Positions 1 through 64,000 of a stretch of DNA of 64,000 nt are shown here, in pieces. A model generated the notes under the pieces. That model had not been told where the DNA came from, made no database searches, and saw only the letters and a list, made by a program, of their open reading frames with translations. How positions within the stretch are numbered: position 1 is the first letter of the stretch; every line of letters starts with the position of its first letter. The DNA comes from a virus. The stretch lies in IMG/VR virus record IMGVR_UViG_3300024313_000004, positions 32,001 through 96,000 of that record. The stretch is one strand, 5' to 3'. The translations under genes were made by a program, and so were the position numbers.

Positions 1-8
1 AAATATAT

Positions 9-284
9 ATGAAAACTAAAGTAGAAATAAACGGATACGAGATTGAGATCGAAGAGAAAGATGGTCTTATTTCAGTAACAGCAACCTTTGATGACGAAGT
101 AGTTGAAGAATTCCAAATTGAAACGGAAGAAGGTGAAGAAGGTCAAGAGGAAGTTCAAGGATTTGATGAATTCGGTCAAGACGAGGAAGAAGATTTTGGT
201 CAAGACGAGGATGAAGAGTTAGAAGATGAAGAGTTAGATAGTAAATTAGAGTCTTTCCAATCTTTCATCAACAAGAAAAAATAA
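9..284 (+). CDS. Highly acidic hypothetical protein with C-terminal KLESFQSF motif
   Basis: ORF track; E/D-rich low complexity; C-terminal copy of the recurring K-x-F-E-x-F-like motif. Confidence 0.75.
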   Translation: MKTKVEINGYEIEIEEKDGLISVTATFDDEVVEEFQIETEEGEEGQEEVQGFDEFGQDEEEDFGQDEDEELEDEELDSKLESFQSFINKKK

Positions 285-294
285 TATAATTATT

Positions 295-1341
295 ATGATG
301 ATTAAAAAGTTTAATCAATATATTAAAGAAGATAATACAGGGGATAGACATCTCCTGTATTATGCTTTTGACTGGGATGATAATATTTTAAATATGACTA
401 CGGTTATTCACATGGAACACTTAATTGATGGTGAATGGTTACCTGAGGATGTATCAACTTCTAAATTTGCAGAAGTTAGATCTGATAAAGATAACTGGAG
501 AATTTTAGGTAATGATCCTGAACAAGCATTCTCTGAGTTTAGAGATAATGGACCAAGAGGTCAAGTTGCATTTTTAGAAGATGTTAAAGATTCTATTTCA
601 AATAAGAAATTTGGACCGGCTTGGAATGATTTTATTGAGTGTTTAGTAAATGGTTCTCTTTTTTCAATAATAACTGCTAGAGGACATGAATCTGAGGCAA
701 TGAGAACTGGTATTGAGTGGATATTAGATAATGTTTTATCTGAAGAAAGGATTTATGAGATGTATAATAACTTAATGAAGTTTGCTTATCTATTTAAACA
801 TAATAAAGAATTTGATAGAATACTTAAAGAACAACCATCTAAAAATGAATTATTTAAAGTTTATTTAGATAATTGTGATTTTGTTGGTGTTTCTGCACCA
901 TCAAGAGGTGGATCACCATCAAATCCTGAAAAGGCAAAAGAAGATGCACTTTTAATTTTTATTGACCGTGTAGATAAATTTGCATCATCAATAGGATATA
1001 AGGCTAAAGTTGGATTCTCTGATGATGATTTAGGTAATGTTAAACATATTGAAGATTTAACTGATAATATTCATCATGAACAATTTCCAAATCTATTATC
1101 ATTTGTAGTTAAGGGTACAAAAGATCCAGAAAACATAACAAAGAAAGTGAGAACTTTTGATGAATTTAAAGAGAGTCAGGATCCAATGGCGTCTAGTACG
1201 ATATCTATGCAAACTCCAAATGCAGCAATGTCTGGAGAATTAGATAGTAAAGATCCATATATTAAAGGAATGATTACACAATCTAAAAATTTAGCAAAAA
1301 CATCTAGAAAAATATTTGGTAAGAATAAAAAAAAAGATTAG
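295..1341 (+). CDS. HAD-superfamily phosphatase-like protein
   Basis: AFDWDDN (DxDD motif I), ITARG (motif II), FSDDD (motif IV); N-terminal MIKKFNQYIKE signal. Confidence 0.7.
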   Translation: MMIKKFNQYIKEDNTGDRHLLYYAFDWDDNILNMTTVIHMEHLIDGEWLPEDVSTSKFAEVRSDKDNWRILGNDPEQAFSEFRDNGPRGQVAFLEDVKDSISNKKFGPAWNDFIECLVNGSLFSIITARGHESEAMRTGIEWILDNVLSEERIYEMYNNLMKFAYLFKHNKEFDRILKEQPSKNELFKVYLDNCDFVGVSAPSRGGSPSNPEKAKEDALLIFIDRVDKFASSIGYKAKVGFSDDDLGNVKHIEDLTDNIHHEQFPNLLSFVVKGTKDPENITKKVRTFDEFKESQDPMASSTISMQTPNAAMSGELDSKDPYIKGMITQSKNLAKTSRKIFGKNKKKD

Positions 1342-1361
1342 GTAATAGAAATATTACAAAG

Positions 1362-1392
1362 AAAAATCCACCTAAAAAATAGGTGGATTTTT
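1362..1392. terminator. Bidirectional intrinsic terminator
   Basis: AAAAATCCACCTA-AAAAA-TAGGTGGATTTTT perfect inverted repeat with A/T tails. Confidence 0.85.
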
Positions 1393-1406
1393 TTATATAT
1401 AGAAAT

Positions 1407-3245
1407 ATGAGACTAAACAAATACTCCGAATTTATATTAGAAAATAGTAATACTATGATGATATTCTACTCTACTGAGTTTAGGAATATACTAACTAAAA
1501 TTGCATTAAATGATAGTAAAATTTCACCTACACAAACAATTGCTAGAATACTTCTAAGTATTGAAAATAAAGATGATATACAAGATACTTATACTTTGAT
1601 AGATAAAACCGATAAGAATGATATGATTTCATATGTTCAGACAAGTAGATTCTATAGAGAATTTCCAGAAGAAAATCTAAAGAAGTCTGGAGAAACATTT
1701 GTAAAGGGTAGTAAGTTCTGGAAAAGTGGAAGAACTCCACAGTATAGTATAGGAAGATGGGTAAGACACGTCTTTAATGATGTTCGTAAAACTCCTATAA
1801 GAGATAAGGATCTTGAAGAATTTGTAAATGATTACAAATCTACATACGATAAAATGTTAAATGTATCTAAGACTTTTGAAATAGTTAAAGGTGAAGACAT
1901 AAGATATTGGTATTTAGTAGATAATTATGATGAAATTAGGGGACAACTTGGGAGTTCATGTATGAGGTATGAGAAATGTCAACCTTATTTTGATATTTAT
2001 GTTCAAAACCCAGATGTTTGTAGTTTACTTATATTAAAAAATGGTGATAAACTAATAGGAAGAGCTTTATTATGGGTTTTAACCGATGGTAAAAAATTTA
2101 TGGATAGAATCTATACTATAGATGATAGTGATAAAAAATTATTTGAATCATATGGTGATGAGAATGGTTTTTTAAGAGATGGTCGACATGAAGTTAAAGT
2201 AAAAGAAGGAAGATATGATTATTATCCTTATATGGATAATTTTACAAATTATGATTATGAAAAAGGAATATTATCTACTAATATGGATGGTTATAAAATT
2301 TTAATACTACAAAATACAGACGGAAGTGCATCGGATAATGAAGATAGAGTTTGGAGTGATTACCATGGCGAATATATAGATGAGGATGATTCTAGATATT
2401 GTGAGGATATCGATGATTATGTTCATTATGAATGTGCGGTATGGTTAGATTACCTTGGTATATATGTATCGGATAACGCAAGTACCGTATATAGTGAGTA
2501 TACTTCAGATTCCTATTATTCTGAGGATACCGTATATTCTGAATGTATGGAAGATAGTTTACCAATAGAGTTTGTTGATTTAATAGAATTTAAAGTGAGT
2601 GATTCTGGAGACACTGATTATTGTACTAAAGAAATGAAAAAATACTATATGGAAATCGATGGTGTTTATTATTCCAAAAAGAGTTATATAAAGGACCCTT
2701 ACACAGGCGAATATAATTTTAGAGATAAAGTTATTGATGGTAATAGGTATGATAAATCATTAGAATCAAAACTTGAGAGTGAATTTGAAGTGGATGATAA
2801 ATATACACTAAGTGATGGTAGTTTTGATTTTGATAAGTATACAAAGGATCTTAAAGATTTACTTATCAAATACAAACCAAGTAAAGATTTTATTGATAAA
2901 CTTACTACTCCTACTAAATCTGGTGAAATATTGGGTGTGTTAAATGTATCATGTCTTTTACCCGGATTATACGCTTGGATAATTAGAAGTCAAAAAAGTG
3001 GGTCTATAAATGTAAATTACCAAACAAGTGGCGCATTGGCTAATTATAAAAATCAACTTTCTGATATTATATCTGATATGCCGGATGATATTTTTGATGT
3101 TGATAAGAATACAATTACTAGTTTTTATGTCGAGTTATTTAATAATAGATGGCAAAGAAGGAATCTCTTCGAGATATATGATAATATTGATATTAGTACT
3201 TTCCCAACAGAAATATACAAAAGAATTTTACTTTTAAATATATGA
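1407..3245 (+). CDS. PcfJ-like domain protein with acidic Tyr/Cys-rich repeats
   Basis: Start moved to ATG 1407 (MRLNKYSEFILE) because GTG 1383 lies inside the terminator; SCMR...NP...GRALLW...MDRIY motif set resembles PcfJ-like phage proteins. Confidence 0.55.
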   Translation: MRLNKYSEFILENSNTMMIFYSTEFRNILTKIALNDSKISPTQTIARILLSIENKDDIQDTYTLIDKTDKNDMISYVQTSRFYREFPEENLKKSGETFVKGSKFWKSGRTPQYSIGRWVRHVFNDVRKTPIRDKDLEEFVNDYKSTYDKMLNVSKTFEIVKGEDIRYWYLVDNYDEIRGQLGSSCMRYEKCQPYFDIYVQNPDVCSLLILKNGDKLIGRALLWVLTDGKKFMDRIYTIDDSDKKLFESYGDENGFLRDGRHEVKVKEGRYDYYPYMDNFTNYDYEKGILSTNMDGYKILILQNTDGSASDNEDRVWSDYHGEYIDEDDSRYCEDIDDYVHYECAVWLDYLGIYVSDNASTVYSEYTSDSYYSEDTVYSECMEDSLPIEFVDLIEFKVSDSGDTDYCTKEMKKYYMEIDGVYYSKKSYIKDPYTGEYNFRDKVIDGNRYDKSLESKLESEFEVDDKYTLSDGSFDFDKYTKDLKDLLIKYKPSKDFIDKLTTPTKSGEILGVLNVSCLLPGLYAWIIRSQKSGSINVNYQTSGALANYKNQLSDIISDMPDDIFDVDKNTITSFYVELFNNRWQRRNLFEIYDNIDISTFPTEIYKRILLLNI

Positions 3246-3787
3246 ATAATATAAAGACATATGAAGGATTCTTAGATTTCTTCAAAAAGAAACCAAAGAG
3301 TACAGAGCCAGTTTATATGGATGATATAAAAGATTGTGGATATGATATTTTACATGATTCTAAAAATAGAATAGATGCATACATGGATAGAAGACCTGGC
3401 GGGATAAAACATGATTATGATGATATTTTTGGTATCAAGAGAGGAATGGATTCAACACACGATTATGAGGATCTTATGAATGATACTTTGGGACTACCAC
3501 CAAACGTAAGGGATAATAAGATGATTATAGAATTTCGATATTATTTATCAGGTGATAAAGGTATTTCAAAAAATGAAATGTCGGAAATACTTAAAGAATT
3601 TGTTGATAAACTACAGATATTAAATAGTACTGTAAGTTTTTACCTTTCATGGGGTTATGATGAAGGGTATATAGATAATAAAGAATATAAGAATATCGAC
3701 AAGATGATGGATGTTATATACAAAAAGGATAAAACTCCATTGATAGCTATGAAAATAACTGCACCTTCTGATATAATCGTTGATTAA
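3242..3787 (+). CDS. Hypothetical protein (MNNIKTYEGF signal family)
   Basis: ORF overlapping the upstream stop by 4 nt; shared N-terminal motif. Confidence 0.75.
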   Translation: MNNIKTYEGFLDFFKKKPKSTEPVYMDDIKDCGYDILHDSKNRIDAYMDRRPGGIKHDYDDIFGIKRGMDSTHDYEDLMNDTLGLPPNVRDNKMIIEFRYYLSGDKGISKNEMSEILKEFVDKLQILNSTVSFYLSWGYDEGYIDNKEYKNIDKMMDVIYKKDKTPLIAMKITAPSDIIVD

Positions 3788-3827
3788 ATTTTATAAACTT
3801 AGAATGTGATTTTTTATATCATGTTAT

Positions 3828-5018
3828 ATGGATAAGGAATACATAAAGGATTTAGTTCAAAAGATACTCAATAAAGAGTTTGCGAATAAAAACAAAAGAA
3901 AAATAGTTGATTACGTTGATAGATTCAACGTGGCATGTCCTTATTGTGGTGATTCTAAAAACGAATATAAGAAAAGAGGTAACCTTTATTTAAATCGATT
4001 GATGTATGTTTGTTTCAATTGTGATAAGAGGACAAACCTTGATAGGATGTGTAGGGATTTCAACGAAATGGTTGATCCAGATAAGAAACTTGAGATGATT
4101 GAGCATCTTAATAGTGTAATGACATATTCTGATTATGAGACCAATATGTCCGATGCTAAGTTTGAAAATCTTATCGAATTAAGCGAGTTAGAGAGAGTTT
4201 TCTCTGCAAACCTTACTCAGATATCAGATTTCAAACCTATTCAAACCAACGGCGGTATATACAAGTATTTAATAGGTCGTGGAATACCCGAAGAATATCA
4301 TAAAAATATCTATCAAGCAAAATTCTGGAAAAATGAAGATGAAAGTGAATGGATAATTGTTATGTTAAATCGAAGAGATAATAAAGTATTGGGTATGCAA
4401 GTTCGTAACCTAAAAGAAGGAAAACGAAGAATGTTTAAAATTTATAACTATGAAAATCTTTTAGAGTGGATAAATATTGGTAAAGAAGAACCAATCGATA
4501 TTGATATGAATGAGATGGTTATTTATAATAAACTATCATATTATTTTAATATTTTAAATGTTGACTTAGGCAGAACTATAACTATTTTTGAAGGTTATTT
4601 AGATTCTCTTTTTTACCCAAACTCAATAGGATTAGTAGGTGTAAATACTGACTATAGAGTTATTGAAAATAATGGTTTAGATATACAGTATTTTTTCGAT
4701 AATGATGATGCAGGGTTTAATAAAACTGAGGAGAAAATGAAAAGTGGGTACCCTGTTTTTTTATGGAGAAAACTTTTTGAAGATATAGTTGAAAAAAAGA
4801 AGTCACCTGACCCAATGTTACTTTTACATAGAATAAGTAAAGTAAAGGATATAAATAGACTTGCAACATTGGTACCAAATCCATTTAAAACATTAAGGTT
4901 AGATGATTTTTTTAGTAAAGATGTTTTAGACTTAAAATGGATACCAAAAAGGAAGAAATATTCTAAGAAAGAAGATACTGATTATAATCGAAAGTTCAAC
5001 AATATTAAGTATTTATAA
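3828..5018 (+). CDS. DNA primase (T4 gp61-like)
   Basis: Zn finger CPYCGD...CFNC; TOPRIM motifs FEGYLDS and FFDNDDAG. Confidence 0.88.
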   Translation: MDKEYIKDLVQKILNKEFANKNKRKIVDYVDRFNVACPYCGDSKNEYKKRGNLYLNRLMYVCFNCDKRTNLDRMCRDFNEMVDPDKKLEMIEHLNSVMTYSDYETNMSDAKFENLIELSELERVFSANLTQISDFKPIQTNGGIYKYLIGRGIPEEYHKNIYQAKFWKNEDESEWIIVMLNRRDNKVLGMQVRNLKEGKRRMFKIYNYENLLEWINIGKEEPIDIDMNEMVIYNKLSYYFNILNVDLGRTITIFEGYLDSLFYPNSIGLVGVNTDYRVIENNGLDIQYFFDNDDAGFNKTEEKMKSGYPVFLWRKLFEDIVEKKKSPDPMLLLHRISKVKDINRLATLVPNPFKTLRLDDFFSKDVLDLKWIPKRKKYSKKEDTDYNRKFNNIKYL

Positions 5019-5059
5019 ATTTCTTTTCTGTTTTTAATATATAAAAGAAAATATTAAAA

Positions 5060-5365
5060 ATGGAAAAGAAAGTTGAGGTACCTAAAACTGATAAAAAGAA
5101 GTTCTTTTTTGGTTGGAATAATTGTAAATGGTTATTTACAGAGTTATTAAATGTTTATTCTAATAAAAAATCATATTTCTCGAAGAAGAGAGTAGAATCA
5201 GGTATAGCATTTATTATCGCACAATGGGGAATGGTTTTTTTCTTATTAGAAAAACATGTAGATTTATCGATGGGTGAATTCTTATTATGGGCAGCAGCTG
5301 AATTTGCAGTATCTGGTTATATTATAAATAAGATACAAAAAGAGAAAAATAATTTAGAGGAATGA
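5060..5365 (+). CDS. Small two-TM membrane protein, holin-like candidate
   Basis: Two hydrophobic segments (GIAFIIAQWGMVFFLL; FLLWAAAEFAVSGYII), charged termini, 101 aa. Confidence 0.45.
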   Translation: MEKKVEVPKTDKKKFFFGWNNCKWLFTELLNVYSNKKSYFSKKRVESGIAFIIAQWGMVFFLLEKHVDLSMGEFLLWAAAEFAVSGYIINKIQKEKNNLEE

Positions 5366-6276
5366 AATACGGAGTAATCTATATAAAAATATGTCCTAAA
5401 GAAGGAACTCCCGGAGATTGGATAAAGTATTGCCAGATATTATCTGCGACTCCTAAATCGTTTCAGTTAAACGCGAAAGTGATTGCTGATGATATAAACT
5501 CTAGATATTCGGATGATATAGTAATACCTATGGACATAGATGTACATCCTGGATGTACGACAACACCTGAAAGTGTTAAAGAGATTGCGGAAGATATGTA
5601 TAATCAATTTTGTGAGTTAGTAGAAAGACAGGGCATTCCAAATTCTGTAAGATGTGTTTATTCGGTTGGTGAACTTAGAAATGTTAATGTTGATTCTACA
5701 CATCATCTAGGTAATGATAAAATTATGGTGAAATTAGGAAGATTTTTAGATGAATCTGACGAACCGGGTATATTTGAGGTAGATGGAACAGATAGGATAT
5801 TGGAATCTATCGAAGAGATGGAAGAAGATTCTGAAGATATAATGCAGGAGCTTAAAGACGAAGGATTCAAGATCAGCTTTGAAAGAGACACGTCTATTTT
5901 AGGAGTCAAAGATACATTCTTTTCAGTGTTGATTGAGCGACCATATTTTTCTCCTGCGAGAGAGATACCTGGATTACCTTCACCTCCAGGAGGATTATAT
6001 TCTGGCGACATCTTTGCCTGGAAAGAAGTTAAGGGTGCTGTAATAAGGCTGAACGATTGGTATTATTCACATTCCGGTAGAGACTATACTCCTGGAATAA
6101 ACGGTGAGATAAGCAACAAACTTACTAATATGGGAATAAAGGTAGAGACAAAGTCTCCTTTTAGGATGTTTAGCGGAGGAACAGAATTTGGAATAGGATG
6201 GAGCTCTCCAGAGGATTTCGACAGCTTAGGTGATACCATAACTTTCACTAGACTCACTATAGCGATGATGTTATAA
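5362..6276 (+). CDS. Hypothetical two-domain protein (possible degenerate nucleotide-cyclase-like N-terminus)
   Basis: ORF track; 4-nt overlap with upstream gene; 3' half visibly more GC-rich. Confidence 0.6.
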   Translation: MKYGVIYIKICPKEGTPGDWIKYCQILSATPKSFQLNAKVIADDINSRYSDDIVIPMDIDVHPGCTTTPESVKEIAEDMYNQFCELVERQGIPNSVRCVYSVGELRNVNVDSTHHLGNDKIMVKLGRFLDESDEPGIFEVDGTDRILESIEEMEEDSEDIMQELKDEGFKISFERDTSILGVKDTFFSVLIERPYFSPAREIPGLPSPPGGLYSGDIFAWKEVKGAVIRLNDWYYSHSGRDYTPGINGEISNKLTNMGIKVETKSPFRMFSGGTEFGIGWSSPEDFDSLGDTITFTRLTIAMML

Positions 6277-6310
6277 AATATAATATATAAAAAAAAATAA
6301 TATATAAAAA

Positions 6311-6697
6311 ATGAAAAATATTAAGAAATTTGAAAACTTCCAAGAGTCGGATCAAAAAAATATATTTGTATTTAATACAAACAAAGAGTTAAGAGGATTT
6401 GCAGAATGGAATACGCCGGAAGAAACCTTAGAAAGTTTCAAATCTGATCTTTATTTTTTGGGACATGAAGAATATGAGGGTATCTTCGTAGAAGCTAAAG
6501 TTTCGGACAATGATATTATCATATCATTGGATTCTGATTATGGTTGGAGTAATAAAGAGTTAGAAGACTACATTAGTAAGAGAGAGAAAGATTTAGAGAA
6601 GTTCTTTAGAAATGTTCTAACTGAAATTTTAAACGATGATTATATTAAATTATATTCTATTGATGGTGAAAAAATAGATATTAAAAATGTAAAATAA
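6311..6697 (+). CDS. Hypothetical protein (MKNIKKFENF signal family)
   Basis: ORF; TAATATATA at 6281 upstream. Confidence 0.75.
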   Translation: MKNIKKFENFQESDQKNIFVFNTNKELRGFAEWNTPEETLESFKSDLYFLGHEEYEGIFVEAKVSDNDIIISLDSDYGWSNKELEDYISKREKDLEKFFRNVLTEILNDDYIKLYSIDGEKIDIKNVK

Positions 6698-6717
6698 TTC
6701 TACATTTAATAAAACTA

Positions 6718-6747
6718 AAAAAACCACTCATTTTTGAGTGGTTTTTT
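6718..6747. terminator. Bidirectional terminator, CCACTCA/TGAGTGG family
   Basis: AAAAAACCACTCA-TTTT-TGAGTGGTTTTTT between convergent genes. Confidence 0.88.
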
Positions 6748-6761
6748 ATATTTAATTTTTA

Positions 6762-7352
6762 TTAAAACTTTCTTTTGAATGTTCTGTTTTTGTAACTTTT
6801 AGATTCGCCAATTTTTTCAATATCTACTGCTTGTGCTTTAAGTGCTTGTGCTTCAGGATCTAAGCCAGTTTCAGTTTTATCTGGACCTTGTTCGAATTCA
6901 CCTTGAGCTTGAGCTCTTCTTTGTGCTTGAGCTTGAGCTCTTCTTTCTTTTTTACCTTGAGCTTCTTTTTGTGCCTCTGGGTTATTAAGGTAAGCAACAA
7001 CTTTTTCGATATCATCTGTTTTCAAATCAATATCATCAACTCTAAATTTACCAGTTTCTGATGGTTGATCAATTTTATGACCTTCGTAGTTGATTACATT
7101 TCCTGATACCGAAGTACCTAGTAATTCTGCCAATCCTGCTAATCCACCTTCTACTGCATCTAATTCATCACCATATGCTAATGGATTATCCTTTACACCT
7201 GGTTCTTCTGTAGGAATAACAGATGGCCTAGATGGTCTCGGTGTTGACGGAGTTTCTGTTGGTGCTGGAATTGTTTCAGGAGTAACACTTGGTCTTGAAG
7301 GAGTAGGTGCGTTCTCATTTGTTTTTACAAATTGATTATATTTTTTAATCAT
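6762..7352 (-). CDS. Pro/Gln-rich hypothetical protein (MIKKYNQF signal family)
   Basis: ORF; PSRPS repeats; TAATATATA (rc) at 7375-7383. Confidence 0.75.
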   Translation of the reverse strand: MIKKYNQFVKTNENAPTPSRPSVTPETIPAPTETPSTPRPSRPSVIPTEEPGVKDNPLAYGDELDAVEGGLAGLAELLGTSVSGNVINYEGHKIDQPSETGKFRVDDIDLKTDDIEKVVAYLNNPEAQKEAQGKKERRAQAQAQRRAQAQGEFEQGPDKTETGLDPEAQALKAQAVDIEKIGESKSYKNRTFKRKF

Positions 7353-7522
7353 CTTTTTAGACTTATTTTTTTAGTATATATTAAAATATTTTTTCCTTTT
7401 TTACTCTTCTTCACTTGCTTTTGAATGTCGCCAATTATCTTTGACTCTATTTTAGTGTTTCTACTTCTTGTACTATTTTCCCAATTGACTACCCATGAAG
7501 GACTCGAATTTTATTGTCTTCA

Positions 7523-8014
7523 TTATTCTTCGTTTTTATTTTCTAACTCACTGACTACATAGTCAATAAAGCTATCTAGTTCATATTCGTATCCTTCACA
7601 AAAGTCAAAAATGTCAAATTCATCTAAATTAAAAACACTTATAAAATCAGGTATTGTCATTTTAGTATTTGTATTATATATTATCTTACCTTCTAATCTA
7701 CCACTAATACTTTTACCACCCTTTAATATTAAATCGGGACAGTTTAAAATTCCAAAGTAATGTTTTTCATTATTATGGTATTCTATATGGTCAAATTCGA
7801 ATTTGAATAATCCTGAATCATCTTCAAAGAATCGTTCGCTTTCTATTTTATTTAATTCTTGGTGTACGTTTTCTTCACCGCCATATTTGTGTGCATCTAA
7901 GAAATCTTTTTCTAAATTGGAAAGTGACTTAATACCATGTTTTGATATTTTATCTAAAATATCATCGACTCTTTGTGCGGTTGTATATCCTTCGTATCTC
8001 ATCAAGTGTTTCAT
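7523..8014 (-). CDS. Hypothetical protein with DUF6576-like module
   Basis: Start likely MKHLMRYEGY (8014) after rc TAATATATA 8029-8037; VDDILDKISKHGIKSLSNLEKDFLD. Confidence 0.65.
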   Translation of the reverse strand: MKHLMRYEGYTTAQRVDDILDKISKHGIKSLSNLEKDFLDAHKYGGEENVHQELNKIESERFFEDDSGLFKFEFDHIEYHNNEKHYFGILNCPDLILKGGKSISGRLEGKIIYNTNTKMTIPDFISVFNLDEFDIFDFCEGYEYELDSFIDYVVSELENKNEE

Positions 8015-8055
8015 AATTTTCATTGGTTTATATATTATTTTTGAGAAACTTTTTT

Positions 8056-8409
8056 TTATAAAATCGTCGTTTTCCAATTGTTTTGATAATCCGTCTCTAT
8101 AATCTTTTTCTTTACTGCCTCATAAACTGGTATAAGATTACCTGAGGTTTGATATATAGCAATATTATTTTTTTGATATTTTTCTGAATTGAAATCTTCT
8201 GGATCTTTATTATAAAGTATAGAGTCTATTTTATTTTCTCGATCACGAGTCTTTATAACATCAACATAACTATCTATAAAGAATATTATAAAACCATCTT
8301 CTACTTTGTGATTTTTAATCATATCAAAATCTATTCCTTCATAGAAATAAGTGGTTACATCATTTATTTCTATCTTTTCAATCAAAGTCAAATCCATCAA
8401 ATAAATCAT
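8056..8409 (-). CDS. Hypothetical protein
   Basis: ORF; RENKIDSIL motif. Confidence 0.65.
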   Translation of the reverse strand: MIYLMDLTLIEKIEINDVTTYFYEGIDFDMIKNHKVEDGFIIFFIDSYVDVIKTRDRENKIDSILYNKDPEDFNSEKYQKNNIAIYQTSGNLIPVYEAVKKKIIETDYQNNWKTTIL

Positions 8410-8617
8410 CTATTTTTTTATCTCTAAAAGAACCTTTTTGTTTACCTTCAAATTCTTCATCTTTTTCGAATTTATTTTTAAATTCTTCAAATGCTGTTCT
8501 TGATATTTTAGAAAGTGCCATAGCACCGGTTGATATTTTACCTTCATTTAATTTGTCTGTTAGATAACTTACAAACATTGGATATAGTTTTTCATTTTTC
8601 ATAGAATATATATCCAA
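8378..8617 (-). CDS. Hypothetical protein
   Basis: ORF; RDKKIDDLF motif. Confidence 0.65.
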   Translation of the reverse strand: MDIYSMKNEKLYPMFVSYLTDKLNEGKISTGAMALSKISRTAFEEFKNKFEKDEEFEGKQKGSFRDKKIDDLFDGFDFD

Positions 8618-8655
8618 TAAGTACTTTCCGAAAATAATTTATTTATATATACACT

Positions 8656-9387
8656 ATGATAAAAGATTTAAGTTTAGGACCAGTTTTCACAAGTAAGTAT
8701 GGTGATGTGAATTCAATAAATTGGTTGAATGGAATCATCAAAAAGTATATTGCAGAGGTTTATAGACCTTTTGGATATTATTATGGATGTCCTAATAAAG
8801 ACATTGATGTGGATGGTAGAAAAATAAATACAGAATATATTGCGAAGATGGTGAATAATTATACCGTTTTCAAAGGTATAATAGAGAAAGTTGGTATAAC
8901 GACTGAGGAAGAATTTTATGATTATATGACTAATAATTTATTTGATGTGTATAACTACAAAGGTCTTTACTTTGATGAAAAGACTTTACCAATTCTTATA
9001 GCAACCACCAGAAGAGGTAATAAAGGTGAACAAGATTCTTTAATTTTCTTTAAAAATGAATTACTTAAAAAGGGTATTCAATGTGTAATGATATCACCTA
9101 CACCAGAAGAAGATTTATCAGGTATAGATGGTAAATTCATTTGGAATGGTAAAGAATTGACTATACAAGTAAAGCCTTATGATAATATTATGGAGAATGA
9201 TGGTTTAGTGAGTGCGTACTCTCAAGGGTCGTTATCACTTAAAATAGTAGGATCTAGTAAAAATGTAGATTATTTAGTATTATATAAACTAGAAAAAAAT
9301 AGCTTTATTATTGTTCGTTCAAGTAATACTACTGTACAAGGTAATCTATTTAAATTCCCAAAAGATAAGATAATTTCAATGAAATAA
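8656..9387 (+). CDS. PD-(D/E)xK-fold endonuclease-like protein
   Basis: GNKGEQ...EEDLSGIDG...TIQVKP fits the E / D / QxK arrangement of PD-(D/E)xK nucleases. Confidence 0.55.
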   Translation: MIKDLSLGPVFTSKYGDVNSINWLNGIIKKYIAEVYRPFGYYYGCPNKDIDVDGRKINTEYIAKMVNNYTVFKGIIEKVGITTEEEFYDYMTNNLFDVYNYKGLYFDEKTLPILIATTRRGNKGEQDSLIFFKNELLKKGIQCVMISPTPEEDLSGIDGKFIWNGKELTIQVKPYDNIMENDGLVSAYSQGSLSLKIVGSSKNVDYLVLYKLEKNSFIIVRSSNTTVQGNLFKFPKDKIISMK

Positions 9388-9416
9388 AAAAGTCACTCAT
9401 TCTGAGTGACTTTTTT
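9386..9416. terminator. Bidirectional terminator, CACTCA/TGAGTG family
   Basis: AAAAAAGTCACTCA-TTC-TGAGTGACTTTTTT between convergent genes. Confidence 0.88.
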
Positions 9417-9430
9417 ATATTTTCTAAAGT

Positions 9431-10898
9431 TTATATACCTCCAAAGCCATTGAATATATCCATTACGACTGACAATCTCTCAGTTATTTCTGGCATTCCC
9501 AACGGTTCGATAATCTTATTTATCGGTGCCAAAATACACTTAGCGAATTGAATATCATAATTTATTTCAGGTGCAATCTCAATAGGATAAGAACCTCTGA
9601 TATATGCAAATATATCACCGTTATGTGTATCTTTACAATAATAATATTTTATCTTTGTTCCTGATTTTATAAACTCATATTTTGTTTGTAATAGTTTATT
9701 TTGATTTAATAAGTAATTATGATAAGCACTTGCCTTAACTGCAAAGTGTGCTCCATTTACAAACTTTAATGGTAATGATTTATCGTCAATTACTTTAGCA
9801 TCATAGTTCGAACAAGAAGATTGCATCGCGATATCGTCGATATCTGCTAACTCAAATTCTTTACGTAATGCTTTTATGAGTTTAAGTAAATCTTTGATGT
9901 TGAATGTATTTGAATTCTCAAATAAATATTTAACAATATTGATAATTTTCTCCCTAGCGAAAAGTGGTGTTGATGATCTAACAAGTTCCACTCCTTTTGG
10001 GTATAAGTATGATAATCTTTCATAAGGTATACCATCTTCAAAAGAAACATGTTGTATGTATTTCTTCTTAGCCAGAGATATAATAGATTCTGATATTCTT
10101 TCTAACTCAAAATCTTCTTTATTATCTACTCCAAATCCTGCAGCATAATCTTCTAAACACTGTTTGAAATATCCACCATATCTGTAATGGTCCATTCCGT
10201 GTATATAGTCTACTTCTCTTGACCAGTTCCATTTTACATCACAGGTAAGAGAACCACTTGAAACTAAGTTCATAAAATCTCTATCTTTTATGAATAAACC
10301 ATCTACAATTACCATTTCATAGTCCATTGTTAAAAGCTTTTCAAAGTCATTATAGTTTTCTGCACCACCAAGATAATTTGGATTATCAGTATTGATTTTT
10401 TTTGGTGATAAAACGATAAATTTCTTATCAATCTCACTTAATGATTTTGGATTTAGAAATAAATTCTCCCATTCTGAATGTTCTATTGCAGGTAGGAATG
10501 ATACAAATAAAGAATCGGTATCTGCATATATTGATACTGCTTCATTATTATTTATCTGTGTAACATTTCTAATACAAAGATTTTTATGGAATTCTTCATC
10601 TAAATGCCATTGATTATACCAATAATCTTCATTTACCATATCCATAGTTTTTGTTAAATCCCTTCCTTGTGCTGTAATTGTGCCTGCAACATGATTATTA
10701 TATAATATGAAGTAGGCTGTCGCGAATGCTCCGTAAGAGCCGTTCAGTACTAATTTTAGTCTTTTTGCCCCCAGTAAAAAATACCGGGGGCTAAACAAGA
10801 GCGAGCTGAAGTGCGTTGTAGTATTCCGCTTCCTTCTTTAGCTCGCTCGCTTGTTTTTTTAAAGACTCGATTTTTGATATTTTATCTTCTCGTGTCAT
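9431..10898 (-). CDS. polB: Family-B DNA polymerase, C-terminal subunit (fingers/palm/thumb; gp43B-like), interrupted by a 40-nt coding gap at 10757-10796
   Basis: ORF1 10898-10791 (MTREDK...YYNALQLALV*) joined to the ORF2 frame gives motif B QLALKLVLNGSYG; motif C YADTDS; AKKKY; KGVELVRSS; predicted 475 aa after joining. Confidence 0.88.
10767..10791 (-). other. GC-rich RNA hairpin inside the polymerase coding gap (candidate bypass signal)
   Basis: GCCCCCGGUA-UUUUU-UACUGGGGGC; the G-U pair makes it perfect only on the mRNA strand; no U-tract follows. Confidence 0.8.
10793..10856 (-). other. Long 5' stem-loop covering the proposed take-off codon
   Basis: AAACAAG(CG)AGCGAGCU pairs with AGCUCGCUCUUGUUU (15 bp, 2-nt bulge); inner GAAG/CUUC and GCG/CGC pairs. 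Confidence 0.7.
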
Positions 10899-10921
10899 AT
10901 AATTTATATACTTTTTATTAA

Positions 10922-10960
10922 ATAAGTTCTAAATGGAACTTATACTATTTGATATATATT
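10922..10960. promoter_or_regulatory. Back-to-back divergent promoter-like elements in an inverted repeat
   Basis: ATAAGTTC-TAAATG-GAACTTAT; each arm gives GAACTT followed about 20 nt later by ATAT(A) toward polB (-) or HNH (+). Confidence 0.45.
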
Positions 10961-10978
10961 TAAAATAGTATTATTTAT

Positions 10979-12082
10979 ATGGTAAAGGAGAAAGAAGTTT
11001 TAATTAAAATAAACATTAGAAATAGAGTTCATTTTGAAAGATTGGGGTATTCTATTGATGATGAGATATATGTTTCGGTTGTTGATTTGTTACCTGGTTC
11101 TAAATTTAAAGTCACTGCAATTTGTAAAATTTGTGAATCAGAAAATATACTACCATATAGTAAATATCTGGTAAATAAAAACAGAAATGGTAAAAATTAC
11201 TATTCTTGCTTTCGTTGTAAAACACATGTTAAGGAAAAAACTTGTATGGAAAGATATGGTGTAAAATCATATTCAATGACTAATGAATTTAGGGTATCAG
11301 AAAGTATAAAATGGAGAGGTATTAAAAAGGGTGGAGATAAAGGTGAAAAAACAATGTTGGAAAGGTATGGTGTAACATCATATTTTAAAACCGATAAGAG
11401 TAAAGAATATAATAGTAAATGGATGTCATCTGATGAGTTTAAAGAGAAGTCTAAGAGGACGATGTTGGAAAGATATGGAGTAGATCACTATTCAAAATCA
11501 AGTAAATTCAAAGAGTATATATCCTTAAATAAGGATCATATAGTTAATAAAATTAAAGAAACGTTTATTAATAAATATGGTGTGGATAACGCATTTAAAT
11601 TAGGAAGTTATAAAAAGAAAATGTTAGATTGTAGAGATAGTATTGAATGTAGTAAAAGGGAAACTTGTATGGAAAGGTATGGTGTGGATAATGTATCAAA
11701 AGTGGATATTATTAAAGAAAAGAGGAAAAAAACATTATTAGGTAATGGTCAAATTGTACCGGATGATAAAATAACCTCCTGGGAACTTTATAAAAAAAAT
11801 GTTAGAAATATGACTAAACGGAATAAAAAAATACTATATGAAGTATGGAACGGATTTGACTATTATGATAATGAATTTATTAAAGGTTATCTATCTCATA
11901 CACATACACACCGGTTTTATCCGACGATTGATCATAAAACTTCGGTATATTTTGGGTTTATAAATAAAATAGATCCAAATATAATTGGATCTATTGAAAA
12001 TTTATGCATAACCAAAAGGTTCATAAATTCAACTAAATCTAAAATGTGTGAAGAAGAGTTTTTAAAAATATTAAAGTCTTAA
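10979..12082 (+). mobile_element. Free-standing HNH-type homing endonuclease with ERYGV repeats
   Basis: Five (K/R/E)TxxE(R/K)YGV repeats; CxxC Zn motifs; C-terminal PTIDHK...IENLCITKRFIN H-N-N motif; opposite strand to both neighbours. Confidence 0.75.
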
Positions 12083-12083
12083 A

Positions 12084-12872
12084 TCACTCATCTTCTTCTT
12101 CAAAGTCTTGTTCAAAGCTCAACATTAAATTTGAGTCTTCATGTTTTACTAACATAAAGTTATCAAATATATGAAATTTAACATCACCGGAATCATTTAC
12201 ACATGATAGAAATTTCTTATTAAGTATTAGATTAGAATTTCTTTCATCATCTATTTTATCTATCTCAAGTTCCCATGCCGATGTTTCTGATACAACAACT
12301 TTACCGGAACTTACACCAATTTGTAATATCTTATCACCATTTATATTAGATAGTTTTTTTATATCTGTGAAATCATCTTTACTTATATTGAATGACCATC
12401 TACTATTTTTAATATTAAGACCTTGGTTTAGTTTACTTAAACTCATGTCTTTTATTTCATAATGTTCACCACCAATCCAATTGACTTTTAGTTTACCACC
12501 AACGATTTGTAATGCTCTTGCATCCATTATATCTTCATCATCTTGTGATTCTTTATGTGTTATTTCAATAGTGACTTTCTCATTATCTTTTAAAAAATTT
12601 AAATTTTTAACAAATTTCTTTGCATTTAGGATAATAATATCTATACCATATTCTAAGTCTTCTTTTATTTCAAATAGATCGTTAGTTTTTATAATGTAAT
12701 TTTTAAATGCTAGAATTGTTGCTTTCCCTAGAATAGAATACATCATAATATTCTCACTATCTATCTTAATTTTAATATTATCAGATATCTTAGTAAGGTC
12801 TTCTAACTTAGATATAAACTCTGAAAATTTTTCTGATTTTATTCTAAATTTATCTTTTCCTGATTTTGCCAT
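12084..12872 (-). CDS. Sliding-clamp-like protein (gp45/PCNA fold)
   Basis: 262 aa with duplicated alpha/beta pattern, acidic C-terminus, near the polymerase; no diagnostic motif. Confidence 0.55.
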   Translation of the reverse strand: MAKSGKDKFRIKSEKFSEFISKLEDLTKISDNIKIKIDSENIMMYSILGKATILAFKNYIIKTNDLFEIKEDLEYGIDIIILNAKKFVKNLNFLKDNEKVTIEITHKESQDDEDIMDARALQIVGGKLKVNWIGGEHYEIKDMSLSKLNQGLNIKNSRWSFNISKDDFTDIKKLSNINGDKILQIGVSSGKVVVSETSAWELEIDKIDDERNSNLILNKKFLSCVNDSGDVKFHIFDNFMLVKHEDSNLMLSFEQDFEEEDE

Positions 12873-12942
12873 AAGTAAATTTTATTTCTACACATGATAT
12901 AAAGAAAGTCAAATTTTGTTTATTTTTTTTAATATATAACTT

Positions 12943-13461
12943 ATGATTAAAAAATATAACCAATTTATAAGAGAGTTTATTGAAACAACTGGCTTTGTTG
13001 ATACCAAGATGCAAGAATTAAAGGATCTAATAGATGGTGTGTCCGATGGGGAGAACATTATATATGAGTGGGAGAATAAAGAGGATCATCAATTATTAGT
13101 AAACTTTACAACTGGTGAACTTTCACTTAGATATGAATTTGATATAGATGATTTAAATGTAACTAAGATTGCAGGTGACACCGTGGACTTCAAAACTGAT
13201 GTAGAATCTATAGAAGAAGGATTGGATCTAATAGAGAAAGATATTCAGTCTATATTAGGTATTGATGAAAAAGGTAAAATACCAAAGAAGTATCTTACTA
13301 GAAAACCAAAGGCTATGAAAAAGGAAATTGAGAAATTCAAAGGTAAGAAAGAATATAAAAAGGATTGGGAAGCAGACTACGACAAAAGAAGTGGTAAAAG
13401 GATAAAGACTAAAAAGTCGAGTTCGACTAAGGCGTACCAAAAAATGTTTGGCAAAAAATAA
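12943..13461 (+). CDS. Hypothetical protein (MIKKYNQF family) with basic C-terminal PKKYL domain
   Basis: ORF; TAATATATA at 12930. Confidence 0.75.
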   Translation: MIKKYNQFIREFIETTGFVDTKMQELKDLIDGVSDGENIIYEWENKEDHQLLVNFTTGELSLRYEFDIDDLNVTKIAGDTVDFKTDVESIEEGLDLIEKDIQSILGIDEKGKIPKKYLTRKPKAMKKEIEKFKGKKEYKKDWEADYDKRSGKRIKTKKSSSTKAYQKMFGKK

Positions 13462-13469
13462 ATGATCAT

Positions 13470-13739
13470 ATGAAATATATTAAAAAATATAACGAATTGA
13501 TAAAAGAAAATACTAATCAATCAGAAATTAAAGAATTAGATTCTAATATATTAGATATCTATAATAAAATTTATAAAGAACAATTACTTAAATGTATTAA
13601 ACATTCTATAAAATATAATTTAGGTAGAAATTATAATGAAAAACATGATGCGATTGGTCTAACATATTATAAAATAAAAGAGCTTTATTCTGATAATAAA
13701 GAATTGGTTGAATATGCATATAAAAGGTTTTTAAAATAA
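13470..13739 (+). CDS. Hypothetical protein (MKYIKKYNE family)
   Basis: ORF; shared N-terminal motif. Confidence 0.75.
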   Translation: MKYIKKYNELIKENTNQSEIKELDSNILDIYNKIYKEQLLKCIKHSIKYNLGRNYNEKHDAIGLTYYKIKELYSDNKELVEYAYKRFLK

Positions 13740-13750
13740 ATCATTGTAAT

Positions 13751-14119
13751 ATGAAAAATATATTAACATTCGAATCATTTTCAGAAGAAGTTGATTATGA
13801 AAAATACTTCTATTTAGTAGAAGATATACTTATACTTGAAGAGGTCACTGCGGGTTCAATTGATAATCCCGATTCAAAAGCTGGTAAAATGATTAAAAAC
13901 AAATCAAAACAGAGTGGGATTCCGGTTGGAATTCTTAAAAAGGTTTATAAAAAAGGCCAAGCTGCCTGGAATTCTGGTCATCGTCCAGGGACACCACAAC
14001 AAGCCTGGGCAACTGGTCGTGTAAATAGTTTTATTACTGGGTCTGGTGGTGCAAGAAAAGCTGATGCTGATTTATGGAAAAAGGCAAAGGCAGCTAAAGC
14101 AAAAAAGAAAAAGAAATAG
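13751..14119 (+). CDS. DUF5824-like conserved viral protein
   Basis: IPVGILKKVYKKGQAAWNSGHRPG...WATGRVNSF...ARKADADLW motif. Confidence 0.6.
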   Translation: MKNILTFESFSEEVDYEKYFYLVEDILILEEVTAGSIDNPDSKAGKMIKNKSKQSGIPVGILKKVYKKGQAAWNSGHRPGTPQQAWATGRVNSFITGSGGARKADADLWKKAKAAKAKKKKK

Positions 14120-14121
14120 AT

Positions 14122-14445
14122 ATGAAATATTTAAAATTATATGAAAACTTTGATAACTTAAAAAAGGAAGTTATTGATTTTATAGAGAAAAACTATGATG
14201 AGGTGAAAACTGCAGAAATGTTCGATGATGAAATTTTTAGTAGTAACTGGGTAGATAATGATTGGGATGAAGATGGTGAATATGAATCAGAATATGATTG
14301 GTATGTTGATCATGGAAGAGGTGAAGTAGAGTATGCGGTTATCGAGACCATCAAGGCTGACATTATTAGTAAAATACCTGGTTCTGAAAAATTAGATTTA
14401 CATGATATTATTGTGGATCTTAGAGATTTATTAAATACATATTGA
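14122..14445 (+). CDS. Acidic hypothetical protein (MKYLKLYENF family)
   Basis: ORF; shared N-terminal motif. Confidence 0.75.
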   Translation: MKYLKLYENFDNLKKEVIDFIEKNYDEVKTAEMFDDEIFSSNWVDNDWDEDGEYESEYDWYVDHGRGEVEYAVIETIKADIISKIPGSEKLDLHDIIVDLRDLLNTY

Positions 14446-14451
14446 AATATG

Positions 14452-14478
14452 AAAAGCCACTCAAATGAGTGGCTTTTT
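14452..14478. terminator. Bidirectional terminator, CCACTCA/TGAGTGG family
   Basis: AAAAGCCACTCA-AA-TGAGTGGCTTTT. Confidence 0.85.
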
Positions 14479-14480
14479 CT

Positions 14481-15551
14481 TTATACGTTATATTTAAAGT
14501 TATGATTCTCTTCTATATTAAGAAGTGTTTGATAAATCAACTTAATAACATTCTTAACATCTTCTTTATGTACGGTCTCCACCGTAGTATGCATGTAACG
14601 AAGTGGTAATGAAATCAATACAGAAGGAACTCCACCATTTGAATATGCGAATGCGTCTGTATCTGTTCCTGTGGATGTTGAACTGGCTGCTAACTGGAAA
14701 GGAATTTTATTTTTATCTGCAACATCCAGTACTAATTTTCTTAGTTTGTTATGAACAGCTGGTGCTCTTGTGATAACACCACCATTACCTGCAATAAATT
14801 CACCTTCTTTACTTGGAGTATAACAAGGTGATGATGTTTCATGACAAACATCTGTAATTATCGCTACATTTGGTTTAATTGTTTGTGTAATCATTTGTGC
14901 ACCTCTTAGTCCAATTTCTTCTTGAACAGAATTTACTATATAAAGTTTGAATGGTAATTCTTTACCTTTCTCTTTTAGCTTTCTGGCAACTTCTGCAATC
15001 ATGAATCCACCGATTCTATTATCTAGTGCTCTTCCTGTGTAGTAATCAGTTCCAAGTTTCATAAATTGATCTTTGAAAGTAATTACGGTACCAATATTGA
15101 TACCCATTTGTATAACTTCTTCCTTACTTGATGCACCAACATCAATAAAGATAGAATCTAAATCCGCTTCTTTCTTTCTATAAGAAATATGAATTGCTGG
15201 GTGTCCAAAGATACCATCTACTGGACCTTTATCACCCCAAAGTGTAACTCTCATAGATGGTGCGATTGTCGCATCTGATCCACCATTTCTAATTACTTTG
15301 ATATAACCTTTTGAGTCAATGTGGTTTACCATCCAACTGATTTCATCGCAATGTGCTTCAATTACTACTTTAAAGTCTGAGTCCATATTACCCATAACAC
15401 CATATGCGGTTCCATAGTTATCTAGTTCTACTTTATCAACATATTTAGAGATGTGATCCATCCACATTTTCTGACCACCCAATTCGTATTCGAATCCAGT
15501 TGGTGCATTACTATTTAGGTACTTTTCTAAAAATTTTTCGTCTATTTTCAT
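14481..15551 (-). CDS. M42-family metallo-aminopeptidase (FrvX/YsdC-like)
   Basis: EAHCDEI, RALDNR, VQEEIGLRGA, DVCH, GTDTD, LPLRYMH metal-ligand motifs. Confidence 0.92.
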   Translation of the reverse strand: MKIDEKFLEKYLNSNAPTGFEYELGGQKMWMDHISKYVDKVELDNYGTAYGVMGNMDSDFKVVIEAHCDEISWMVNHIDSKGYIKVIRNGGSDATIAPSMRVTLWGDKGPVDGIFGHPAIHISYRKKEADLDSIFIDVGASSKEEVIQMGINIGTVITFKDQFMKLGTDYYTGRALDNRIGGFMIAEVARKLKEKGKELPFKLYIVNSVQEEIGLRGAQMITQTIKPNVAIITDVCHETSSPCYTPSKEGEFIAGNGGVITRAPAVHNKLRKLVLDVADKNKIPFQLAASSTSTGTDTDAFAYSNGGVPSVLISLPLRYMHTTVETVHKEDVKNVIKLIYQTLLNIEENHNFKYNV

Positions 15552-15654
15552 TTATTTAAGTTTAAGTTTACTTTATTTTATATGTATTTTTTTAATTTTG
15601 TTTACTGAACAAATAGTATTGTATAATATATAAACAGAGTAAACTTAAATTATA

Positions 15655-16026
15655 ATGAAATTTAGATTAAAAGAAGATTGGTATATTTATAACTTTTTTG
15701 ATAAAGTAAAAATCTATGATAAGGGAGAAGTATTTTTACCTGACGATGATGGTAGATATATGATGAAGGATTTTGATGGTAAAGAAATGTTCCTAAGGTT
15801 TGATGATATGTTAAGTGTTAAAGGTATTGGTGAAGATGGTTTACCTGGAGAACCAATATTTGAGGTAATTGATGAACAAGAGATTGAGTTACTTGTTGAG
15901 GAAGTTCCTGAGGATAAAGATAATGAGATAAAGAACTGGCGAATACAGTTGGATGTTAAAACATCTTTGAAAAATCTTAAAAAGATAGAAATTTTTATTA
16001 AAGAAAATATTAAAGAAATGTTATGA
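15655..16026 (+). CDS. Hypothetical protein
   Basis: ORF; 4-nt overlap with the next gene. Confidence 0.7.
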   Translation: MKFRLKEDWYIYNFFDKVKIYDKGEVFLPDDDGRYMMKDFDGKEMFLRFDDMLSVKGIGEDGLPGEPIFEVIDEQEIELLVEEVPEDKDNEIKNWRIQLDVKTSLKNLKKIEIFIKENIKEML

Positions 16027-17108
16027 ATATAAATACTGCGAATGTGAGTTATTCTTCCATAGTACAAATAGGGGAAAATATAACCAAAATTGAAAAAGAA
16101 ACTGGTGAAAAATATCTAAAACTACACCGAGGTGTAATGGATGTTACTACATTAGATATTGATTCTTTAAAATTGGATCTTAATCTAAATAATACAAAGA
16201 CTCAACAATATAGTGGTAATGATGGTAGTTTAGAATTGATTGATACTATAAAAGAAGAGTTTGGTTTAGAAGGTCATGTCGTTATGACACCTGGTGGAAT
16301 GGCAGGTTTAGATTTGATTATAAACTCTTTAGGTGACCAAACTATCTGGATCCCTAACTATCATTGGGGTTCTTGGAATAAGATACTTACAACACATGGA
16401 AAGGATATTAAAACATTTGATGATCTTAACATTGATGATTTCATGCCTAAAGATGGTGTGGTTATGCTTTGTTATCCATCAAACCCTACTGGTTATTGTC
16501 CAGATTCTGAGATTATTAAAAGTTTCCTTATAAGAGCTAGAGAAGCGGGTGTTACGGTTATATTAGATTTACCATATTACTATCTTTTTAATGATGTAAA
16601 TGATGGTTTATCTGATTTCTTTTTTGATAATGTTATTTTAGTATCTTCTTTTTCTAAATCTATTGGTCTTTCAGGATATCGAGTTGGATTTATATCAACT
16701 AAAAATGAAGAATTGTATCAGACACTTAGAATAAGGTCATTATATAAATATAATTCAATTTCAAATTTACCACAATTTATAATAAATGAACTTCTTAAAG
16801 AAAAGACTGCTATAACTGAATATAGAAAGAAGACTGTTGATAGTATCAAAAAAAATATAATGGTTCTTGAGATGCACGGACTTCTATTTGATGAATATCC
16901 AGTATTACCAACTGGTCCATTTGCGGTTGTAAATGTTTCATATGATGAATTATTGAAATATAAAATATCTAGTGTACCTTTAAGTAAGTTTACTTTGAAT
17001 AAACAACTGAAACATGAAAATTGTAGTAGGATATCGGTGGCGGTTGATCATAAAGTGTTCTGGGAGTATTTTGAGAAAATGTTTGTAAATGAAAAAACCA
17101 CTTTTTAA
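16023..17108 (+). CDS. PLP-dependent aminotransferase class I/II
   Basis: YPSNPTG, ILDLPY, SSFSKSIGLSGYRVG (PLP lysine), RIS. Confidence 0.88.
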   Translation: MNINTANVSYSSIVQIGENITKIEKETGEKYLKLHRGVMDVTTLDIDSLKLDLNLNNTKTQQYSGNDGSLELIDTIKEEFGLEGHVVMTPGGMAGLDLIINSLGDQTIWIPNYHWGSWNKILTTHGKDIKTFDDLNIDDFMPKDGVVMLCYPSNPTGYCPDSEIIKSFLIRAREAGVTVILDLPYYYLFNDVNDGLSDFFFDNVILVSSFSKSIGLSGYRVGFISTKNEELYQTLRIRSLYKYNSISNLPQFIINELLKEKTAITEYRKKTVDSIKKNIMVLEMHGLLFDEYPVLPTGPFAVVNVSYDELLKYKISSVPLSKFTLNKQLKHENCSRISVAVDHKVFWEYFEKMFVNEKTTF

Positions 17109-17119
17109 GTGGTTTTTTT
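17092..17119. terminator. Intrinsic terminator, CCACT/AGTGG family
   Basis: AAAAAACCACTT-TTT-AAGTGGTTTTTTTT. Confidence 0.8.
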
Positions 17120-17131
17120 TATATATAGTAT

Positions 17132-17278
17132 ATGAAGCATTTAAAATCTTATAAGTTATTTGAAAATTTGGGATCGCTACCAGTTAAGAGATTTCCTACT
17201 GGTCCGGCAATTCATTTTAATTATTTAGAGGGTATACTAAAATCGGCTGGTATCGATATGTATAGAGATTCGAACTGA
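17132..17278 (+). pseudogene. 48-aa ORF (MKHLKSYKLFENL...), possibly a truncated gene
   Basis: Not in the track; promoter-like TTTATATATA upstream; protein-like in-frame text continues past TGA to about 17377. Confidence 0.4.
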
Positions 17279-17388
17279 TGGAACGTTTATAAAGGAATAA
17301 CATACGAGGGTATGACATCGTTTTAATGTGCTATACACGTTGTTAGCCACAGTAATTTAACAGATAAAATTAAATAGAATTAAATAGA

Positions 17389-18090
17389 ATGAAATACTTA
17401 GGAAGTAAAAATAGAATAGCAAAACACATATTACCATTAATGCTTGAAGGTAGAACCAATGAAACTTGGGTAGAGCCTTTTGTTGGGGGTGCTAATATTA
17501 TTGATAAAGTAAAAGGGAATAGAATAGGTGCAGACAAGAATGATTATTTGATACATCTATTTAAGTCATTACAGAAAGGATACGAGCCACCTAAAGAAGT
17601 TAGTAAAGATTTCTTTTTTGAAGTTAAGGCAAATGAAGATAAGTACCCTAAAGAGTTGTATGCTTATTTAGGTTTTGGATTAACTTTTGGTTGTGAATGG
17701 TGGGGCAGTTTTAGAAGGGATAATACAGGTAAAAGAAAATATGACTTAGAAGCATATAATAATGTGATGAAACAAGACTTAAACGGTATTAATTTTATTT
17801 GTAGTGACTATAAAGATTTAGAGGTACCTAAAAATAGTATAATTTACTGCGACCCACCATACGAAGGTGTTAGAAAATATATCGGATTTAAGGATTTTAA
17901 CCACAATGATTTTTGGGAATGGTGTAGAATTAAGACAAAGGAAGGTCATAAGGTTTTTATTTCTGAATATAATGCTCCAATAGACTTTAAATGTATTTGG
18001 GAGAAAGAAATATCTGCAAGTGCAAATAACTCTATAAAAAACGGACAAGGTAAAAAAGCAACTGAGAAGCTATTTATGTATTGTGGCTAA
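17389..18090 (+). CDS. DNA adenine methyltransferase (Dam/D12 class)
   Basis: YLGSK, EPFVGG (SAM binding), IYCDPPY (catalytic), FISEY. Confidence 0.88.
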   Translation: MKYLGSKNRIAKHILPLMLEGRTNETWVEPFVGGANIIDKVKGNRIGADKNDYLIHLFKSLQKGYEPPKEVSKDFFFEVKANEDKYPKELYAYLGFGLTFGCEWWGSFRRDNTGKRKYDLEAYNNVMKQDLNGINFICSDYKDLEVPKNSIIYCDPPYEGVRKYIGFKDFNHNDFWEWCRIKTKEGHKVFISEYNAPIDFKCIWEKEISASANNSIKNGQGKKATEKLFMYCG

Positions 18091-18159
18091 CAACCATATA
18101 TACGTACTTTAACTAAAAATTAGATTATTATAAAGAAATTTAAAAAAAATAGTAAAATT

Positions 18160-18492
18160 ATGAAAAATTTGAAAAAATTTGAGTCATTTAACCCATATGA
18201 TGATGAACCATTGACAAGAGGTGAAGAGATGTTTGGTAAAAAAACAAGATTAGAAAAACAATTTTCTAAAATAGTTGTGAAAGGATTGATAGATGATGAT
18301 ACTGGATATTGGTCAACATTCAATGCACTTAAAATTGAATTAAAGGATGAATGTGATGAAGTCACATTTAAAGAACTACAAACAAGAGTTGTTGAAGATG
18401 AAAATCCAACAGAAGTTATGAATGATATTTGTTCAAGAATTGAACAAAATTCTGAAATAAAAAGATTATTGAAAAAGTTAAACTCTTTTTAA
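18160..18492 (+). CDS. Hypothetical protein (MKNLKKFESF family)
   Basis: ORF; shared N-terminal motif. Confidence 0.75.
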   Translation: MKNLKKFESFNPYDDEPLTRGEEMFGKKTRLEKQFSKIVVKGLIDDDTGYWSTFNALKIELKDECDEVTFKELQTRVVEDENPTEVMNDICSRIEQNSEIKRLLKKLNSF

Positions 18493-18497
18493 GAGAG

Positions 18498-18523
18498 AAC
18501 CACTCATAAAGAGTGGTTTTTTT
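18498..18523. terminator. Terminator, CCACTC/GAGTGG family
   Basis: AACCACTC-ATAAA-GAGTGGTTTTTTT. Confidence 0.82.
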
Positions 18524-18568
18524 ATTTGAATCTATTTACGTCTTTTGTTGTTGTCTCTTGTTTACATA

Positions 18569-19072
18569 TTATCTACCTAAATAGTTCATAAGTTCAATCA
18601 TATTCTTTATTGCAAATCCGAAAGATTCAAGGTTTTTAACAGTATCTCGTAAGAATGTTATATAAGATTCTATTAGTTCGATACATCTATCATTTTCTGC
18701 AATATGTGCATCTATTAGAATCGCCTTTTCACCGGTGTTAGTCTTTACTTGAAAACCGATTGCATAGAATACAAACTTATCTTGTCTTAATTTTTTAATT
18801 TTTGTTGTTTCCTTACTCCTTTTATTTAGAAAAAAGTTTATATTTTCATTTATTTGTTGTCTAAATGATAAAGCGGTTGCTTGTGCATCTAATATAACAC
18901 CTGAATTTGATGGATTAGATAAATCAACGGTAAGTGATTTGAATAGTGGCTCTACTTGTTTATTCCATTCTGCACGTTTATCATTGAATAATTCTTCCAA
19001 TCTATCATTGGTTTCTTTAGTCTTTTGTATTCTGTCTAGTTCTTCTTGATTATAAAGATTCATCTTTTTCAT
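18569..19072 (-). CDS. UvsY-like recombination mediator
   Basis: Helical protein ending FLRDTVKNLESFGFAIKNMIELMNY, resembling the T4 UvsY C-terminus; start may be 19063. Confidence 0.5.
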   Translation of the reverse strand: MKKMNLYNQEELDRIQKTKETNDRLEELFNDKRAEWNKQVEPLFKSLTVDLSNPSNSGVILDAQATALSFRQQINENINFFLNKRSKETTKIKKLRQDKFVFYAIGFQVKTNTGEKAILIDAHIAENDRCIELIESYITFLRDTVKNLESFGFAIKNMIELMNYLGR

Positions 19073-19478
19073 CGAATATTTTTTTCATCTTCCATTCTCT
19101 ATGGATATCTTTATTATGACAACTTGATAATGTCTGTTCGACCATCATTTTGAAATTACTTTTTATATTACTATTTATATAATCTTCTATTATACAACAC
19201 CACTTTTCTAAAAGGACTTTATCCTCTATTGTAATGTCAGATATATCTGTATTATCAGATGAGAAAACGATTGCCGAGTTCCTATTATCAAAATGAATGG
19301 ACATTCTTCCTGAGAGAGAACCCCAATGTATATTGTTGTTTGTTTTAGGTTCTTCATCAATATCAAAACTTATCCAGTAATTCTTATAACCATACTTTAG
19401 TTCTTTCTGTATCGTCACACGCTCATCATCTTTATGTTTCATCAAAAACGTAATGAACTCATCTATTTCTTCTCTCAT
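19050..19478 (-). CDS. Hypothetical protein
   Basis: ORF track. Confidence 0.7.
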   Translation of the reverse strand: MREEIDEFITFLMKHKDDERVTIQKELKYGYKNYWISFDIDEEPKTNNNIHWGSLSGRMSIHFDNRNSAIVFSSDNTDISDITIEDKVLLEKWCCIIEDYINSNIKSNFKMMVEQTLSSCHNKDIHREWKMKKIFDEKDESL

Positions 19479-19533
19479 AGTTCGGATATTTGTTTTTTAC
19501 CTTATTCTATCAAAATATATGATGAATGTTTAC

Positions 19534-19563
19534 AAAAAATCCTCTCGATTTGAGAGGATTTTT
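19534..19563. terminator. Bidirectional intrinsic terminator
   Basis: AAAAAATCCTCTC-GATTT-GAGAGGATTTTT. Confidence 0.85.
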
Positions 19564-19564
19564 G

Positions 19565-20164
19565 TTATTTTATGTCTTTTGATTCAATCAGTGTATATGT
19601 GAAAGAATTTCCGTGTAGCTTTGATGCTTTTTTACAAATTTTCATGAACTCATCAAAATCTTTAACTCTTTTAAAAACTGAACAACCTTCTGACCAGTTT
19701 TCAACCCAAGTAGAATCTCTTCCTGCTTTATGAATATTAATACCAAACATACCAGTATTAGTTTTAGTTTCGTCATATACTAAATCTCGGTTAGCATCTC
19801 TATAAACTGTAACTGATTTTAATCTTTGACATAATGCATCATATTTACCTTGATGTTTAGAAATAGTATACGTTCCTCTGTATTGATTAGGTACTAATCT
19901 AGCTACTCCTGCTTTGTTATGAAATTGTTGAACGCCTTTTTTACCTGGATCTGTTGTTGCTGCCCAAATGAAAAACTTCCATTCACCATTTTCTTTGAAT
20001 GATACTGTAAGGTGGTCATCAAAAACATTAGTTACTTTTTCCCCTGTTGATGAGTTTCTTACTCCAACGATATTTACATCGTATCCTTTGTTTGCATCAT
20101 CCGCAAACCATACGTAGCCTTTTGATTTTACGGCTGCTTCGATTTGTTCTCTTGTATAAGACAT
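19565..20164 (-). CDS. L,D-transpeptidase (YkuD)-like cell-wall enzyme
   Basis: GINIHKAG...WSEGCSV matches the HxA...SxGC catalytic motif. Confidence 0.65.
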   Translation of the reverse strand: MSYTREQIEAAVKSKGYVWFADDANKGYDVNIVGVRNSSTGEKVTNVFDDHLTVSFKENGEWKFFIWAATTDPGKKGVQQFHNKAGVARLVPNQYRGTYTISKHQGKYDALCQRLKSVTVYRDANRDLVYDETKTNTGMFGINIHKAGRDSTWVENWSEGCSVFKRVKDFDEFMKICKKASKLHGNSFTYTLIESKDIK

Positions 20165-20186
20165 ACTTTTTTATTTAATTTTTTAA

Positions 20187-20498
20187 TCAATATGGTGGTT
20201 CGCCTTGTTCTGTTGCTATACCATTCCATCTTTTAACGTGATTATCGCCTAATGGTTTTTTAGTTTCTTCGGATCCAGCTAAAAAGTTAAATACTTCTTC
20301 TACATCATCTTTAGATGTGGCGATGTGATCTACAGCCCAGTTGTGTCCGTTCGTAAGCATAGCGTCAACTTCTGCCTCATCCATTTCTAACATCTTATCT
20401 ACCAATCTTTTGATTGTTTTAAGGTTTCCAAAGAACATATAGTTTTGTGTACCACCATCATGATTCTCATTAAATGAACTAAATTTTTTTATACTCAT
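20187..20498 (-). CDS. Conserved hypothetical phage protein (MSIKKFSSFNE family)
   Basis: ORF; NYMFF...GHNWAVDHIATSKDDVEEV. Confidence 0.75.
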   Translation of the reverse strand: MSIKKFSSFNENHDGGTQNYMFFGNLKTIKRLVDKMLEMDEAEVDAMLTNGHNWAVDHIATSKDDVEEVFNFLAGSEETKKPLGDNHVKRWNGIATEQGEPPY

Positions 20499-20515
20499 AT
20501 CTTTTTTTTATTTTT

Positions 20516-21415
20516 TTATATTTTTTTATCAAATAGATAAAGGTCGTATAAGGTGTTTCCCTTTACGTTCTTTATATTTTTAAGAACTTGTCCTGTAACT
20601 GAGTCTAAAACTTTGAAGACTCCTACTTGTGTTCCTTTATCTGATTGAATTTTAACCGTATTTCCTGGTTGTCCTAATGCACCCAGAACTGCAACGTATT
20701 TATTACCATAAACACTTTTAAGGAAAGAAACTCTTAATGTACTTGTATCTTTAATATTATTGATATAAGAATTATCCATAACTTTTGTTAGGTCTAATTG
20801 ACTTTCAGTATCTGTTACAATTATGGTTGCGAATTTTCTATCATCACCTAAGGTAACTTCTTCTCTATTTTGGATTTTGTTTTGATTGACCAGGCTTTGT
20901 TGATTTCTTCTAATCTCACTAAAATCTGCTTTTGCTATAATACCACCACGCATTCCTTTATCATTCATATTATAACCATTTGGGGCTAATCTGTAGAACG
21001 AACCAGTAAAAGTCATAGAAAGTATTCTATCTGTTCTAAAAAGCCTCCATATCTTATTTATGTGTCTTTTTTGTGACACTGACCATCCATTAAGATGCCA
21101 CCCTCTAAGTAAAGTCTTTCCTTTTGAAGACCTTCCTAAAACCATTGGATAAATTACTCTTTCATGGCCGGCAAAGTGACTATCTTCTTCACCTTTATAA
21201 TTAAGTAGGAATATCATTCCATACTTAATTGCCTTTATCATAGTCTGTTCATTGTACTTTATAGGTTCGTTGATAGGTATATTAGCAATATCTTTTACAT
21301 TTTTTAATGAGAATCTAGGTATAAACTCATTATCTTCTATAAGTTCATATCTTTCTTTGATAACAAATTCAACTGGTTTGTTATTATAATATGCTTTTGT
21401 TTGTGCTAGATTCAT
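20516..21415 (-). CDS. WYL-like domain protein
   Basis: AIKYG...LNYKG...ERVIYPMVLG...LLRGW...WRLFRTDRI pattern. Confidence 0.6.
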   Translation of the reverse strand: MNLAQTKAYYNNKPVEFVIKERYELIEDNEFIPRFSLKNVKDIANIPINEPIKYNEQTMIKAIKYGMIFLLNYKGEEDSHFAGHERVIYPMVLGRSSKGKTLLRGWHLNGWSVSQKRHINKIWRLFRTDRILSMTFTGSFYRLAPNGYNMNDKGMRGGIIAKADFSEIRRNQQSLVNQNKIQNREEVTLGDDRKFATIIVTDTESQLDLTKVMDNSYINNIKDTSTLRVSFLKSVYGNKYVAVLGALGQPGNTVKIQSDKGTQVGVFKVLDSVTGQVLKNIKNVKGNTLYDLYLFDKKI

Positions 21416-21511
21416 AAAATATATATTATTTATTCAGTATATATTATTTTTCGGTAGTGTAAAATAAAAGATATTTATTTTAATATATAAAGAACAATAT
21501 AAATTATAATT

Positions 21512-22273
21512 ATGTCAATAAGAAACAGTGATGATGCTAACAGATACTACCAATTATTAAATGAATTAGTAGATGAATATATGGAGAAAGGTAAAATAAG
21601 GCCTTCTAATCTTAGAAGATATCTTGAACCAGGTAGTGAAAGATTCAAAAAGTTTCTAATTAGAAATAAATTAAATGAAATAACTGGAATTGATAGAGTT
21701 CTTTCTGATGTTATAGAGGATAGAGTAAGTATGGAATCTGATGGTGTTCTTACTTTTGAAAGTTTTAAATTCTTTGAATCTGATGAATTTAAAACATCTA
21801 GTTTAAAGCAGTGTATTTATAAGGATTTGGAAAAGGCTGATATAGGAATGGAAAAGGCACTTGCGGATTTTTTTGATACAAATCTTGGATCTATAGATGT
21901 TGTTGATTCTGATAAACATATATTCTATATAGAAGATGTTGAAAATGATGTGGTGTGTTTATCTGAAGAAGATATTGAGTTAATAAAGGAAAATATGTGT
22001 GACTACCTTTGCACAGAACTTAAGAAGAAAGAAATAGAACTTATAGATAATTCTATAGGAAATCTTAGTATAAACTTAGGTGAATTTATAGAAAGTCAAG
22101 ATGGTTATCAAGGGAGTGATAATACTATTTATAATTCATTTAAATCAACAATAATGAAAAAACTTGAAAATGGTGTTCTAGAGGACATAATAGAAAATCT
22201 AATTGGTGATGATTTCAATGGTGATGTAAAAGTAGGTAAGATAAGAAATTACCAGATATTTTATTGGGGTTAG
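21512..22273 (+). CDS. Hypothetical protein
   Basis: ORF; internal LTFESF motif; TAATATATA at 21481. Confidence 0.75.
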   Translation: MSIRNSDDANRYYQLLNELVDEYMEKGKIRPSNLRRYLEPGSERFKKFLIRNKLNEITGIDRVLSDVIEDRVSMESDGVLTFESFKFFESDEFKTSSLKQCIYKDLEKADIGMEKALADFFDTNLGSIDVVDSDKHIFYIEDVENDVVCLSEEDIELIKENMCDYLCTELKKKEIELIDNSIGNLSINLGEFIESQDGYQGSDNTIYNSFKSTIMKKLENGVLEDIIENLIGDDFNGDVKVGKIRNYQIFYWG

Positions 22274-22361
22274 TAGTAAAAACATGCAACATCATGATAT
22301 ACTAATACTATAATTGAATTTGGTTTTTCTTAATTTGTATATAAAAAATTAAACTGTAAAT

Positions 22362-23168
22362 ATGTTATTAAAAATTGGATCATCTGGAGAAGGTGTTAAA
22401 AAATTACAAAGAGCTTTAGGATTAAAAGATGATGGTGACTTTGGTCCTATGACTGAAAATGCTGTTAAGAAATGGCAATCCGAAAATGGATTAAATGATG
22501 ATGGATTGGTTGGTAAAAAAACTTGGGCCAAATTATTCCCTAGTGAAGTTTATACTCTACCAGATAGTAATTTTAAATTGGAAAAATTGAAAGGTCATAT
22601 ACCTGATTCTGTAATAGTTCAGATACCTGAAGTTGCAGAGAAGTTTAATATTACTAATTCTTTAAGATTAGCACACTTTTTATCACAATGTGGTCACGAA
22701 TCTGGTAATTTTAGAGCGGTTAAAGAGAATTTGAATTATTCTTCTAAAGGGTTACAAGCAATATTCGGGAAATATTTTCCTGGTAATTTAGAAGATTCAT
22801 ATGCAAGACAACCAGAAAAAATAGGTTCTCGTGTTTATGCAAATAGAATGGGTAATGGTAATGAAGCATCAGGTGAGGGATTTAAATTTCGTGGAAGAGG
22901 TTATATTCAATTAACTGGTAAAAATAATTACGATGCATTTAGTAAGTTTATTGGTGAAGATTGTGTTTCTAACCCTGATTTAGTTTCAACTAAATATCCT
23001 TTGGCATCAGCAGCATTCTTTTTCGATAAAAATAATTTATGGTCTACTTGTGATTTAGGTTCAAGTGATGATGTTGTTACTAAAGTAACTAGAAGAGTAA
23101 ACGGAGGAACCAATGGACTTGAGGATCGAATCAAACATTTTAAAGAATTCTTTAATTTATTGAAATAA
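22362..23168 (+). CDS. Endolysin: peptidoglycan-binding domain + GH19 lysozyme
   Basis: LKIGSSGEGVKKLQ...DGDFGPMTE...DGLVG (PG_binding_1); HFLSQCGHESG, FRGRGYIQLTGKNNY, VNGGTNGLEDR. Confidence 0.92.
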   Translation: MLLKIGSSGEGVKKLQRALGLKDDGDFGPMTENAVKKWQSENGLNDDGLVGKKTWAKLFPSEVYTLPDSNFKLEKLKGHIPDSVIVQIPEVAEKFNITNSLRLAHFLSQCGHESGNFRAVKENLNYSSKGLQAIFGKYFPGNLEDSYARQPEKIGSRVYANRMGNGNEASGEGFKFRGRGYIQLTGKNNYDAFSKFIGEDCVSNPDLVSTKYPLASAAFFFDKNNLWSTCDLGSSDDVVTKVTRRVNGGTNGLEDRIKHFKEFFNLLK

Positions 23169-23175
23169 ATAAACT

Positions 23176-23205
23176 AAAAAGAGAGCCAAAAAGCTCTCTT
23201 TTTTT
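23176..23205. terminator. Bidirectional intrinsic terminator
   Basis: AAAAAGAGAGC-CAAAAA-GCTCTCTTTTTTT. Confidence 0.85.
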
Positions 23206-23803
23206 ATGATAATATATCTTCGATTTTAGCATCCCTGATTAGAATCTTTGATAGATTAGTAGAATACTTATCAATTGATTCAAATATATCTTTCTTTGAG
23301 AAGAATCCGTTATATATTGTTTTTAATTCATTTTCATTCTGAATCATAATTTTTAAAAATAAGTTAGGTTGTAATCTGATGATAAATTTTTCAATATCAT
23401 CATCTTCTCTTAACTCTAAGATATAAGATTGTTCCATTTCGGGACCAAGGTTAAATTCTGATGGTAAAAATCCTAAATTTTTAATAAAATTAGTTACTAA
23501 AGAGTATTTCTTATAACGACATTTTAATTTAGTCTCTGTATCATAATATGAAAATCTAGATGGCATTCTATCAAACTCTTTAATTGTTCCTATATGATAT
23601 ACTTCACTTTCTAATATTTCCGATAAGAGAGAATCTCTTTTATCTTCTTTATCGTAAATATTATTTCTTTTTATGTAGTGTGATAGTTTCGTATCGAATA
23701 AAAAGTGTATTTCACCTGTATCTTTGCTTCTTTTCTCACATTCATCAATAAAGTATTGATCTATTTCAGATTTTTCATAAGTAAAGTTTTCTTCTTTATT
23801 CAT
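23204..23803 (-). CDS. Hypothetical protein
   Basis: ORF; RDSLLSEIL and RDAKIEDIL motifs. Confidence 0.7.
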   Translation of the reverse strand: MNKEENFTYEKSEIDQYFIDECEKRSKDTGEIHFLFDTKLSHYIKRNNIYDKEDKRDSLLSEILESEVYHIGTIKEFDRMPSRFSYYDTETKLKCRYKKYSLVTNFIKNLGFLPSEFNLGPEMEQSYILELREDDDIEKFIIRLQPNLFLKIMIQNENELKTIYNGFFSKKDIFESIDKYSTNLSKILIRDAKIEDILS

Positions 23804-24036
23804 AAAAGTTGGTAATTTTTTTCATGGTCAAATCTTTCTTTTGAAAAATCTAATAATATTTTACATTTTTCAAACTCTTCAATACCCTCAAAATAGAATA
23901 TGATTCTATCAATAAAATCTTTGTCATATGGTTTTAAATTTGAGTCATAGTATTTACCAAGAGATATTCTTTCGAAGGTGTTATTCATTAAATAGCCGTA
24001 ACTATGTATAACAATTTTATCTATCATTTCCATCAT
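23800..24036 (-). CDS. Small hypothetical protein
   Basis: ORF; YFEGIEEFEKC motif; 4-nt overlaps on both sides. Confidence 0.7.
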   Translation of the reverse strand: MMEMIDKIVIHSYGYLMNNTFERISLGKYYDSNLKPYDKDFIDRIIFYFEGIEEFEKCKILLDFSKERFDHEKNYQLL

Positions 24037-24659
24037 TTATTACTCTGTGTTTTTAAAAAAATTAATTCTTCTTTTGTTAGTTTATCCATACCAACTTTAT
24101 TTATTTTATCTAAAATAATGTCAATATCTAATCTTTTTTCATTTTCTTCAATTATTTCTTCAATATCAGATATTTCCTTTTTATTGAATTTAGTCATATC
24201 TATTTTTGGATATTTATCTTCGAATTCTTTTAATTTTGAATCAAGTTCAACTCTAGAAATTGTTACACCTAGTATATCAACTACATCATTTATTTCACTA
24301 CCAAATTTTTCATGAATCTTATTCATTAGATTATCATTAAAGTCTTTTTCTAATAAATCGGATGTATAGATGCATTTATTATCTTTAAAAATACAAACCA
24401 TTTCTTTGTCCATTAAATAAACAATATTTACCGAGCCGATTATATTTAAATCGGTCTCTAAAATTACGGTTTGATTAACTCTACTTAAAAAAGTTACTCT
24501 AGATTTAGATAGTTTTTTAAGTAAGTCATTAAATTTTTCCTTAGTTTCTTTTAATATTTTTATATCATTTCTATTTTTTTTTAAAATATCGATTTTAATC
24601 TTAAAAATGAAACCTAGTATAAAAAATAAAGTTGGTATAATTATATCTGTAATATTCAT
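24033..24659 (-). CDS. Membrane-anchored protein with C-terminal DUF6576-like module
   Basis: N-terminal TM (IIIPTLFFILGFIF); IDIILDKINKVGMDKLTKEELIFL. Confidence 0.65.
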   Translation of the reverse strand: MNITDIIIPTLFFILGFIFKIKIDILKKNRNDIKILKETKEKFNDLLKKLSKSRVTFLSRVNQTVILETDLNIIGSVNIVYLMDKEMVCIFKDNKCIYTSDLLEKDFNDNLMNKIHEKFGSEINDVVDILGVTISRVELDSKLKEFEDKYPKIDMTKFNKKEISDIEEIIEENEKRLDIDIILDKINKVGMDKLTKEELIFLKTQSNK

Positions 24660-24661
24660 AG

Positions 24662-25849
24662 TTATATGTTATATATATTTTTCCTTATTTTGATTAGTAA
24701 ATCATTTAAAAAATTTTCATCCACCTTATCAGGGAGATTAGATTTTTCGAAAATTTCATCAATTTCAAGTATTTCTTTCTCAACTTGATCGATAAGAGTT
24801 TGTAAATCAATCTTACCTTTTCTGATGTCTATAAGTTCTTTTGCATTCTCTCTATATACATTTATGCCTTTACCTTCTCCGATCTCTCTCGCCATATCCA
24901 TCAGTCTTCGAGAATGCATCATATTCTTCCCATCGATTTTTTGACCGTGAGATTTAACATCAACCCATCTTGCATCATTTTTATTATCTAACCAATCTTG
25001 ATAAGATTTGAAATCTTTACAGTGTTCGGAATAACCATCTTTGTTATAAACAATATTACATATTGGTGTTTCACCTTTTGGGATAGAAGATAATCTAAGT
25101 GCATTCGATTCTGCAACGTTAACACCTTCACCGGTTTTAACTAAACCTTTGTAACCAAAACCTAATGTTAGATTAGATTCGGTTCTTAAAATCTTAGCAG
25201 ATTCTCTTAAATTATATGGTACCGACTCACTGAAACAATTATAAGAAATCTTATCAAAATAAACAGCATATAGATCTCTAGCATTTGGAACATTTACAAC
25301 ACCACAAAACTTTTCTTCAAAGCCCTTATCAGAGTTCCATTTTTTCCAAGGAATAGATTTAGATCCATCAATAACATAAACAAAATCAAGTATATCTTTA
25401 CGAGTTATTTTATCTTTCTCCCAGTTTTGTTTTTTGTTTTGACCTTTTGCCTTTTTTATTTGCATTTTCCCATAACCTCCGAAAGATTTTCCACAAACCT
25501 TAGTGATGAATTTATCTCGGTTTTCTAATATAAGATCGAAAATCGGATCTTTATAGATTATACAATCTTCGGGTGTGTTAAGTAGTTCTAGAACGGTTGG
25601 ATTATTAGTACCTAGTAATTGTAAAAATCTTTTAATTTCATAAATAACAATATCATTGCTATCATCATTTATTTGTTCTTTGTAATTGAATCCAAGTATA
25701 TCTTCTTTAGATTGTATGAATACACCTGCATAATCAGTATCGGATGTTTCGATATTAGTACCATATGCATGAGATCCTCTTATTACTAATAATAAGGGTT
25801 TAGCACCTGGTGATTTTTCTTCTATTAATTTTAATAAATCTTCTTTCAT
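24662..25849 (-). CDS. Pol-beta-superfamily nucleotidyltransferase (Nuc-transf/RlaP-like)
   Basis: RGSHAYGTNIETSDTDYAGVF (GS...DxD); NNPTVLELL; YDGK-like IDGKNMMHSRRL. Confidence 0.82.
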   Translation of the reverse strand: MKEDLLKLIEEKSPGAKPLLLVIRGSHAYGTNIETSDTDYAGVFIQSKEDILGFNYKEQINDDSNDIVIYEIKRFLQLLGTNNPTVLELLNTPEDCIIYKDPIFDLILENRDKFITKVCGKSFGGYGKMQIKKAKGQNKKQNWEKDKITRKDILDFVYVIDGSKSIPWKKWNSDKGFEEKFCGVVNVPNARDLYAVYFDKISYNCFSESVPYNLRESAKILRTESNLTLGFGYKGLVKTGEGVNVAESNALRLSSIPKGETPICNIVYNKDGYSEHCKDFKSYQDWLDNKNDARWVDVKSHGQKIDGKNMMHSRRLMDMAREIGEGKGINVYRENAKELIDIRKGKIDLQTLIDQVEKEILEIDEIFEKSNLPDKVDENFLNDLLIKIRKNIYNI

Positions 25850-25938
25850 ATATTATTTTCTACAAATATACTAAAAAAGTAAGTAAATAAAAATAAAGCA
25901 CCAAGGAAATTTAATATATAACAAAAAAGAAGAATTAC

Positions 25939-27060
25939 ATGGCCACACAGAGTTACAATACCGGTAATGATTTATATGATTTATATGGAAATCCAAATGT
26001 TGTTGCAGATTATAGGTTTATAACTGATTTACTGGATAATATTCCGGACAATACCGCGAATTTAATTGATGCGAGTGATGTTAGAGATGCGGTTTGGACT
26101 CTTTGGAGTAGACTTGATGAAGTTATTATTGGTTTATCATCTTCAGGTACATTTTCTGCTAATGTTAACTATGATAGAACTAGATTATCTAGTGCACCGG
26201 CTGTTGGTGGCGTACCAACTGGCTCTACTTTTAGTGGAAGTATACAAGATGTTTTAGATAGAATATTTTATCCATATTCACCACCAACTTGTTCTTTGAG
26301 TGGTGGTGGTACGAGAGAGTTTGGTTCATCAACTTTAGTAACTTTGAATTTTACTCTTAATAAAAATGAAAAACCTATTAATACAGCTTCGATGCAATTA
26401 CTTGGTGGTGTAACACAATTAATAACACCATTACCATCAGTTATAACACAACCTGATACGATACCTGCAACGTTTGGTCCTAGTACTTTATCAACAACTC
26501 CTGCATCAGTAGTTACTTATGCAACACATAGTGCAACACCAACTTCTACAAGTTCGGTGAATACATATACTTTGAATGTTGGAGATGGTACGAGTACTGC
26601 GAGTGGTTCCACTTCGGTTACTTGGATGAATAGAATATATTATGGTACTATAAATCTTAATACATTACCATCAAATCCAAATCCAGATTTGAATATTAGA
26701 CCAGATGGATCTAATTCTGGACAAGTTGCAACCTCAATAGTTCAAATAGATTCTTTTATAACAGATTCTATAATAAGAACAACAACAGTAACAAGTATTA
26801 GACCAATAGTTAATAGACCATTGTCAACTACGAGAGTATTAACACTTACTGATTTTGATGCTGGTGGCAACTATCTATTTTTTGCATGGCCTACGATATT
26901 TGGAACACCTGTATTTAAAATTAATGGATTGACAAATACATCTTTTACAAAGGTTAAAAGTAATTTTGTATTTACAAATAGTTTAGGTTTTTCGGGTGTT
27001 AATTATGATGTTTGGATTAGTAATACTTCTTATGGAACATCAACTATAAATATAAGTTAA
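25939..27060 (+). CDS. Thr/Ser-rich virion structural protein (fibre/baseplate associated)
   Basis: Beta-rich T/S/G composition; TAATATATA at 25912; directly upstream of the tail fibre gene. Confidence 0.55.
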   Translation: MATQSYNTGNDLYDLYGNPNVVADYRFITDLLDNIPDNTANLIDASDVRDAVWTLWSRLDEVIIGLSSSGTFSANVNYDRTRLSSAPAVGGVPTGSTFSGSIQDVLDRIFYPYSPPTCSLSGGGTREFGSSTLVTLNFTLNKNEKPINTASMQLLGGVTQLITPLPSVITQPDTIPATFGPSTLSTTPASVVTYATHSATPTSTSSVNTYTLNVGDGTSTASGSTSVTWMNRIYYGTINLNTLPSNPNPDLNIRPDGSNSGQVATSIVQIDSFITDSIIRTTTVTSIRPIVNRPLSTTRVLTLTDFDAGGNYLFFAWPTIFGTPVFKINGLTNTSFTKVKSNFVFTNSLGFSGVNYDVWISNTSYGTSTINIS

Positions 27061-27077
27061 AAATTAAAAAATAGAAT

Positions 27078-30062
27078 ATGGCTCAGAATATAGGAACATT
27101 AGTAGGTTCTGCAATAAGACCGATAGATAGTACAATGCCAATTGCATCAGCATTTGCATTTGAAATAAATGGTGGACACCATCAGGTTGGTACTTTAGTT
27201 GATAGAAATAATATAATGGTTCAGAGAAGGCAATGGGGTATGTTATGTACGGTTTATAATGACTCTGTTAACAATGGAACATATCAACTTAAATATGGTT
27301 ATAGTAGTACAGATTCAATGGATAATAGTAATTGGGTTTTATTTGGTGGTGGATCTGTCGGATCTGGAGTTTCCAATTGGAATGATCCTGTTATATCAAT
27401 TTCCACGACACCACCTACATATCCAGTTGATGGTGATAGATACCTTGTTGGTAAAAGTTCGACGGCTTCTTTAAGTGGTATATTTTCTAGTTTAACTAAT
27501 ACAGGATATGTTGGGAATCTAGTTGGTGGATATATTGCTGAATATAAAGATGCACTTAGTGGTTGGGAAACAACTCTACCTACTAATGGGATGACTATAA
27601 GAGTTAATAATGATGATAATTCATTTTATAGATATGAGGGAACATATTCGACTGGTCAATGGTATAAGGAAAGAGTTAATCAAGTTAGATCATTATTTGC
27701 AACAAGTGTTAATAAAATAGATTATACGGTAAGTACTGGTGACTTCTTCACATATTCAACCGAAGTAGTTTATTTGGTACAATTTGCAACTGCTAATTCA
27801 GGTGGTACTGCGTCTATAAATATCAATAGTTTGGGTACTAAGAATATGAAAAAGCAAACATCTACTGGAATTGTTGATTTGGATGCAAATGATTTAAATA
27901 CTACAGGTTTTTATCAACTCATATATGATGGTACATATTTTCGAGTAAATATTATAGGTGGTTCTAATACCGGTTCATCGTCTTTGAAGTATAAAATTGT
28001 CGAGGATGAAAGGATTGTTGTGCCTGCAAACTCTGAATATCTTTTATATGGTGATCTTGAGGTTAATGGTGTTTTAGATATTAGTTCAACAGGAAAAGTT
28101 GTTATAATAAACGGTGCATTAAATGTTAATGGTGGTACTGTTTCTAATTCTGCGAATGTATCATTAATTACTTTACCTACTTCATTAACAAGTGGGACTT
28201 CGGGAACAAGTGGGACTTCGGGAACAAGTGGGACTTCGGGAACAAGTGGGACTTCGGGAACAAGTGGTATAGCAGGTGATAGATATTTAACATTTACAAA
28301 TTCAAATCTAACAATAACAGATGTATTTGATACGATTTTATCATTTACTATAGAAACCGGATTTGCATATTCTATAAATCAATCTATAATAGTCACTCTA
28401 TCGTTAGGAAATTATATGGAGGCTATAGTAACAAGTTATGACTCTGGAACAGGTGCAATGACCGCAAAGGTTATAAATGGATATGGTAGTGGGAGTGGTA
28501 CAGGACCTTGGATTATAAATCTTGATGGTGCATCTGGTGGAGATGGAACTTCAGGAATTGATGGAACAAGTGGAACCTCGGGAATTGACGGAACTTCTGG
28601 AACAAGTGGAACCTCAGGAATTGATGGAGCTTCTGGAACAAGTGGAACTTCAGGAATTGATGGGGCTTCTGGAACAAGTGGAACCTCAGGAATTGATGGA
28701 GCTTCCGGAACAAGTGGAACTTCAGGAATTGATGGAGCTTCCGGAACAAGTGGAACTTCAGGAATTGACGGAACTTCTGGAACAAGTGGAACTTCTGGAA
28801 CAAGTGGAACCTCAGGAATTGATGGAGCTTCTGGAACAAGTGGAACTTCAGGAATTGATGGAGCTTCCGGAACAAGTGGAACCTCAGGAATTGACGGAAC
28901 TTCTGGGACAAGTGGAACCTCAGGAATTGACGGAACTTCTGGGACAAGTGGAACCTCAGGAACTTCTGGAACAAGTGGAACCTCAGGAATTGACGGAACT
29001 TCTGGGACAAGTGGAACTTCTGGAACAAGTGGAACCTCAGGAATTGACGGAACTTCTGGAACAAGTGGAATAACTTGGAATGGTGGAACGGTATCTAACC
29101 CAGTCTTCTTCACAAACACGGTTAGTTTAAATGGGTCGGTTGTTGGTGATATAGAATACCTCACGGATTATTCATCAACTTATACAAACAGAAGTTTAGT
29201 TGATAAAGAATATGTTGATACAAATATTTTATTCGAAACTGGTGGTGGATTAAACTCAACACAAAGAAAGAGTTTTGGAAATGCATTAGGTGCAAAGTCG
29301 TTCGCGTTGGGTACTGGAAACACAGCATCTGGTGAAAACTCTTCTATTCTTGGAGGACAAAATAATATTGTTAGTGGATTAAATGGTATTATATTAGGTG
29401 GTCAAATAAATAATGTTACAAATCAAGAAGGGTCTATCATTGGTGGTAATAATAACTCAGTTACAGCAAATAGGTCATCTATTTTAGGTGGTCGTGAGAA
29501 TGAGATAACTCAATCTGATGGTGTTATAATTGGTGGTATATTTAATACTGTTAGTGGTGCTAATTCAGTTATTATTGGTGGAACTGGAAGTTTCGTCAAT
29601 GGTATCAACTCTGTAATCATTGGTGGTGTGGGACTTACAAATAGTGTAAATAATACGGTTATGGTTCCAGATTTAAATGTTCAAGGTGGGGCATATGTAA
29701 ATAATAATTTAGATGTTGATGGACAAATATCAGTAGGAACAAGTTATTCGAACGCATTCACATCCAACACATTTAACTTTGACTGTGACCAAGGGATGGT
29801 GCAACATGTAGATGCACAAGGTATGTCAGCGAATGGTACTATCACTTTTAGTAATCAAAAAGAAGGTAGTACATATACATTATTATTCGTACAAGGAAGT
29901 GGTACATATGATGTAGTTTTACCAAGTGGTTATTGGTTAAACGATACAGCACCATTTGACTTTTCAACTGAGTTAGTCGATGATGAGAGAGCAATAATTA
30001 CAGCAACCTATATATTTAATGCTTGGTACTTTGCTGTTAAAAAAGTAACTTATGTTGCATGA
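27078..30062 (+). CDS. Tail fibre / adhesin-like protein with GTS collagen-like repeats
   Basis: (SGT)n/(SGIDG) runs; GGxxN-repeat beta-helix head; [18 protein letters not shown] fibre motif. Confidence 0.7.
28188..28267 (+). repeat. 18-nt tandem repeat x4 (ACAAGTGGGACTTCGGGA)
   Basis: Four perfect copies plus a partial one, encoding TSGTSG. Confidence 0.95.
28545..29069 (+). repeat. Degenerate 9/27-nt tandem repeat block encoding SGTSGIDG(T/A)
   Basis: About 525 nt of GGAACAAGT/GGAACTTCA/GGAATTGAT units. Confidence 0.92.
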
Positions 30063-30669
30063 TAAATAGTATATTACCTGGAATTATAGGACAATTACAA
30101 TCAACACCTTGGTGTTCTCCAATAGTTGGAACAACTTGGGACACTACCGTAGGGACTTCTAATAATTCATTCTCCCTGCTTATGGTTTATATGATTACTC
30201 ACAGAGTATGATGATTTTTAAACAATCTGAAATAGGTTCTGGAGAAAAGCAAATAAATTCAATATCATTCCAACTTAGTAATTATTCAGGTGGTTATACT
30301 ATGAATACTCAAGTAATAAAATTAGCACACATAACAGATAGTCAATTCGGAACTTCTGTAAAAAGTGATTTGACAGGTATTGGTGGGTTGGCCGACTTAA
30401 CAACGGTAAAAAGTTTTAATTGGTCAACTTCAAATGGTTGGGTTACATTTACTTTTGATGATAATTTTTGCTATAATGGAGTTGACAACTTAATGGTTGT
30501 GTGGGAAAACAGAGATGGTAGTTGGGAAAGTGGCTACGGATGGGCTGAATCTCATACTACAGGAGGAGAGTTTTTATCGTGGTATGTATATCAAGATAAT
30601 ACCTACCCAACTAGTGAATTTGGTACAAGAAGTTCTGCTAGTAGAGCTAATACAAGATTAGGTTATTAA
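30059..30669 (+). pseudogene. Fibre-associated gene split by a -1 frameshift (30059-30211 + 30166-30669)
   Basis: ATG 30059 overlaps the fibre stop (ATGA); the downstream frame is open from 30166 and reads PAYGLYDYSQSMMIFKQSEIG. Confidence 0.6.
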
Positions 30670-30685
30670 AAAATAAATAGATAAA

Positions 30686-30904
30686 ATGATAGATTTAGTA
30701 GGTTTAATAAATGATTTATCGACAAACGGTGTTGTTGATTTAATAGGTGAGAATAACACACTTTCTTATATTTTAGTAATGAGTGATGTTACTGAAATAA
30801 CTGTTGTAGAAAATATATTAGAAAGTTATATAATAACAAAATATCCAAATAGAGTTACATCGACATTGGTGGATGGTATCTATAAGGCCCAATATGATAA
30901 ATAA
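30686..30904 (+). CDS. Small hypothetical protein
   Basis: ORF track. Confidence 0.6.
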   Translation: MIDLVGLINDLSTNGVVDLIGENNTLSYILVMSDVTEITVVENILESYIITKYPNRVTSTLVDGIYKAQYDK

Positions 30905-30954
30905 AGAAGTGTAATATCGATAATGATTATATTAATCAAAAATTCGTACTAATA

Positions 30955-31221
30955 TTATTTTATTATTTTTATTATATTTTCTAATGAAAATCCATCTAAT
31001 GGTTTTCCTCCATTTTTAAGATATTCTCCATAGATGTTATTATAATCATCTATAGTATAAAACTTTGAATCTATATCACAGAATATAACATTTGTGTCAT
31101 GTGACGTGATGGTTTTATTTTGTAATCTAGTTTCACCATAACCAGGTCCTATTGGTCCGATAAGTTCGGTTCCATTTACTTCTTCTTTAATGAAGTCGTT
31201 AAATCTTTTAATTATCATCAT
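30955..31221 (-). CDS. Hypothetical protein (MIIKRFNDFIKEE family)
   Basis: ORF; shared N-terminal motif. Confidence 0.7.
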   Translation of the reverse strand: MMIIKRFNDFIKEEVNGTELIGPIGPGYGETRLQNKTITSHDTNVIFCDIDSKFYTIDDYNNIYGEYLKNGGKPLDGFSLENIIKIIK

Positions 31222-31681
31222 CGTTACTAACTTCTATTTTTTCAAAATATTCATCTTGTTCTTGTAATGAATATTCTCTTTTTTTATTATTAAAAATTAT
31301 ATTGTATAAGAATCTATCTTCTAATTCATGTTTTTCATCACCTTTCATGTATATGGTACAAACATCCTCTTCAAATATATTTTCAACTCTTATTATCTCC
31401 AATCCAAATTTGCCATATTTATCATTTAGGTCACATATAACTTTTTTCTTTTCTGAAAGAAGTTCCTTTAACTTTGAAAAGGTTGAGTTCTTTGATAGAT
31501 ACATAAAGTCCTTTGAGTTTTTATCATTAAAATCTTTGGTTTCTTTATATAAATTTAAAAAACCTATTTCCTTATTGGTTAATCCTTTATTATTATCAAC
31601 CTTATCTAATATTCTATTTAACTCAATCTCTTTCATAGATTTGCCAAATATATAATATTTTATGAGTTTTTTAATCTTCAT
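31208..31681 (-). CDS. Hypothetical protein with DUF6576-like module
   Basis: Start likely 31681 after rc TAATATATA 31702-31710; ELNRILDKVDNNKGLTNKEIGFL. Confidence 0.65.
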   Translation of the reverse strand: MKIKKLIKYYIFGKSMKEIELNRILDKVDNNKGLTNKEIGFLNLYKETKDFNDKNSKDFMYLSKNSTFSKLKELLSEKKKVICDLNDKYGKFGLEIIRVENIFEEDVCTIYMKGDEKHELEDRFLYNIIFNNKKREYSLQEQDEYFEKIEVSNDDDN

Positions 31682-31766
31682 ACTATCTCTATTTTCTATC
31701 ATATATATTAATAAGTGTAAATGATTTTTTTATATATAGTTTATATACTAAAATTTATAGTAGGAA

Positions 31767-34700
31767 ATGGATCAAAAGTTATTAAATGCATTAAATAATC
31801 TATCAGAGGCACTTCAGGAGATATCGGATGCTCTTAAAAGTAAAGGTGGTAATTCCGCAACTGCTAACGCATTACAAAGTGGTGACTTTATTTCTGAGAT
31901 AAAGGAAATAAGTGTTGGTATAAAACAACTTCAAATTGATAATAAAAAGATATTAAAGAATCAAGAGACTATAATACAACTTTCTAAAAAGGCCGCGGGT
32001 GATAAAAAGAGTGATTTTGAAAAAGCGGGTGGTGATAAAAAACAGGAAAGTAATATTAAAAAGGGAGTTGGTACTATATTATTAATTGCGGTTGCGGTAT
32101 TGGCTATAGGTGTGGCATTTAAGCTTGTTGGTGGTATAGATTTTTTATCTGTTATTGGTTTATCTATTGCTATATTAGTGGTTGCTAAGGCATTCGAGCA
32201 AGTTGCCTTACTAAAAATGAGTCTAAAGGAATCTGCAATTGTATCTGCTGCTCTTATTATGATGGCAACTGGTATAACTATATCATCTTGGATAATGTCT
32301 AAAATTAGTACAATTTCAATTGCACAATCTTTAACTGCTATTTTAATTGGTGTTGGATTTAGTACTATGGCACCTGCTATACGTAATATCATATCATCAT
32401 TCGGTGGAATGGGTTGGGGTAGTATTATTAAAGCGGCTGTTGGTTTGGTTATGGTATTGCCAGCAATTGCAATGGGTATTACCTTATCATCTTGGGTATT
32501 GAGAATGATTACACCTATTGGATTTGGTCAGGCTATTACTGCGATTTTAATAGCTGGTATGTTTACGGTTCTTTCTTTCTCTATTAAGAAATTAATAAAA
32601 GCATTTGGTACCGGATTTGGTACTTTGGTTAAGGCAGTATTATTTTTACCATTGGTTCTGCCTGCAATTGCATTAGGTATTGCCATGTCTTCTTGGGTGT
32701 TACAAAAAATAACTCCAATTACATTTTCTCAAGCAGTTAGTGCAATTTTAATTGGTGCTATGTTTACGGTTATTGCATTTGGTTTAAAGAAGTTATTGGG
32801 TGCATTTGGTGGCAACGCTATAATTGGGTTGGGTGCCGCTATATTATTTTTACCAACTGTTATGGGTGCTATTGCAGATGGTATTGTTCGTGCATCAAGC
32901 CACTTGAAGAAAACTGAAAAAGTAGGTTGGACTCAAGCTTGGAGTGCGATATTAATTGCTGGGATATTTACAGTTATATCGTTTGGGTTGAAAAATATTA
33001 TGAATGCTATGGATTCTATAGATAATCCATTGGGTATTTTATTGGTTCCTCTTTTATTACCTGCAGTTGCTTACGCTATACAACTTTCATCAGAACCATT
33101 GAGTAAAGTGAGTCTTATGACAATGGATCAGTTTTGGACATCTTTGGGTATATCAGTTCTTTTTATTGCATTTGCATTTGCATTAAAATTAATAGGACCT
33201 TCTATTGAGAAAATAGGTATGGGTGTGATAATTAAAATACCTTTGATGTTTACTGCACTTTCTGGTGCGATTTGGGCATCTTCTAAAATATTATCACAGG
33301 CTGATGTTATGTCTGATGATTTTTTAATGGGTTTACTTAAATTCTCAACAGTATTGGCCATTTCGGTTGCGGCTATGGCTGGCGTTACGTTTCTTCTTAA
33401 TAAAGTTGGTTTTACAAATATCATTAAGGGTGTTATTGCTATACCTATTATAGCTGGTGTTATAATGGCATCATCTTTAATTTTATCACTTGGTAAATAT
33501 GATAAAAAATCATATCCTAGTCTTGATTGGGCATTGGGTGTTGCTGCTAGTGTTGGTGGTTTTGCATTAGGTGCTGCTATTTTAGGACCAATGGTATTTG
33601 GTCCTCAGGCATTCTTATTTGCTGCTGGTTTGGCTGCAGTTCTTGCGGTTGCGGGAACTGTTGTTGCGGCCTCTCATATTCTTTCTAAAGGTGATTATAA
33701 GGGAGGTCCTGATTTGATTTGGTCATTAAGTGTGTCTAAAGTGATGAAGATTTTTGGTGGTTTGACTGCACTTCTTGGGGTTATGCCCAAATCTTGGGTA
33801 AAGGATGGTAATAAGGCTATACGATCTGTTGTAGATTCTATCGTTTATGCCGCTTGGATTTTCAAAGGTGCCGATGCTGCATTTACTGGTGGTCCGACAA
33901 AAGCTTGGGCTGAGGGAGTAGGTATTGCCATTGGTGCATTCTCACCAGTTTATGCTATGATGATGGCAAATGGTGTTGCTAAACTTTTTGGTGGTGGTGG
34001 TGTTGGACCTAAAGAGTTTTCTGATGCTATACGAACGGTATCTAGGGGTATTATAGATGCTGCAGGTATTTTTGCCAATCCTGAAAATACTGCGGTTTGG
34101 ATAAATGGTCCGACAAAGGCCTGGGCTGAGGGAGTAGGTACCGCAATTTCCGCATTCTCTCCTGTTTATTCTATGTTATTGAAAAATGGGATTGCTAAAC
34201 TTTTTGGTGGTGGTGGTGTTGGACCTAAGGATTTTGCATTGGCAATAACGACTATATCTCAAGGTATTATAGATGCGGCAGGTATTTTCGCAGAAAATGT
34301 TTCAAGTTTCGAAGAAGGTAAATATCCATCTAGTGAATGGGGTAAAGGTGTTGGTGGCGCTATAACTGCATTTGCTCCAGTATTTAAAGCATTGAGTGAG
34401 GATACTGGTTGGTTTACATCAGGTGACGAAGTTATCAATAATATGGTAAATGGTGTTCTTACCGTTGCGGGTGCTATCGTAGGTGTTGCAAATAAGTTTT
34501 CTGCTGATGATGTGAATTGGACTAAGTTTCCTGATAAAAACTGGTCATATCACATTAAAAATGTAGTTAATTCTTATGTTGCTTTATCAAATAGTGTTAA
34601 TAAGAAAAAGGTTACATGGTCTACACTTAATAGTCTAAGAAATGTTGTTAATTCGATTGCAACTACCGCAAGGATTTTTGGTAAAAATAGTAAGTACTTT

Positions 34701-35225
34701 AATATGGATATAAATCCAGACTTTATGAAATCTATATCATCTAATATTTATTATTATATGGAGGTATATGATAGACTTCAAAATAGAAGTGGTGGATTAA
34801 CTGGTTTTCTTAAAAACACATTCAATAGTGATCCTGTTATAAGTATGTCAAAGGGTATGGTTGTTCTTGCTAAGGCTTATGATAGGTTGGCAAACTCACT
34901 CACTAAAATGGGTAAGGCGATGGATAGTTTGAATGATAAGAAGATTTCTCAGCTAGAGAGAATGTCTAATATCGCAGCACCTAGTTTAATTGGATATTCA
35001 GGTACTCCTAAGATGTCTAATGTTAATTCACCTGACTCTGCCAGTTCGAAGAGATCTTCAGTTGATAGTTCGAAGAGTATTAAGGGTAAATATGGATCTT
35101 CTATGGAACAGAATGATATTATTATCGAATTGCTTAAAAAGTTAAACTCTAATATTGGTGAAGAATCAATACTTTCAATGTATTTATTGAAAAACATGGA
35201 GAATAAAGATTCTACAATGTATTAA
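31767..35225 (+). CDS. Tape-measure-like protein
   Basis: 1152 aa, Ala/Gly/Ile-rich amphipathic and hydrophobic repeats (A/SILIAGMFTV x4; GPTKAWAEGVG x2). Confidence 0.75.
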   Translation: MDQKLLNALNNLSEALQEISDALKSKGGNSATANALQSGDFISEIKEISVGIKQLQIDNKKILKNQETIIQLSKKAAGDKKSDFEKAGGDKKQESNIKKGVGTILLIAVAVLAIGVAFKLVGGIDFLSVIGLSIAILVVAKAFEQVALLKMSLKESAIVSAALIMMATGITISSWIMSKISTISIAQSLTAILIGVGFSTMAPAIRNIISSFGGMGWGSIIKAAVGLVMVLPAIAMGITLSSWVLRMITPIGFGQAITAILIAGMFTVLSFSIKKLIKAFGTGFGTLVKAVLFLPLVLPAIALGIAMSSWVLQKITPITFSQAVSAILIGAMFTVIAFGLKKLLGAFGGNAIIGLGAAILFLPTVMGAIADGIVRASSHLKKTEKVGWTQAWSAILIAGIFTVISFGLKNIMNAMDSIDNPLGILLVPLLLPAVAYAIQLSSEPLSKVSLMTMDQFWTSLGISVLFIAFAFALKLIGPSIEKIGMGVIIKIPLMFTALSGAIWASSKILSQADVMSDDFLMGLLKFSTVLAISVAAMAGVTFLLNKVGFTNIIKGVIAIPIIAGVIMASSLILSLGKYDKKSYPSLDWALGVAASVGGFALGAAILGPMVFGPQAFLFAAGLAAVLAVAGTVVAASHILSKGDYKGGPDLIWSLSVSKVMKIFGGLTALLGVMPKSWVKDGNKAIRSVVDSIVYAAWIFKGADAAFTGGPTKAWAEGVGIAIGAFSPVYAMMMANGVAKLFGGGGVGPKEFSDAIRTVSRGIIDAAGIFANPENTAVWINGPTKAWAEGVGTAISAFSPVYSMLLKNGIAKLFGGGGVGPKDFALAITTISQGIIDAAGIFAENVSSFEEGKYPSSEWGKGVGGAITAFAPVFKALSEDTGWFTSGDEVINNMVNGVLTVAGAIVGVANKFSADDVNWTKFPDKNWSYHIKNVVNSYVALSNSVNKKKVTWSTLNSLRNVVNSIATTARIFGKNSKYFNMDINPDFMKSISSNIYYYMEVYDRLQNRSGGLTGFLKNTFNSDPVISMSKGMVVLAKAYDRLANSLTKMGKAMDSLNDKKISQLERMSNIAAPSLIGYSGTPKMSNVNSPDSASSKRSSVDSSKSIKGKYGSSMEQNDIIIELLKKLNSNIGEESILSMYLLKNMENKDSTMY

Positions 35226-35255
35226 ACAAAATTTATTTTAAACCATATAAATAAT

Positions 35256-35690
35256 ATGGTGAAAAAATTAAACGTTGTTAAAAAATTGAGATTATTCTCA
35301 TCGTATAAGAAATCTATTAAATCAATAAAAGATATGTTAGAGAAAAACTTTAATATAAGAGTTGATAGTGCATATAGAATGTATACGGTTATTAATATTC
35401 CTGAAGAATTGATCGGTGAGGCCTTTTCTCTTAAAAAATCGGATATAGATAGAATTTCTGAGACTTATATAAAGGAGTATCTTTCTGAATTAAATAATTT
35501 TTTAAATAAAAATGGTCTATCTGAAATTTTTGAACTATATAGTAGTAAAAAGGTTGATAAGTATTCCTATTTAGTTATAGTTGGCTTTTCACTATTTAGA
35601 AGTGATAAGTTTTATAATAGATTATATTGGCGATTTATACCAATAATATCTACTATTGTATTATCAATTTTATTTTTCTTTCTATTATAG
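35256..35690 (+). CDS. Membrane protein with C-terminal TM
   Basis: FIPIISTIVLSILFFFLL C-terminus. Confidence 0.7.
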   Translation: MVKKLNVVKKLRLFSSYKKSIKSIKDMLEKNFNIRVDSAYRMYTVINIPEELIGEAFSLKKSDIDRISETYIKEYLSELNNFLNKNGLSEIFELYSSKKVDKYSYLVIVGFSLFRSDKFYNRLYWRFIPIISTIVLSILFFFLL

Positions 35691-35749
35691 AAAACTTTTA
35701 ATTAAATTTTTATTATAAATATAAATAAAATATAAACAAATATAAAATT

Positions 35750-36196
35750 ATGGCAAAGGAAACAACAGATGCGTTCTATAAATTAGACGAAACAACAGAA
35801 GAACTTTTTATGGATGTCTTCAATAAGAAGTCATTTCCGGTGAATGTTGGTTTCCAATTTATTGGAAGCTCTAAACAAAAACAATTGATTAAAGTTGCAA
35901 AAATCTCCGATGATTTTGCGTTTGTACTCAAAAAGGATCTTAAAATTATAATCAATGAGGATCTTTTAAATGTTTTTGATGAAGAATCAATTACAATTCT
36001 TATCGAACAGGAGATTGATAAAATCAATATCAATATGGAAAGTGGTAAGATTAAATTAGTTGGAACTGATTTAAATACATTTTCATCAATTGTTAATAAA
36101 TATGGTGTTGAGAAAGTAACGAAAGCTAACGGGACACAAGAGTTGTATGCTGAACAAAAAAAAGATGCTAAGACAGACGAAGAATTTATTATCTAA
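35750..36196 (+). CDS. Putative phage metallopeptidase-like protein, apparently lacking HExxH
   Basis: ITILIEQEIDKI...DLNTFSSIVNKYG resembles LIDHELCH...DVEEF..IVxRYG. Confidence 0.35.
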   Translation: MAKETTDAFYKLDETTEELFMDVFNKKSFPVNVGFQFIGSSKQKQLIKVAKISDDFAFVLKKDLKIIINEDLLNVFDEESITILIEQEIDKININMESGKIKLVGTDLNTFSSIVNKYGVEKVTKANGTQELYAEQKKDAKTDEEFII

Positions 36197-36198
36197 TT

Positions 36199-36456
36199 AT
36201 GAGTATTATAACAACTAAATATATATCAGCACTTCAAAAAAGATATGAAGCTGAAATGGCAGAGGCAGAGGCAAATATTGTTCTTTATCTTTCCGGTCAA
36301 AATCTTGCCGCAATTGGAGAACACTCTGATTTGATGGAAGAACAGGATAAATGGATCGAAAAATATACAAATGCTAAAGATAAGTTGGAAACATTGAAGT
36401 CTTTGGATTTAAATGATCCTTCTAAAACAAAATCAAGTGAAAGAATCAACGGCTAG
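36199..36456 (+). CDS. Conserved small coiled-coil phage protein
   Basis: AIGEHSDLMEEQDKW...AKDKLETL. Confidence 0.7.
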   Translation: MSIITTKYISALQKRYEAEMAEAEANIVLYLSGQNLAAIGEHSDLMEEQDKWIEKYTNAKDKLETLKSLDLNDPSKTKSSERING

Positions 36457-36483
36457 TTCGTATAAAATAAAATAAAAATAAAT

Positions 36484-37155
36484 ATGTCAAATATTGAAAC
36501 AAATGTAGTAAAACCAGAAATTAAGTTTTTCGAAAATAATATCGAAAATTTAACAATTGATCCTTCTAATGAAGTTTTATTGGATAAAAAAATCCAAACA
36601 ATAGAGGATTTTATGACGACAAATGATGGTAAGGGTAAAACCGAAGAAGAAAAGGATACTCTTTATAGAGATTCGCAAGAATTATGGCAAGATTATACAA
36701 ACTCTTTAAGAGATGTTAAGTATAACTTCCATCTTAATAGAGTTCAGTGGAAATTCTTAACGGATTTAATCTTACAAAAATTAGAGTATGATGTTAACAC
36801 AGTATTCTTTGCTATTGAATTAACTGATTTATTGGGAACAATGAGAGAGGTTAAATATACAAATGATGAGGAACTTATTTCATTCCCTGTTAATGCAACA
36901 GAAATTACTTATATTTACCATTTAATTTCTAAACATAAAGTTAAAGGATTAACGAAAGACTCTTATACTTTTTCTAAGGTTTTAGTTAGAATTGGTAATA
37001 TCAGTAAGTTATTTAATTATTATGATTCTTATGCGAAAAACCTTTCTACAGAAATCCAAAATTGGGTAACTTCATTTGAAGAAGGTGTTATTACTGAGAC
37101 AAAAGTAAAAAAAACCAAATCTAAGAAAGTAGAACTTGAGACAACTCAAGATTAA
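36484..37155 (+). CDS. Hypothetical protein
   Basis: ORF track. Confidence 0.75.
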   Translation: MSNIETNVVKPEIKFFENNIENLTIDPSNEVLLDKKIQTIEDFMTTNDGKGKTEEEKDTLYRDSQELWQDYTNSLRDVKYNFHLNRVQWKFLTDLILQKLEYDVNTVFFAIELTDLLGTMREVKYTNDEELISFPVNATEITYIYHLISKHKVKGLTKDSYTFSKVLVRIGNISKLFNYYDSYAKNLSTEIQNWVTSFEEGVITETKVKKTKSKKVELETTQD

Positions 37156-37169
37156 ATTTCTACCAAAAT

Positions 37170-37199
37170 AAAAAGCCTTTGATACTTCAAAGGCTTTTT
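37170..37199. terminator. Bidirectional intrinsic terminator
   Basis: AAAAAGCCTTTGA-TACT-TCAAAGGCTTTTT between convergent genes. Confidence 0.88.
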
Positions 37200-37204
37200 A
37201 TTTT

Positions 37205-40200
37205 TTAAAATATTGGTGTTATTGGTTGAAATGGTCCTATGACATCTAATTCACCTATTGGTTCTTGTAAATCTTTTAGTCCTCTTATTTCATAGTTTTT
37301 TCTATCTCTATAAACGGATCCATATCCGTTTTCTGATGTTACTTCTATTGTTATGAACGGATCAATATTGGAATCAATAGTGAAATTAAATGGTGATACT
37401 ATTGGTTCTTTGTGTGATCCTATATCACTTAAAGATATTATCGATTGTGTTACTCCTGTAATTGGTTCGGTTTTTATTTTCCTGTATTCATCAATTGTTT
37501 GTACAGGTTCTAAATCAATTTCTTTCCACTCTGTTATATTTAACCAGTTTTTATCATCACCTTGGTCTAATACTGGTGGTGTGCTATCATATTGAGAACC
37601 TAATCCACTATAAACAAATATTTCATTTTCATATTTTACTATTGTTGTTACGGTATAGTTACTATTTGAATCCCATTCAGATACATCTTCATACCTTCTA
37701 GGACTTTTAACTTTATTATTATCTATTGTTGATATATATAATTTGCCATAGTATGTTACTTTATCACCTTTCTTATAATTTGTAAAGGGTGCCCATTCTT
37801 TATATGTTTTATATGTTCTTATTTTTATTGTAAAAAACTCAGGTAATTTAAGGTTTTCTTTATAGTCGTTGTATGGTTTTGGTGGTGGTACTAATCCAGT
37901 TGGATTTTTATCTGAACCTACACCTTCTAATATAGAATAAAAGTCCAATACACAATTATAAACAGTTGATCCAGTATTAACTGGCATTAGATATACTTCA
38001 TTAAGTTTTGTTGTTATGGGAGTCATATTTTCTTTTATATCTATTATTCTCATATCATGAACTCTATGTGTTATTTGGTTTCCTCCTGTAAAATATGATT
38101 TACCTGTTATGTCTAATATTTTATGTGTTAGTGGTATTATATTTTTCTTTAACCAAAATTTAAGTCCTTGTAGTTTAATAGTTATTTCGTCTATATTATA
38201 TGGTAATAAATTTTTACCTTCTTTATCTGTTATAAAGTAAGTTAAATTCATTAGATTTGTTTCTTCGAATTTTTCATTTGGAAAGGTATGTTTTATGAAA
38301 TCACTTTCATTCCACCCATCCACCGTGTTGTCAAATATATCTGGTATCTCTACTTTAAATAGTTTTGAAAAGTTTTCTGATTTAACATCAATGTTTCTAT
38401 AATACTCATTAAGTTGTAAGTCGTTGTAACCAAAGAAATTTATTGCATTTATTATAGATTTGTATGAACCGATATATGGGTATATAAGATTCTTCATGAA
38501 TAACAATTCTTTCCTTTTTGAATTTAGGAAATTCCAATCTATACCACCTTCGTATATATCATAATCTTTGAATATAAAGATATCATTAACACCTATATTT
38601 TTACCTTGATTACCCAACTCTATTTTAAACCTTGGGTCTTCAATTTCGGTCTGTCCGATAGTGTTGAATCTACCAATTTCTCTATCTATTACCTTAAAAG
38701 TAGTTTTTAGATATGTTATGTCGTTTGCTTTTGGGTAGTTCTCAATAACACTACTTTCTTTTTCGAAATAATCAAGTTGAGTGTTGAAAAAATCCACAAT
38801 TATACTTTTTGTGTACAATTCTTTAATTTTAACAATGTATCCGTTATTTTGTGACGAATATTGATTTTTTGTGTTTGTTACATCCTTTATAGATACACCT
38901 AAGTATTGTCCGACTTTAAGTCCTTTATTAGTAAATGTCTCTTCTGACATTTGGTTTATTTTAATCTTACCTCTTTTATAGTCATTTGATGTAAGTGTTT
39001 CAAATGATACATTAGTATCATTTGTGTTTGTACTAACTATGCTAAATTCAACTTCCTCTTTTTTGTATAGCTGAAGTTGTGATTTATAAGCACCTTCCTC
39101 ATCTGCCTTGAATCCAATAAATAACTCTAATGCACTTGGTTCGGTCGAAATATCATCTTGATCATCTATATAACTAAGTTCGTATTCAACCTTATTGAAT
39201 ATAGTTTGTTGGTATTCTGGTAGATAAACCTTAGAAATATCTCTATTTGGATATTTATTTAATGGAACATCTTTTAATGGTTTTTCTCCTAAGTATGCAT
39301 ATTTTCCTGTGCTTTCTAATTGCTCACCACTCAAATCGTATATAAAAAATTCAGGACTTTGATCATCTATCCATTTCCAATAGTACTTTACCGGAATATC
39401 ACCTTCGAAGTTCTCTCTTGGTTTTCTAACACATTCTAATGCCTTTATCCATATATCACTTGGTTTTATGTAATTTAAATCTAAAGTACCATATTTACCT
39501 TCGTCAATTGAAGATCCAGTTACACTAATTAATTCAATTTCGCTATTTACAGTGGATTGTATTTCATAGATATTTTTAATACCTGGTTGTAGTGTCCATA
39601 CAGATTTTCTTTCGGGATTATATATAATTTTAGTGTTTAGTGCTCCTGAATTTTCGGTATGTATAACATTTCCTGTTCCCGAATCTATAGTTAAAATCTG
39701 ATTAGTTGTCTGTGATGCTAAGTAGACACCACCATCATATTGATTTAGTGTTAAATTACCATAAACTGCTGGAATTTTATCAATGTTTATTGAGTTGTCG
39801 CTTATATTTAATGATTTGAATCTATATGTTTTATCTGAGATATTCATCTCTCCAGTAAGATTGTTATAGATTACATCTACAAACTCACTCATAGTTATAC
39901 CTACGATTGAATATGTAAGTCCGTTGTCGACTCTCCATAATTGAGTATCTGCATAGACATAAATAGATTCGTTAACTGGTTCGTAAAATATCGAAGATTG
40001 TGTTAGTCCTGGTATGTTATATGATTCTTGTATATCTCTTGTTGAACCATTTATTCTTAAAAGAATATCGGCATCGGTTGTTATATACATATCCTTTTCG
40101 AATGAATTGTATACCATTTTCCCAGTTCTTGTATCTGTTGCAGGAGTTATTATTGTTGTCGTTAAAACATTACTACTATCATATATTGATATTATTGGGT

Positions 40201-43200
40201 TGTTTGTGTATGTAATATAAACATCACCATTATCTGGATTTGATACTAAATCTGCAGCATCACTTGCTAATTCAATCGTTTCTATTATGGTATTCATAAC
40301 AGGATCTACTATCCAAACTTTATTTATTGATAGACAATAAAGATAATTGTTATATACATTAAAATCCATCTTTATACTATTACTATTATCTATACCATTC
40401 TCGGTTAGATAAATTGTTGATATATAAACACCGGTATATGCATCAATTACACTTATATTATCACCTAAAACAAACATAGAGTTAGATAGTTGTATATATT
40501 TTAGATCTATTAAATTATCTACACCTGGTAAGTCTAATGTTATATTAGATGATAAGTAATCATTTTGATTGAAAGATACTCCAAACATTTGATCATTATA
40601 TTGTATTGAGTTGAATGGTCCACCTTGACCTGTCGCACCAGTCGCTACTATACAAGTTGTTTGTGAGAATCCCAAATCAAATGCCAATGTTATGAATCCA
40701 GATGACTTACATGGATTAACTTCTGTTCCCCAGAATGGTCCTTGATATGATAGGTTAAGTGCCTTTGGGTCCACACTAAGTAGGTTATATTTTATATCCT
40801 GTAATGGATATTTTGTATTATTTATAGAAACTACACGACCAGTTCCAAAACCTAAATCTTCAAATGATTCTGTTGATAGACTATCTAAAATTATTTCATT
40901 TCCGGTTATTATTACACCAGTATTACCCTTTATTTTATCTGTTATAACATAGTCTGTATGTCCTGGTAATAATAACTTACCTGTTTTTATAGTATAATCA
41001 AGCCTTCTATCTGTTCTTTTAACATCAAATTTTATTAGGTTGTTAATATTATTTACAATTATACCATAACTTTCTAGTGTTAATGAATGATCTAATATCC
41101 ATTGTTCTAAAGTTTTTGGAATATCTGGTATTTTTACTGATGCGGATGCCGAAGTTGCAGAAACGGTTGCACCGGTATTATCCAGGAATGTTCCAAATAT
41201 CGTTTGTGTCTGATATGGAGTGTCATTTATTATAAATGTTATACTAGAACCGATTTCATTAAATAAAACTCTGGAATGCTCTATATGGTAATCTGCGGTT
41301 GTCCCTACTTCGATTCTTGTTATATCTATTGGTATATTTGGATATTCAGACTTTAATACTATTGCATTATAGAATGGTGATGTATAACTACCTAAGTACT
41401 CTACCTCTGCAATTATACCAAGTTCTTTTAGTCTTATATAATATCTTTTTAACCAATTTCTAAGAGTTCTATCTATTGTTCTCTCCATATCAGGTTCTGC
41501 ACCTGAATAAATCCAACTTATTTCTTCATCATAGATATTCTTATTGATGATTACTTTTAATCCAAAATCATCCAAGTCTGTAAAGACTATGTTATATTTA
41601 AAGTTTTCTGAGTAATCATAATTGAGTTCTTGTGTAAGAGTTTCTTTTACTTCAATTAATCTCTCATTTGTCTGTAAGGTATTACCTATTTTATATGAGT
41701 TACAATTATTAACCTCTGTATCATATAAATTCGATAATTGAGAATATTCATTATAAGTCAGTGAACTGGTTGATGTTAAATCATTAGGTTTATTGAATAA
41801 TTCTATTGCTTTATTTATTATAAATTCTTCTCTGTCGCCTAAATTTATTAAACAACTATCTACGATTTCTGTATGATAGAAATTAACATCAATATATCTA
41901 CTAGAGTACATCAAATCGGCCTTTAATATACCTTTGTCCATATACAAATCTACATTAAGTGCTTTAAAATCATCTTTATATTTTTCGGATGCCATTGCTA
42001 ATGTTGTTGAACTACTTTGAGTATATGTCTGTTCAAAATATAACCTATCGGTTGTTAGATAGAATTGTGTATTGTTCAAAACCTCATCATTTAAAGATTG
42101 GTCAACTTTTGTATATGTTGGTTTGCCCCAGTACTCTGGATTTTTATCAGGTGTTATAAACATAGTATTTGGATCTGAATAATCCTGTGTATATGTCATC
42201 TTACATTCGTATATCGAGTTATTGTGTATTACCTGCTCTTCTATTTGATATGAAGTTAGTGATGTGTTATCGGTGAAACTTGGTATTGTGGATACTGAAA
42301 GAAAGTTTTTATTTAGGTTTGAACCCACTATTTTGAATTCTCTGCCAGGTTTTAATATCTTTGGGAAGTCATTTATATTATTAAAATAAATTCTCCCATT
42401 TGTTATATTTATACCACCATCATATATCTTTGGTACATCCGTTCTTGAAATAAGTTCTATAATAAGATTTTTATCTGTTGGTATATCACTTGCATAATAT
42501 TCAAAATGTATTGCATCTGGTATTTGGTTATTTTTAACCGTTATGACACCGTCATTGCTAGTAGAGTTTATAATATTAAGTCTCTTGTCATTATAATATT
42601 TTTCATAAAATAATGTTTCATTCCAATCTGATAGGTTATTTATATAGTTAGAGTCTATATAGTTATATGTTCCAATTAAATTAGAACCTCTTATTATAAT
42701 ATTTTCATAATCACTAGATGTGTAATCGGTATAATATGTAGATTCAAATGTTGCATTATCCAATTCACTTATTATCATGATTGCACCTTTTTTGCTACCA
42801 ATTACGGCATAGGTTTTTTTAAGATCGGTGAATTCTAAAAATTCGGTGTCAAACATTATAAATGTTCCAACTGGAAATAATCTTTCAAAATCGGTTCCGT
42901 ATATCCACTTGGAATAAAAGTTTGGATCGTTATTTACCGGTTCGATTTTAGTAATTGAGAATGTGCCCAGTTTTGCACCATAAAAGTGTACACCTAATTC
43001 ATTAAATAGTTGAAACTTATCAAGTTTCAAATCACCTGGTGTGGAATAGTCAAATGAAGGTAAATATTCCATTGTATAAAGACCAAATGTCTTATAGATA
43101 TCTGAAGAACTTTGATGAAAAAGTAAATCTCCTTCAAATCTATCTACCGTATTGTTATATTTTATATTTAAGTAGTCACCTTCTTTATTAAAGAATACTA

Positions 43201-43219
43201 AGCTTTTATGATTAGACAT
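37205..43219 (-). CDS. Large baseplate/wedge-like structural protein (2004 aa) with beta-propeller and CBM-like repeats
   Basis: YncE-like blade repeats (NPDNGDVYIT, YNSFEKDMYIT, YEPVNESIYV, YNPERKSVWT); WAPFTNYKKGDKVTYYGKLY; YIGSYKSIINAINFFGY. Confidence 0.6.
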   Translation of the reverse strand: MSNHKSLVFFNKEGDYLNIKYNNTVDRFEGDLLFHQSSSDIYKTFGLYTMEYLPSFDYSTPGDLKLDKFQLFNELGVHFYGAKLGTFSITKIEPVNNDPNFYSKWIYGTDFERLFPVGTFIMFDTEFLEFTDLKKTYAVIGSKKGAIMIISELDNATFESTYYTDYTSSDYENIIIRGSNLIGTYNYIDSNYINNLSDWNETLFYEKYYNDKRLNIINSTSNDGVITVKNNQIPDAIHFEYYASDIPTDKNLIIELISRTDVPKIYDGGINITNGRIYFNNINDFPKILKPGREFKIVGSNLNKNFLSVSTIPSFTDNTSLTSYQIEEQVIHNNSIYECKMTYTQDYSDPNTMFITPDKNPEYWGKPTYTKVDQSLNDEVLNNTQFYLTTDRLYFEQTYTQSSSTTLAMASEKYKDDFKALNVDLYMDKGILKADLMYSSRYIDVNFYHTEIVDSCLINLGDREEFIINKAIELFNKPNDLTSTSSLTYNEYSQLSNLYDTEVNNCNSYKIGNTLQTNERLIEVKETLTQELNYDYSENFKYNIVFTDLDDFGLKVIINKNIYDEEISWIYSGAEPDMERTIDRTLRNWLKRYYIRLKELGIIAEVEYLGSYTSPFYNAIVLKSEYPNIPIDITRIEVGTTADYHIEHSRVLFNEIGSSITFIINDTPYQTQTIFGTFLDNTGATVSATSASASVKIPDIPKTLEQWILDHSLTLESYGIIVNNINNLIKFDVKRTDRRLDYTIKTGKLLLPGHTDYVITDKIKGNTGVIITGNEIILDSLSTESFEDLGFGTGRVVSINNTKYPLQDIKYNLLSVDPKALNLSYQGPFWGTEVNPCKSSGFITLAFDLGFSQTTCIVATGATGQGGPFNSIQYNDQMFGVSFNQNDYLSSNITLDLPGVDNLIDLKYIQLSNSMFVLGDNISVIDAYTGVYISTIYLTENGIDNSNSIKMDFNVYNNYLYCLSINKVWIVDPVMNTIIETIELASDAADLVSNPDNGDVYITYTNNPIISIYDSSNVLTTTIITPATDTRTGKMVYNSFEKDMYITTDADILLRINGSTRDIQESYNIPGLTQSSIFYEPVNESIYVYADTQLWRVDNGLTYSIVGITMSEFVDVIYNNLTGEMNISDKTYRFKSLNISDNSINIDKIPAVYGNLTLNQYDGGVYLASQTTNQILTIDSGTGNVIHTENSGALNTKIIYNPERKSVWTLQPGIKNIYEIQSTVNSEIELISVTGSSIDEGKYGTLDLNYIKPSDIWIKALECVRKPRENFEGDIPVKYYWKWIDDQSPEFFIYDLSGEQLESTGKYAYLGEKPLKDVPLNKYPNRDISKVYLPEYQQTIFNKVEYELSYIDDQDDISTEPSALELFIGFKADEEGAYKSQLQLYKKEEVEFSIVSTNTNDTNVSFETLTSNDYKRGKIKINQMSEETFTNKGLKVGQYLGVSIKDVTNTKNQYSSQNNGYIVKIKELYTKSIIVDFFNTQLDYFEKESSVIENYPKANDITYLKTTFKVIDREIGRFNTIGQTEIEDPRFKIELGNQGKNIGVNDIFIFKDYDIYEGGIDWNFLNSKRKELLFMKNLIYPYIGSYKSIINAINFFGYNDLQLNEYYRNIDVKSENFSKLFKVEIPDIFDNTVDGWNESDFIKHTFPNEKFEETNLMNLTYFITDKEGKNLLPYNIDEITIKLQGLKFWLKKNIIPLTHKILDITGKSYFTGGNQITHRVHDMRIIDIKENMTPITTKLNEVYLMPVNTGSTVYNCVLDFYSILEGVGSDKNPTGLVPPPKPYNDYKENLKLPEFFTIKIRTYKTYKEWAPFTNYKKGDKVTYYGKLYISTIDNNKVKSPRRYEDVSEWDSNSNYTVTTIVKYENEIFVYSGLGSQYDSTPPVLDQGDDKNWLNITEWKEIDLEPVQTIDEYRKIKTEPITGVTQSIISLSDIGSHKEPIVSPFNFTIDSNIDPFITIEVTSENGYGSVYRDRKNYEIRGLKDLQEPIGELDVIGPFQPITPIF

Positions 43220-43297
43220 TATATTGAATAGTTTTTGTTATATATTAAAATAGTGGTTCTCGATAATAATATATAGAGTATAAAAATATAAATAACT

Positions 43298-43759
43298 ATG
43301 AGTAAAATTGATAAGATGGAGAAATTCTTAAAAGAAGAGAAGCCTAAAATGGAGAAGGATCTTGAGGTTGGTTTTGATATTGAATCTTTTGAGAAAGAAG
43401 AAGATACGGATACTCTTGGATTTAGATCAGAGTTTGAACCAATCACTAAAGGTAAAGAGAAAGCTCTTAAAAAAGAAATACAAGTAACTACACCAGGATT
43501 AAAGAAGTCTATCAAAAAGTTTGAGGATTTTAAAATCTCTATCTCTGTTGATGAAGTAGTACCAGAAGAAGATGTTGTTATGGGTGGTTTGGCACCTAAT
43601 GAAGAAGAATCTTGTGTTGTTTGTGAATGTAATCCTTGTGAGTGTGGTCAAGAAGAAGGTTGTTCAAATTGTGAATGTAATCCTTGTGAATGTGTATCTA
43701 CATCAGATGATAGTGAAAAGGTTGTCAGATTTGAAGATTTTTTAAAAAGTATAATGTAA
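43298..43759 (+). CDS. Acidic protein with a 10-Cys cluster
   Basis: CVVCECNPCEC-GQEEG-CSNCECNPCEC; two KFEDF/RFEDF motifs. Confidence 0.75.
   Translation: MSKIDKMEKFLKEEKPKMEKDLEVGFDIESFEKEEDTDTLGFRSEFEPITKGKEKALKKEIQVTTPGLKKSIKKFEDFKISISVDEVVPEEDVVMGGLAPNEEESCVVCECNPCECGQEEGCSNCECNPCECVSTSDDSEKVVRFEDFLKSIM
43621..43689 (+). repeat. 21-nt direct repeat, 48-nt period (TTGTGAATGTAATCCTTGTGA)
   Basis: Copies at 43621-43641 and 43669-43689. Confidence 0.9.
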
Positions 43760-43760
43760 T

Positions 43761-44330
43761 ATGAAACATATAAAACAATTTGCGGATTTCTCCGAAGGTT
43801 TAAAGTATCATTTGGTAAATTCTATGCCAATCACTGAAAATGTTTTTAGACCAGGTTCTAAACAATTCTTTTCTATATTGGAAGAAGCTAGAAATCTTTT
43901 TGATGAGGGTGCTTTAGTACTTGAAGGTATTGATAAAGAATTATACGAAAATACTGAGATTGGGTGCTTTGGTACTTTTAATGGTGAAAGAGTCCCTTTA
44001 GATATTCCAATGGAAGTTGAGGAAGAATTGAATGAGGCTGAATATAAAGGTAAAGAAGTAGAACTTAATAAACCTATGAGAAGTTCAGGTCCTAAGAAAT
44101 ATCAAGTTTATGTTAAAAATCCAAAAACTGGTAAAGTTAAAAAGATTTCTTTTGGTGATGTTAAGGGTGGATTGACAGCAAAGGTGAGTGATCCGGATGC
44201 TAGAAAGTCATTTGCCGCACGTCATAAATGCTCTACAAAAAAAGATAAGACTACCGCGGGCTACTGGGCGTGTCGTATAAATCGGTACGGTCACCTTTGG
44301 AATAATAAAACCTATCCAGGTTTCTGGTAA
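43761..44330 (+). CDS. DUF6321-like conserved phage protein
   Basis: KKYQVYVKNPKTGKVKKISFG...RKSFAARHKC...AGYWAC; MKHIKQFADF signal. Confidence 0.65.
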   Translation: MKHIKQFADFSEGLKYHLVNSMPITENVFRPGSKQFFSILEEARNLFDEGALVLEGIDKELYENTEIGCFGTFNGERVPLDIPMEVEEELNEAEYKGKEVELNKPMRSSGPKKYQVYVKNPKTGKVKKISFGDVKGGLTAKVSDPDARKSFAARHKCSTKKDKTTAGYWACRINRYGHLWNNKTYPGFW

Positions 44331-44374
44331 TCTAAGTGAGTTGGATTTCCTTTTCTATTTTTATATAAACATGT

Positions 44375-44635
44375 ATGAAACCATTTCAAGAAACAAAAAT
44401 AAGTGATAATACATTCATCAGAGAGTTTAGTCAAAATACTGATTCTGGAGAAATGACTTGGCATCGTGATAGAGAAAATCGCGTAATAGAATGTATTGGA
44501 GATACTGATTGGATGATACAAATAGATAATGAACTTCCTAAGAAAATTGAAGGTGAGATACTTATACCGATGGGTATTTATCATAGACTTATAAAGGGTA
44601 CTGGTGATTTGAAAATAAAATTATTAAAGTTATAA
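44375..44635 (+). CDS. Small cupin-fold protein
   Basis: WHRDRENR...IPMGIYHRLIKG cupin-like His motifs. Confidence 0.6.
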   Translation: MKPFQETKISDNTFIREFSQNTDSGEMTWHRDRENRVIECIGDTDWMIQIDNELPKKIEGEILIPMGIYHRLIKGTGDLKIKLLKL

Positions 44636-44790
44636 AATTGAAAAAGATTTTAAAGGAAAACTTAATGTTTTTATTAATAATCTAGGAATTGAAGAGCGTG
44701 AAAGGTTTGGGTTAATATCAGATGAGGGTAGATCCTAAATTAAATTACGATTTATATATTGAAGACCGTTCATAAGAGTGGCCTTTATAT

Positions 44791-44940
44791 TTATTTAGCA
44801 TATCTTCTTTCGTATCCTTTAACTTTGTATTTATTTCGACCAATTGGATGTCCGCCTTTATTATAATTTTTATAAACATAACTTCTACTGACACATCCGG
44901 TTAATGTTAAAATTAGTGTAATATATATTATTCTTTTCAT
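44791..44940 (-). CDS. 49-aa lipoprotein (missed by the track)
   Basis: MKRIIYITLILTLTG-C: signal peptide with LTGC lipobox; start overlaps the upstream stop (TAATG). Confidence 0.7.
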   Translation of the reverse strand: MKRIIYITLILTLTGCVSRSYVYKNYNKGGHPIGRNKYKVKGYERRYAK

Positions 44941-45080
44941 TAGTATCTATACTTATACAATATTTCGGTATGTATATTTTGTGGTTTTTTTCTCGTATAG
45001 TAAGTAATACCAAATCTATTTCTGACTTTATACCACTTACCACCAATTATTTTCCTATATGATTTTATATATCTTAACAT
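44940..45080 (-). CDS. 46-aa basic protein (missed by the track)
   Basis: MLRYIKSYRKIIGGKWYKVRNRFG...; ATG immediately follows the gp47 stop. Confidence 0.55.
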   Translation of the reverse strand: MLRYIKSYRKIIGGKWYKVRNRFGITYYTRKKPQNIHTEILYKYRY

Positions 45081-46214
45081 TTAATCAATTTTTGATTTGT
45101 AATTCTCATTATAAATTCTTATTACTTCATCATACTCACTTAATATCCCATCTTTGAAATCAGGGTTCTCATATTTTTGTTTATCTATATATTCTCTAAT
45201 GTAGGTTTCATATTCTAGCTTTATAGATATATCCATAGATTCTTCATCTATCTCTACCGCTTCTGAAATAATATCTTCACCATCCTCATTCTTTTGTACT
45301 ATATCATCTATATATTCAACAGATGTAAAATTACCTTTCTCTAACATCATTTCGAGCTTCCTACGAAGCTTTCTGTTGTTTATAAGTAGATTGTTTGATA
45401 TTGCCAAATCTATGTAGTCCTTTGTGTCTTTAATCTCATCCAATCCATCGATATCCTCTTCTGTTATTACTCTGAACTTTCTGAATACTGGTGATATATT
45501 ATTTGGAAAAAACTCTTCACTATCATCTTCTGTGTTTATCACAAAAATGCCTTTTTGGTCGCCTGTATCATTTCTATCCATTTGAAAAATTGATCCAACA
45601 AATGTAAAACAATCATTTGATTGTACTAAATGAATATGACCAGATCTTACTTTTTTAAAAGATTTAAAGTTTTCAATATCTATCTTATCGTTATTTCTGT
45701 GTGCTGCGGAGTTTAAGTGCATTTTACAACCATTCAAATCTGAGTGACAGAATAAATAATCACAATTTTTATTTTCATCGATTACTTTTATTTGGTCTAA
45801 CCTTTTCTCTATATATGGCATCATTAAAATATCCAAATTATTGAATTTTAATATTTTTGGGGAGTCATATATCTTTACATTTGGTATGTATTTGAAAGGT
45901 CTTATTGAATTTATTTCGGATGCACTTTTTGAGTACAAATCATGATTTCCTATTATTATATGAAGAGGTGCTATTTTTGATATTTCCTCAACTATATCCA
46001 TACCATAGTTTAATAGGTTTATAGGTATGATATTTCTATTGTCAAATAAATCACCTAAGTGTATGATTATATCACCTTCTTTTACTTCTCTTTTAAGAAG
46101 AGGTATTAGAAAATCTCTAAAATATTCTATATGTACTTTGTGCCATTTATCTGTAGTGTTTGGATAGCCTAACCCTATATGGGTATCTCCAATTAAAAAT
46201 ATTTTTTTACTCAT
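45081..46214 (-). CDS. Recombination endonuclease subunit (T4 gp47/SbcD/Mre11-like metallophosphoesterase)
   Basis: GDTHIG, LGDLFD, IGNHD, FCH, SGHIH motifs. Confidence 0.92.
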   Translation of the reverse strand: MSKKIFLIGDTHIGLGYPNTTDKWHKVHIEYFRDFLIPLLKREVKEGDIIIHLGDLFDNRNIIPINLLNYGMDIVEEISKIAPLHIIIGNHDLYSKSASEINSIRPFKYIPNVKIYDSPKILKFNNLDILMMPYIEKRLDQIKVIDENKNCDYLFCHSDLNGCKMHLNSAAHRNNDKIDIENFKSFKKVRSGHIHLVQSNDCFTFVGSIFQMDRNDTGDQKGIFVINTEDDSEEFFPNNISPVFRKFRVITEEDIDGLDEIKDTKDYIDLAISNNLLINNRKLRRKLEMMLEKGNFTSVEYIDDIVQKNEDGEDIISEAVEIDEESMDISIKLEYETYIREYIDKQKYENPDFKDGILSEYDEVIRIYNENYKSKID

Positions 46215-46352
46215 GTGTAAGGGATAGATATTTTTTTAATTATAAATATATAATGTTATATTAAAAAATGAGAGATAGTTGTGAATTATGATATATATCT
46301 TTGAGTGATTGGTTTAGGATATTGAAAATGGAAAAAAATTGTTTTTTAAATA

Positions 46353-46420
46353 TAATATATACATTATAGTAAAATCCTTTTGAAAACAGAAGGTAAAAAA
46401 ATATTAATATATACATTATA
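46353..46420 (+). promoter_or_regulatory. Tandem late-promoter-like elements upstream of the tail tube gene
   Basis: TAATATATACATTATA repeated at 46353 and 46405. Confidence 0.6.
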
Positions 46421-46455
46421 ATTGTTAAGCAATTACATAAAAATAAATAAAAAAT

Positions 46456-47076
46456 ATGCCATTACCACACTATACGCAGATTTCAAATGTTGGTTCACCA
46501 GGTGGACCAGGTACATTACCAGATGAGGTTGTATACACTAACCTTTTTGAGGTTACTTTTGTATTACCAACTATTCTTCAAGCACAAAAGAGAGATGCTC
46601 TTTTATTGTTAGAAAATGCAACAAAGATAAGTTTAAACTTAACAGAGCATGATGTTGCAGAGAAGGTTCAGAGATTTAAATACTCAACTAGAGCATTCTA
46701 TGCCACTCCTACAAAGACTCATGGTAACTTAACAATTCCTTTTCAGGTTAACGTTAATAACAATGGTTCTATGGAGGTTTGGAATACTTTGAAAGCTTGG
46801 TATGATTTACTTTTCAACTCTCAAAATGGATCTCTTCACTACAAAAGTGATTTGATTGGTACTATTATTGTTAATCAACATGATAAAAAGGGTGTTGTGT
46901 TAAGACGTGTTACTTTCCAAAACTGTCAGCTTTTTAAAGTTGCTGGTTATGATCTTGATTGGGCATCTAATGGTATCATTGAGAATGTTTCTGCCGAATT
47001 TGTTTATGATTATTTCATTGATGAATATATCGATTCGGGATTCTCTATCAATCCACCACTTGCGTCTGGATATTAA
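46456..47076 (+). CDS. Tail tube protein (gp19-like)
   Basis: NLFEVTF, WNTLKAW, YKSDLIGTIIVNQHDKKG, LDWAS, FVYDY. Confidence 0.82.
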   Translation: MPLPHYTQISNVGSPGGPGTLPDEVVYTNLFEVTFVLPTILQAQKRDALLLLENATKISLNLTEHDVAEKVQRFKYSTRAFYATPTKTHGNLTIPFQVNVNNNGSMEVWNTLKAWYDLLFNSQNGSLHYKSDLIGTIIVNQHDKKGVVLRRVTFQNCQLFKVAGYDLDWASNGIIENVSAEFVYDYFIDEYIDSGFSINPPLASGY

Positions 47077-47092
47077 TATTGATATTAAAAAT

Positions 47093-47120
47093 AAAAAACC
47101 CACTTTTGGTGGGTTTTTTT
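47093..47120. terminator. Bidirectional intrinsic terminator
   Basis: AAAAAACCCAC-TTTTG-GTGGGTTTTTT. Confidence 0.85.
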
Positions 47121-47126
47121 TTTATT

Positions 47127-47381
47127 TTAAAATTTTGGCATACTCATATTATTTGTAATGTTTGATGCGTTTTTCATCATTGAATTTGTATCAGGCATTG
47201 ATTGTTGTTGATCATCCTCATCTTTCTTCCTTTGATTATCCTCCTCTTCAACAATTTCATTGACAATCTTAATATTCTCTTCGAACATCCAAAAGGGCCA
47301 TTCATTCATTGAAACTTCCTGAGTGTGAAAATGTTTTTGAAGCATTAATTTATTTTTCAATATATGCTTCAAAGGCATCAT
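47127..47381 (-). CDS. gp51-like small hub/tail assembly protein overlapping the upstream chaperone gene
   Basis: KNKLMLQKHFHTQEVSMNEWPFWMF resembles the gp51 C-terminal motif; start uncertain (47381 or 47345) or reached by frameshift. Confidence 0.55.
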   Translation of the reverse strand: MMPLKHILKNKLMLQKHFHTQEVSMNEWPFWMFEENIKIVNEIVEEEDNQRKKDEDDQQQSMPDTNSMMKNASNITNNMSMPKF

Positions 47382-48300
47382 GAATAACGAAAATACCTGA
47401 AGCTCCGTTGGGAAACTGCATATCTGTGCGGACCTCCTCACCGCACGTGCAAGTTTTTTTAAGTTCTTTTATACCAAAAGTCATTTTACTAACTGCAGCA
47501 TTTAGAAATTGAAATGATATATCATCCATTCCCTCAAATTCTACAAGTTTTGCTTTTATACCATCATAAGTAATTGATGATCTACCACCCATCATAAATG
47601 GTATTATTTTTAAGAAAGAAAGATTTGGACTTTTCTTTTCACTATTTTCTTTCATTATGTATTCTGTGAATGCCTTCTGTAATCCAATATTTGGTGGTGT
47701 TAATTCAAATGACTTACCATTAATAGCCTTGAAATGATATGATCCATTAGATTGGTTATAAAACTTTTTAAGTTTCTCATCTATTTCATGGAAAATAAAA
47801 TTTTCTTTTTTAAGTTCGATTTCATTCTCTATTCCACATGTACATCTTGTGGTGGTTTTTAATGAGTTTCCTTCTTGAAAAGTTAACTCTCTTATTAAGA
47901 ATACTAAAAATAACCTATCTTGATCCTTAATATCGAGATATGATGCAACTCTACCATCGTTATATTTAACTCTGACACATGCTTGTAATATATCATTCAT
48001 TTTCTCAACTATATCATAGAAGTTATTATCATCTACCATAGAATATGCCTGAATCTCTCTAACTTGAGCAGGTCTTACCATAAATAGAGTTCCTGCTGGA
48101 TAGAATTGACCACAAGGTAGTTCTCTGATATCAAAATTAAAATATTGTAAATCGGTCACTCTAGTACTCTCCACTATAGGTTTCTCCACTATAGGTTTCT
48201 GTGGAATATCACTATTGAAACTATTTGTTGGTGTGGTATTTATATCTTGAAGATGTCTTTTTAAGTAATCTTCTTCGCTCATTTCTTGTTCTTTAGACAT
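47350..48300 (-). CDS. Baseplate hub / tail assembly chaperone (gp26/gp51-like)
   Basis: LPCGQFYP...VRP; DRLFLVFLIRELT; two CTCG Zn knuckles. Confidence 0.7.
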   Translation of the reverse strand: MSKEQEMSEEDYLKRHLQDINTTPTNSFNSDIPQKPIVEKPIVESTRVTDLQYFNFDIRELPCGQFYPAGTLFMVRPAQVREIQAYSMVDDNNFYDIVEKMNDILQACVRVKYNDGRVASYLDIKDQDRLFLVFLIRELTFQEGNSLKTTTRCTCGIENEIELKKENFIFHEIDEKLKKFYNQSNGSYHFKAINGKSFELTPPNIGLQKAFTEYIMKENSEKKSPNLSFLKIIPFMMGGRSSITYDGIKAKLVEFEGMDDISFQFLNAAVSKMTFGIKELKKTCTCGEEVRTDMQFPNGASGIFVIHDAFEAYIEK

Positions 48301-48374
48301 AATGTATATTATTATTTTTTAGAATATATATTAGATATATTCTTTTCTCTTATATATCTTAAATCATGTAAAGT

Positions 48375-48467
48375 TTACATATTATATACACATTTTTTAT
48401 TACCTGTATTATATATTCTATGATAACCTATTTCATTCATTATTTCCTCTTCTGTCTTTTTGTTTAA
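48375..48467 (-). pseudogene. Relic C-terminus of a homing-endonuclease-like gene
   Basis: Intergenic frame reads KKTEEEIMNEIGYHRIYNTGNKKCVYNM*, with no gene body upstream. Confidence 0.5.
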
Positions 48468-48470
48468 ACA

Positions 48471-48501
48471 AAAAAAGTCCCAAATTTCTTTGGGACTTTT
48501 T
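48471..48501. terminator. Intrinsic terminator after the tail sheath gene
   Basis: AAAAAAGTCCCAAA-TTTC-TTTGGGACTTTTT. Confidence 0.88.
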
Positions 48502-48516
48502 AATTTTAGTTTATTT

Positions 48517-51500
48517 TTATGCAAATCCACCTGCTGAAATAGCACCAGTTCTAAGTATTGTTACATTGTTGACAATGATTCCCATACCCTTAATTGGTTC
48601 TACATAAGTATCAAGTACACCAATTTGGTTATCGATAACCTCTGTTGTATTATTCTCTTCATCCATTTTATTGAAGTAGTTATATAAACCATTTTTACTT
48701 ACGTAAGTCTCACAAATTACATCAGCTCTAAGTTTTATTTCAGATCTGATATCTGGTGTATTGTATCTCCATTGGAAGTCCAATAACATTCTTGACAATT
48801 CTCTTTCAAGTTCTATCAATACCTCTCTAACGTGAATGTAAGAAAGAGCAGATTTATATAATGTTTGTGCAGTATTTTCGGTCTCAATAACATTCCCTCT
48901 ATTTCGTTTGAAAACGATTGGATTTATTTGTGCACCATTTAACCATTCTATATCAGATGGTGTTAAATCCATTTCTAACCCAGCGATATTTGTAATTCTA
49001 CCATTAGTAACACCTGCTGCTATAGTCCAAGGTGTTATAGATCCAACATTTGATATATGTTTTCTCATATATGTTGTTGCTACGTGAGCTGCTGGTGGCA
49101 TATCCAATGGTCTACCATTATCATTAACTGTTAAATATGGCATGAAGTAACCAACGCAAGTTGTACCCTCACCATCACCGAATGAGTAAAGGAATGCTGG
49201 TCCACTCTCAGGATCTGCACCTTTTGCGATAAACTCTGCTTGAAGAACACCTTCAGAGTTTACGAATGTAGGTGAACTTGAGTTTTTGAATGACTTCATA
49301 GATGGCATGTTTAAAAATCCAAATGCATCTAATCTATCACCACATATATCAACCAATTGTTGTTTTGATCTCTCTGTTAAACCTAATCCAAACGAATCTA
49401 CTAAATATCTGAAGTCAATTGCTTCTTTGTTAGTTAATGCCTTAAAAATAGGAGTTCCTTTTGCAGTAAGATTTAATAATGTATTTTGTCTAGCTTCGGT
49501 ACCATCTGGTAAAGATGCTTCTCTTACTCTAAATCCTTTTAATGGTATTGCTTTATAAGTGGTAGCATAATTATCTACCGTTTTATATCTTGTAGTTTGT
49601 AAGTCTGTTCCGAATGCAATAACTTTAATCTCTGAATCACAAGTTATCTCTACTAAGTCTACATTTCCTGAGTATTGTCTTTTAGAAACAATTCTAGTAA
49701 GTTTTCTTGGGTATTCCCCTGCTACTAGTGTATTTTCGTCATAGAATGCCTCTAAGAAATCACCAACTTTAACTTCTGTATATCTTGCACCATTAACAAG
49801 AACCTTATTAGGAACTTGAGTATATCCTGTTGGTACCTCAATTTCTAAAGTTTGTTTGTAGTTTGATATTGCAGATTGTATCTCTATTGTACCTGCGGTA
49901 TTTGTATCAACTTCTTCAAATGCTGTGAAAGTTTCATCCATAAAGTATGTATTTAACTTACCATCTGTATCTAAATACATTTTAAGGTAATGTTTTGTGT
50001 TAAAATCTTCAATTATAGAAACATTTTGAACTCTTTCATATGTAGTATTTTCACTTACTTTATAAACATAGTTGAATATACCTGCACCATCATCTATAGT
50101 GGATATTAAATTATCAGATATTATTGTAAATGTTCCTGTGTTAGTAATTGCACTTGGTATAGATATAATATCATATAATTCTAATGCCGGATCTTCAGAA
50201 GAGTTGAATGCTATATAATCATATCCTGCTGCAGATGAAGTTGGTCCTACATTTATACCAGCTGTCAATCCAAATACCGAAACTGGTGACTCGCCATTGA
50301 AGAAGTAGATATCACTTATAAATTCTTCACCACTTACATATGGTAAGTTATTTGCATTTTGTAAGATACCAAAAGGTATTCTGTTTGTATAGAAGAAATC
50401 TCCTGTGTTTATACTACCATTTTCATATTTTGTATAGAAGTTAGATTCTAAACCTACAACACCATATCCTGTTTCTGTTTCTGCAACTTCATTTTGAGTT
50501 TTAACACCTTTTGATCCGATTATGAATTCGTTATCCACTGTATATAAAACTAAAAATCCTTCGATAACATCTGATAATTCTACTGATGTTAAACCAGTGT
50601 TTAATACGAATGATTTATCTTGTGTTGTAGATGTTACTATATCTGTTATTGTCATTCCAGAAAGACTAGCCTTTTTACCACTAGTGTAGTTTAAAAGCAT
50701 TGTCATTTTATCTTTATTAGTACTATCTATAAGTTCCACTAATCTATTGAACATTATAAATCTTCTATATTGTTCGTAGTTTTTAACACTTGGAGATGCA
50801 TCGGTATCTAAGAATGTTACTTTAATAGATCCTGATCCTAAATCTTCTACTAAATAGTCTGTACCAACTTCAAAGTTTTTGAATCCATCTTCATCAATAT
50901 TTACATTTGTGAAACTTGGAGTTCCTGAAATCTCTTGTTGGTAAACATCAAATGTTACATAACCTAATACAATATCGGTAGATGCAACTGTTGGATTTGT
51001 TGAATTGGAACTATTTACAACTTTGAAACTACCTGTAGAATCTAACACGAAAGTAGAAACGTAACTAGCAGTCGAACTACTATATACATAGTTATCCGTA
51101 GAAATTGATAATGTAACAGGATTTGAATCTAATTCAACCATGTTATCACCAACTACTGAGAATGCAATTGCATCAGTGTTTAATAATGAATATGTGGCAA
51201 CAATTGAGTTTGTTCCAAAAGATGGTGATAATTCACCTAAATAGTCTGCGGCTACATTATAAACATATCCTTCTGAGAAGTATGATGTTCTGTTGTTACC
51301 ATTTGCAACCCATCCATTCACTTTAGGTGTACCATATGTATGGTTAGTACCCTGTGAATTATATGCCCAAGATGCAGAACCACCTAATAGAGCAGTTACG
51401 TTACCTGGTAAATCTAATGGAGTTGAAGTCATTTCAACTTCTTCAGAAATCACATCTTTATAAGAAAGGAATTCTATATTAGTTTCATTTTTACCTGCAA

Positions 51501-52440
51501 TTGTATGTCCAATTAAATCTAATTTACCATTAAAGAAATCTGTTTCAACTAAATCGTTATTAAACGCACAGAAAACTCCGGTTCTATCTGTATCTCTATT
51601 TATTACCGTTTCGATAAATATATTTCTACCATTATCATCTCTAAAATATGGAATTAAAGAAAGTCCTTCATAATAAGATAGAAGGGTGATATTTCTATCA
51701 TTTGCAAATTCTCTAACTTTATCTTTTCTAAGACCATCGGCATTGAAGTATGTACTCCATCTAGAATCGACTGCTAAGTCTCTATAGTTTGACCAGTCTC
51801 CACCTACAACAATAACATCGACCATATAGTCAGATGCGTAATCATTTGAACTAATGTAAGGTGGCATCTTTTCAACTGAACCATACCATTCGATTAAAGT
51901 TCTATCAAAACCTGTTACCGAAGACTTAAATGCAAATACTGTAACATATCTATCTGATAGATTGGTTAAACTAAATGCTCTTTCGGAATATCCTGTATTA
52001 CTTTTTGTTAAGTTGATGAATGATTCAGTATCTCTTTTCCAGAAACCTGTTGTATCAAAGAATCTTCTATAAGGACCTACTCTATCAACATCATTTAAAT
52101 AATCTGCTGATGTAGATAAAGATTTATACTCAATAGTATCTAAGTTGTCATCTGTTAGTAGTAGGTTTACTGCAAAAACTGGTGCAGTTTCCAACATTTT
52201 AGAAATAGTTCTGTGAAAAAAAGAGCCTTTTCTTTCCAAGCTTCTATCCAATTGACCGAAGATTGCTTCTAAATCAGAATTATTAGTAATTCTGATAGGT
52301 GTGTTAACAGGTCCTTTTTTAGAGACACCGATTACTAAATTTGTAATACCACCTTCAGCAACTGGAGTTGCGATAACTGAGTTATCATATTCTTCTAAGA
52401 ATATCCCTGGTCTTTTGTATTTTCCAATTTGAATTGCCAT
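48517..52440 (-). CDS. Tail sheath protein (gp18-like) with large insertion domains
   Basis: RPGIFLEEYD, KGPVNTP, PWTIAAGVTNGRI, INPI, YIHVREVL, DEENNTTEVID, VEPIKGMGII. Confidence 0.92.
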   Translation of the reverse strand: MAIQIGKYKRPGIFLEEYDNSVIATPVAEGGITNLVIGVSKKGPVNTPIRITNNSDLEAIFGQLDRSLERKGSFFHRTISKMLETAPVFAVNLLLTDDNLDTIEYKSLSTSADYLNDVDRVGPYRRFFDTTGFWKRDTESFINLTKSNTGYSERAFSLTNLSDRYVTVFAFKSSVTGFDRTLIEWYGSVEKMPPYISSNDYASDYMVDVIVVGGDWSNYRDLAVDSRWSTYFNADGLRKDKVREFANDRNITLLSYYEGLSLIPYFRDDNGRNIFIETVINRDTDRTGVFCAFNNDLVETDFFNGKLDLIGHTIAGKNETNIEFLSYKDVISEEVEMTSTPLDLPGNVTALLGGSASWAYNSQGTNHTYGTPKVNGWVANGNNRTSYFSEGYVYNVAADYLGELSPSFGTNSIVATYSLLNTDAIAFSVVGDNMVELDSNPVTLSISTDNYVYSSSTASYVSTFVLDSTGSFKVVNSSNSTNPTVASTDIVLGYVTFDVYQQEISGTPSFTNVNIDEDGFKNFEVGTDYLVEDLGSGSIKVTFLDTDASPSVKNYEQYRRFIMFNRLVELIDSTNKDKMTMLLNYTSGKKASLSGMTITDIVTSTTQDKSFVLNTGLTSVELSDVIEGFLVLYTVDNEFIIGSKGVKTQNEVAETETGYGVVGLESNFYTKYENGSINTGDFFYTNRIPFGILQNANNLPYVSGEEFISDIYFFNGESPVSVFGLTAGINVGPTSSAAGYDYIAFNSSEDPALELYDIISIPSAITNTGTFTIISDNLISTIDDGAGIFNYVYKVSENTTYERVQNVSIIEDFNTKHYLKMYLDTDGKLNTYFMDETFTAFEEVDTNTAGTIEIQSAISNYKQTLEIEVPTGYTQVPNKVLVNGARYTEVKVGDFLEAFYDENTLVAGEYPRKLTRIVSKRQYSGNVDLVEITCDSEIKVIAFGTDLQTTRYKTVDNYATTYKAIPLKGFRVREASLPDGTEARQNTLLNLTAKGTPIFKALTNKEAIDFRYLVDSFGLGLTERSKQQLVDICGDRLDAFGFLNMPSMKSFKNSSSPTFVNSEGVLQAEFIAKGADPESGPAFLYSFGDGEGTTCVGYFMPYLTVNDNGRPLDMPPAAHVATTYMRKHISNVGSITPWTIAAGVTNGRITNIAGLEMDLTPSDIEWLNGAQINPIVFKRNRGNVIETENTAQTLYKSALSYIHVREVLIELERELSRMLLDFQWRYNTPDIRSEIKLRADVICETYVSKNGLYNYFNKMDEENNTTEVIDNQIGVLDTYVEPIKGMGIIVNNVTILRTGAISAGGFA

Positions 52441-52499
52441 ATTTTTAGTTTAATTTTTTATAGTTAAAGTATATATAAAATGTAAAAAGTGATATTTTT

Positions 52500-53060
52500 C
52501 TATTTTTTTATATCATCTGTTATTTTTTTAGAAGAATCTACTAATTCCTTTTTTATATCATCCATTTTCTTCTTTAAATCACTTTCTGCAGTTGTTAAGT
52601 CTTTTTGTGTGTCAATTATTTCTTGGCCTTTCAACTTTTGTTTTGATTTTATGTCGTTTATAGTATTTGTCTTCGATTCTACGGAACTATCACTACTATT
52701 ATCAGAGTTTAATAATTTTAAATCCTCTTGATTTTGATATAAATCATCATTGTACTTGACCAATTCATCTTGTATCTTTTTTATTCTGCTCTGAAGACTC
52801 AAAACTTTTGTATATCCTTCGATAAAGGGGTTATTTGGAAATTTATCTCTTATCTCATTTATCTTATCCTTTAGTATAGTATCACCATCATCTGATTTTA
52901 TATTTGTAAATGTACGATCCAGTTCGGCCTTTACTTTTGGATATTCCTTTATACTTTTCTCTAAATCATTTAACTTTTCCTTAGCGAGCATTATCTCTGG
53001 TCTATCTGTTACCTCAACATTTATATTCTCAAAATGTTTGAATTTTTTTAAGTATTTCAT
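52500..53060 (-). CDS. Coiled-coil protein (MKYLKKFKHFE family)
   Basis: ORF; shared N-terminal motif. Confidence 0.75.
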   Translation of the reverse strand: MKYLKKFKHFENINVEVTDRPEIMLAKEKLNDLEKSIKEYPKVKAELDRTFTNIKSDDGDTILKDKINEIRDKFPNNPFIEGYTKVLSLQSRIKKIQDELVKYNDDLYQNQEDLKLLNSDNSSDSSVESKTNTINDIKSKQKLKGQEIIDTQKDLTTAESDLKKKMDDIKKELVDSSKKITDDIKK

Positions 53061-53063
53061 AGT

Positions 53064-56000
53064 TTATTTAATATTTGTATCTTTTATACCTTCGGTTGAA
53101 CTTATATTTTCGAATCCACCATACTCTTTAATATTTTTTTCAGTTGAACTTTTGTCAATTTTAACCCTTTTAAAATCATCTTTAGTTGAACCTCTACTTA
53201 AATCTACTATGTGATTGGCCTTTATTATTTTCCAATTATTTTCTTTCTTAACAACTTTAGTTCCTTTATTGTCTGATTTCTTATCATCATTAACTCTCAT
53301 AACACTATTTATAGTTATAGAGTTTGGGAGATTAAATTTACCATCTTTGTACAACTCTGTTGATTTTATACGTGTTGCCATAATTGGATAAATCTCACCA
53401 TTTGGATCCTTCTCATTAAATTGATTAATTTCTTTGTTTAAATTAACCGTTGTTCTACTAAATTTTTGAAGACTCTTTTTAAGATAAAATGCAGTTTCGG
53501 AATAGTTAATATATAAAAAGTTATCTTTTATTTCTTGTATTTGGAAATAAAATCTCTTTCCGTTACCACCATTCTCAGAAATAAGTAGTGAGAACCAAGT
53601 ATACTCTAAAGAGTTCTCGTTTTTAATTTTTATACTTGTTTCTCTACCATCGACAAGACTTACTTCTACCGATTTTATATTATTAGCAACTCCTGTTACA
53701 ACACCACCGTCACCACCGTAATATAGATTACTATCATTCTTATCATCTTTATATCCAAAATATTTATCTAGGAATTTAGCTTGTGCACCTTGTTCTTTAC
53801 CTGAACCACCTTTGTATAGCTCATCACCATCCAACATATCAGTCATGAATTTTCTTAGGTTCATACCTGCCTTTTCTATATACTCATCTCCAACTTTTAA
53901 TTTAGTACCGACATTGAATATTGCTTGATATTTTTTATCTTTTTTAACATCCAATACACAATTTTCCCATTGATTAAAAATTGCATTATTTCTATATGGT
54001 CCACCACTTGCACCTGCGGTCTCTGGGGTACCACCTCCAAAACTATGATATTCTAAAAATGTTTTGTTAGATACTTTACCACCAGATCTACCAGTTGGAA
54101 TAACTTGTGTTGTGTGTAACTTATATGCTCTATTAAATACTTTCACAATCTCTAATATAGGATCCATACCATCTATTACAATAGAATCTTTTTTCTCTGC
54201 AAGTTTTTTATCTAAATTTACTCTTACTTTATCAACTTCAGTTTTTTCTAAAATCCATATTTTTAGATCCATTTTTTTATCCCACCAGTCTTGTATTTTG
54301 GTAACACTATTTGGATTTTTCCACTCACTTACTTCACTGTTATTGTCATTTGTAGTATCTTCCGTTGGATCTTCGGTATCTTCCGTTGGATCCGTAGTAT
54401 CCTCTTCTTTCTTAAATCCAATTTTATTTTCGGTATAATCTGCCTCATTCATACTTAAAAAAGATTTATATCTAAGTAGAGTTTTAGACTCTTCTAAAAC
54501 TTTCTCAACATCATCCATAGACTTTGTAAACTCTTTACCACTTTTATCTTTGAAGATGAGATTTCTACCATCAATCCTTAATATTTCTTTAGTTATTTTC
54601 TTCCCGGTATCTCTACTATTCCAAGTAACCGTATCTCCTTCGTTCCATTTACTAGTCACTTCAAGAACATACTTCATGGATTCGTTGAATCCCTTTATAT
54701 CATCCGTAAATACATCCCACGTCTCTCCCTTAACTTCAATTTTGTTTGTTTCATCAATATAAATAATGAAGCTACCATCGGGCTTTTCTTTAGTCACCGT
54801 ATATATGTCTGCTATATATTTACCTATTTCATTCGACTTTTCTAATATCGTATGTACATCTTCGTTTATTCCATTTATAGATCTTATGTTTGTATATATT
54901 TTATCTATGCTTAATTTATACTTTTCATAACCGTCGTTTGTTGTTCTATCGTCAGAATTTAAAAACTTATGGAATTCACCATCTTTTATCAATATGTTTG
55001 GTTCGCTTTTAAATGCTAAATACAATGGTTTTATTACATCCCATAGTTTTTTAGTATCTAAATCTAACTTACGCTCATCTTTCGAACTTGTGATGAATTT
55101 CCATATTTTACCAACAATTTTACCGATAGGTTTACCCACTTTAGATGTGTTTGTATCGTTAGTATCTTCATCTATTTTTAGAAAATCATCATATTTCATT
55201 AATTTGGATTCAGTTTGAATTTGTTTCGGTGTTTTTTCTTTACTTTTGGCAACCGTAACATTTTCTTCACCTGGTAAAGGTTTTAGTTGATTTTTAGGAA
55301 CGCTCATAGTTTTTTTATACATTCCTTTTACATCTTTAAATGCAACAAAAGCATGATCTCTCTTTATAACATCGGTTCCGATTATATCATCTTTTGTGAG
55401 AAATTCTTTATCTGGTCCAGCCTTTTTTGTTTTATCTAAAGAAATAATTTTAACAGGGTTTTCTTTACCACTTTTATTTGTAAATACATATTCTTTACCA
55501 ATTTCAAACTCACCTTCTGTTGAAGATTGTTTATTTGTCTGTTGTGTTGGTGATTCTGTTGAATTTACTACATTTTTTATTTCCTGTGTTATTCCTTGAT
55601 AAGTCAATAAAATATCAAATAAATACTTAAAGTTTTCTAAATATGTTTCCGTTTCTGTTCTTTTTTCTTCATTTTTGTAATCATCATCTTCTGATTCACC
55701 CTCTTCAAATTGTTCTAAATATTTTTTCCATTCATTCAATTGTCTTAGTAGTTCATTTTTATCTTCTAAATCCTTATTCGAATTAACTTCTAAAATTGCA
55801 GATTCTGTTAGATTCAATAATTCAATCTTTGCTTCACCCTTTTCTACAGCATCTTGAAGAGCTATTAGATATGTTGATATTAAAGCCTTTGCATATAGTC
55901 TTTTATCATTTTCGTCCAACTCTGCAACTGATGAGGTTAATAAAATATCATCCATTGAATCTCTGAGTCTTTGTTCAACTGACTTTATTCTTAAAAGATT

Positions 56001-56204
56001 TGCACCTATTTTGGCTTTCCTTAATGTTGAATTTATTAATCTACCTAATAATGAATCACCCCAACCAACATTATTGACAAAGGGACCACCTACTACATCT
56101 TCATTTATGGTTTTAATATTTTCGGAATTTGTATATTTATCTTTAATTTTTAAAATATTATTATAATTTTTTAAAAAATCTTCTCTTCTATTAATATATT
56201 TCAT
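53064..56204 (-). CDS. Large multi-module protein (1046 aa), probable virion internal protein
   Basis: N-terminal and two internal copies of the signal motif; two SH3-like modules; rc TAATATATA 56226-56234. Confidence 0.65.
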   Translation of the reverse strand: MKYINRREDFLKNYNNILKIKDKYTNSENIKTINEDVVGGPFVNNVGWGDSLLGRLINSTLRKAKIGANLLRIKSVEQRLRDSMDDILLTSSVAELDENDKRLYAKALISTYLIALQDAVEKGEAKIELLNLTESAILEVNSNKDLEDKNELLRQLNEWKKYLEQFEEGESEDDDYKNEEKRTETETYLENFKYLFDILLTYQGITQEIKNVVNSTESPTQQTNKQSSTEGEFEIGKEYVFTNKSGKENPVKIISLDKTKKAGPDKEFLTKDDIIGTDVIKRDHAFVAFKDVKGMYKKTMSVPKNQLKPLPGEENVTVAKSKEKTPKQIQTESKLMKYDDFLKIDEDTNDTNTSKVGKPIGKIVGKIWKFITSSKDERKLDLDTKKLWDVIKPLYLAFKSEPNILIKDGEFHKFLNSDDRTTNDGYEKYKLSIDKIYTNIRSINGINEDVHTILEKSNEIGKYIADIYTVTKEKPDGSFIIYIDETNKIEVKGETWDVFTDDIKGFNESMKYVLEVTSKWNEGDTVTWNSRDTGKKITKEILRIDGRNLIFKDKSGKEFTKSMDDVEKVLEESKTLLRYKSFLSMNEADYTENKIGFKKEEDTTDPTEDTEDPTEDTTNDNNSEVSEWKNPNSVTKIQDWWDKKMDLKIWILEKTEVDKVRVNLDKKLAEKKDSIVIDGMDPILEIVKVFNRAYKLHTTQVIPTGRSGGKVSNKTFLEYHSFGGGTPETAGASGGPYRNNAIFNQWENCVLDVKKDKKYQAIFNVGTKLKVGDEYIEKAGMNLRKFMTDMLDGDELYKGGSGKEQGAQAKFLDKYFGYKDDKNDSNLYYGGDGGVVTGVANNIKSVEVSLVDGRETSIKIKNENSLEYTWFSLLISENGGNGKRFYFQIQEIKDNFLYINYSETAFYLKKSLQKFSRTTVNLNKEINQFNEKDPNGEIYPIMATRIKSTELYKDGKFNLPNSITINSVMRVNDDKKSDNKGTKVVKKENNWKIIKANHIVDLSRGSTKDDFKRVKIDKSSTEKNIKEYGGFENISSTEGIKDTNIK

Positions 56205-56246
56205 TATTAAAAATCTATTTTTTGGTATATATTAAAGTTTTAATAT

Positions 56247-56675
56247 ATGTTTTCCTTTTTTAATCAGAAAAAATTCACTATATTTGTAGAACAAAATAAA
56301 GAAAATATGAAAGATATAATTTGCGTTGACCTTACGATACTTAGTGATGATGAACTTAAAGAATTCTGCGTTGGGTATAATTTAATGTATGATAGTATTT
56401 TAAATCTTAAAGAAAGAACATATGCAAAGTTATGGTTAACTAAAGATGGTATACTAATTGCGTTCAATCTTGTTGAAGAAAATATTTTTGAAATTGATGA
56501 TTTTGAGACAATTAGATTATTTAATAAATTCTTACCTGAATTATTGGCAGTAGAGGTATATGAACCGGTTAAAATTCCAATTATTTTAGAGGTTGATGTT
56601 ATCTTAGAAAAGATATCTAAATATGGTGTTGATTCTATAACCAAAGAAGAAAAAGACTTCTTAGATAATCAATAA
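56247..56675 (+). CDS. Hypothetical protein with C-terminal DUF6576-like module
   Basis: VDVILEKISKYGVDSITKEEKDFLD. Confidence 0.7.
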   Translation: MFSFFNQKKFTIFVEQNKENMKDIICVDLTILSDDELKEFCVGYNLMYDSILNLKERTYAKLWLTKDGILIAFNLVEENIFEIDDFETIRLFNKFLPELLAVEVYEPVKIPIILEVDVILEKISKYGVDSITKEEKDFLDNQ

Positions 56676-56830
56676 CTTAATTTTTAAATAAAATAATATT
56701 CAAAATTTATTAAAAATCCACGATTATAAAAAAAAAATTATAGAATCTCTAAAAAAAGACAATAAATAAGGTTATTGATTTTTATATTATATAATATTGA
56801 ATATATAAGATATAAAAAAAAGTCTCCAAT

Positions 56831-57115
56831 ATGAGATATATCGAATTAAAACATAATGGTAAAGTCTTTACCAATGAAAGTGAAATAAATAAAATACTAA
56901 TATCAAATAAATTATACTGGCTTATAGATTCTGAGTTTGAGAACGCAATTCTCGAATTAAGAAATAATACTATAATATGGTATAGTGGTGACTTCTACTC
57001 TGGTGATTGGCACTATGGTATATTTAAGGGGGGTTCATTTCATGGTGTTTGGGAAAATGGAATCTTTGAAAACGGAAATTTTAATGGTAAATGGGTAGAG
57101 GGAATCAAGTTATGA
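56831..57115 (+). CDS. Small protein with G-x-(W/F) repeats
   Basis: GDFYSGDWHYGIFKGGSFHGVWENGIFENGNF. Confidence 0.7.
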   Translation: MRYIELKHNGKVFTNESEINKILISNKLYWLIDSEFENAILELRNNTIIWYSGDFYSGDWHYGIFKGGSFHGVWENGIFENGNFNGKWVEGIKL

Positions 57116-57137
57116 TCTAAAAAATAAACAAATAACT

Positions 57138-57593
57138 ATGAAAAGGAGAAAAGTTGCTCTAAAAACGGTTGGGAGAAACGATGTCTATAATAATGGAATC
57201 GTTAGAATTACTAAAGAAGAAAATATATATTTTTTTGAAATTGGTAATGAGTTAACCAGTGATATAGCAGAGGCGGTTGTCCTATTAATGAGAAAATTTG
57301 ATTGGGATGATAATATATGGAATTTAGAACTTGGTGAAGTTGATACAGAGAACATAACACCTGAGAAGTCTCTATTTTGGTTAACGGGTGGATATACGGA
57401 GTGGAGAACATTAGATAATTATAGTAAACCTTGGTGTGATTGCTATTTAGATTTTCAAGAAGAGTATGGTATGTTGATAATTAACATAGTAAAGCGAAGT
57501 AAAAAAATAAGTGAAATAAGAGATAATTATTGTAAGTATCTTAATTTACCTATACTTTATGATTTTGCATTAAGTAAAAATATGATAAAATAA
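57138..57593 (+). CDS. Hypothetical protein
   Basis: ORF track. Confidence 0.7.
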   Translation: MKRRKVALKTVGRNDVYNNGIVRITKEENIYFFEIGNELTSDIAEAVVLLMRKFDWDDNIWNLELGEVDTENITPEKSLFWLTGGYTEWRTLDNYSKPWCDCYLDFQEEYGMLIINIVKRSKKISEIRDNYCKYLNLPILYDFALSKNMIK

Positions 57594-57644
57594 TAAAAAA
57601 TAAAACACATAAAATAATGTGTTTTATTTTTTTATATATACTTT

Positions 57645-57884
57645 ATGGATAATAAATTGGCGGTTTGTAGTAGTCCTTGGTGTAAGGCAACATTTTCTTA
57701 TACTGATAGTGATATGGTTGGTAATGAAGATGTTAAATCACCACCTAAAAATTGTCCAAAATGTATAAGTTTTGATAATGAACTTAGTGGTGGTGTTACT
57801 TGGCTCGATAAAGAATATGAGGGTAGTAGATTTGATGTTATGCCACATGAAATAAAATATAAAGTAACAAATTTTAGACTATGA
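57645..57884 (+). CDS. Small Zn-ribbon protein
   Basis: CSSPWC...CPKC. Confidence 0.65.
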   Translation: MDNKLAVCSSPWCKATFSYTDSDMVGNEDVKSPPKNCPKCISFDNELSGGVTWLDKEYEGSRFDVMPHEIKYKVTNFRL

Positions 57885-58726
57885 ATGCACATTTTTTTGA
57901 CATAGAGACTATCTTGGTCATGGATAGCAAGGTTTGGTTGGTTGATAAGAATAGTCCAAATTTTCCAGTATTCAAAATTAGCAATTCTGACTTTAACCTT
58001 ATAAGAAGTGGAATATACAAAAGTAAAAAAAATTCTATATATTTTGGTGGATCATCTTATTGGTTACCGGATGATTTAATGAATAGTATTAAAATAAAGT
58101 GTAAAAATCTTAATATAGATATAACAGATCTAACATTTTCTATGCAGGAATTTATGAATTCTGATATAATAGAAACACTTGATTATGATATTAATATAGA
58201 TAACTTAATACACTTAAAAAATAAAAATGATGATATCTATTTTATTTGCTCTAAAAACAATAAAAAAAATTATGATAAAATAATTAAGAAGATTGAGAAT
58301 AAGTTAGAGGAAGTTGGTCTTTTTATTAAAAAATATTATTTTATATCAGATACATTTTACAATAGAGACTTAGATGATATATCACATAAAAAGATTAGGT
58401 TATTATTACAACATTCAATTGGAATGAAAACAGATGGTGATAAATTTGTTGACGATGAACTTCAAAGTTATGATGATATTTACTTCTATGATGATGATCA
58501 AAATACAATAAGTCTTGGTATAAAATGTAATAACCTTTTACAACTTATTATTGATAATAGTGATTCTGATATAAAATCCGAGATAATTGATTTATTAAAA
58601 TCTGAGAATAAAAATATTTATTTTAATTTTGTTAGTACTAACAAGGTTAAAAGATTTTCAACTACCAAGGTTGTAATAAAATATAACATGATAAAGACTT
58701 TTGAGAATTTTAATTGGAAGAAATAG
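57881..58726 (+). CDS. Degenerate HAD-fold protein
   Basis: HFFDIETIL (motif I-like), YFYDDD (motif IV-like); C-terminal IKTFENF motif. Confidence 0.5.
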   Translation: MNAHFFDIETILVMDSKVWLVDKNSPNFPVFKISNSDFNLIRSGIYKSKKNSIYFGGSSYWLPDDLMNSIKIKCKNLNIDITDLTFSMQEFMNSDIIETLDYDINIDNLIHLKNKNDDIYFICSKNNKKNYDKIIKKIENKLEEVGLFIKKYYFISDTFYNRDLDDISHKKIRLLLQHSIGMKTDGDKFVDDELQSYDDIYFYDDDQNTISLGIKCNNLLQLIIDNSDSDIKSEIIDLLKSENKNIYFNFVSTNKVKRFSTTKVVIKYNMIKTFENFNWKK

Positions 58727-58727
58727 A

Positions 58728-59351
58728 CTATTTATTCTTATCTTGTTCTTTATTCAACATTGCCATCTTAATCATATCATTCAATTTTCTATTATCAGTT
58801 ATCTCACCTTCTGGTTTTGACTCTATCTCTTCTGATACTTGTGTTTCTTGTTCAATCTCTTCGTATCCTAAATCCTTTCTAAGTGTTTTATAGAACTTTT
58901 CCAATTCGGTCTTTTGTCCAGATAAAAACTTGGCATTTTCTCTTATTTGACCAACTGTTTGATTGACAACTTCATGCATTCTTGCAGAATTATCGCCATT
59001 ATCAACTTGCCTCATTTGTGTAAGTAAATTCTTTCTAGTCATCTTTGTTAAGAAGATTGCTTCTGCATAAACCATAGCATCCTCTTTCATTTTACTTTTT
59101 ATATAAGGATGTTCTTTTAATTTAGGAACATCACCTAAGTATAAATCTACAAGTGGTTCAACAACATCCATTGCTTGTTGACTTGCAACTGTTAAATCCG
59201 AATCATAGTCATATATTTCAATTTCTCCCAAATCGGGTAGATCCTCTGGTCTTGCAAGATGTTTAGAAAAGTCGAAATCACCGTTTTCTGACTGTATTTC
59301 GTCAAATTCGTATTTTATTCTATTTTTTTCATTTTCTTCTTTTTTAGACAT
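58728..59351 (-). CDS. Probable terminase small subunit (gp16-like)
   Basis: Helical; GDNSARMHEVVNQ resembles the SPRxYEV motif of T4-type TerS; near terL. Confidence 0.45.
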   Translation of the reverse strand: MSKKEENEKNRIKYEFDEIQSENGDFDFSKHLARPEDLPDLGEIEIYDYDSDLTVASQQAMDVVEPLVDLYLGDVPKLKEHPYIKSKMKEDAMVYAEAIFLTKMTRKNLLTQMRQVDNGDNSARMHEVVNQTVGQIRENAKFLSGQKTELEKFYKTLRKDLGYEEIEQETQVSEEIESKPEGEITDNRKLNDMIKMAMLNKEQDKNK

Positions 59352-59526
59352 GGTTTATATGATTATTTTTAGTTTTTTCTTTTTCTAAAAAGTTTTTAAG
59401 AATCTTATCCATTAGTTTTGATTTATTAATTGAATTCTCTTCACAATATTGTTCAAACTCTTTGTAAGTCTCTATGTCTACAGAGAAACCAACTTTTAAT
59501 TTATTTACTCCCGATTTTCTTCCCAT
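59344..59526 (-). CDS. Ribbon-helix-helix (CopG/Arc-like) DNA-binding protein
   Basis: KVGFSVD (strand) ETYKEFEQYCEE (helix) INKSKLMDKILKNF (helix). Confidence 0.75.
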   Translation of the reverse strand: MGRKSGVNKLKVGFSVDIETYKEFEQYCEENSINKSKLMDKILKNFLEKEKTKNNHINHV

Positions 59527-59603
59527 ATTGTATATATAAATTGAAAAAAGTGTATTTTTTCCACTTTTACTACTTTATATATACAAAAAATAAATGTATA
59601 TAT

Positions 59604-61748
59604 ATGGCAGTGAAGTCAAATGATGAAAGACAAATGGTATTTACTACTAAATTTGTTGATGAGGCCACTGATAAGATAAATGATGGTGTTGTTGTTAAGA
59701 GATATCAAAATCCTTGGATGAAGAGTGAGGTCGGTATCAGAAGAGCCGGTGTCTCTTTCAGGATGACACCTGAAGAACAACAAGAATACGTAAGATGTGC
59801 GTTAGATATACATTACTTTACAGAAAAGTATTGTAAGACAAAAAGAGAAGATGGATCTGTTGGTTCTATTACTCTTAGGGACTATCAAAAAGAAATATTA
59901 GATAATTTTGTAAATAATAGATTTAATATACTTATGGCATCAAGACAGGTTGGTAAAACCGTGTCTTCTGCAATTTTCATACTACATACAATATTATTTA
60001 ATAATGATAAAAACTGTATGATTGTTGCGAATAAGGGTGATACTGCTGTTGAGATTGTCGATAAGGTTAAATCGATATACACATTACTACCATTTTTTTT
60101 AAAACCTGGTGTTAAGACTTGGAACCAGAAATCACTAACATTCGAGAATGGTTGTAGAATAAAAACATCTGCTAGATCTAAGACTCCTGCGATCGGTTTT
60201 ACGATTGATGTTCTTTACTTAGATGAGTTTGCACATATTCCATCGAATATTATTGAACCGTACTATACGGCGGCATTTCCGACCGTATCTGCAGTACAGA
60301 ATTCTAAAATTATAATAACTTCAACTCCAAATGGTATGAATTTATTTCATAGGTTACTTATTGATGCAGAGAGACCTGATGGTGATCCATTGAAGAATAA
60401 CTATAAACCAATGAGAGTTTATTGGTATCAAGTACCTGGTAGGTTTGTTACTTATATAAGATTAAATCCACATAAACTTTATGAGTATGGTGTTACTAAG
60501 GATGATATCTTTGATTTAGTGAATGGTGAATATGGTGAGAAAACAAAGGTTAAAATTGAGTTTAATATGGATCAACAGAAAGATGTTATTCATGTATTTA
60601 ATAATGATAAATGTACGGATGAACAGGTAAAGTCTATACATTTCATAGATAAAAATGGTTTTGAAACTTCTATATTAGCCATTGCAGAGTTGACTACTTG
60701 GCAGGATGAGGCGATAAAGGATATCGGTGGTGAAGATGCGTTCAATCAAGAGTATGGTTTGAGATTCATAAATGGTAGTAAGTCACTTTTGAATGAGGCA
60801 ATAATTGATGAGTTATTAAAATCTAAACGAAATTATAAATATGAGGAGATATCAGAATTTAAAAATAAATTGAAATTTATATATGAGGACCTAAAATGGA
60901 TTGACGATGATGGAATATTCGTACCATTAAGACGAAAAGATTATAAATTTGTGTTATCGGTTGATATATCAGAGGGACTTGGTCAAGATTACTCTATAAT
61001 AAATATTTTTAAGGTTTCTGAGAAACCAATTGATGTAATAGAACAACAAAAACATAAATATAAATCTATAACTGACTTTTTTAGATTAGAACAAGTTGGT
61101 ATGTTTAGAAATAACTTTGTTTCGGTTAAACAACTTTCTGAAATTCTTTATTTATTAGTATTTGAATATTTAAATCCTGAGAATGTTAGAGTTGTTTTGG
61201 AGTTAAATAATTATGGTAATACTTTACTTGCAGAAATGCCACATGTTTTTGATGGTAATAATAACTACGGTTCATCTGTTTTTGTTAGATATAAACATAG
61301 AATAGATTCTACCGAAGAAAAGGTTGGTCTTAAAGTTGGTGAAAATAAGAATATGATGGTTAAGGATTATCAAGATCTTATGTATAGTAAAGGTTTTCAT
61401 ATAACAAATGAAGATAACATACGTGAGATTACGACATTCGTTAAACATACTACAAGTGCTGGTAATACAAGATATGCTGCCGATGTTGGTCATGATGATA
61501 CTGTTATGACGATAGTTAATGCCACTTCTATATTTAATAAACCAGAGTTTAAAGAGTTAGTAGAAGAATGGGGTAATAAGTATAGTCCAAAGGAATTTAT
61601 GAACTATGTAAATGAATGTATGAGAAATATGGATTATGTACAGGGTCTCGATTATGGTCAAGTACTTAAAGTAAGAAGACAGGTTAAATCAAGAGTACAA
61701 AATACTGGTGGTAATGTTAGTGGTATAAACTGGTTTAATAAAAGTTAA
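59604..61748 (+). CDS. terL: Terminase large subunit (T4 gp17-like)
   Basis: Start at ATG 59604 (MAVKSN); ASRQVGKT Walker A, LYLDEFA Walker B, TSTPNG, VDISEGLGQDYS, GHDDTVM nuclease. Confidence 0.93.
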   Translation: MAVKSNDERQMVFTTKFVDEATDKINDGVVVKRYQNPWMKSEVGIRRAGVSFRMTPEEQQEYVRCALDIHYFTEKYCKTKREDGSVGSITLRDYQKEILDNFVNNRFNILMASRQVGKTVSSAIFILHTILFNNDKNCMIVANKGDTAVEIVDKVKSIYTLLPFFLKPGVKTWNQKSLTFENGCRIKTSARSKTPAIGFTIDVLYLDEFAHIPSNIIEPYYTAAFPTVSAVQNSKIIITSTPNGMNLFHRLLIDAERPDGDPLKNNYKPMRVYWYQVPGRFVTYIRLNPHKLYEYGVTKDDIFDLVNGEYGEKTKVKIEFNMDQQKDVIHVFNNDKCTDEQVKSIHFIDKNGFETSILAIAELTTWQDEAIKDIGGEDAFNQEYGLRFINGSKSLLNEAIIDELLKSKRNYKYEEISEFKNKLKFIYEDLKWIDDDGIFVPLRRKDYKFVLSVDISEGLGQDYSIINIFKVSEKPIDVIEQQKHKYKSITDFFRLEQVGMFRNNFVSVKQLSEILYLLVFEYLNPENVRVVLELNNYGNTLLAEMPHVFDGNNNYGSSVFVRYKHRIDSTEEKVGLKVGENKNMMVKDYQDLMYSKGFHITNEDNIREITTFVKHTTSAGNTRYAADVGHDDTVMTIVNATSIFNKPEFKELVEEWGNKYSPKEFMNYVNECMRNMDYVQGLDYGQVLKVRRQVKSRVQNTGGNVSGINWFNKS

Positions 61749-61771
61749 AGCCACTCAATGAGTGGCCTTTT
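61748..61771. terminator. Terminator, CCACTCA/TGAGTGG family
   Basis: AAGCCACTCA-A-TGAGTGGCCTTTT. Confidence 0.8.
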
Positions 61772-61773
61772 AA

Positions 61774-62052
61774 TTAGTTTGCTTCCATAGTTACTGAAAG
61801 TCCAGATACTGATAACTTTTCTTTCATTGTTGAGATTGTTTCGTAATCACCATATTTCACGTCACATTTGCCCTTAAAATGTACTATGTGTGCACATTGG
61901 TTTGCCTGTTCTTCTTGATGCTTACATACTTTCATAAGACATGTGATTACCCAATCGAAAGAATTGTGATCATCATTGTGAAGTTCTAATCTATAAGGTT
62001 TTGATAAAATCTCCTCAACCTTAGACTCTACTTGTTCTTTAGTTTTACTCAT
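61774..62052 (-). CDS. clpS: ATP-dependent Clp protease adaptor ClpS
   Basis: LHNDDHNSFDWV...QCAHIVHFKGKC, canonical ClpS motifs. Confidence 0.9.
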   Translation of the reverse strand: MSKTKEQVESKVEEILSKPYRLELHNDDHNSFDWVITCLMKVCKHQEEQANQCAHIVHFKGKCDVKYGDYETISTMKEKLSVSGLSVTMEAN

Positions 62053-62088
62053 ATTGTATTTATCTCTTTTTTTATTATATATTATATA

Positions 62089-62616
62089 CTAGATCCCTGA
62101 TATAGTTGTTGTGGTTTTATTGACAACATCTATAATTTCACTTTTAATATCAAGTTCTTTTGCCCATTCTACAAACTTTGGTAAGTGTGCTTCACGATCA
62201 TCATAGAACTTTAATTCTTCCACACCCATTTTTGTAATCATTCTTTCAAGTAGGTTACATTTGAATATAAATGTATCACTTCCCCAGTTTAAGTGTACTT
62301 CGTCGAACTCTATATTATTATCCCTTAGAATCTTTTCTACATTAGTTCTCATACCAGGAACTTTATCTAATCTTCCGGTTGCCATAATAACATATGCGTC
62401 TGGATCCGCAACTGCTTCTAAATATCTTTGGTATGTCCATTCATTCTTTGGGATATCAAAGATATCATCATCAATAGATTCTGGTTTACCCCACCATCCT
62501 CTATGTGGCCACTCTGTTCCTGTTTTTTCTTTCCAGACTATTTTACCTTCTTCAGGAAGAGGTGTGTGGAAAAGTGTATCATCAAAATCGAAACAGATAA
62601 GTCTTTTATATTGCAT
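62089..62616 (-). CDS. HAD phosphatase (Swiss Army Knife RNA-repair-like)
   Basis: CFDFDDTLFHTP, WWGKPES, MATGR, FYDDR. Confidence 0.82.
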   Translation of the reverse strand: MQYKRLICFDFDDTLFHTPLPEEGKIVWKEKTGTEWPHRGWWGKPESIDDDIFDIPKNEWTYQRYLEAVADPDAYVIMATGRLDKVPGMRTNVEKILRDNNIEFDEVHLNWGSDTFIFKCNLLERMITKMGVEELKFYDDREAHLPKFVEWAKELDIKSEIIDVVNKTTTTISGI

Positions 62617-62685
62617 AAGTCTTTTATTTATTTATACAAATATATATAAAATATTTTGATATATAAAATAAATTATAAAAAATTT

Positions 62686-63468
62686 ATGAAAATTTCAACA
62701 CAGAGAAATATACTAGTAATAGTATTGATAATCCTACTGTTTTTATTTATTCGTTCTTGTAGTGGTTCGAGTAGTCAATTAAATACACTTAATCAGAATA
62801 TATTCACATTAAATGATTCTATTAGAACATATCGTGATGATAATGGTAAACTTGTTTATGAGAAAGGTGTGCTTATATCAGAAAATGGTAATTTGAATAG
62901 TCTTAATAGTAATTTATCAAAAGAGGTTAAATATTTAAAGGATAATCCAATTGTGATTATAAGACCCGTTATTAGTATAACTCATGATACTACTTATATT
63001 GAAATAAAATCTACAAGTCCTGGTAAATGGGATGGTAATACTTTTACAAAAAACTTCGAATGGGATTTAAGTAATAAATATTCATCAAAAAACTATAGAT
63101 TACTTGAGGGTAATTTTGATGTAAATATTGATAGTTCCTTTAACATATCAACATCTAAAATGTCTATTACTAAAGATGAATTTAACATTGAATTATCTAC
63201 TGGCTTAACTGAAAATAAAGATGGTATATTGGAGATTTTTGTTAAAAGTGATTATCCAGGATTTAAACCATCTAAATTAGATGGTGCTTTAATTGATCCA
63301 AAAGACTCCGACGTTTTGAAAAAATACTTTCCGCCTAAAAAATGGGCAATTGGTGTTTACGGTGGTTATGGTGTTGGTTTAAATCCTGTCACTTTACTTC
63401 CAGTCACGGGTGTACAAATAGGTATAGGTTTACAGTATAATATATTACAATGGAATTTTAAAAAGTGA
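62686..63468 (+). CDS. Membrane-anchored coiled-coil protein with beta-stranded C-terminus (spanin/Rz-like candidate)
   Basis: Start likely 62686; N-terminal TM ending IRSC; KKWAIGVYGGYG...GIGLQYN. Confidence 0.45.
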   Translation: MKISTQRNILVIVLIILLFLFIRSCSGSSSQLNTLNQNIFTLNDSIRTYRDDNGKLVYEKGVLISENGNLNSLNSNLSKEVKYLKDNPIVIIRPVISITHDTTYIEIKSTSPGKWDGNTFTKNFEWDLSNKYSSKNYRLLEGNFDVNIDSSFNISTSKMSITKDEFNIELSTGLTENKDGILEIFVKSDYPGFKPSKLDGALIDPKDSDVLKKYFPPKKWAIGVYGGYGVGLNPVTLLPVTGVQIGIGLQYNILQWNFKK

Positions 63469-63523
63469 AAAAAATCATATTTTTTACTTAATATATAACT
63501 ATATAAAAAATTAAACAAAAAGA

Positions 63524-64000
63524 ATGAAACATATCAGACAATTTGAAAGTTTTAGAGTTCAAAAGAATAGAGAAGAGATAATTAAAGAATCTGTTCTACA
63601 AGTGAACGATTTATATAAGGTTAAAACAATGATTGATATTCCACAATCATTAATAAATTCTTATGTTAAGAAAGTAAAAGAAACGACAGGTAAAAATCTT
63701 CGTCAATTTTTCGGTGATGTTGATATTGCAGAAGAGATTGTTAAATATATCACATTGAATAATACTGATATTGATAAAATACCGGGTAATGCTCTAATGG
63801 GTGGTGCACAAGGTCAATCACAGGCTCAAGGTCAGGGTCAAGTTCAGATACAAACTGAAGTTCAACCACAGGCACAGACTCAAGGTCAAGAAGAAGTTCA
63901 ACCACAAGGTCAAGAAGAAGTTCAACCACAAGGTCAAGAAGAAGTTCAACCACAAGGTCAAGAAGAAGTTCAACCACAAGGTCAAGAAGAAGTTCAACCA
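63524..64000 (+). CDS. Truncated ORF (MKHIRQFESF family) with Q/E-rich repeats
   Basis: Not in the track because it runs off the window; open for 159 codons; TAATATATA at 63489. Confidence 0.8.
   Translation, partial: MKHIRQFESFRVQKNREEIIKESVLQVNDLYKVKTMIDIPQSLINSYVKKVKETTGKNLRQFFGDVDIAEEIVKYITLNNTDIDKIPGNALMGGAQGQSQAQGQGQVQIQTEVQPQAQTQGQEEVQPQGQEEVQPQGQEEVQPQGQEEVQPQGQEEVQP
63881..64000 (+). repeat. 24-nt perfect tandem repeat x5 or more (CAAGGTCAAGAAGAAGTTCAACCA)
   Basis: Five identical copies up to the window end, encoding QGQEEVQP. Confidence 0.95.

Follow-up and report, generated by a model that had tools for sequence, protein, structure and literature searches.

How can a DNA polymerase be made from a gene that is interrupted inside an active-site motif? 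The question arises in a giant marine phage (IMG/VR record IMGVR_UViG_3300024313_000004, positions 32,001 to 96,000; this stretch of 64,000 nucleotides is hereafter the window, and positions are counted from its first letter), in which the polymerase gene is interrupted inside motif B by 40 nt. The initial annotation had placed a candidate programmed ribosomal bypass there, and all the coordinates on which it relied (ATG at 10898, CUU at 10799-10797, the UAG, and AAA at 10756, minus strand) are correct to the base. The elements of the locus are:

10797..10898, minus strand: first coding segment of the gene for the C-terminal half of PolB, 34 codons from the ATG, ending ...YYNALQLAL
10799-10797, minus strand: putative take-off codon CUU (Leu34), the last codon of the leader
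10757..10796, minus strand: 40-nt putative coding gap, in the order GUU, UAG, hairpin, A-rich spacer, CUA
10796-10794, minus strand: GUU, first codon of the gap
10793-10791, minus strand: UAG stop, second codon of the gap
10767..10791, minus strand: predicted hairpin with a 10-bp stem and a U5 loop, arms 10791-10782 (GCCCCCGGUA) and 10776-10767 (UACUGGGGGC), one G-U pair
10766-10760, minus strand: A-rich spacer between the hairpin and the landing triplet
10759-10757, minus strand: putative landing triplet CUA, the end of the 40-nt gap
9431..10756, minus strand: second coding segment, from AAA (Lys35, motif B) to the stop codon, including the thumb
9384..9418, no strand assigned: bidirectional terminator hairpin, located between the polymerase gene and the gene at 8656-9387 that converges on it

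The ATG at 10898 starts a 35-codon open reading frame on the minus strand, MTREDKISKIESLKKQASELKKEAEYYNALQLALV*, and a 455-codon frame (9431-10798, minus strand) contains ...KRLKLVLNGSYG... and matches Pfam DNA_pol_B with E = 4.6e-16, starting at profile position 157. The second coding segment matches a PHROG DNA polymerase (E = 1e-43) and presents both family-B hallmarks, motif B as KLVLNGSYG and motif C as YADTDS. The gene encodes the catalytic C-terminal part of a family-B DNA polymerase that is split in two; in a complete relative the N-terminal half has a gene of its own, at a distance of about 100 kb, and this half was not found on the contig of the window, which amounts to about 23% of the genome. 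Relatives with an uninterrupted gene had been predicted, and LR745206.1 is one of them, having a homologous 34-codon leader and a continuous 474-codon gene that reads ...YYNALQLALKLVLNGSYG... without a break. Because of this unbroken reading, the insert of the window can be delimited as exactly 40 nt (10796-10757, flanked by CUU and CUA), located between Leu34 and Lys35 of motif B. Other relatives carry inteins in motif C of the same polymerase gene. As to the stop, a UAG read as a residue would still leave the frame unrestored. Independently, an altered genetic code was ruled out, since the standard code gives 100 ORFs over 83% of the contig with all three stops in use.

The initial annotation had left room for an assembly artefact. 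We found no support for such an error of assembly or sequencing, and it is hardly conceivable given that contigs from three metatranscriptome runs, read sets other than the original one, cross the gap from 9439 to 10866-10900 with identical sequence, without mismatches, gaps or joints, that 94-100% of the sampled words are contained in runs from many samples, and that homologous inserts occur in dozens of independent assemblies. For the DNA run X10, the listed contig spans 10840-11000 only and does not bridge the gap. The ends of the RNA contigs, at 9439 and 10866-10900, may be assembly breaks near the palindromic terminator and not true transcript ends. The same RNA contigs bear on the idea that the insert is removed from the RNA, either as a mini-intron, as had been considered at the outset, or through cuts flanking the hairpin, with the ends rejoined by an RNA ligase of the phage or its host and the resulting mRNA collinear with the protein. 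In all three libraries the insert is retained and no joint is seen; nevertheless, a minor spliced form is not excluded, because an RNA library may contain some DNA and rare variants are lost from contigs. A self-splicing intron was ruled out separately: it needs a conserved catalytic fold of at least about 200 nt, and the inserts found in this gene are single hairpins of 36-48 nt, far below the size of any such intron. A search of Rfam with the inserts gave no significant match (one, below threshold).

Comparison with related viruses is more informative. Among 72 related viral loci, at least 38 have inserts of 36-48 nt, which represent 28 distinct alleles, the 40-nt gap of the window aligning with the gaps of the 27 others. 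Insertion takes place at five nearby motif B codons (Ala33, Leu34, Val37, Ser41 and Tyr42). Gap-less relatives read QLALKLVLNGSYG straight through, and every one of them keeps the Q-x3-K-x3-N-x2-YG spacing; the rest hold a diverged hairpin insert. The reading frames on either side of the gap are intact in all 28 alleles, across 58-86% protein identity, while insert lengths modulo 3 are split 8/10/10. Eight alleles have the insert in frame but with stops, the single-frameshift route is closed by stops in 19 of the 28, and an alignment of the inserts reveals no conservation at the protein level. Judged from these sequences, the inserts are not translated. This bears on a +1 slip, the other alternative raised initially, by which the ribosome would shift at CUU-G and translate the insert, adding about 13 residues between Leu34 and Lys35. 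The window itself would permit it, as its +1 frame is open from 10798 across the entire insert, but the stops in the related alleles, including those that are in frame, the lack of protein-sequence conservation and the disruption that the extra residues would bring to the motif B spacing kept by all gap-less relatives make it very improbable.

The position of the stop had been noted in the window as a departure from gene 60 of phage T4, being one codon beyond the take-off site, and this turns out to be the usual arrangement in the family. Of the 28 alleles, 22 have a stop no more than two codons past take-off, where it is the second codon in 19 and the first in three; the six others have no such early stop, the first one being found 8-13 codons on in three (partly through loss) and none at all in one. 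The gene 60 feature of a stop or slow codon immediately after take-off is absent from the window, where GUU precedes UAG, and is present in 3 of the 28 alleles; the codon following take-off is not rare, both GUU and UUU being in common use in this genome. In many alleles a stop immediately precedes the landing codon.

The hairpin is the most constant element of the inserts. In the window it starts at +9, counting from the first base of the take-off codon, and the 76-nt fold around it has a predicted energy of -24.1 kcal/mol (z = -3.1). The G-U pair of the 10-bp GC stem had been said to favour the mRNA strand, in agreement with the -20.6 kcal/mol calculated for the sense RNA vs -15.4 for the antisense RNA. 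Every insert contains a C-run/G-run hairpin, with stems of 9-12 bp and energies of -17.5 to -34.6 kcal/mol; as folded, 23 of 28 alleles have the first base of the stem at +9 or +10, and four of the remaining five have a C-run core that begins near that position. The 5′ arms comprise 23 distinct sequences, each complementary to its own 3′ arm, and when arms were swapped among alleles they paired at 47% on average, with a maximum of 61% in 2000 permutations. This permutation replaced a count of covariations, since the MAFFT alignment of the inserts was not structure-consistent in every row. For 26 of the 28 alleles, predicted stability favours the sense RNA over the antisense (p = 6.5e-6), with 29 G-U pairs, although this and the other p-value given below overstate independence because the counted alleles are related. 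Hence the anticipated gap-bearing relatives with compensatory hairpin changes do exist, and the alleles indicate that the hairpin is conserved as a structure.

The element appears to be single in each genome. The contig (134.6 kb, 29.6% GC) has no other hairpin of equal strength, and no further copies were found on it by a search allowing up to 3 mismatches and a general scan for GC hairpins. In five nearly complete relatives the remaining C5...G5 hairpins are intergenic terminators or chance in-frame sequence; the other C-run/G-run hairpins of the relatives lie between genes, flanked by an A-run and a T-run. A multi-copy hairpin family like the byps of yeast mitochondria was consequently ruled out, there being one element per genome and the other C-run/G-run hairpins being ordinary terminators. 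A role of the G-run as a Shine-Dalgarno-like landing aid was downgraded to doubtful, since the genes of the phage itself mostly lack such motifs (present upstream of just 3 of the 100 genes on the contig).

The proposed layout of take-off at CUU and landing at CUA gains weight from the relatives, in which the first two bases of both codons match in 19 of 28 alleles, that is, in all those outside the Tyr42 class:

Take-off/landing pairs outside the Tyr42 class: CUU/CUA, CUC/CUA, GCU/GCA, GCU/GCU, GUU/GUA, UCU/UCA

One hairpin lineage occurs at both Leu34 (L069) and Ala33 (L013 and L063), and the matching codon pair differs accordingly. On this two-base match, in the window and in the 19 alleles, take-off and landing codons would be readable by one tRNA, as required for bypass; that a tRNA-Leu actually reads both is inferred, and a search of the contig for a phage tRNA-Leu reading both CUU and CUA detected no tRNA genes. 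Two further features of bypass also seem to be met, a predicted stem-loop at the take-off site and an apparently untranslatable gap in a gene that must be expressed. The Tyr42 class comprises nine distinct alleles, plus one truncated by the contig end, and most of them have no matched landing triplet (AAC, AGC, GAC, CAA or UAA after UAU/UAC). Landing must either be tolerant of poor pairing or be determined differently. A tentative proposal, possible but not the one we would expect to hold, is that the family represents an independently evolved minimal portable module, with one hairpin at a fixed distance of 5-6 nt, five take-off codons and no matching landing codon in Tyr42, in which landing is set by hairpin geometry, by a hop across the hairpin base, and not by anticodon re-pairing.

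Removal of the insert from the RNA would accommodate the Tyr42 class, as it needs no codon matching, and would also agree with selection of the hairpin on the sense RNA strand and with the presence of an endonuclease gene, homing endonucleases being common companions of introns. Against it, among the 28 alleles the stem and the 3′ junction are anywhere from 4 to 14 nt apart, without a conserved boundary sequence, the junction tracks the codon match in 19 of them, and a stop right after take-off would serve no purpose in splicing. Together with the RNA contigs these data speak against excision, which we regard as improbable. A last possibility is that the interrupted allele gives no working polymerase, being parasitised or decaying and complemented, or that the enzyme is assembled from a 35-residue peptide and a protein started downstream. 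Endonuclease cassettes can be mildly harmful, and the split into N- and C-terminal halves already provides a precedent for assembly from several pieces; we give very little credence to it, however, for a dead gene would maintain neither the intact frames of all 28 alleles nor the conserved hairpin position and codon matching, and two 98%-complete gap-bearing genomes were found to have no second PolB C-terminal half and no family-A polymerase. Moreover, a separate downstream start would lose the catalytic Lys35, because of the stop immediately before the landing codon in many alleles. Bypass thus remains the reading that the comparative data fit (inserts of any length modulo 3, covarying arms and stops that close the frameshift), and it remains an inference, in want of a junction peptide or of data from a reporter.

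The insert is also the edge of a larger unit, defined by a gene next to that of the polymerase:

10979..12082, plus strand: putative gene for a homing endonuclease of 367 aa, oriented divergently to that of the polymerase, whose ATG is 80 nt away
10757..12087, no strand assigned: presumed mobile cassette, with the endonuclease gene, the promoter region, the first 34 polymerase codons and the gap

The 367-aa protein contains repeated ERYGV modules and a C-terminal HNH-like domain, and matches PHROG 'homing endonuclease' families (E = 3e-12 and 1.6e-10) and Pfam DUF7487; sequence searches of PDB and NCBIfam gave no match, and Foldseek alone gave weak E-values. In a structural model, residues 277-367 match the HNH nuclease 4h9d_A (Z 7.2, rmsd 4.7 Å, 87 residues aligned) and Cas9 HNH domains (Z about 6), these Z values being middling, and Asp318, His319, Asn341 and Asn350 are invariant among 13 homologues. 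The catalytic His and Asn expected of an HNH domain are thus met as far as the model goes; cutting activity is inferred. Homologues of the endonuclease accompany 17 of 28 gap alleles and are missing from all of the gap-less ones, about 20 in number (Fisher p = 6.5e-6), and the distribution on the protein tree is patchy. When the window was compared by blastn with the closest gap-less relative (L003), homology was confined to 13109-12088 and 10759-8120; these flanks are 76-78% identical, and the 1.33-kb cassette between them has no counterpart there. DNA homology to gap-less relatives picks up again at the landing codon, with the breakpoints at the gap. Presence or absence of a cassette at one site with homologous flanks, a feature of homing endonucleases, is met. 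The leader within the cassette has Ser12 in 23 of 28 gap alleles and in none of 17 gap-less ones, which is the sole pointer to a contribution of the nascent peptide and may be explained by shared cassette ancestry alone. The adjacent endonuclease, the placement of the insert at the edge of a mobile cassette and the whole family with its five take-off codons had escaped the initial annotation.

Most likely, then, these 40 nt represent a coding gap that ribosomes cross by programmed translational bypass, at the far edge of a homing-endonuclease cassette. That the whole is a homing-endonuclease-plus-bypass cassette, analogous to and not homologous with that of T4 mobA/gene 60, we consider probable in the absence of junction-peptide, reporter or read-level RNA data. 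In the model we propose, the endonuclease would cut the gap-less motif B DNA of co-infecting relatives, repair would copy the cassette into the cut allele, and the insert, by destroying the target site of the endonuclease, would protect the carrier. During translation, the 34-residue leader would be made and the ribosome would stall at CUU with its peptidyl-tRNA-Leu, A-site decoding being hindered by the stable hairpin, which has its base 5-6 nt past this codon. The tRNA would unpair, the ribosome would pass or hop across the base of the hairpin, and the tRNA would re-pair at CUA, so that decoding restarts at AAA to give ...QLAL-KLVLNGSYG..., with EAEYYNALQLALK as the predicted tryptic peptide spanning the junction. 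Ribosomes failing to take off would terminate at the UAG one codon later.

T4 gene 60 reportedly contains a 50-nt bypass within a MobA homing-endonuclease element that has homologues. The layout of that element was taken for comparison from Manning & Atkins (bioRxiv 10.1101/2022.08.31.505936), according to whom the gene 60 family is inserted in the gene for the topoisomerase II large subunit at Gly46 or Asp45, with a conserved bypass cassette. In both systems the enzyme is essential for replication and encoded in separate pieces, and the untranslatable gap is found some dozens of codons past the start of the second gene. Both have take-off and landing codons that match with the third base free to differ, a stop after take-off and a stem-loop just past the take-off codon; in both, a gene for an HNH-type endonuclease is associated with the gap, and some alleles have lost this gene while keeping the gap, and the insertion point moves by one codon between lineages. 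Unlike gene 60, the host gene here encodes PolB and is interrupted in motif B, the gap, at 36-48 nt, is the shorter of the two and consists of one strong C-run/G-run hairpin 5-6 nt past take-off, the stop is usually one codon later, and there are five take-off codons, one class (Tyr42) being without a matched landing triplet. The gene for the endonuclease is located upstream in divergent orientation; it does not lie between the polymerase halves, as these are about 100 kb apart. With no sequence homology between the two cassettes, the polymerase insert is an analogue of the T4 MobA/gene 60 homologous family and not a member of it.

Inteins and endonuclease-bearing introns of phage and archaeal polymerases are likewise selfish elements in a conserved catalytic motif, harmlessly absent from the product, but the polymerase insert is most likely removed by neither protein nor RNA splicing, since it is untranslatable and too short. 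Streptomyces phages are said to include a candidate regulatory bypass, a short ribosome hop in a phage gene; that gap is reportedly much shorter, its suggested role is regulatory, and it is not known to have a strong hairpin or endonuclease cassette. The byps of Magnusiomyces capitatus mitochondria are reportedly multi-copy and scattered over most genes (Lang 2014; Nosek 2015). They resemble the polymerase inserts as short GC-rich hairpins that interrupt essential genes in an AT-rich genome. By contrast, the phage genomes have a single such element each, invariably within motif B of PolB, in a bacterial, phage-borne and endonuclease-linked system.

A literature search found no published description of bypass in a polymerase gene. 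To our knowledge, efficient long-range bypassing is known only from the T4 gene 60 cassette and its homologues, all in topoisomerase genes, and from one group of yeast mitochondria. If the present interpretation is true, a second, unrelated phage family has reached the combination of endonuclease and bypass, and this solution would have evolved more than once. Unless the element is recognized, gene callers will take the polymerases of these giant phages, which are abundant in the sea, to be broken or truncated. The small size and simplicity of the element make it amenable to reporter tests, and its 28 natural variants, which differ in take-off codon, stop position, hairpin sequence, spacer length and landing-codon match, would constitute a natural mutagenesis series in which to ask what signals bypass truly needs.

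On the minus strand, a 35-codon frame opens at ATG 10898, encodes MTREDKISKIESLKKQASELKKEAEYYNALQLALV and runs into a stop. The long frame 9431-10798, on the same strand, reads ...KRLKLVLNGSYGAFAT..., with YADTDS further on; it is matched by PHROG DNA polymerase families and by Pfam DNA_pol_B, in the latter case only from profile position 157 onward. Between both frames lies a hairpin that has no second copy in the window or elsewhere in the 134.6-kb contig (29.6% GC), and the local fold around it reaches −24.1 kcal/mol (z = −3.1). The elements at the junction are:

10799-10797, minus strand: CUU, the take-off codon (last codon before the gap)
10796-10794, minus strand: GUU, first codon past take-off
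10793-10791, minus strand: UAG stop codon
10791-10767, minus strand: hairpin of 10 bp with one G-U pair and a U5 loop

With an estimated completeness of 23%, the contig (a viral record) implies a genome of about 0.5-0.6 Mb, and its closest record in the phage collection is LR745206.1, a 634,780-bp uncultured phage. There, a 474-codon gene with a similar 34-residue leader at its start reads ...YYNALQLALKLVLNGSYG... without a break. Therefore, the window holds an exact 40-nt insert, 10796-10757, between the Leu34 and Lys35 codons of motif B, flanked by CUU and CUA, and the coding gap after CUU that the initial annotation had placed in this motif is confirmed. In this phage group, two separate genes encode the family-B polymerase, and in the complete LR745206.1 about 100 kb lie between them:

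LR745206.1, ~233,000-234,400: exonuclease and motif-A half (loci L077/L081)
LR745206.1, 130,583-131,950: motifs B/C and thumb half (locus L001)

The N-terminal half (exonuclease, motif A) was not found on the window's contig.

Scanning viral contigs yielded 72 related loci, and motif B carries an insert in at least 38 of these. There are 28 distinct gap alleles, window included; the remaining loci read straight through, bar a few whose 5′ part was not recovered. The inserts occupy five positions inside ten codons of motif B:

Ala33: take-off GCU, landing triplet (last of the gap) GCA or GCU; L013, L014, L048, L060, L063
Leu34: CUU and CUA, once CUC and CUA; 17 distinct alleles including the window
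Val37: GUU and GUA; L031
Ser41: UCU and UCA; L035
Tyr42: UAU or UAC, decoding resumes at the Gly43 codon; 9 distinct alleles and one ended by the contig edge

Insert lengths range from 36 to 48 nt and are spread 8/10/10 across the three classes modulo 3. Frameshifting would carry translation through the insert, and in the window a +1 route is indeed open; however, stops block the single-frameshift route in 19 of the 28 alleles, so that the inserts are not translated as a rule. Many alleles have UGA immediately before the landing codon and in its frame, so that a protein initiated separately at that point would lack the catalytic Lys35. The flanking frames are intact on both sides in all alleles, which span 58-86% protein identity, and a search of two 98%-complete gap-bearing genomes revealed neither another PolB catalytic half nor a family-A polymerase.

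The window stretch was found in many seawater runs, nine metatranscriptome runs among them. Contigs from three of the latter span 9439 to 10866, 10890 and 10900 without mismatch, gap or joint, and the 40 nt are thus retained. Efficient excision of the gap from the RNA should have left a joint or a break in such contigs, and we regard this explanation as improbable; a minor spliced form cannot be ruled out, and DNA may be present in RNA libraries. Frameshifting, a non-functional allele or something unknown jointly take the probability that excision and bypass leave. The RNA-library contigs end near the start codon and a DNA-run contig continues past it, a weak hint of transcript origin. All three also share the exact end 9439, which precedes a terminator hairpin by about 20 nt and the stop codon by 6 nt, with adapter sequence at this end in one of them; the assembly may have broken at the palindrome, or the molecules may really end here.

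The gap alleles share one order: a take-off codon with U as third base, in most cases a single sense codon, a stop (second codon after take-off in 19 alleles and first in 3, n = 28), the hairpin, a spacer and the landing triplet. A C-run opens the 5′ arm of the hairpin and a G-run closes the 3′ arm, and the spacer of 4-14 nt is A-rich and almost without C. Counted from the first take-off base, the stem as folded starts at +9 or +10 in 23 of the 28 alleles, independent of the codon; of the remaining five, four have a C-run core that begins at roughly this position. The 5′ arm occurs in 23 distinct versions, each pairing with its own 3′ arm, and arm swaps between alleles let only 47% of the six loop-nearest pairs form (maximum 61%, 2000 permutations). 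Relatives had been expected to be either uninterrupted or equipped with a compensated hairpin, and both are found, LR745206.1 being unbroken and the arms pairing within their own allele. Owing to G-U pairs (29 of 358), the sense RNA hairpin is more stable than the antisense one in 26 of the 28 alleles (p = 6.5e-6), a bias that, as far as sequences can tell, points to a role in mRNA and not in double-stranded DNA. The gap alleles are kin, and the family statistics overstate their independence.

Two-way terminators of one recurrent style (A-run, GC-rich stem such as GCCACTCA/TGAGTGGC, T-run) stand between genes:

window 9384-9418: two-way terminator
window 14452-14477: two-way terminator
window 61747-61769: two-way terminator
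contig 30052-30079: two-way terminator
contig 30763-30798: two-way terminator

The flanks of the bypass hairpin are opposite (U-rich 5′, A-rich 3′), hence it should not end transcription.

Outside the Tyr42 class, the junction residue is encoded on both sides of the gap in all 19 alleles. Hairpins of one lineage, with the inner stem UCUGA/UCAGA, occupy Leu34 in L069 but Ala33 in L013 and L063; the two Ala33 alleles have GCA or GCU as trailing triplet in place of CUA. If a peptidyl-tRNA must find a matching triplet, this one-codon move stays functional at each step, whereas a mechanism with a fixed cut site would not explain a move with a changed triplet. In the Tyr42 class the triplet preceding the resume codon is AAC, AGC, GAC, CAA or UAA, and this exception is the main internal evidence against a strict mechanism of the T4 gene 60 type.

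The initial annotation had read the gap as skipped by the ribosome, and comparative evidence supports this inference. In the proposed mechanism, a ribosome whose P site contains CUU would have the base of a stem (about −20 kcal/mol) 5-6 nt beyond that codon. PMC7282821 reports that A-site tRNA binding can be hindered by stem-loops at the mRNA entry channel. Such hindrance would explain why an ordinary sense codon can follow take-off; the stop would then act as a backstop. When folded, the hairpin would leave only about 10-20 single-stranded nucleotides between the take-off and landing triplets, and the ribosome may cross its base. Landing triplets end mostly in A; speculatively, tRNAs with a wobble U, pairing weakly at take-off and strongly at landing, would fit the codon endings. 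A Shine-Dalgarno-like function of the G-run is given little weight, since such a motif precedes only 3 of 100 long ORFs on the contig (background 6%); host translation probably starts without Shine-Dalgarno pairing. The 134.6-kb contig has no tRNA genes, and its stop usage is TAA 82, TGA 11 and TAG 7.

Directly upstream of the polymerase gene, and divergent from it, is:

10979-12082, plus strand: putative homing-endonuclease gene, 367 aa

The protein is matched by two PHROG homing-endonuclease families (E = 3e-12 and 1.6e-10) and Pfam DUF7487; sequence searches of PDB and NCBIfam gave no match. Structural comparison of the modelled C-terminal domain (mean pLDDT 83) finds HNH nucleases, 4h9d_A best (Z 7.2, rmsd 4.7 Å, 87 residues) and Cas9 HNH domains at about Z 6, which are middling values. 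Asp318, His319, Asn341 and Asn350 are invariant in 13 homologues. Homologues are placed identically in 17 of the 28 gap alleles, three as decayed remnants, against none of about 20 gap-less ones; gap alleles without endonuclease have ordinary neighbours. In L027, a plus-strand gene just upstream of the polymerase gene (772-1290) matches a PHROG translation initiation factor (E = 3e-41).

DNA homology between the window and L003, its closest gap-less relative, is confined to 13109-12088 and 10759-8120, which delimits a 1.33-kb block made of the endonuclease gene, the first 34 codons and the gap, and ending at the landing codon. The downstream protein sequences of L013 and L027 are identical in the tree, with 94.6% DNA identity from right after the gap, whereas gap site, hairpin and all upstream sequence differ. 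Presence and site of the gap require at least 25 changes on the protein tree. Judged by sequence comparison alone, (i) the block limits, (ii) the L013/L027 contrast and (iii) the patchy tree are the signature of homing. Ser occupies leader position 12 (window 10863-10865) in 23 of 28 gap alleles, whereas all 17 gap-less alleles have another residue there; the difference could reflect common cassette ancestry or a nascent-peptide signal.

The same polymerase gene carries an intein in motif C in L047, L050, L056, L062 (~1440-1530) and L051-L053, running from ...YGD then S/C... to ...ILVHN before TDS or S. The intein halves of L051-L053 (~1780-2150 in L051) are in different frames, so that a further break or recoding event may exist. 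At 7523-8617 of the window (minus strand), three consecutive ORFs (184, 117 and 79 aa) in different frames overlap by 22 and 32 nt; they have no family match and are probably separate small genes, not checked for a frame break.

The closest known system, MobA/gene 60 of T4, follows the same logic. The gene 60 family takes off at Gly46 or Asp45, one tRNA being able to read the codons despite their third-base differences, and some relatives have lost MobA (bioRxiv 10.1101/2022.08.31.505936); the Leu34/Ala33 alleles mirror the one-codon shift, and the gap alleles without endonuclease resemble the latter relatives. However, host gene, sequence, length, stop position and number of sites all differ, so the polymerase element is an analogue and not a member. 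Unlike the Magnusiomyces byps (mitochondrial hairpin inserts), the gap is single-copy and tied to one site. A literature search found no bypass in a polymerase gene. We consider it likely that the gap is bypassed within a homing cassette, bypass and target destruction both being inferred: by analogy with MobA, the insert would probably destroy the endonuclease's own target in motif B.

Follow-up and report, generated by a model that had tools for sequence, protein, structure and literature searches.

A co-varying stem-loop at a 40-nt coding gap in a huge-phage family B DNA polymerase gene: a likely stimulator of ribosomal bypassing

Long-range translational bypassing has rested on one model, gene 60 of phage T4. 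As summarised in PMC6551183 and 10.1101/2024.12.09.627546, the 5' stem-loop of that gene folds while emerging from the ribosome and gives the movement its direction, and pairing of the exiting mRNA has been argued to drive one-way forward movement (Wills, Parsawar and Atkins, 10.1101/2024.12.09.627546); the importance of the element is disputed, because it is not conserved between the clades of the gene 60 family (Manning and Atkins, 10.1101/2022.08.31.505936). The MobA cassette of T4-like phages (Bonocora 2011, as outlined in 10.1101/2022.08.31.505936) joins a free-standing endonuclease gene to a short hairpin insert that cannot be translated and that interrupts a highly conserved motif within an essential replication gene; it is scattered over the tree of its host gene, the endonuclease being often lost and the insert kept, and cassettes of the gene 60 type have been found only in topoisomerase (Topo2L) genes (10.1101/2022.08.31.505936). 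The byp elements of Magnusiomyces capitatus mitochondria (Lang 2014, as outlined in the same source) belong to an AT-rich genome, each being a GC-rich hairpin insert a few tens of nucleotides long; they occur in many copies and many genes, with matched take-off and landing codons and no Shine-Dalgarno help, and a conserved 5' stem is not among the features given for them in that outline.

The window analysed here spans 64 kb of an IMG/VR contig of 134.6 kb, which is put at ~23% of a genome of 30% GC; the relatives of the contig are uncultured phages of 630–640 kb. It holds a split polymerase gene (Table 1) that was compared with the three systems. As in T4 gene 60 (Samatova 2014, Chen 2015, in the account of PMC6551183), a hairpin of the coding sequence lies just upstream from the codon of take-off, beside a take-off hairpin and a stop codon, and is so positioned that it could refold as the mRNA leaves a sliding ribosome and give direction; in contrast to gene 60, the take-off codon itself belongs to the 3' arm, which extends into the insert, the helix, at 15–19 bp and about −25 kcal/mol, is long, conserved and co-varying in 24 loci, the A site in the window is not a stop codon, and gene, phage group and sequence are all different. 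The build outlined above for the MobA cassette recurs, with the endonuclease gene, the scattered occurrence and the loss of the endonuclease at some loci, but the target is motif B of PolB and not the topoisomerase II large subunit at Asp45/Gly46, the endonuclease gene stands upstream of an already split gene and is divergently transcribed, the inserts (36–48 nt) are spread over at least five codon positions, the stop usually comes second among the codons that follow take-off, and there is no sign of Shine-Dalgarno pairing by the host. The likeness to the byps lies in the GC-rich hairpin of a few tens of nucleotides in an AT-rich genome, in the matched codons and in the probable lack of Shine-Dalgarno help; unlike them, the present hairpin is a single one in the 134.6-kb record and is tied to an endonuclease gene.

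Table 1. Coordinates of the features in the window (positions of the 64-kb stretch; − is the sense of the polymerase mRNA).
Feature	Position	Strand	Remarks
Intergenic bidirectional terminator	9384–9418		between convergent genes
PolB C-fragment gene, second ORF (+1 phase)	9431–10756	−	resumes at Lys35 (AAA, 10756–10754); motifs B and C
Non-coding insert, 40 nt	10757–10796	−	absent from 22 homologues
Proposed landing codon CUA	10759–10757	−	last three bases of the insert
Candidate P1, 3' strand	10758–10764	−	end of gap spacer and first two bases of landing codon
Gap hairpin	10791–10767	−	10 bp, C5/G5; directly after the 5' stem-loop
UAG	10793–10791	−	second codon after take-off
PolB C-fragment gene, first ORF	10791–10898	−	ATG at 10898, 35 codons, then UAG
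5' stem-loop	10793–10856	− (pol mRNA sense)	folds, synonymous-codon controls, covariation
3' arm of stem	10807–10793	−	codons 31–35 and U of UAG
Proposed take-off codon CUU (Leu34)	10797–10799	−	last match to insert-free homologues
Inner helix GAAG/CUUC	10836–10833 with 10811–10808	−	followed by 3-bp GCG/CGC
5' arm of stem	10856–10850 and 10847–10840	−	codons 15–20; 2-nt bulge 10849–10848
T-run after the stem	10857–10863	+	antisense to pol
Candidate P1, 5' strand	10861–10867	−	codons 11–13, including insert-linked Ser12 codon
Free-standing homing-endonuclease-like gene	10979–12082	+	divergent, ~80 nt from pol-fragment start

The gene was identified as polB by a match to Pfam DNA_pol_B (PF00136, E 4.6e-16), its product being the fingers, palm and thumb part (C-terminal fragment) of a family B DNA polymerase; tblastn alignments placed motif B (KLVLNGSYG) and motif C (YADTDS) in the second ORF. 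The exonuclease half of PolB was not found in the 134.6-kb record; in complete relatives it lies >100 kb from the C-fragment gene. The take-off codon was placed by alignment with the insert-free homologues L001, L002 and 20 others. Insert-free homologues in LR745206.1 and LR756502.1 are continuous (...YYNALQLAL-KLVLNGSYG...), and the extra bases in the window number exactly 40, between the CUU of Leu34 and the AAA of Lys35, the last three being CUA (Leu). Their omission gives QLAL-KLVLNGSYG, the same as in the 22 insert-free homologues, and restores the catalytic motif Q-x-A-x-K-x3-N-x-x-Y-G. The insert reads, in order, GUU, UAG, the C5/G5 hairpin, an A-rich spacer and the CUA; it folds at −20.6 kcal/mol, the 10-bp hairpin contributing, and 8 nt separate the end of the hairpin's G-run from the landing codon. 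Because a stop codon lies inside it and the phase shifts by +1, the insert of the window is untranslatable. Exact copies of the gap hairpin were absent from IMG/VR, and a pattern search of the 134.6-kb record (~23% of the genome) returned no other copy.

A scan of IMG/VR with the downstream protein gave 78 loci; after deduplication and inclusion of two GenBank homologues, 58 distinct genes beside the window, all from huge-phage contigs, were placed against the insert-free protein. An insert was present in 36 and absent from 22. The inserts (36–48 nt) all lie within one 30-nt stretch of motif B; every one of the three phases occurs among them, and each insert has its own C-run/G-run hairpin, the sequences being different and the build common; with the window included, the 37 inserts fold at −16.8 to −31.5 kcal/mol. 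Omission of the insert restores motif B in every insert-bearing case. Positions were as follows: after Ala33, 5 loci (GCU to GCA or GCU); after Leu34, 17 loci including the window (CUU, CUG or CUC to CUA); after Val37, 2 loci (GUU to GUA or GUU); after Gly40 or Ser41, 3 loci; after Tyr42, 9 loci, in which the codon before the resumption point is usually not Tyr, that is, a matching landing codon is usually absent. The take-off codon and the landing codon are synonymous in each of the 24 loci whose insert follows codon 33, 34 or 37. After the last matching codon, a stop is the first codon in 5 and the second in 25 of the 37 genes (window counted).

Several readings of the gap were tried and rejected. 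A sequencing or assembly artefact is contradicted by such inserts in 36 further distinct contigs; an alternative genetic code, by the different phases of the two ORFs and by the use of TAA, TAG and TGA in the inserts of relatives; simple +1/−1 frameshifting as a general mechanism, by the occurrence of inserts in all three phases, the in-phase ones with stops, and in the window a frameshift would add 13 residues to the motif B helix. Re-initiation was set aside, there being no in-frame start after the gap and several loci having landing-frame stops just before the landing codon, and so was a hop that leaves at GUU and lands on the in-frame GUA of Val37, since the catalytic Lys35 would then be lost. 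Since the polymerase needs Lys35 and the rest of motif B on one chain, no start follows the gap, and the inserts carry stops and lie in all phases, exact skipping by some process has to take place.

Bypassing fits best, among other reasons because a stop lies within two codons and a stable hairpin stands at the 5' end of the gap; the gap whose omission restores the protein, the synonymous take-off and landing codons, the take-off stem-loop and the 5' stem-loop are all features of gene 60-type bypassing. From these features we infer that ribosomes would bypass the gap, most likely leaving at the CUU of Leu34 and landing on the CUA 40 nt downstream. Directly 3' of the take-off codon the window has neither a stop nor a hungry codon (GUU, a common codon with 53% of Val codons, comes first and UAG second). 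tRNA genes were absent from the window. A Shine-Dalgarno-like 4-mer was found upstream of just 1 of 46 long ORFs of the window, and the host of the phage probably does not use such pairing; since the genes of the window show no Shine-Dalgarno use, assisted landing of the gene 60 kind is probably inapplicable.

The same gap could be removed from the RNA, if some phage or host activity cut and rejoined the transcript, its substrate being a fold of gap hairpin, 5' stem and a candidate outer helix, P1, in which the two junctions come together. Such removal would suit the Tyr42 inserts, with their gap flanks that pair mutually and no matching landing codon, and the three-helix arrangement would place both junctions at one branch point. 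It is nevertheless judged improbable: a length of 36–48 nt falls far below that of any group I or group II intron; Rfam 15 gave no ribozyme or intron family, nor any other match, at the gathering score (lone hit L17DE, 21.2 bits vs gathering 37, E 0.12); and both the synonymous take-off and landing codons (24/24 lineage-I loci) and the stop within two codons (30/37 genes) are needs of translation, not of splicing.

The 5' stem-loop had been described in a sequence-only reading of the window as a 15-bp stem with a 2-nt bulge, extended by GAAG/CUUC and GCG/CGC, that covers the take-off codon and abuts the UAG. Folding of the minus strand returned exactly this structure: a main helix of 7 + 8 = 15 bp, the inner and innermost helices as given in Table 1, a loop region of 33 nt, and a 3' arm that holds the Leu34 codon, the GUU after it and the first base (U) of the UAG. 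Of the stem, only the innermost GCG/CGC extension lacks conservation in relatives. The 64-nt fold was −24.6 kcal/mol vs −12.4 ± 2.4 for dinucleotide shuffles (z −5.0, 0/200), and a 161-nt context with both hairpins gave z −7.3. The codons of the arms had also been called unusually GC-rich for this genome, and they are: GC3 of the 5'-arm codons is 0.67 vs 0.19 in the window's long ORFs, and few codons of the genome are rarer than those of the arms (AGC 2%, CTC 2%, GCG 11% and CTA 12% of their own amino acid). Codon-shuffled controls, named in the same reading as a check, were run on codons 9–35; recoding with the codon usage of the window gave a mean MFE of −9.2 kcal/mol (sd 2.8) and 0 of 2000 recodings reached the observed −25.6, and the outcome was likewise 0 of 2000 when the synonymous codons already present were permuted.

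For comparison between loci, 84 nt ending 6 nt past the take-off codon were folded, the equivalent window being taken for insert-free genes. Every gene whose insert follows codon 33, 34 or 37 has the stem-loop (24 genes, 23 homologues and the window; MFE from −16.8 to −31.7 kcal/mol, mean −24.7), and each of the 22 insert-free homologues lacks it (from −3.1 to −14.5 kcal/mol, mean −8.8); the ranges do not overlap (Mann-Whitney U = 0, p 7e-9). The gap-free homologues thus share neither the arm codons nor the stem, and on this point the earlier reading stands. In a tree of the C-terminal protein (residues 46–474), genes with and without the insert are interspersed, and in sister contrasts the insert-bearing partner has the stem in 9 of 9, so that the association, as far as the tree built from these sequences goes, is not explained by polymerase phylogeny. 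The raw association is partly one of shared descent, because stem and insert pass on jointly as a single cassette; what does not depend on descent is the covariation and the shift of register alone.

Counted from the first base of the take-off codon, the 5' arm lies at about −56 to −39 and the 3' arm at about −9 to +6 in all 24 loci, the latter over the take-off codon. The two codon-37 loci are not closely related to one another; both build the 3' arm from codons 33–37 rather than 30–34, and the arm again covers the take-off codon. For the covariation, 21 of the loci with the insert after codon 33 or 34 were aligned without gaps. Standard pairs filled 79% of the cells vs 35–45% with the partners slid by 1–3 columns, and the covariation score was 0.221 vs 0.149 ± 0.012 for shuffled alignments (0/500). 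Compensatory double changes were found at four pairs of the core helix, C-G becoming U-A in five sequences by way of synonymous Leu and Gln codons, with further changes of G-C to A-U or C-G; in one locus (L035) Glu19 to Ser and Leu32 to Thr change jointly and the helix is kept. Cognate arms paired at −20.3 kcal/mol vs −16.5 for swapped arms (0/5000 permutations), the value for insert-free genes in this test being −4.9 kcal/mol. G.U pairs (8) exceed A.C mismatches (2) in the core helix, and therefore the pol-sense strand is the one selected to fold.

The covariation, together with a 3' arm that follows the take-off codon, bears out the suggestion that the arm codons reflect selection on RNA; that the stem is a selected RNA element tied to the coding gap is strongly supported by these comparisons of aligned genes. 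A second suggestion, that the Lys/Glu-rich nascent helix acts as a peptide signal, gained no support: the same Lys/Glu-rich N-terminus is present in insert-free homologues, the N-terminal 34 residues being nearly identical, and the only insert-linked residues are Ser12 and those of the A-S-E-L codons that form the 5' arm itself. Ser12 may be linked to the insert as an RNA feature rather than as a peptide signal.

An intrinsic terminator or attenuator, in pol sense or antisense, was also considered. A U-run follows the 3' arm in 13 of 17 codon-34 loci, and a T-run comes after the stem on the window's + strand (Table 1), as such a reading would have it. The five codon-33 loci keep the stem without any U-run, however, the U-tract is interrupted in the window, the loop region of 33 nt is large for a terminator, the A-run and the U-run pair mutually as an outer helix, and a consensus scan does not flag the stem; a good bidirectional terminator is already present between the convergent genes. 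The G.U bias speaks against the antisense strand, and a stop of transcription 100 nt into the sole polymerase catalytic gene would be lethal. Termination is accordingly regarded as extremely unlikely.

The endonuclease-like gene (Pfam DUF7487 repeats and PHROG homing-endonuclease families) has a homologue just upstream of the pol start, divergently oriented, in 22 of the 36 insert-bearing homologues, as in the window, and in 0 of the 22 insert-free loci. At the loci with the insert after codon 33, 34 or 37 the endonucleases are 48–62% identical to that of the window. By protein, the window is closest to L004, L005 and L062 (86% identity), all of which lack both insert and endonuclease and differ at the 5' end; the first 102 nt of the window gene are 94% identical to L074 and 65% to L004, and the sequence of L074 further downstream is 52–83% identical to the window over successive 60-nt windows. 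From this pattern of identity it follows that the 5' end of the gene, the stem included, moves together with the insert.

The same 94% and 65% would also fit a reading in which the odd codons have no RNA function and are polymorphisms hitch-hiking with the cassette, either as a co-conversion tract or as protection from its own nuclease, and the MobA cassette of T4 also has divergent flanking sequence (10.1101/2022.08.31.505936). Protection from a nuclease requires a change of sequence, not complementarity, and the compensatory pairs, the G.U excess, the advantage of cognate arms and the shift of register at codon 37 all point to selection on pairing. The stem is, moreover, still present in the 8 loci where the endonuclease gene is lost and the insert remains. 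Hitch-hiking without function is for these reasons given very little weight.

The stem likely helps ribosomes to hop, because it co-varies and occurs only with an insert at nearby codons; its role as a stimulator of bypassing is likely as judged from the pattern across loci. The reading that we favour, with somewhat better than even confidence, is that the stem is a selected mRNA structure within a mobile endonuclease-plus-bypass cassette, and that it refolds behind the ribosome and biases sliding forward. The cassette would consist of the homing-endonuclease gene, the opening 105 nt of the gene for the PolB C-fragment and the 40-nt hairpin insert in motif B. With CUU in the P site, the 3' arm (−9 to +6) would lie inside the ribosome, single-stranded, and the 5' arm (−56 to −39) would already be past the mRNA exit and free; as the ribosome slides forward, the emerging 3' arm would zip with the waiting 5' arm, and the zipped stem would block backward movement and so bias the slide forward. 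The stem would in this way act as a ratchet, the part that has been given to its counterpart in T4 gene 60 and that the geometry here suggests.

A selected stem might instead serve the gap before or at take-off and not behind the ribosome: the ~25 kcal/mol needed for unwinding could slow the ribosome, the stem could prevent mispairing of the G-run or C-run of the gap hairpin, or the stem, the gap hairpin and P1 could form a three-way junction that brings the landing codon beside the take-off codon. P1 is a candidate 7-bp duplex (−7.6 kcal/mol in the window). Over the 24 loci its cognate partners beat swapped ones in all but 1 of 5000 permutations, a partner-specific complementarity, and it would explain both the insert-linked Ser12 codon and a conserved AUGA before the landing codon; alternative folds arise because the first 4–7 nt of the insert have two possible partners, the 5' arm and the 3' spacer. 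P1 is weak, however (median −5.5 kcal/mol), is absent in about 10 of the 24 loci and lies outside the predicted MFE fold. Action at the take-off stage was on balance considered rather unlikely.

The loci with the insert after codons 40–42 (12 loci) carry endonucleases only ~30% identical to that of the window and are therefore taken as a second lineage. They are without the 5' stem (−13.5 kcal/mol, the insert-free genes giving −13.0 in that register), and no conserved 5' structure emerges from alifold in the Tyr42 lineage; they have a longer gap hairpin, which starts right after the take-off codon, and the flanks of the gap pair with each other. The stem is thus not required for every polB gap, and, since the Tyr42 inserts usually have no matching landing codon, simple re-pairing of the tRNA cannot explain all gaps.

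A full-text search of the literature returned no description of coding gaps in polB of huge phages. The present loci form a non-homologous family of coding gaps in an essential polymerase gene, with about two dozen natural variants of a 5' stem-loop that co-vary, track the take-off codon and vanish without the gap, and with a sister lineage that works stemless; they provide a comparative and mutational series for the question whether refolding of the mRNA behind the ribosome powers its forward slide. We further put forward, tentatively and with more doubt than confidence, that a natural three-helix device (P1, 5' stem-loop and gap hairpin) drives the 40-nt hop without Shine-Dalgarno pairing or a stop in the A site. 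Were this to hold, it would be the first case of an exit-side refolding helix demonstrably under natural selection, and exit-side refolding would be a general motor of long-range bypassing and not a peculiarity of T4. In the annotation of huge phages, such polymerase genes are called broken or entered as two ORFs. With the nuclease-like gene by which nrdA is split in Acinetobacter phage KARL-1, the endonuclease of the window shares the repeat modules only.

The two strands of a candidate outer helix (coordinates in the table) are complementary on the minus strand of the window and, when paired, could enclose both the 5' stem-loop over the take-off codon and the gap hairpin. Covariation of the strands across loci was found (AGUCAU/AUGACU, AGUCUCUA/UAGAGACU and GUCACU/AGUGGC); cognate strands outdid swapped ones in all but 1 of 5000 permutations. 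Ser12 was present in 21/24 insert-bearing genes of lineage I (insert after codon 33, 34 or 37), in 8/12 of lineage II (after codons 40–42) and in none of the 22 insert-free genes.

Coordinates of the features discussed
Feature	Location	Strand	Remarks
Candidate outer helix, 5' strand	window 10861–10867	minus	AGUCUUU; Ser12 codon region
Candidate outer helix, 3' strand	window 10758–10764	minus	AAAGACU; gap end and positions 1–2 of the landing codon
pol C-fragment gene	window 9431–10898	minus	polymerase split
Sigma-70-like promoter match	window 10874–10903	+	11 of 12 positions; best of the region
Nuclease-like gene, L085	Acinetobacter phage KARL-1, 41849–42748		ERYGV repeat modules common to the window's endonuclease

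The loci with the insert after Tyr42 (L017, L021, L028, L029, L030, L034, L038, L051 and L071) form a second cassette lineage; their endonuclease is ca. 30% identical to that of the window, and the 5' stem-loop is absent from these nine loci. The gap hairpin begins directly 3' of the take-off codon, the codons on either side of the gap base-pair with one another, and the codon preceding the resumption point is AAC, GAC, UAA, CAA or AGC, none of which matches Tyr; simple re-pairing of the tRNA does not account for the skipping of these gaps.

Loci L014/L015 and L028 are near-identical in the C-terminal sequence of the polymerase, yet their inserts belong to different lineages (codon 33 precedes the insert in L014/L015, codon 42 in L028), which implies a recent replacement of the cassette. 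The inserts of L054 and L056 differ by a single G in the G-run of the hairpin (41 vs 42 nt), and insert phase is therefore unimportant. Insert-free L031 is sister to these two insert-bearing loci and may therefore represent precise loss of the insert; an 8-bp stem remnant (AAGCAAGC with GCUUGCUU) was retained at about nt 45–105 of its gene.

In several relatives, the same gene has a large second interruption ca. 80 codons downstream of motif B: near residue 115 the pol fragment contains about 1.6 kb extra in L050, L053, L059 and L066, and 0.36–0.5 kb extra in L054–L056 and L068; another endonuclease, intron or intein may have been inserted there. The half of the polymerase with the exonuclease and motif A is absent from the 134.6-kb record; in complete relatives (the comparison covered W01 (LR745206.1), G001 and G002) this half has an ORF of its own, about 515–531 aa long and >100 kb from the C-fragment gene.

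The sigma-70-like match falls within the opening codons of the pol fragment, oriented toward the endonuclease gene; if this promoter were used, endonuclease transcription would begin antisense to the pol start. A Shine-Dalgarno motif precedes the start in 1 of 46 long ORFs of the window (background, 7%), and A/T-rich leaders are found upstream of their start codons; this pattern is consistent with a host, such as Bacteroidota, in which initiation is SD-independent.

The nuclease-like gene of Acinetobacter phage KARL-1 is flanked by two pieces annotated as nrdA large subunit, a MobE-like genes-in-pieces arrangement.

Follow-up and report, generated by a model that had tools for sequence, protein, structure and literature searches.

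The stretch of DNA analysed here (the window: 64,000 nt, positions 32,001-96,000 of IMG/VR record IMGVR_UViG_3300024313_000004) comes from a giant phage and carries, in divergent orientation, an intact gene for an HNH homing endonuclease and the gene for the C-terminal half of a split family B DNA polymerase (pol-C). Pol-C begins with the ATG at 10898 on the minus strand, 80 nt from the HNH start, and its reading is interrupted about 180 nt from that start: codon 34 (CTT) is followed by GTT and then by TAG (10793-10791), and the gene is taken up again in the +1 frame at CTA (10759-10757), with AAA as the next codon. This gap splits polymerase motif B between QLAL and KLVLNGSYG, and the same pol-C gene is uninterrupted in a GenBank relative (LR745206.1, our locus L003). 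On the far side of the HNH gene lies a 262-aa gene that has no Pfam or PHROG match and is conserved in L007, the nearest relative of this genome, which is without the HNH gene. The features are collected in Table 1.

Table 1. Features of the HNH/pol-C locus, in window coordinates
Feature	Coordinates	Strand	Basis
HNH homing endonuclease gene, clade A, intact	10979..12082	+	ATG-started 367-codon ORF; DUF7487; PHROG
Divergent intergenic region, HNH start to pol-C start, 80 nt	10899..10978	.	sequence
pol-C segment 1, codons 1-34, the last being the take-off codon CTT (10799-10797)	10797..10898	-	translation
Upstream stem-loop (5' SL), 5' arm	10836..10846	-	RNAalifold, MFE fold
5' SL, 3' arm, ending 1 nt 5' of the take-off codon	10801..10811	-	RNAalifold, MFE fold
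40-nt coding gap: GTT, TAG, hairpin, 7-nt spacer, landing codon CTA	10757..10796	-	missing from uninterrupted homologues
GC-clamped 10-bp hairpin within the gap	10767..10791	-	pattern search; covariation
pol-C segment 2: motif B Lys onward, motif C, thumb	9431..10756	-	Pfam DNA_pol_B; PHROG 262 "DNA polymerase"
Zinc-ribbon-like four-cysteine motif (C49, C52, C77, C80), HNH N-terminal part	11123..11218	+	alignment, AF2 model
C-terminal HNH (beta-beta-alpha-metal) nuclease domain, residues ~264-367	11768..12079	+	conserved residues; VIA-align
Conserved 262-aa neighbour gene, bounding the cassette; stop 1 nt from HNH stop	12084..12872	-	83% identical in L007

The polymerase is split in relatives with neither HNH nor gap as well, its N-terminal half lying about 100 kb away; the split is ancestral and was not caused by the HNH, which corrects the earlier reading of the locus. 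A PF03104 search for the N-terminal half found none on the window's own contig, where there is a single family B polymerase match, and that half was found in complete relatives only.

The HNH ORF combines a zinc ribbon, DUF7487 repeats and a C-terminal HNH fold, and it is free-standing: an ORF of its own, intergenic and outside any intron or intein. Pfam recognizes DUF7487 alone (4.7e-19), PHROG matches the ORF to families 3339 and 12131 ("homing endonuclease"), with that label on the N-terminal part and an unknown family on the C-terminal part, and none of its 1623 homologues is named. The four cysteines are nearly invariant in an alignment of 37 sequences (A1) and lie among beta strands in the AF2 model; a DNA-binding role for this motif is inferred. 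In the C-terminal 100 residues, none of D318, H319, N341 and N350 varies among 37 homologues, the most distant of which are 34% identical, and the ORF meets the criterion of a catalytic His (in a DH pair) together with structural or metal-binding Asn/His residues. When residues 264-367 of the AF2 model (pLDDT 89.6) were compared by VIA-align, the 21 best rows were all HNH nucleases, led by 4h9d (Z 7.4, rmsd 4.0, 85 residues aligned) and including GeoCas9 HNH (Z 6.3), GVE2 HNH (5.8), McrA and PacI. The criterion of a beta-beta-alpha-metal fold is met, though the Z scores are middling (below 8) and no Pfam HNH model is matched. No curated HNH profile recognized the ORF, a PDB sequence search gave no match, and Foldseek with the model returned nothing at E <= 0.001, its weak matches being mostly HNH domains; the fold assignment rests on VIA-align and the conserved residues. 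An earlier note, made from sequence alone, had placed an HNH gene at 10979-12082 about 80 nt from the start of a gap-split polymerase gene and about 180 nt from the gap; the coordinates confirm that layout, and the label "HNH" holds on the fold model and conserved residues, not on sequence profiles.

The gap stands out from chance expectation in this genome. Its hairpin is the sole match to its pattern in the window (0 expected by chance), and no second GC-clamped hairpin like it was found in the 134.6-kb contig (23% of the genome), where G+C is 29.6% and runs of five C or five G number 3 and 5. The 114-nt region around the gap folds at -48 kcal/mol (z = -7.9), and none of 200 shuffled sequences was as stable. 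Among relatives, IMG/VR yielded 35 distinct versions of the gap and metagenomes more than 15 others, 36-48 nt long except for one of 76 nt; their lengths modulo 3 are distributed 15:10:10, and the insert is independent of the reading frame. In all alleles the gap forms a hairpin with a stem of 9-12 bp (-13 to -21 kcal/mol) whose inner pairs covary, and this hairpin is the single universally conserved element of the gap; the spacer 3' of it ranges from 5 to 17 nt. The 5' SL is present in the MFE fold of the window allele as well, its pairs show compensatory changes (RNAalifold), and of its 11 positions 9.8-10.4 are paired in gap alleles of site 1, compared with 4.7 in 24 alleles that have no gap. 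Conserved, covarying RNA structures mark the gap.

Codons on either side of the gap also follow a pattern. In nearly every allele a stop codon stands no more than 6 nt from the take-off codon, and the landing codon matches the take-off codon (CUU/CUA, GCU/GCN, GUU/GUA, UCU/UCA, UAC/UAC); at L190 both have changed, from a Leu/Leu pair to UUU/UUC (Phe/Phe). The match is imperfect at L193 and L197, and in site 3 alleles the landing triplets agree with the Tyr take-off codon at only one or two of three positions. Immediately 5' of the landing codon, most alleles have a stop that closes the downstream frame, and an in-frame start precedes the motif B Lys in only 4 of 21 site 1 alleles. Across gap alleles the upstream pol-C segment varies at 20 of 21 third codon positions and at 8 of 20 second positions.

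Other explanations of the insert were tried and rejected. Programmed +1/-1 frameshifting does not agree with the 15:10:10 spread of lengths modulo 3 or with the stops that stand in the downstream frame between take-off and landing in most alleles, and internal initiation fails for want of in-frame starts (present in only 4 of 21 site 1 alleles). Stop-codon reassignment was set aside because the stop is TAG, TAA or TGA depending on the allele and the frames differ. A self-splicing group I or II intron needs a catalytic core of at least ~200 nt, far more than 36-48 nt, and has no Rfam match: the search of the gap gave only a chance match below threshold (21 bits against a gathering score of 37), and a search of the motif C inserts of relatives gave nothing. 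A dispersed hairpin element was rejected as well, there being no other such hairpin in the 134.6-kb contig and none near some 60 paralogous HNH genes (29-43% identity) at other loci, with the exception of one that lies 2.7 kb away in L149/150. The same paralogues rule out the notion that every HNH of this family has a gap; the clades next to pol-C alone have one.

In the main sample of 62 non-redundant IMG/VR relatives (about 100 related phage contigs across all samples), a motif B gap is present in 36, at six or more codon positions and in any frame, and an HNH gene of clade A or B in 22. All 22 HNH loci have the gap, none of the 26 gap-less loci carries an HNH, and 12 loci have the gap only (22 of the 36 gap loci have an HNH; one third do not). 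In phylogenetically independent pairs the HNH goes the same way as the gap in about 7, the opposite way in none, and is unchanged in 5 (sign test, median p 0.016). A second sample, collected from IMG/VR and metagenomes by searching for the HNH, added about 25 distinct HNH loci, all adjoining pol-C and all but one with the gap. The exception, L177, has an intact clade A HNH beside a gap-less pol-C, and a strict rule that the HNH never occurs without the gap was dropped on its account; in its pol-C the two Leu just 5' of the gap sites are replaced by T and Q, unusual changes that might offer resistance by a different route or might not. Two related chimeric endonucleases beside gap-less pol-C (L221, L160) have different DNA-binding or nuclease parts and were for that reason left out of the counterexamples. 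These counts show an association of HNH with gap. Clade A goes with gaps after A33, L34 or V37 and clade B with gaps after G40, S41 or Y42 (exceptions L032 and L076). Six or more insertion positions crowd into 11 codons of one motif. Endonucleases of other types (GIY-YIG, Vsr-like) also occupy the HNH slot, some of them by gap-less pol-C (L049-51, L084, L160).

The distribution of the cassette among relatives is patchy, and its sequence tracts are mosaic. On the pol-C tree, gap presence requires at least 16 changes, gap site at least 26 and HNH presence at least 16. The window's sister L007 (86% identical in pol, 83% in the neighbour gene) has neither gap nor HNH, and the near-isogenic loci L015, L024 and L020, which differ in the cassette only, represent the empty, gap-only and gap-plus-HNH states, L020 having an 882-nt insert with a terminator-like hairpin on one side and the promoter region of pol-C on the other. 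In both comparisons (L007 vs the window, L015 vs L020) the element is present in one close relative and absent from the other, and its boundaries are sharp, as expected of a free-standing homing endonuclease gene. L017 (site 1b, with HNH) and L031 (site 3, without) are ~100% identical from pol nt 180 onward and 30-73% identical before it. Segment 1 of the window's pol-C is 94-98% identical to that of L077 and only 63% to that of L007; segment 2 is 86% identical to L007. In four near-isogenic pairs and in the window/L007/L077 comparison, the mosaic tracts start in the intergenic region and stop ~25-50 nt beyond the gap on its 3' side, and similarity between cassettes continues through the HNH/pol-C intergenic region and falls to ~40% just past the HNH stop. 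Co-conversion of flanking DNA, a further criterion for homing, is met indirectly, as an inference from these sequences. Some relatives have the gap only, some keep remnants of the HNH, and in one case a GIY-YIG gene has replaced it. Inheritance of HNH and gap together is not strict: the window and L077 share the gap segment at 94-98% identity and the HNH at only 62% (protein), so the gap segment can move without the HNH.

It seems to us, by a modest margin, that the HNH gene, the first 34 codons of pol-C and the 40-nt insert in motif B together form a mobile cassette; its cleavage site, the immunity of its carriers and the hopping of ribosomes are all inferred. In a mixed infection, the HNH would nick or cut the gap-less motif B DNA of a related phage, and recombinational repair would copy the donor, starting a little 3' of the break and working back over the 5' end of pol-C and often the HNH gene as well. 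The insert would split the recognition site, leaving carriers immune. The polymerase would still be made: ribosomes would take off at CUU (codon 34) and slide over GUU, UAG, the hairpin and the spacer, and the peptidyl-tRNA would re-pair at CUA 40 nt downstream, with the 5' SL refolding behind the ribosome and the GC hairpin ahead of it assisting the hop.

The earlier note's proposals can be set against these results. It had proposed that co-occurrence of HNH and gap be tested across relatives; the outcome was as predicted, with L177 as a later exception, and the independent distribution that would have refuted the idea was not seen (22/22 vs 0/26; independent pairs, p 0.016). Its statement that the two spread together held in part, since they are associated yet the gap segment also moves without the HNH. 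Its inference that the HNH cuts gap-less motif B and that the insert gives immunity has comparative support, while cleavage site, immunity and bypass remain inferences. Further, it had suggested that the locus would be a convergent second case, in a different essential gene, of what is known from the T4 MobA homing endonuclease and the 50-nt bypass in gene 60 (Bonocora et al., 2011, summarised by Manning and Atkins, bioRxiv 10.1101/2022.08.31.505936); that too is supported, in the sense of an unrelated T4-like cassette, by inference and without bench proof.

A bolder reading is possible, and on balance we lean slightly against it: two rival HNH lineages would contest ~40 bp of motif B, with inserts at each one's own recognition site and alleles replacing each other in an ongoing arms race, and the hairpin and 5' SL would be a portable hopping module, functional whatever the frame and at no fewer than six codon positions, and so a general "translational intron" serving as anti-nuclease immunity.

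One could grant that the cassette and its mobility are real and suppose that the gap is removed from the mRNA, by an unknown endonuclease and ligase or as a micro-intron; we have no RNA data. The site 3 alleles without a matched landing codon speak for this, matched codons elsewhere could be short direct repeats left by the insertion event, and the hairpin alone is universally conserved. We nevertheless think it unlikely: a stop so close to take-off in nearly all alleles would be needless for RNA excision, the two codons of L190 changed together from Leu/Leu to Phe/Phe, and the 5' SL, ending 1 nt before take-off, is found in gap alleles only, as in gene 60; spacers varying from 5 to 17 nt fit poorly with cutting at a distance measured from the structure, and the insert is far shorter than known self-splicing introns and has no Rfam match. 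It is also unlikely, in our view, that gap and HNH are independent elements collecting at a recombination hot spot, with the gap serving another purpose (e.g., throttling polymerase synthesis) and giving no immunity. In favour of independence are the third of gap loci that lack an HNH, the differing histories of gap segment and HNH in the window and L077, the GIY-YIG and Vsr-like genes in the same slot (some by gap-less pol-C) and the HNH without gap at L177. Against it stand the 0 of 26 gap-less loci with a clade A or B HNH, compared with 22 of 36 gap loci, a contrast that holds in independent pairs; the pairing of two HNH clades with two clusters of gap sites; and the confinement of at least six positions to 11 codons of one motif, with none elsewhere in the contig or near paralogous HNH genes. 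The gap-only alleles are what a homing cycle is expected to leave after loss of the nuclease, as for MobA.

Least likely by far is a reading of the interrupted gene as a pseudogene, or of the interruption as an artefact of assembly, with the HNH incidental. In the window taken by itself, an essential motif does contain a stop codon and a change of frame; however, more than 50 distinct gap alleles come from independent assemblies with both flanking segments intact in all of them, variation in the upstream segment falls mostly at third codon positions, the contig has one family B polymerase match only, and the structure is kept by covariation.

If the mobile-cassette reading is true, the combination of a homing endonuclease with a gap that ribosomes hop over would be a recurrent evolutionary strategy and no oddity of T4, reached here with a nuclease, a gene and an RNA element unrelated to those of T4, and there would be strong support for the view that bypass elements exist to protect their carrier from a nuclease. 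The more than 50 natural variants, differing in position, frame, hairpin sequence, spacer and codon pair, are a series in which the requirements for hopping can be tested. For annotation, such gapped polymerase genes of huge phages should not be labelled pseudogenes.

Short inserts of a similar kind are known as byps from the mitochondrion of Magnusiomyces capitatus (Lang et al., 2014), where 81 copies of 27-55 nt, forming G+C-rich hairpins, lie in 12 genes. They resemble the present gap in being short hairpin-forming coding inserts in an A+T-rich genome, with presumed ribosome bypass and matched flanking codons; byps, however, are dispersed and have no tie to a nuclease, whereas the present hairpin occurs once in 134.6 kb, is restricted to a single motif of a single gene and is linked to an HNH gene. 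A parallel on the side of the polymerase is reported by Petrov, Ratnayaka and Karam (2010): in T4-related Aeromonas phages gene 43 is reportedly split, and a free-standing endonuclease gene lies where the C-terminal cistron begins, an arrangement like ours in that a family B polymerase is encoded in two cistrons with the endonuclease at the start of the second. That endonuclease is reported to target polymerase alleles without the insertion, the protective insertion being a self-splicing group I intron, whereas the insert described here is a short untranslatable gap.

In the open literature we searched, an HNH combined with a bypass gap is described for T4 MobA and gene 60 only, and long-range programmed bypassing in phages for gene 60 and the topoisomerase-gene homologues borne by MobA elements only. 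Searching T4 1-9000 by tblastn with three HNH representatives gave chance matches alone (E > 1; the mobA of T4 itself is a pseudogene, and the comparison did not include an intact MobA), and there was no match to a T4-like Mob in the phage collection. The two systems share several features: in both, an essential replication gene is split and an HNH homing endonuclease adjoins its downstream half; the first 34-46 codons of this half contain a coding gap of ~40-50 nt; a stop is found at the take-off codon or close to it, with matched take-off and landing codons (here with the exceptions of site 3, L193 and L197); and a stem-loop at the gap is accompanied by a 5' stem-loop. The gap is found wherever the endonuclease is (here with the one exception of L177) and also where the endonuclease has been lost, gap-only loci, endonuclease remnants and GIY-YIG replacement are likewise known for MobA (Manning and Atkins), and the distribution among relatives is patchy and recent-looking in both. 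There are also differences. The present host gene is a family B polymerase (polB) and that of T4 is Topo2L; the MobA element splits the Topo2L gene, whereas the present split is ancestral, with halves ~100 kb apart, and not made by the element. Here the nuclease domain lies at the C-terminus, preceded by a zinc ribbon and DUF7487 repeats, and the HNH gene is divergent, whereas MobA is co-oriented between the two halves. The gene 60 hairpin starts at take-off, whereas the present one is GC-clamped and starts 6 nt after the take-off codon, and here the gap occurs at six or more codon positions, with two clades of nuclease.

The HNH endonuclease reading frame and the gap (a 40-nt untranslatable segment, 10796-10757, inside motif B of pol-C, the gene for the C-terminal half of a split family B DNA polymerase) lie on a 134.6-kb IMG/VR contig, of which the window takes up bases 32001-96000. 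The contig is 23% complete by CheckV, and its nearest GenBank relatives, LR745206.1 and LR756502.1, are genomes of uncultured “huge phages” of 634-642 kb. The earlier note had placed the nuclease gene beside a coding gap; this observation was confirmed, and all of its coordinates and distances held. Pol-C matches Pfam DNA_pol_B (positions 157-452) and PHROG 262. Beyond the gap the polymerase reading frame resumes at AAA in the +1 frame, and deletion of 10796-10757 in silico gives QLAL-KLVLNGSYG, identical to the uninterrupted LR745206.1 homologue. The 262-aa neighbor gene has no match in Pfam or PHROG. In related loci L007 and L009 a small membrane-protein-like gene separates it from pol-C; the window lacks that gene, and the HNH gene occupies the space.

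Features of the window locus, gap sites in pol-C and insertions or endonuclease genes at related loci (L-numbers)
Feature	Position	Strand	Remarks
pol-C start	ATG at 10898	minus	matches only C-terminal part of family B polymerases
pol-C upstream segment	34 codons to CTT 10799-10797	minus	then GTT, TAG
GC hairpin in gap	10791-10767	minus	then 7-nt spacer
Landing codon CTA	10759-10757	minus	next codon AAA
HNH ORF, 367 codons	10979-12082	opposite to pol-C	start 80 nt upstream of pol-C ATG
Neighbor gene, 262 aa	12084-12872	minus	conserved alongside pol-C in the majority of relatives (identity as high as 83%)
Gap site 1b	after A33		codon pair GCT...GCN
Gap site 1a (window's type)	after L34		codon pair CTT...CTA
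Gap site 2	after V37		codon pair GTT...GTA
Gap site 5 (L081 reading)	after G40		codon pair GGT...GGT
Gap site 4	after S41		codon pair TCT...TCA
Gap site 3	after Y42		landing triplets AAC, TAA, GAC, CAA or AGC
Gap site 5 (L078 reading)	after Y42		codon pair TAC...TAC
Motif C insertion, ~1.6 kb	L053:4373-6001; L056, L062, L069
Motif C insertion, ~360 nt	L057-L059
Motif C insertion	L071:6246-6721; L078-L080
Motif C insertion	L160:4770-6620		reads as in-frame intein
GIY-YIG + NUMOD3 endonuclease gene	L064:5017-5781		divergent slot upstream of pol-C, beside site 1a gap
GIY-YIG + NUMOD3 endonuclease gene	L049:5058-5819; also L050, L051		divergent slot, beside gap-less pol-C

A protein-guided IMG/VR scan for pol-C yielded 78 loci, reduced to 62 non-redundant rows, 36 of which carry a motif B insert. 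They share an architecture: 6 nt, usually with TAG, TAA or TGA, lead from the take-off codon to a hairpin of 9-12 bp with a C4-5/G4-5 clamp (-13 to -21 kcal/mol), and a spacer of 5-17 nt leads on to the landing triplet. Inner stem sequences diverge widely with pairing kept. For 18 site 1 alleles RNAalifold returned this hairpin together with an upstream stem-loop, with compensatory changes in 11 of 17 pairs; the upstream element (pol nt 53-63 paired with nt 88-98) stops 1 nt short of the take-off codon, and 9.8-10.4 of its 11 positions pair in site 1 alleles versus 4.7 of 11 in 24 gap-less alleles. In the window, the 114-nt region folds at -48 kcal/mol (z = -7.9). One site 2 gap (L191:1215-1425) reaches 76 nt, roughly double the normal length; its hairpin is far longer and its loop rich in A+T.

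Variation in the upstream pol-C segment falls mostly at third codon positions, and in one metagenome allele, L190, Phe has replaced Leu at take-off (TTT) and landing (TTC) alike. Inserts, usually 36-48 nt, divide 15:10:10 among the remainders modulo 3; a stop directly before the landing codon usually closes the downstream frame; and an in-frame start ahead of the motif B lysine occurs in only 4 of 21 site 1 alleles. Recurrence, conserved structure and these codon and frame features combined rule out an assembly artefact, a pseudogene, a fixed frameshift, read-through of the insert and separate initiation downstream of it. What the gap features fit is ribosomal bypassing as in gene 60 of phage T4, which we regard as the probable reading, the hopping itself being inferred. 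Site 3 fits bypass poorly, its landing triplets matching the Tyr take-off codon at 1-2 of 3 positions, and the match is also imperfect in L193 and L197; removal of the gap at the RNA level is not excluded and remains possible. Two nearly identical contigs, L057 and L059, differ by one G in the hairpin G run (41 versus 42 nt, with different frame relations), which could reflect either a sequencing error in the homopolymer or true indifference to frame.

The reading frame at 10979-12082 matches only DUF7487 in Pfam; in PHROGs its N-terminal two thirds are labeled “homing endonuclease,” and its 1623 protein homologues are all unnamed. In a 37-member alignment four cysteines near the N-terminus are nearly invariant, and D318, H319, N341 and N350 near the C-terminus are invariant. 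Foldseek with the AF2 model (pLDDT 89.6) gave no significant match; in an exhaustive VIA-align search all 21 best rows paired residues 264-367 with solved HNH nucleases, including Gme HNH (Z 7.4), Cas9 HNH domains, phage GVE2 HNH, McrA and PacI. The earlier note's free-standing HNH gene thus held: although Z is middling, we accept the label and consider the protein likely to be an HNH homing endonuclease, with cleavage inferred. A second stretch, beyond the window (G000:C1:108699-109100, minus strand, near window coordinate 76700), resembles the N-terminal 147 residues at 31% identity and is either a paralogue or a remnant. Domain shuffling was seen in two endonucleases, each beside a gap-less pol-C: in L160:3001-4725 the N-terminal DUF7487 part is fused to another C-terminal part, one with a Pfam Mom-family match, and in L221:1222-2298 the clade A HNH domain comes after another N-terminus of zinc ribbon and repeats.

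Homologues of the window HNH occur in 22 of the 62 rows, always divergent from pol-C and directly upstream of it. Each of the 22 also carries a gap, the nuclease is absent from all 26 gap-less rows, and 12 rows have the gap only. A maximum-likelihood tree built on the C-terminal 258 columns of pol-C requires a minimum of 16 changes for gap presence, 26 for gap site and 16 for HNH presence. In 12 phylogenetically independent pairs that differ in the gap, the HNH follows the gap in about 7, runs opposite to it in 0 and does not change in 5 (sign test, median p 0.016). A second sampling started from the HNH rather than pol-C: in IMG/VR, every one of the 16 loci at 44% identity or above adjoins a gapped pol-C, and no GC hairpin was found near about 60 HNH paralogues (29-43% identity) at other loci; JGI/ENA metagenomes added about 25 distinct loci of 43% identity or more; each adjoins pol-C, and a single one is without the gap. 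In this exception, L177, the HNH (366 aa) is intact and keeps every catalytic residue, and the pol-C beside it lacks the gap; the motif B flank of that gene is FNATQQALK rather than YNALQLALK. The association that the earlier note proposed to check in relatives and metagenomes therefore held, apart from L177, and the independent distribution that would have refuted the cassette reading was not found.

Two clades, separated with 99% support, make up the nuclease tree: clade A (13 rows), found with sites 1a, 1b and 2 except in long-branched L032, and clade B (7 rows), found with sites 3, 4 and 5 except in L076; the new metagenome clade A loci are all at sites 1a, 1b or 2. Such pairing is predicted if the insert confers immunity, as the earlier note had inferred, and the clades recognize neighboring stretches of motif B.

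Mosaic alleles bear on mobility. The window's sister on the tree, L007 (pol-C 86% and the 262-aa neighbor gene 83% identical), has neither gap nor HNH; in sliding windows the two agree at ~63% over pol nt 1-120 and ~80% beyond, versus 94-98% over nt 1-150 and ~68% beyond for L077, and the gap-bearing 5' end is therefore a transplanted patch. In a near-isogenic set, L015 is empty, L024 carries only the gap, and L020 carries the gap with a clade B HNH. Past the gap and in the gene upstream they share 93-100% identity; their differences lie in the first ~170 nt of pol-C and in an 882-nt HNH insert. Similarly, L017 (site 1b, with HNH) and L031 (site 3, without) are ~100% identical from nt 180 on and 30-73% before. 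The variable patch ends 25-50 nt past the gap in every case and, on the other side, just past the HNH stop, where similarity drops to ~40%. Donor-templated repair of a break near motif B, with conversion extending towards the nuclease gene, would leave this footprint. The ends of several contigs (L012, L017, L018, L030, L036, L045) fall at this locus, possibly through assembly breaks caused by population polymorphism. That nuclease and gap spread together, as the earlier note had it, held in part: association and mosaics support it, but histories can differ, the window and L077 sharing 62% HNH protein identity versus 94-98% DNA identity in the gap segment. The moving unit is therefore often only a short patch round the break, which accounts for the gap-only rows.

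The polymerase split predates the cassette. Pol-C begins at the fingers helix also in relatives without gap or HNH, and the N-terminal half in LR745206.1 is a 513-aa gene ~100 kb away, with exonuclease motifs and motif A (PF03104 and PF00136 positions 21-151); the nuclease therefore did not make the split, unlike MobA in T4. On inspection only, the end of the N-half and the start of the C-half (L163:1018-2559, LR745206.1, ~233 kb) show helical segments, charged and enriched in K, E and L, which may hold the halves together. Many relatives have a second, larger insertion at motif C (DTDS); all except that of L160 change the frame, and an Rfam search of the frame-changing ones gave no match at gathering threshold. 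Alongside the motif B gaps, these insertions mark the C-half as a hot spot where mobile elements of several kinds settle.

Gene 60-type cassettes are known by the dozen, all in Topo2L and all with MobA, and nothing like this bypassing was on record from other phages (Manning & Atkins, bioRxiv 10.1101/2022.08.31.505936); in the literature searched we found no report of polymerase bypass in huge phages. The same three patterns as in MobA/gene 60 (Manning & Atkins) are found here, and another type of endonuclease, GIY-YIG/NUMOD3, can fill the HNH slot beside a gap (L064). The parts are unrelated: nuclease architecture, gene and hairpin all differ, and the HNH has no similarity to the T4 mobA region. 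Mob proteins have the reverse domain order. Unlike in T4, orientation is divergent, the split pre-existing and the gap positions many; the hairpin starts 6 nt after the take-off codon, whereas the gene 60 take-off codon sits in the stem. The mobile-cassette reading was supported by every comparative test run, with one counterexample (L177), and with cleavage, immunity and hopping all inferred, it seems likely that HNH and gap form a mobile cassette paralleling MobA/gene 60, assembled from unrelated parts.
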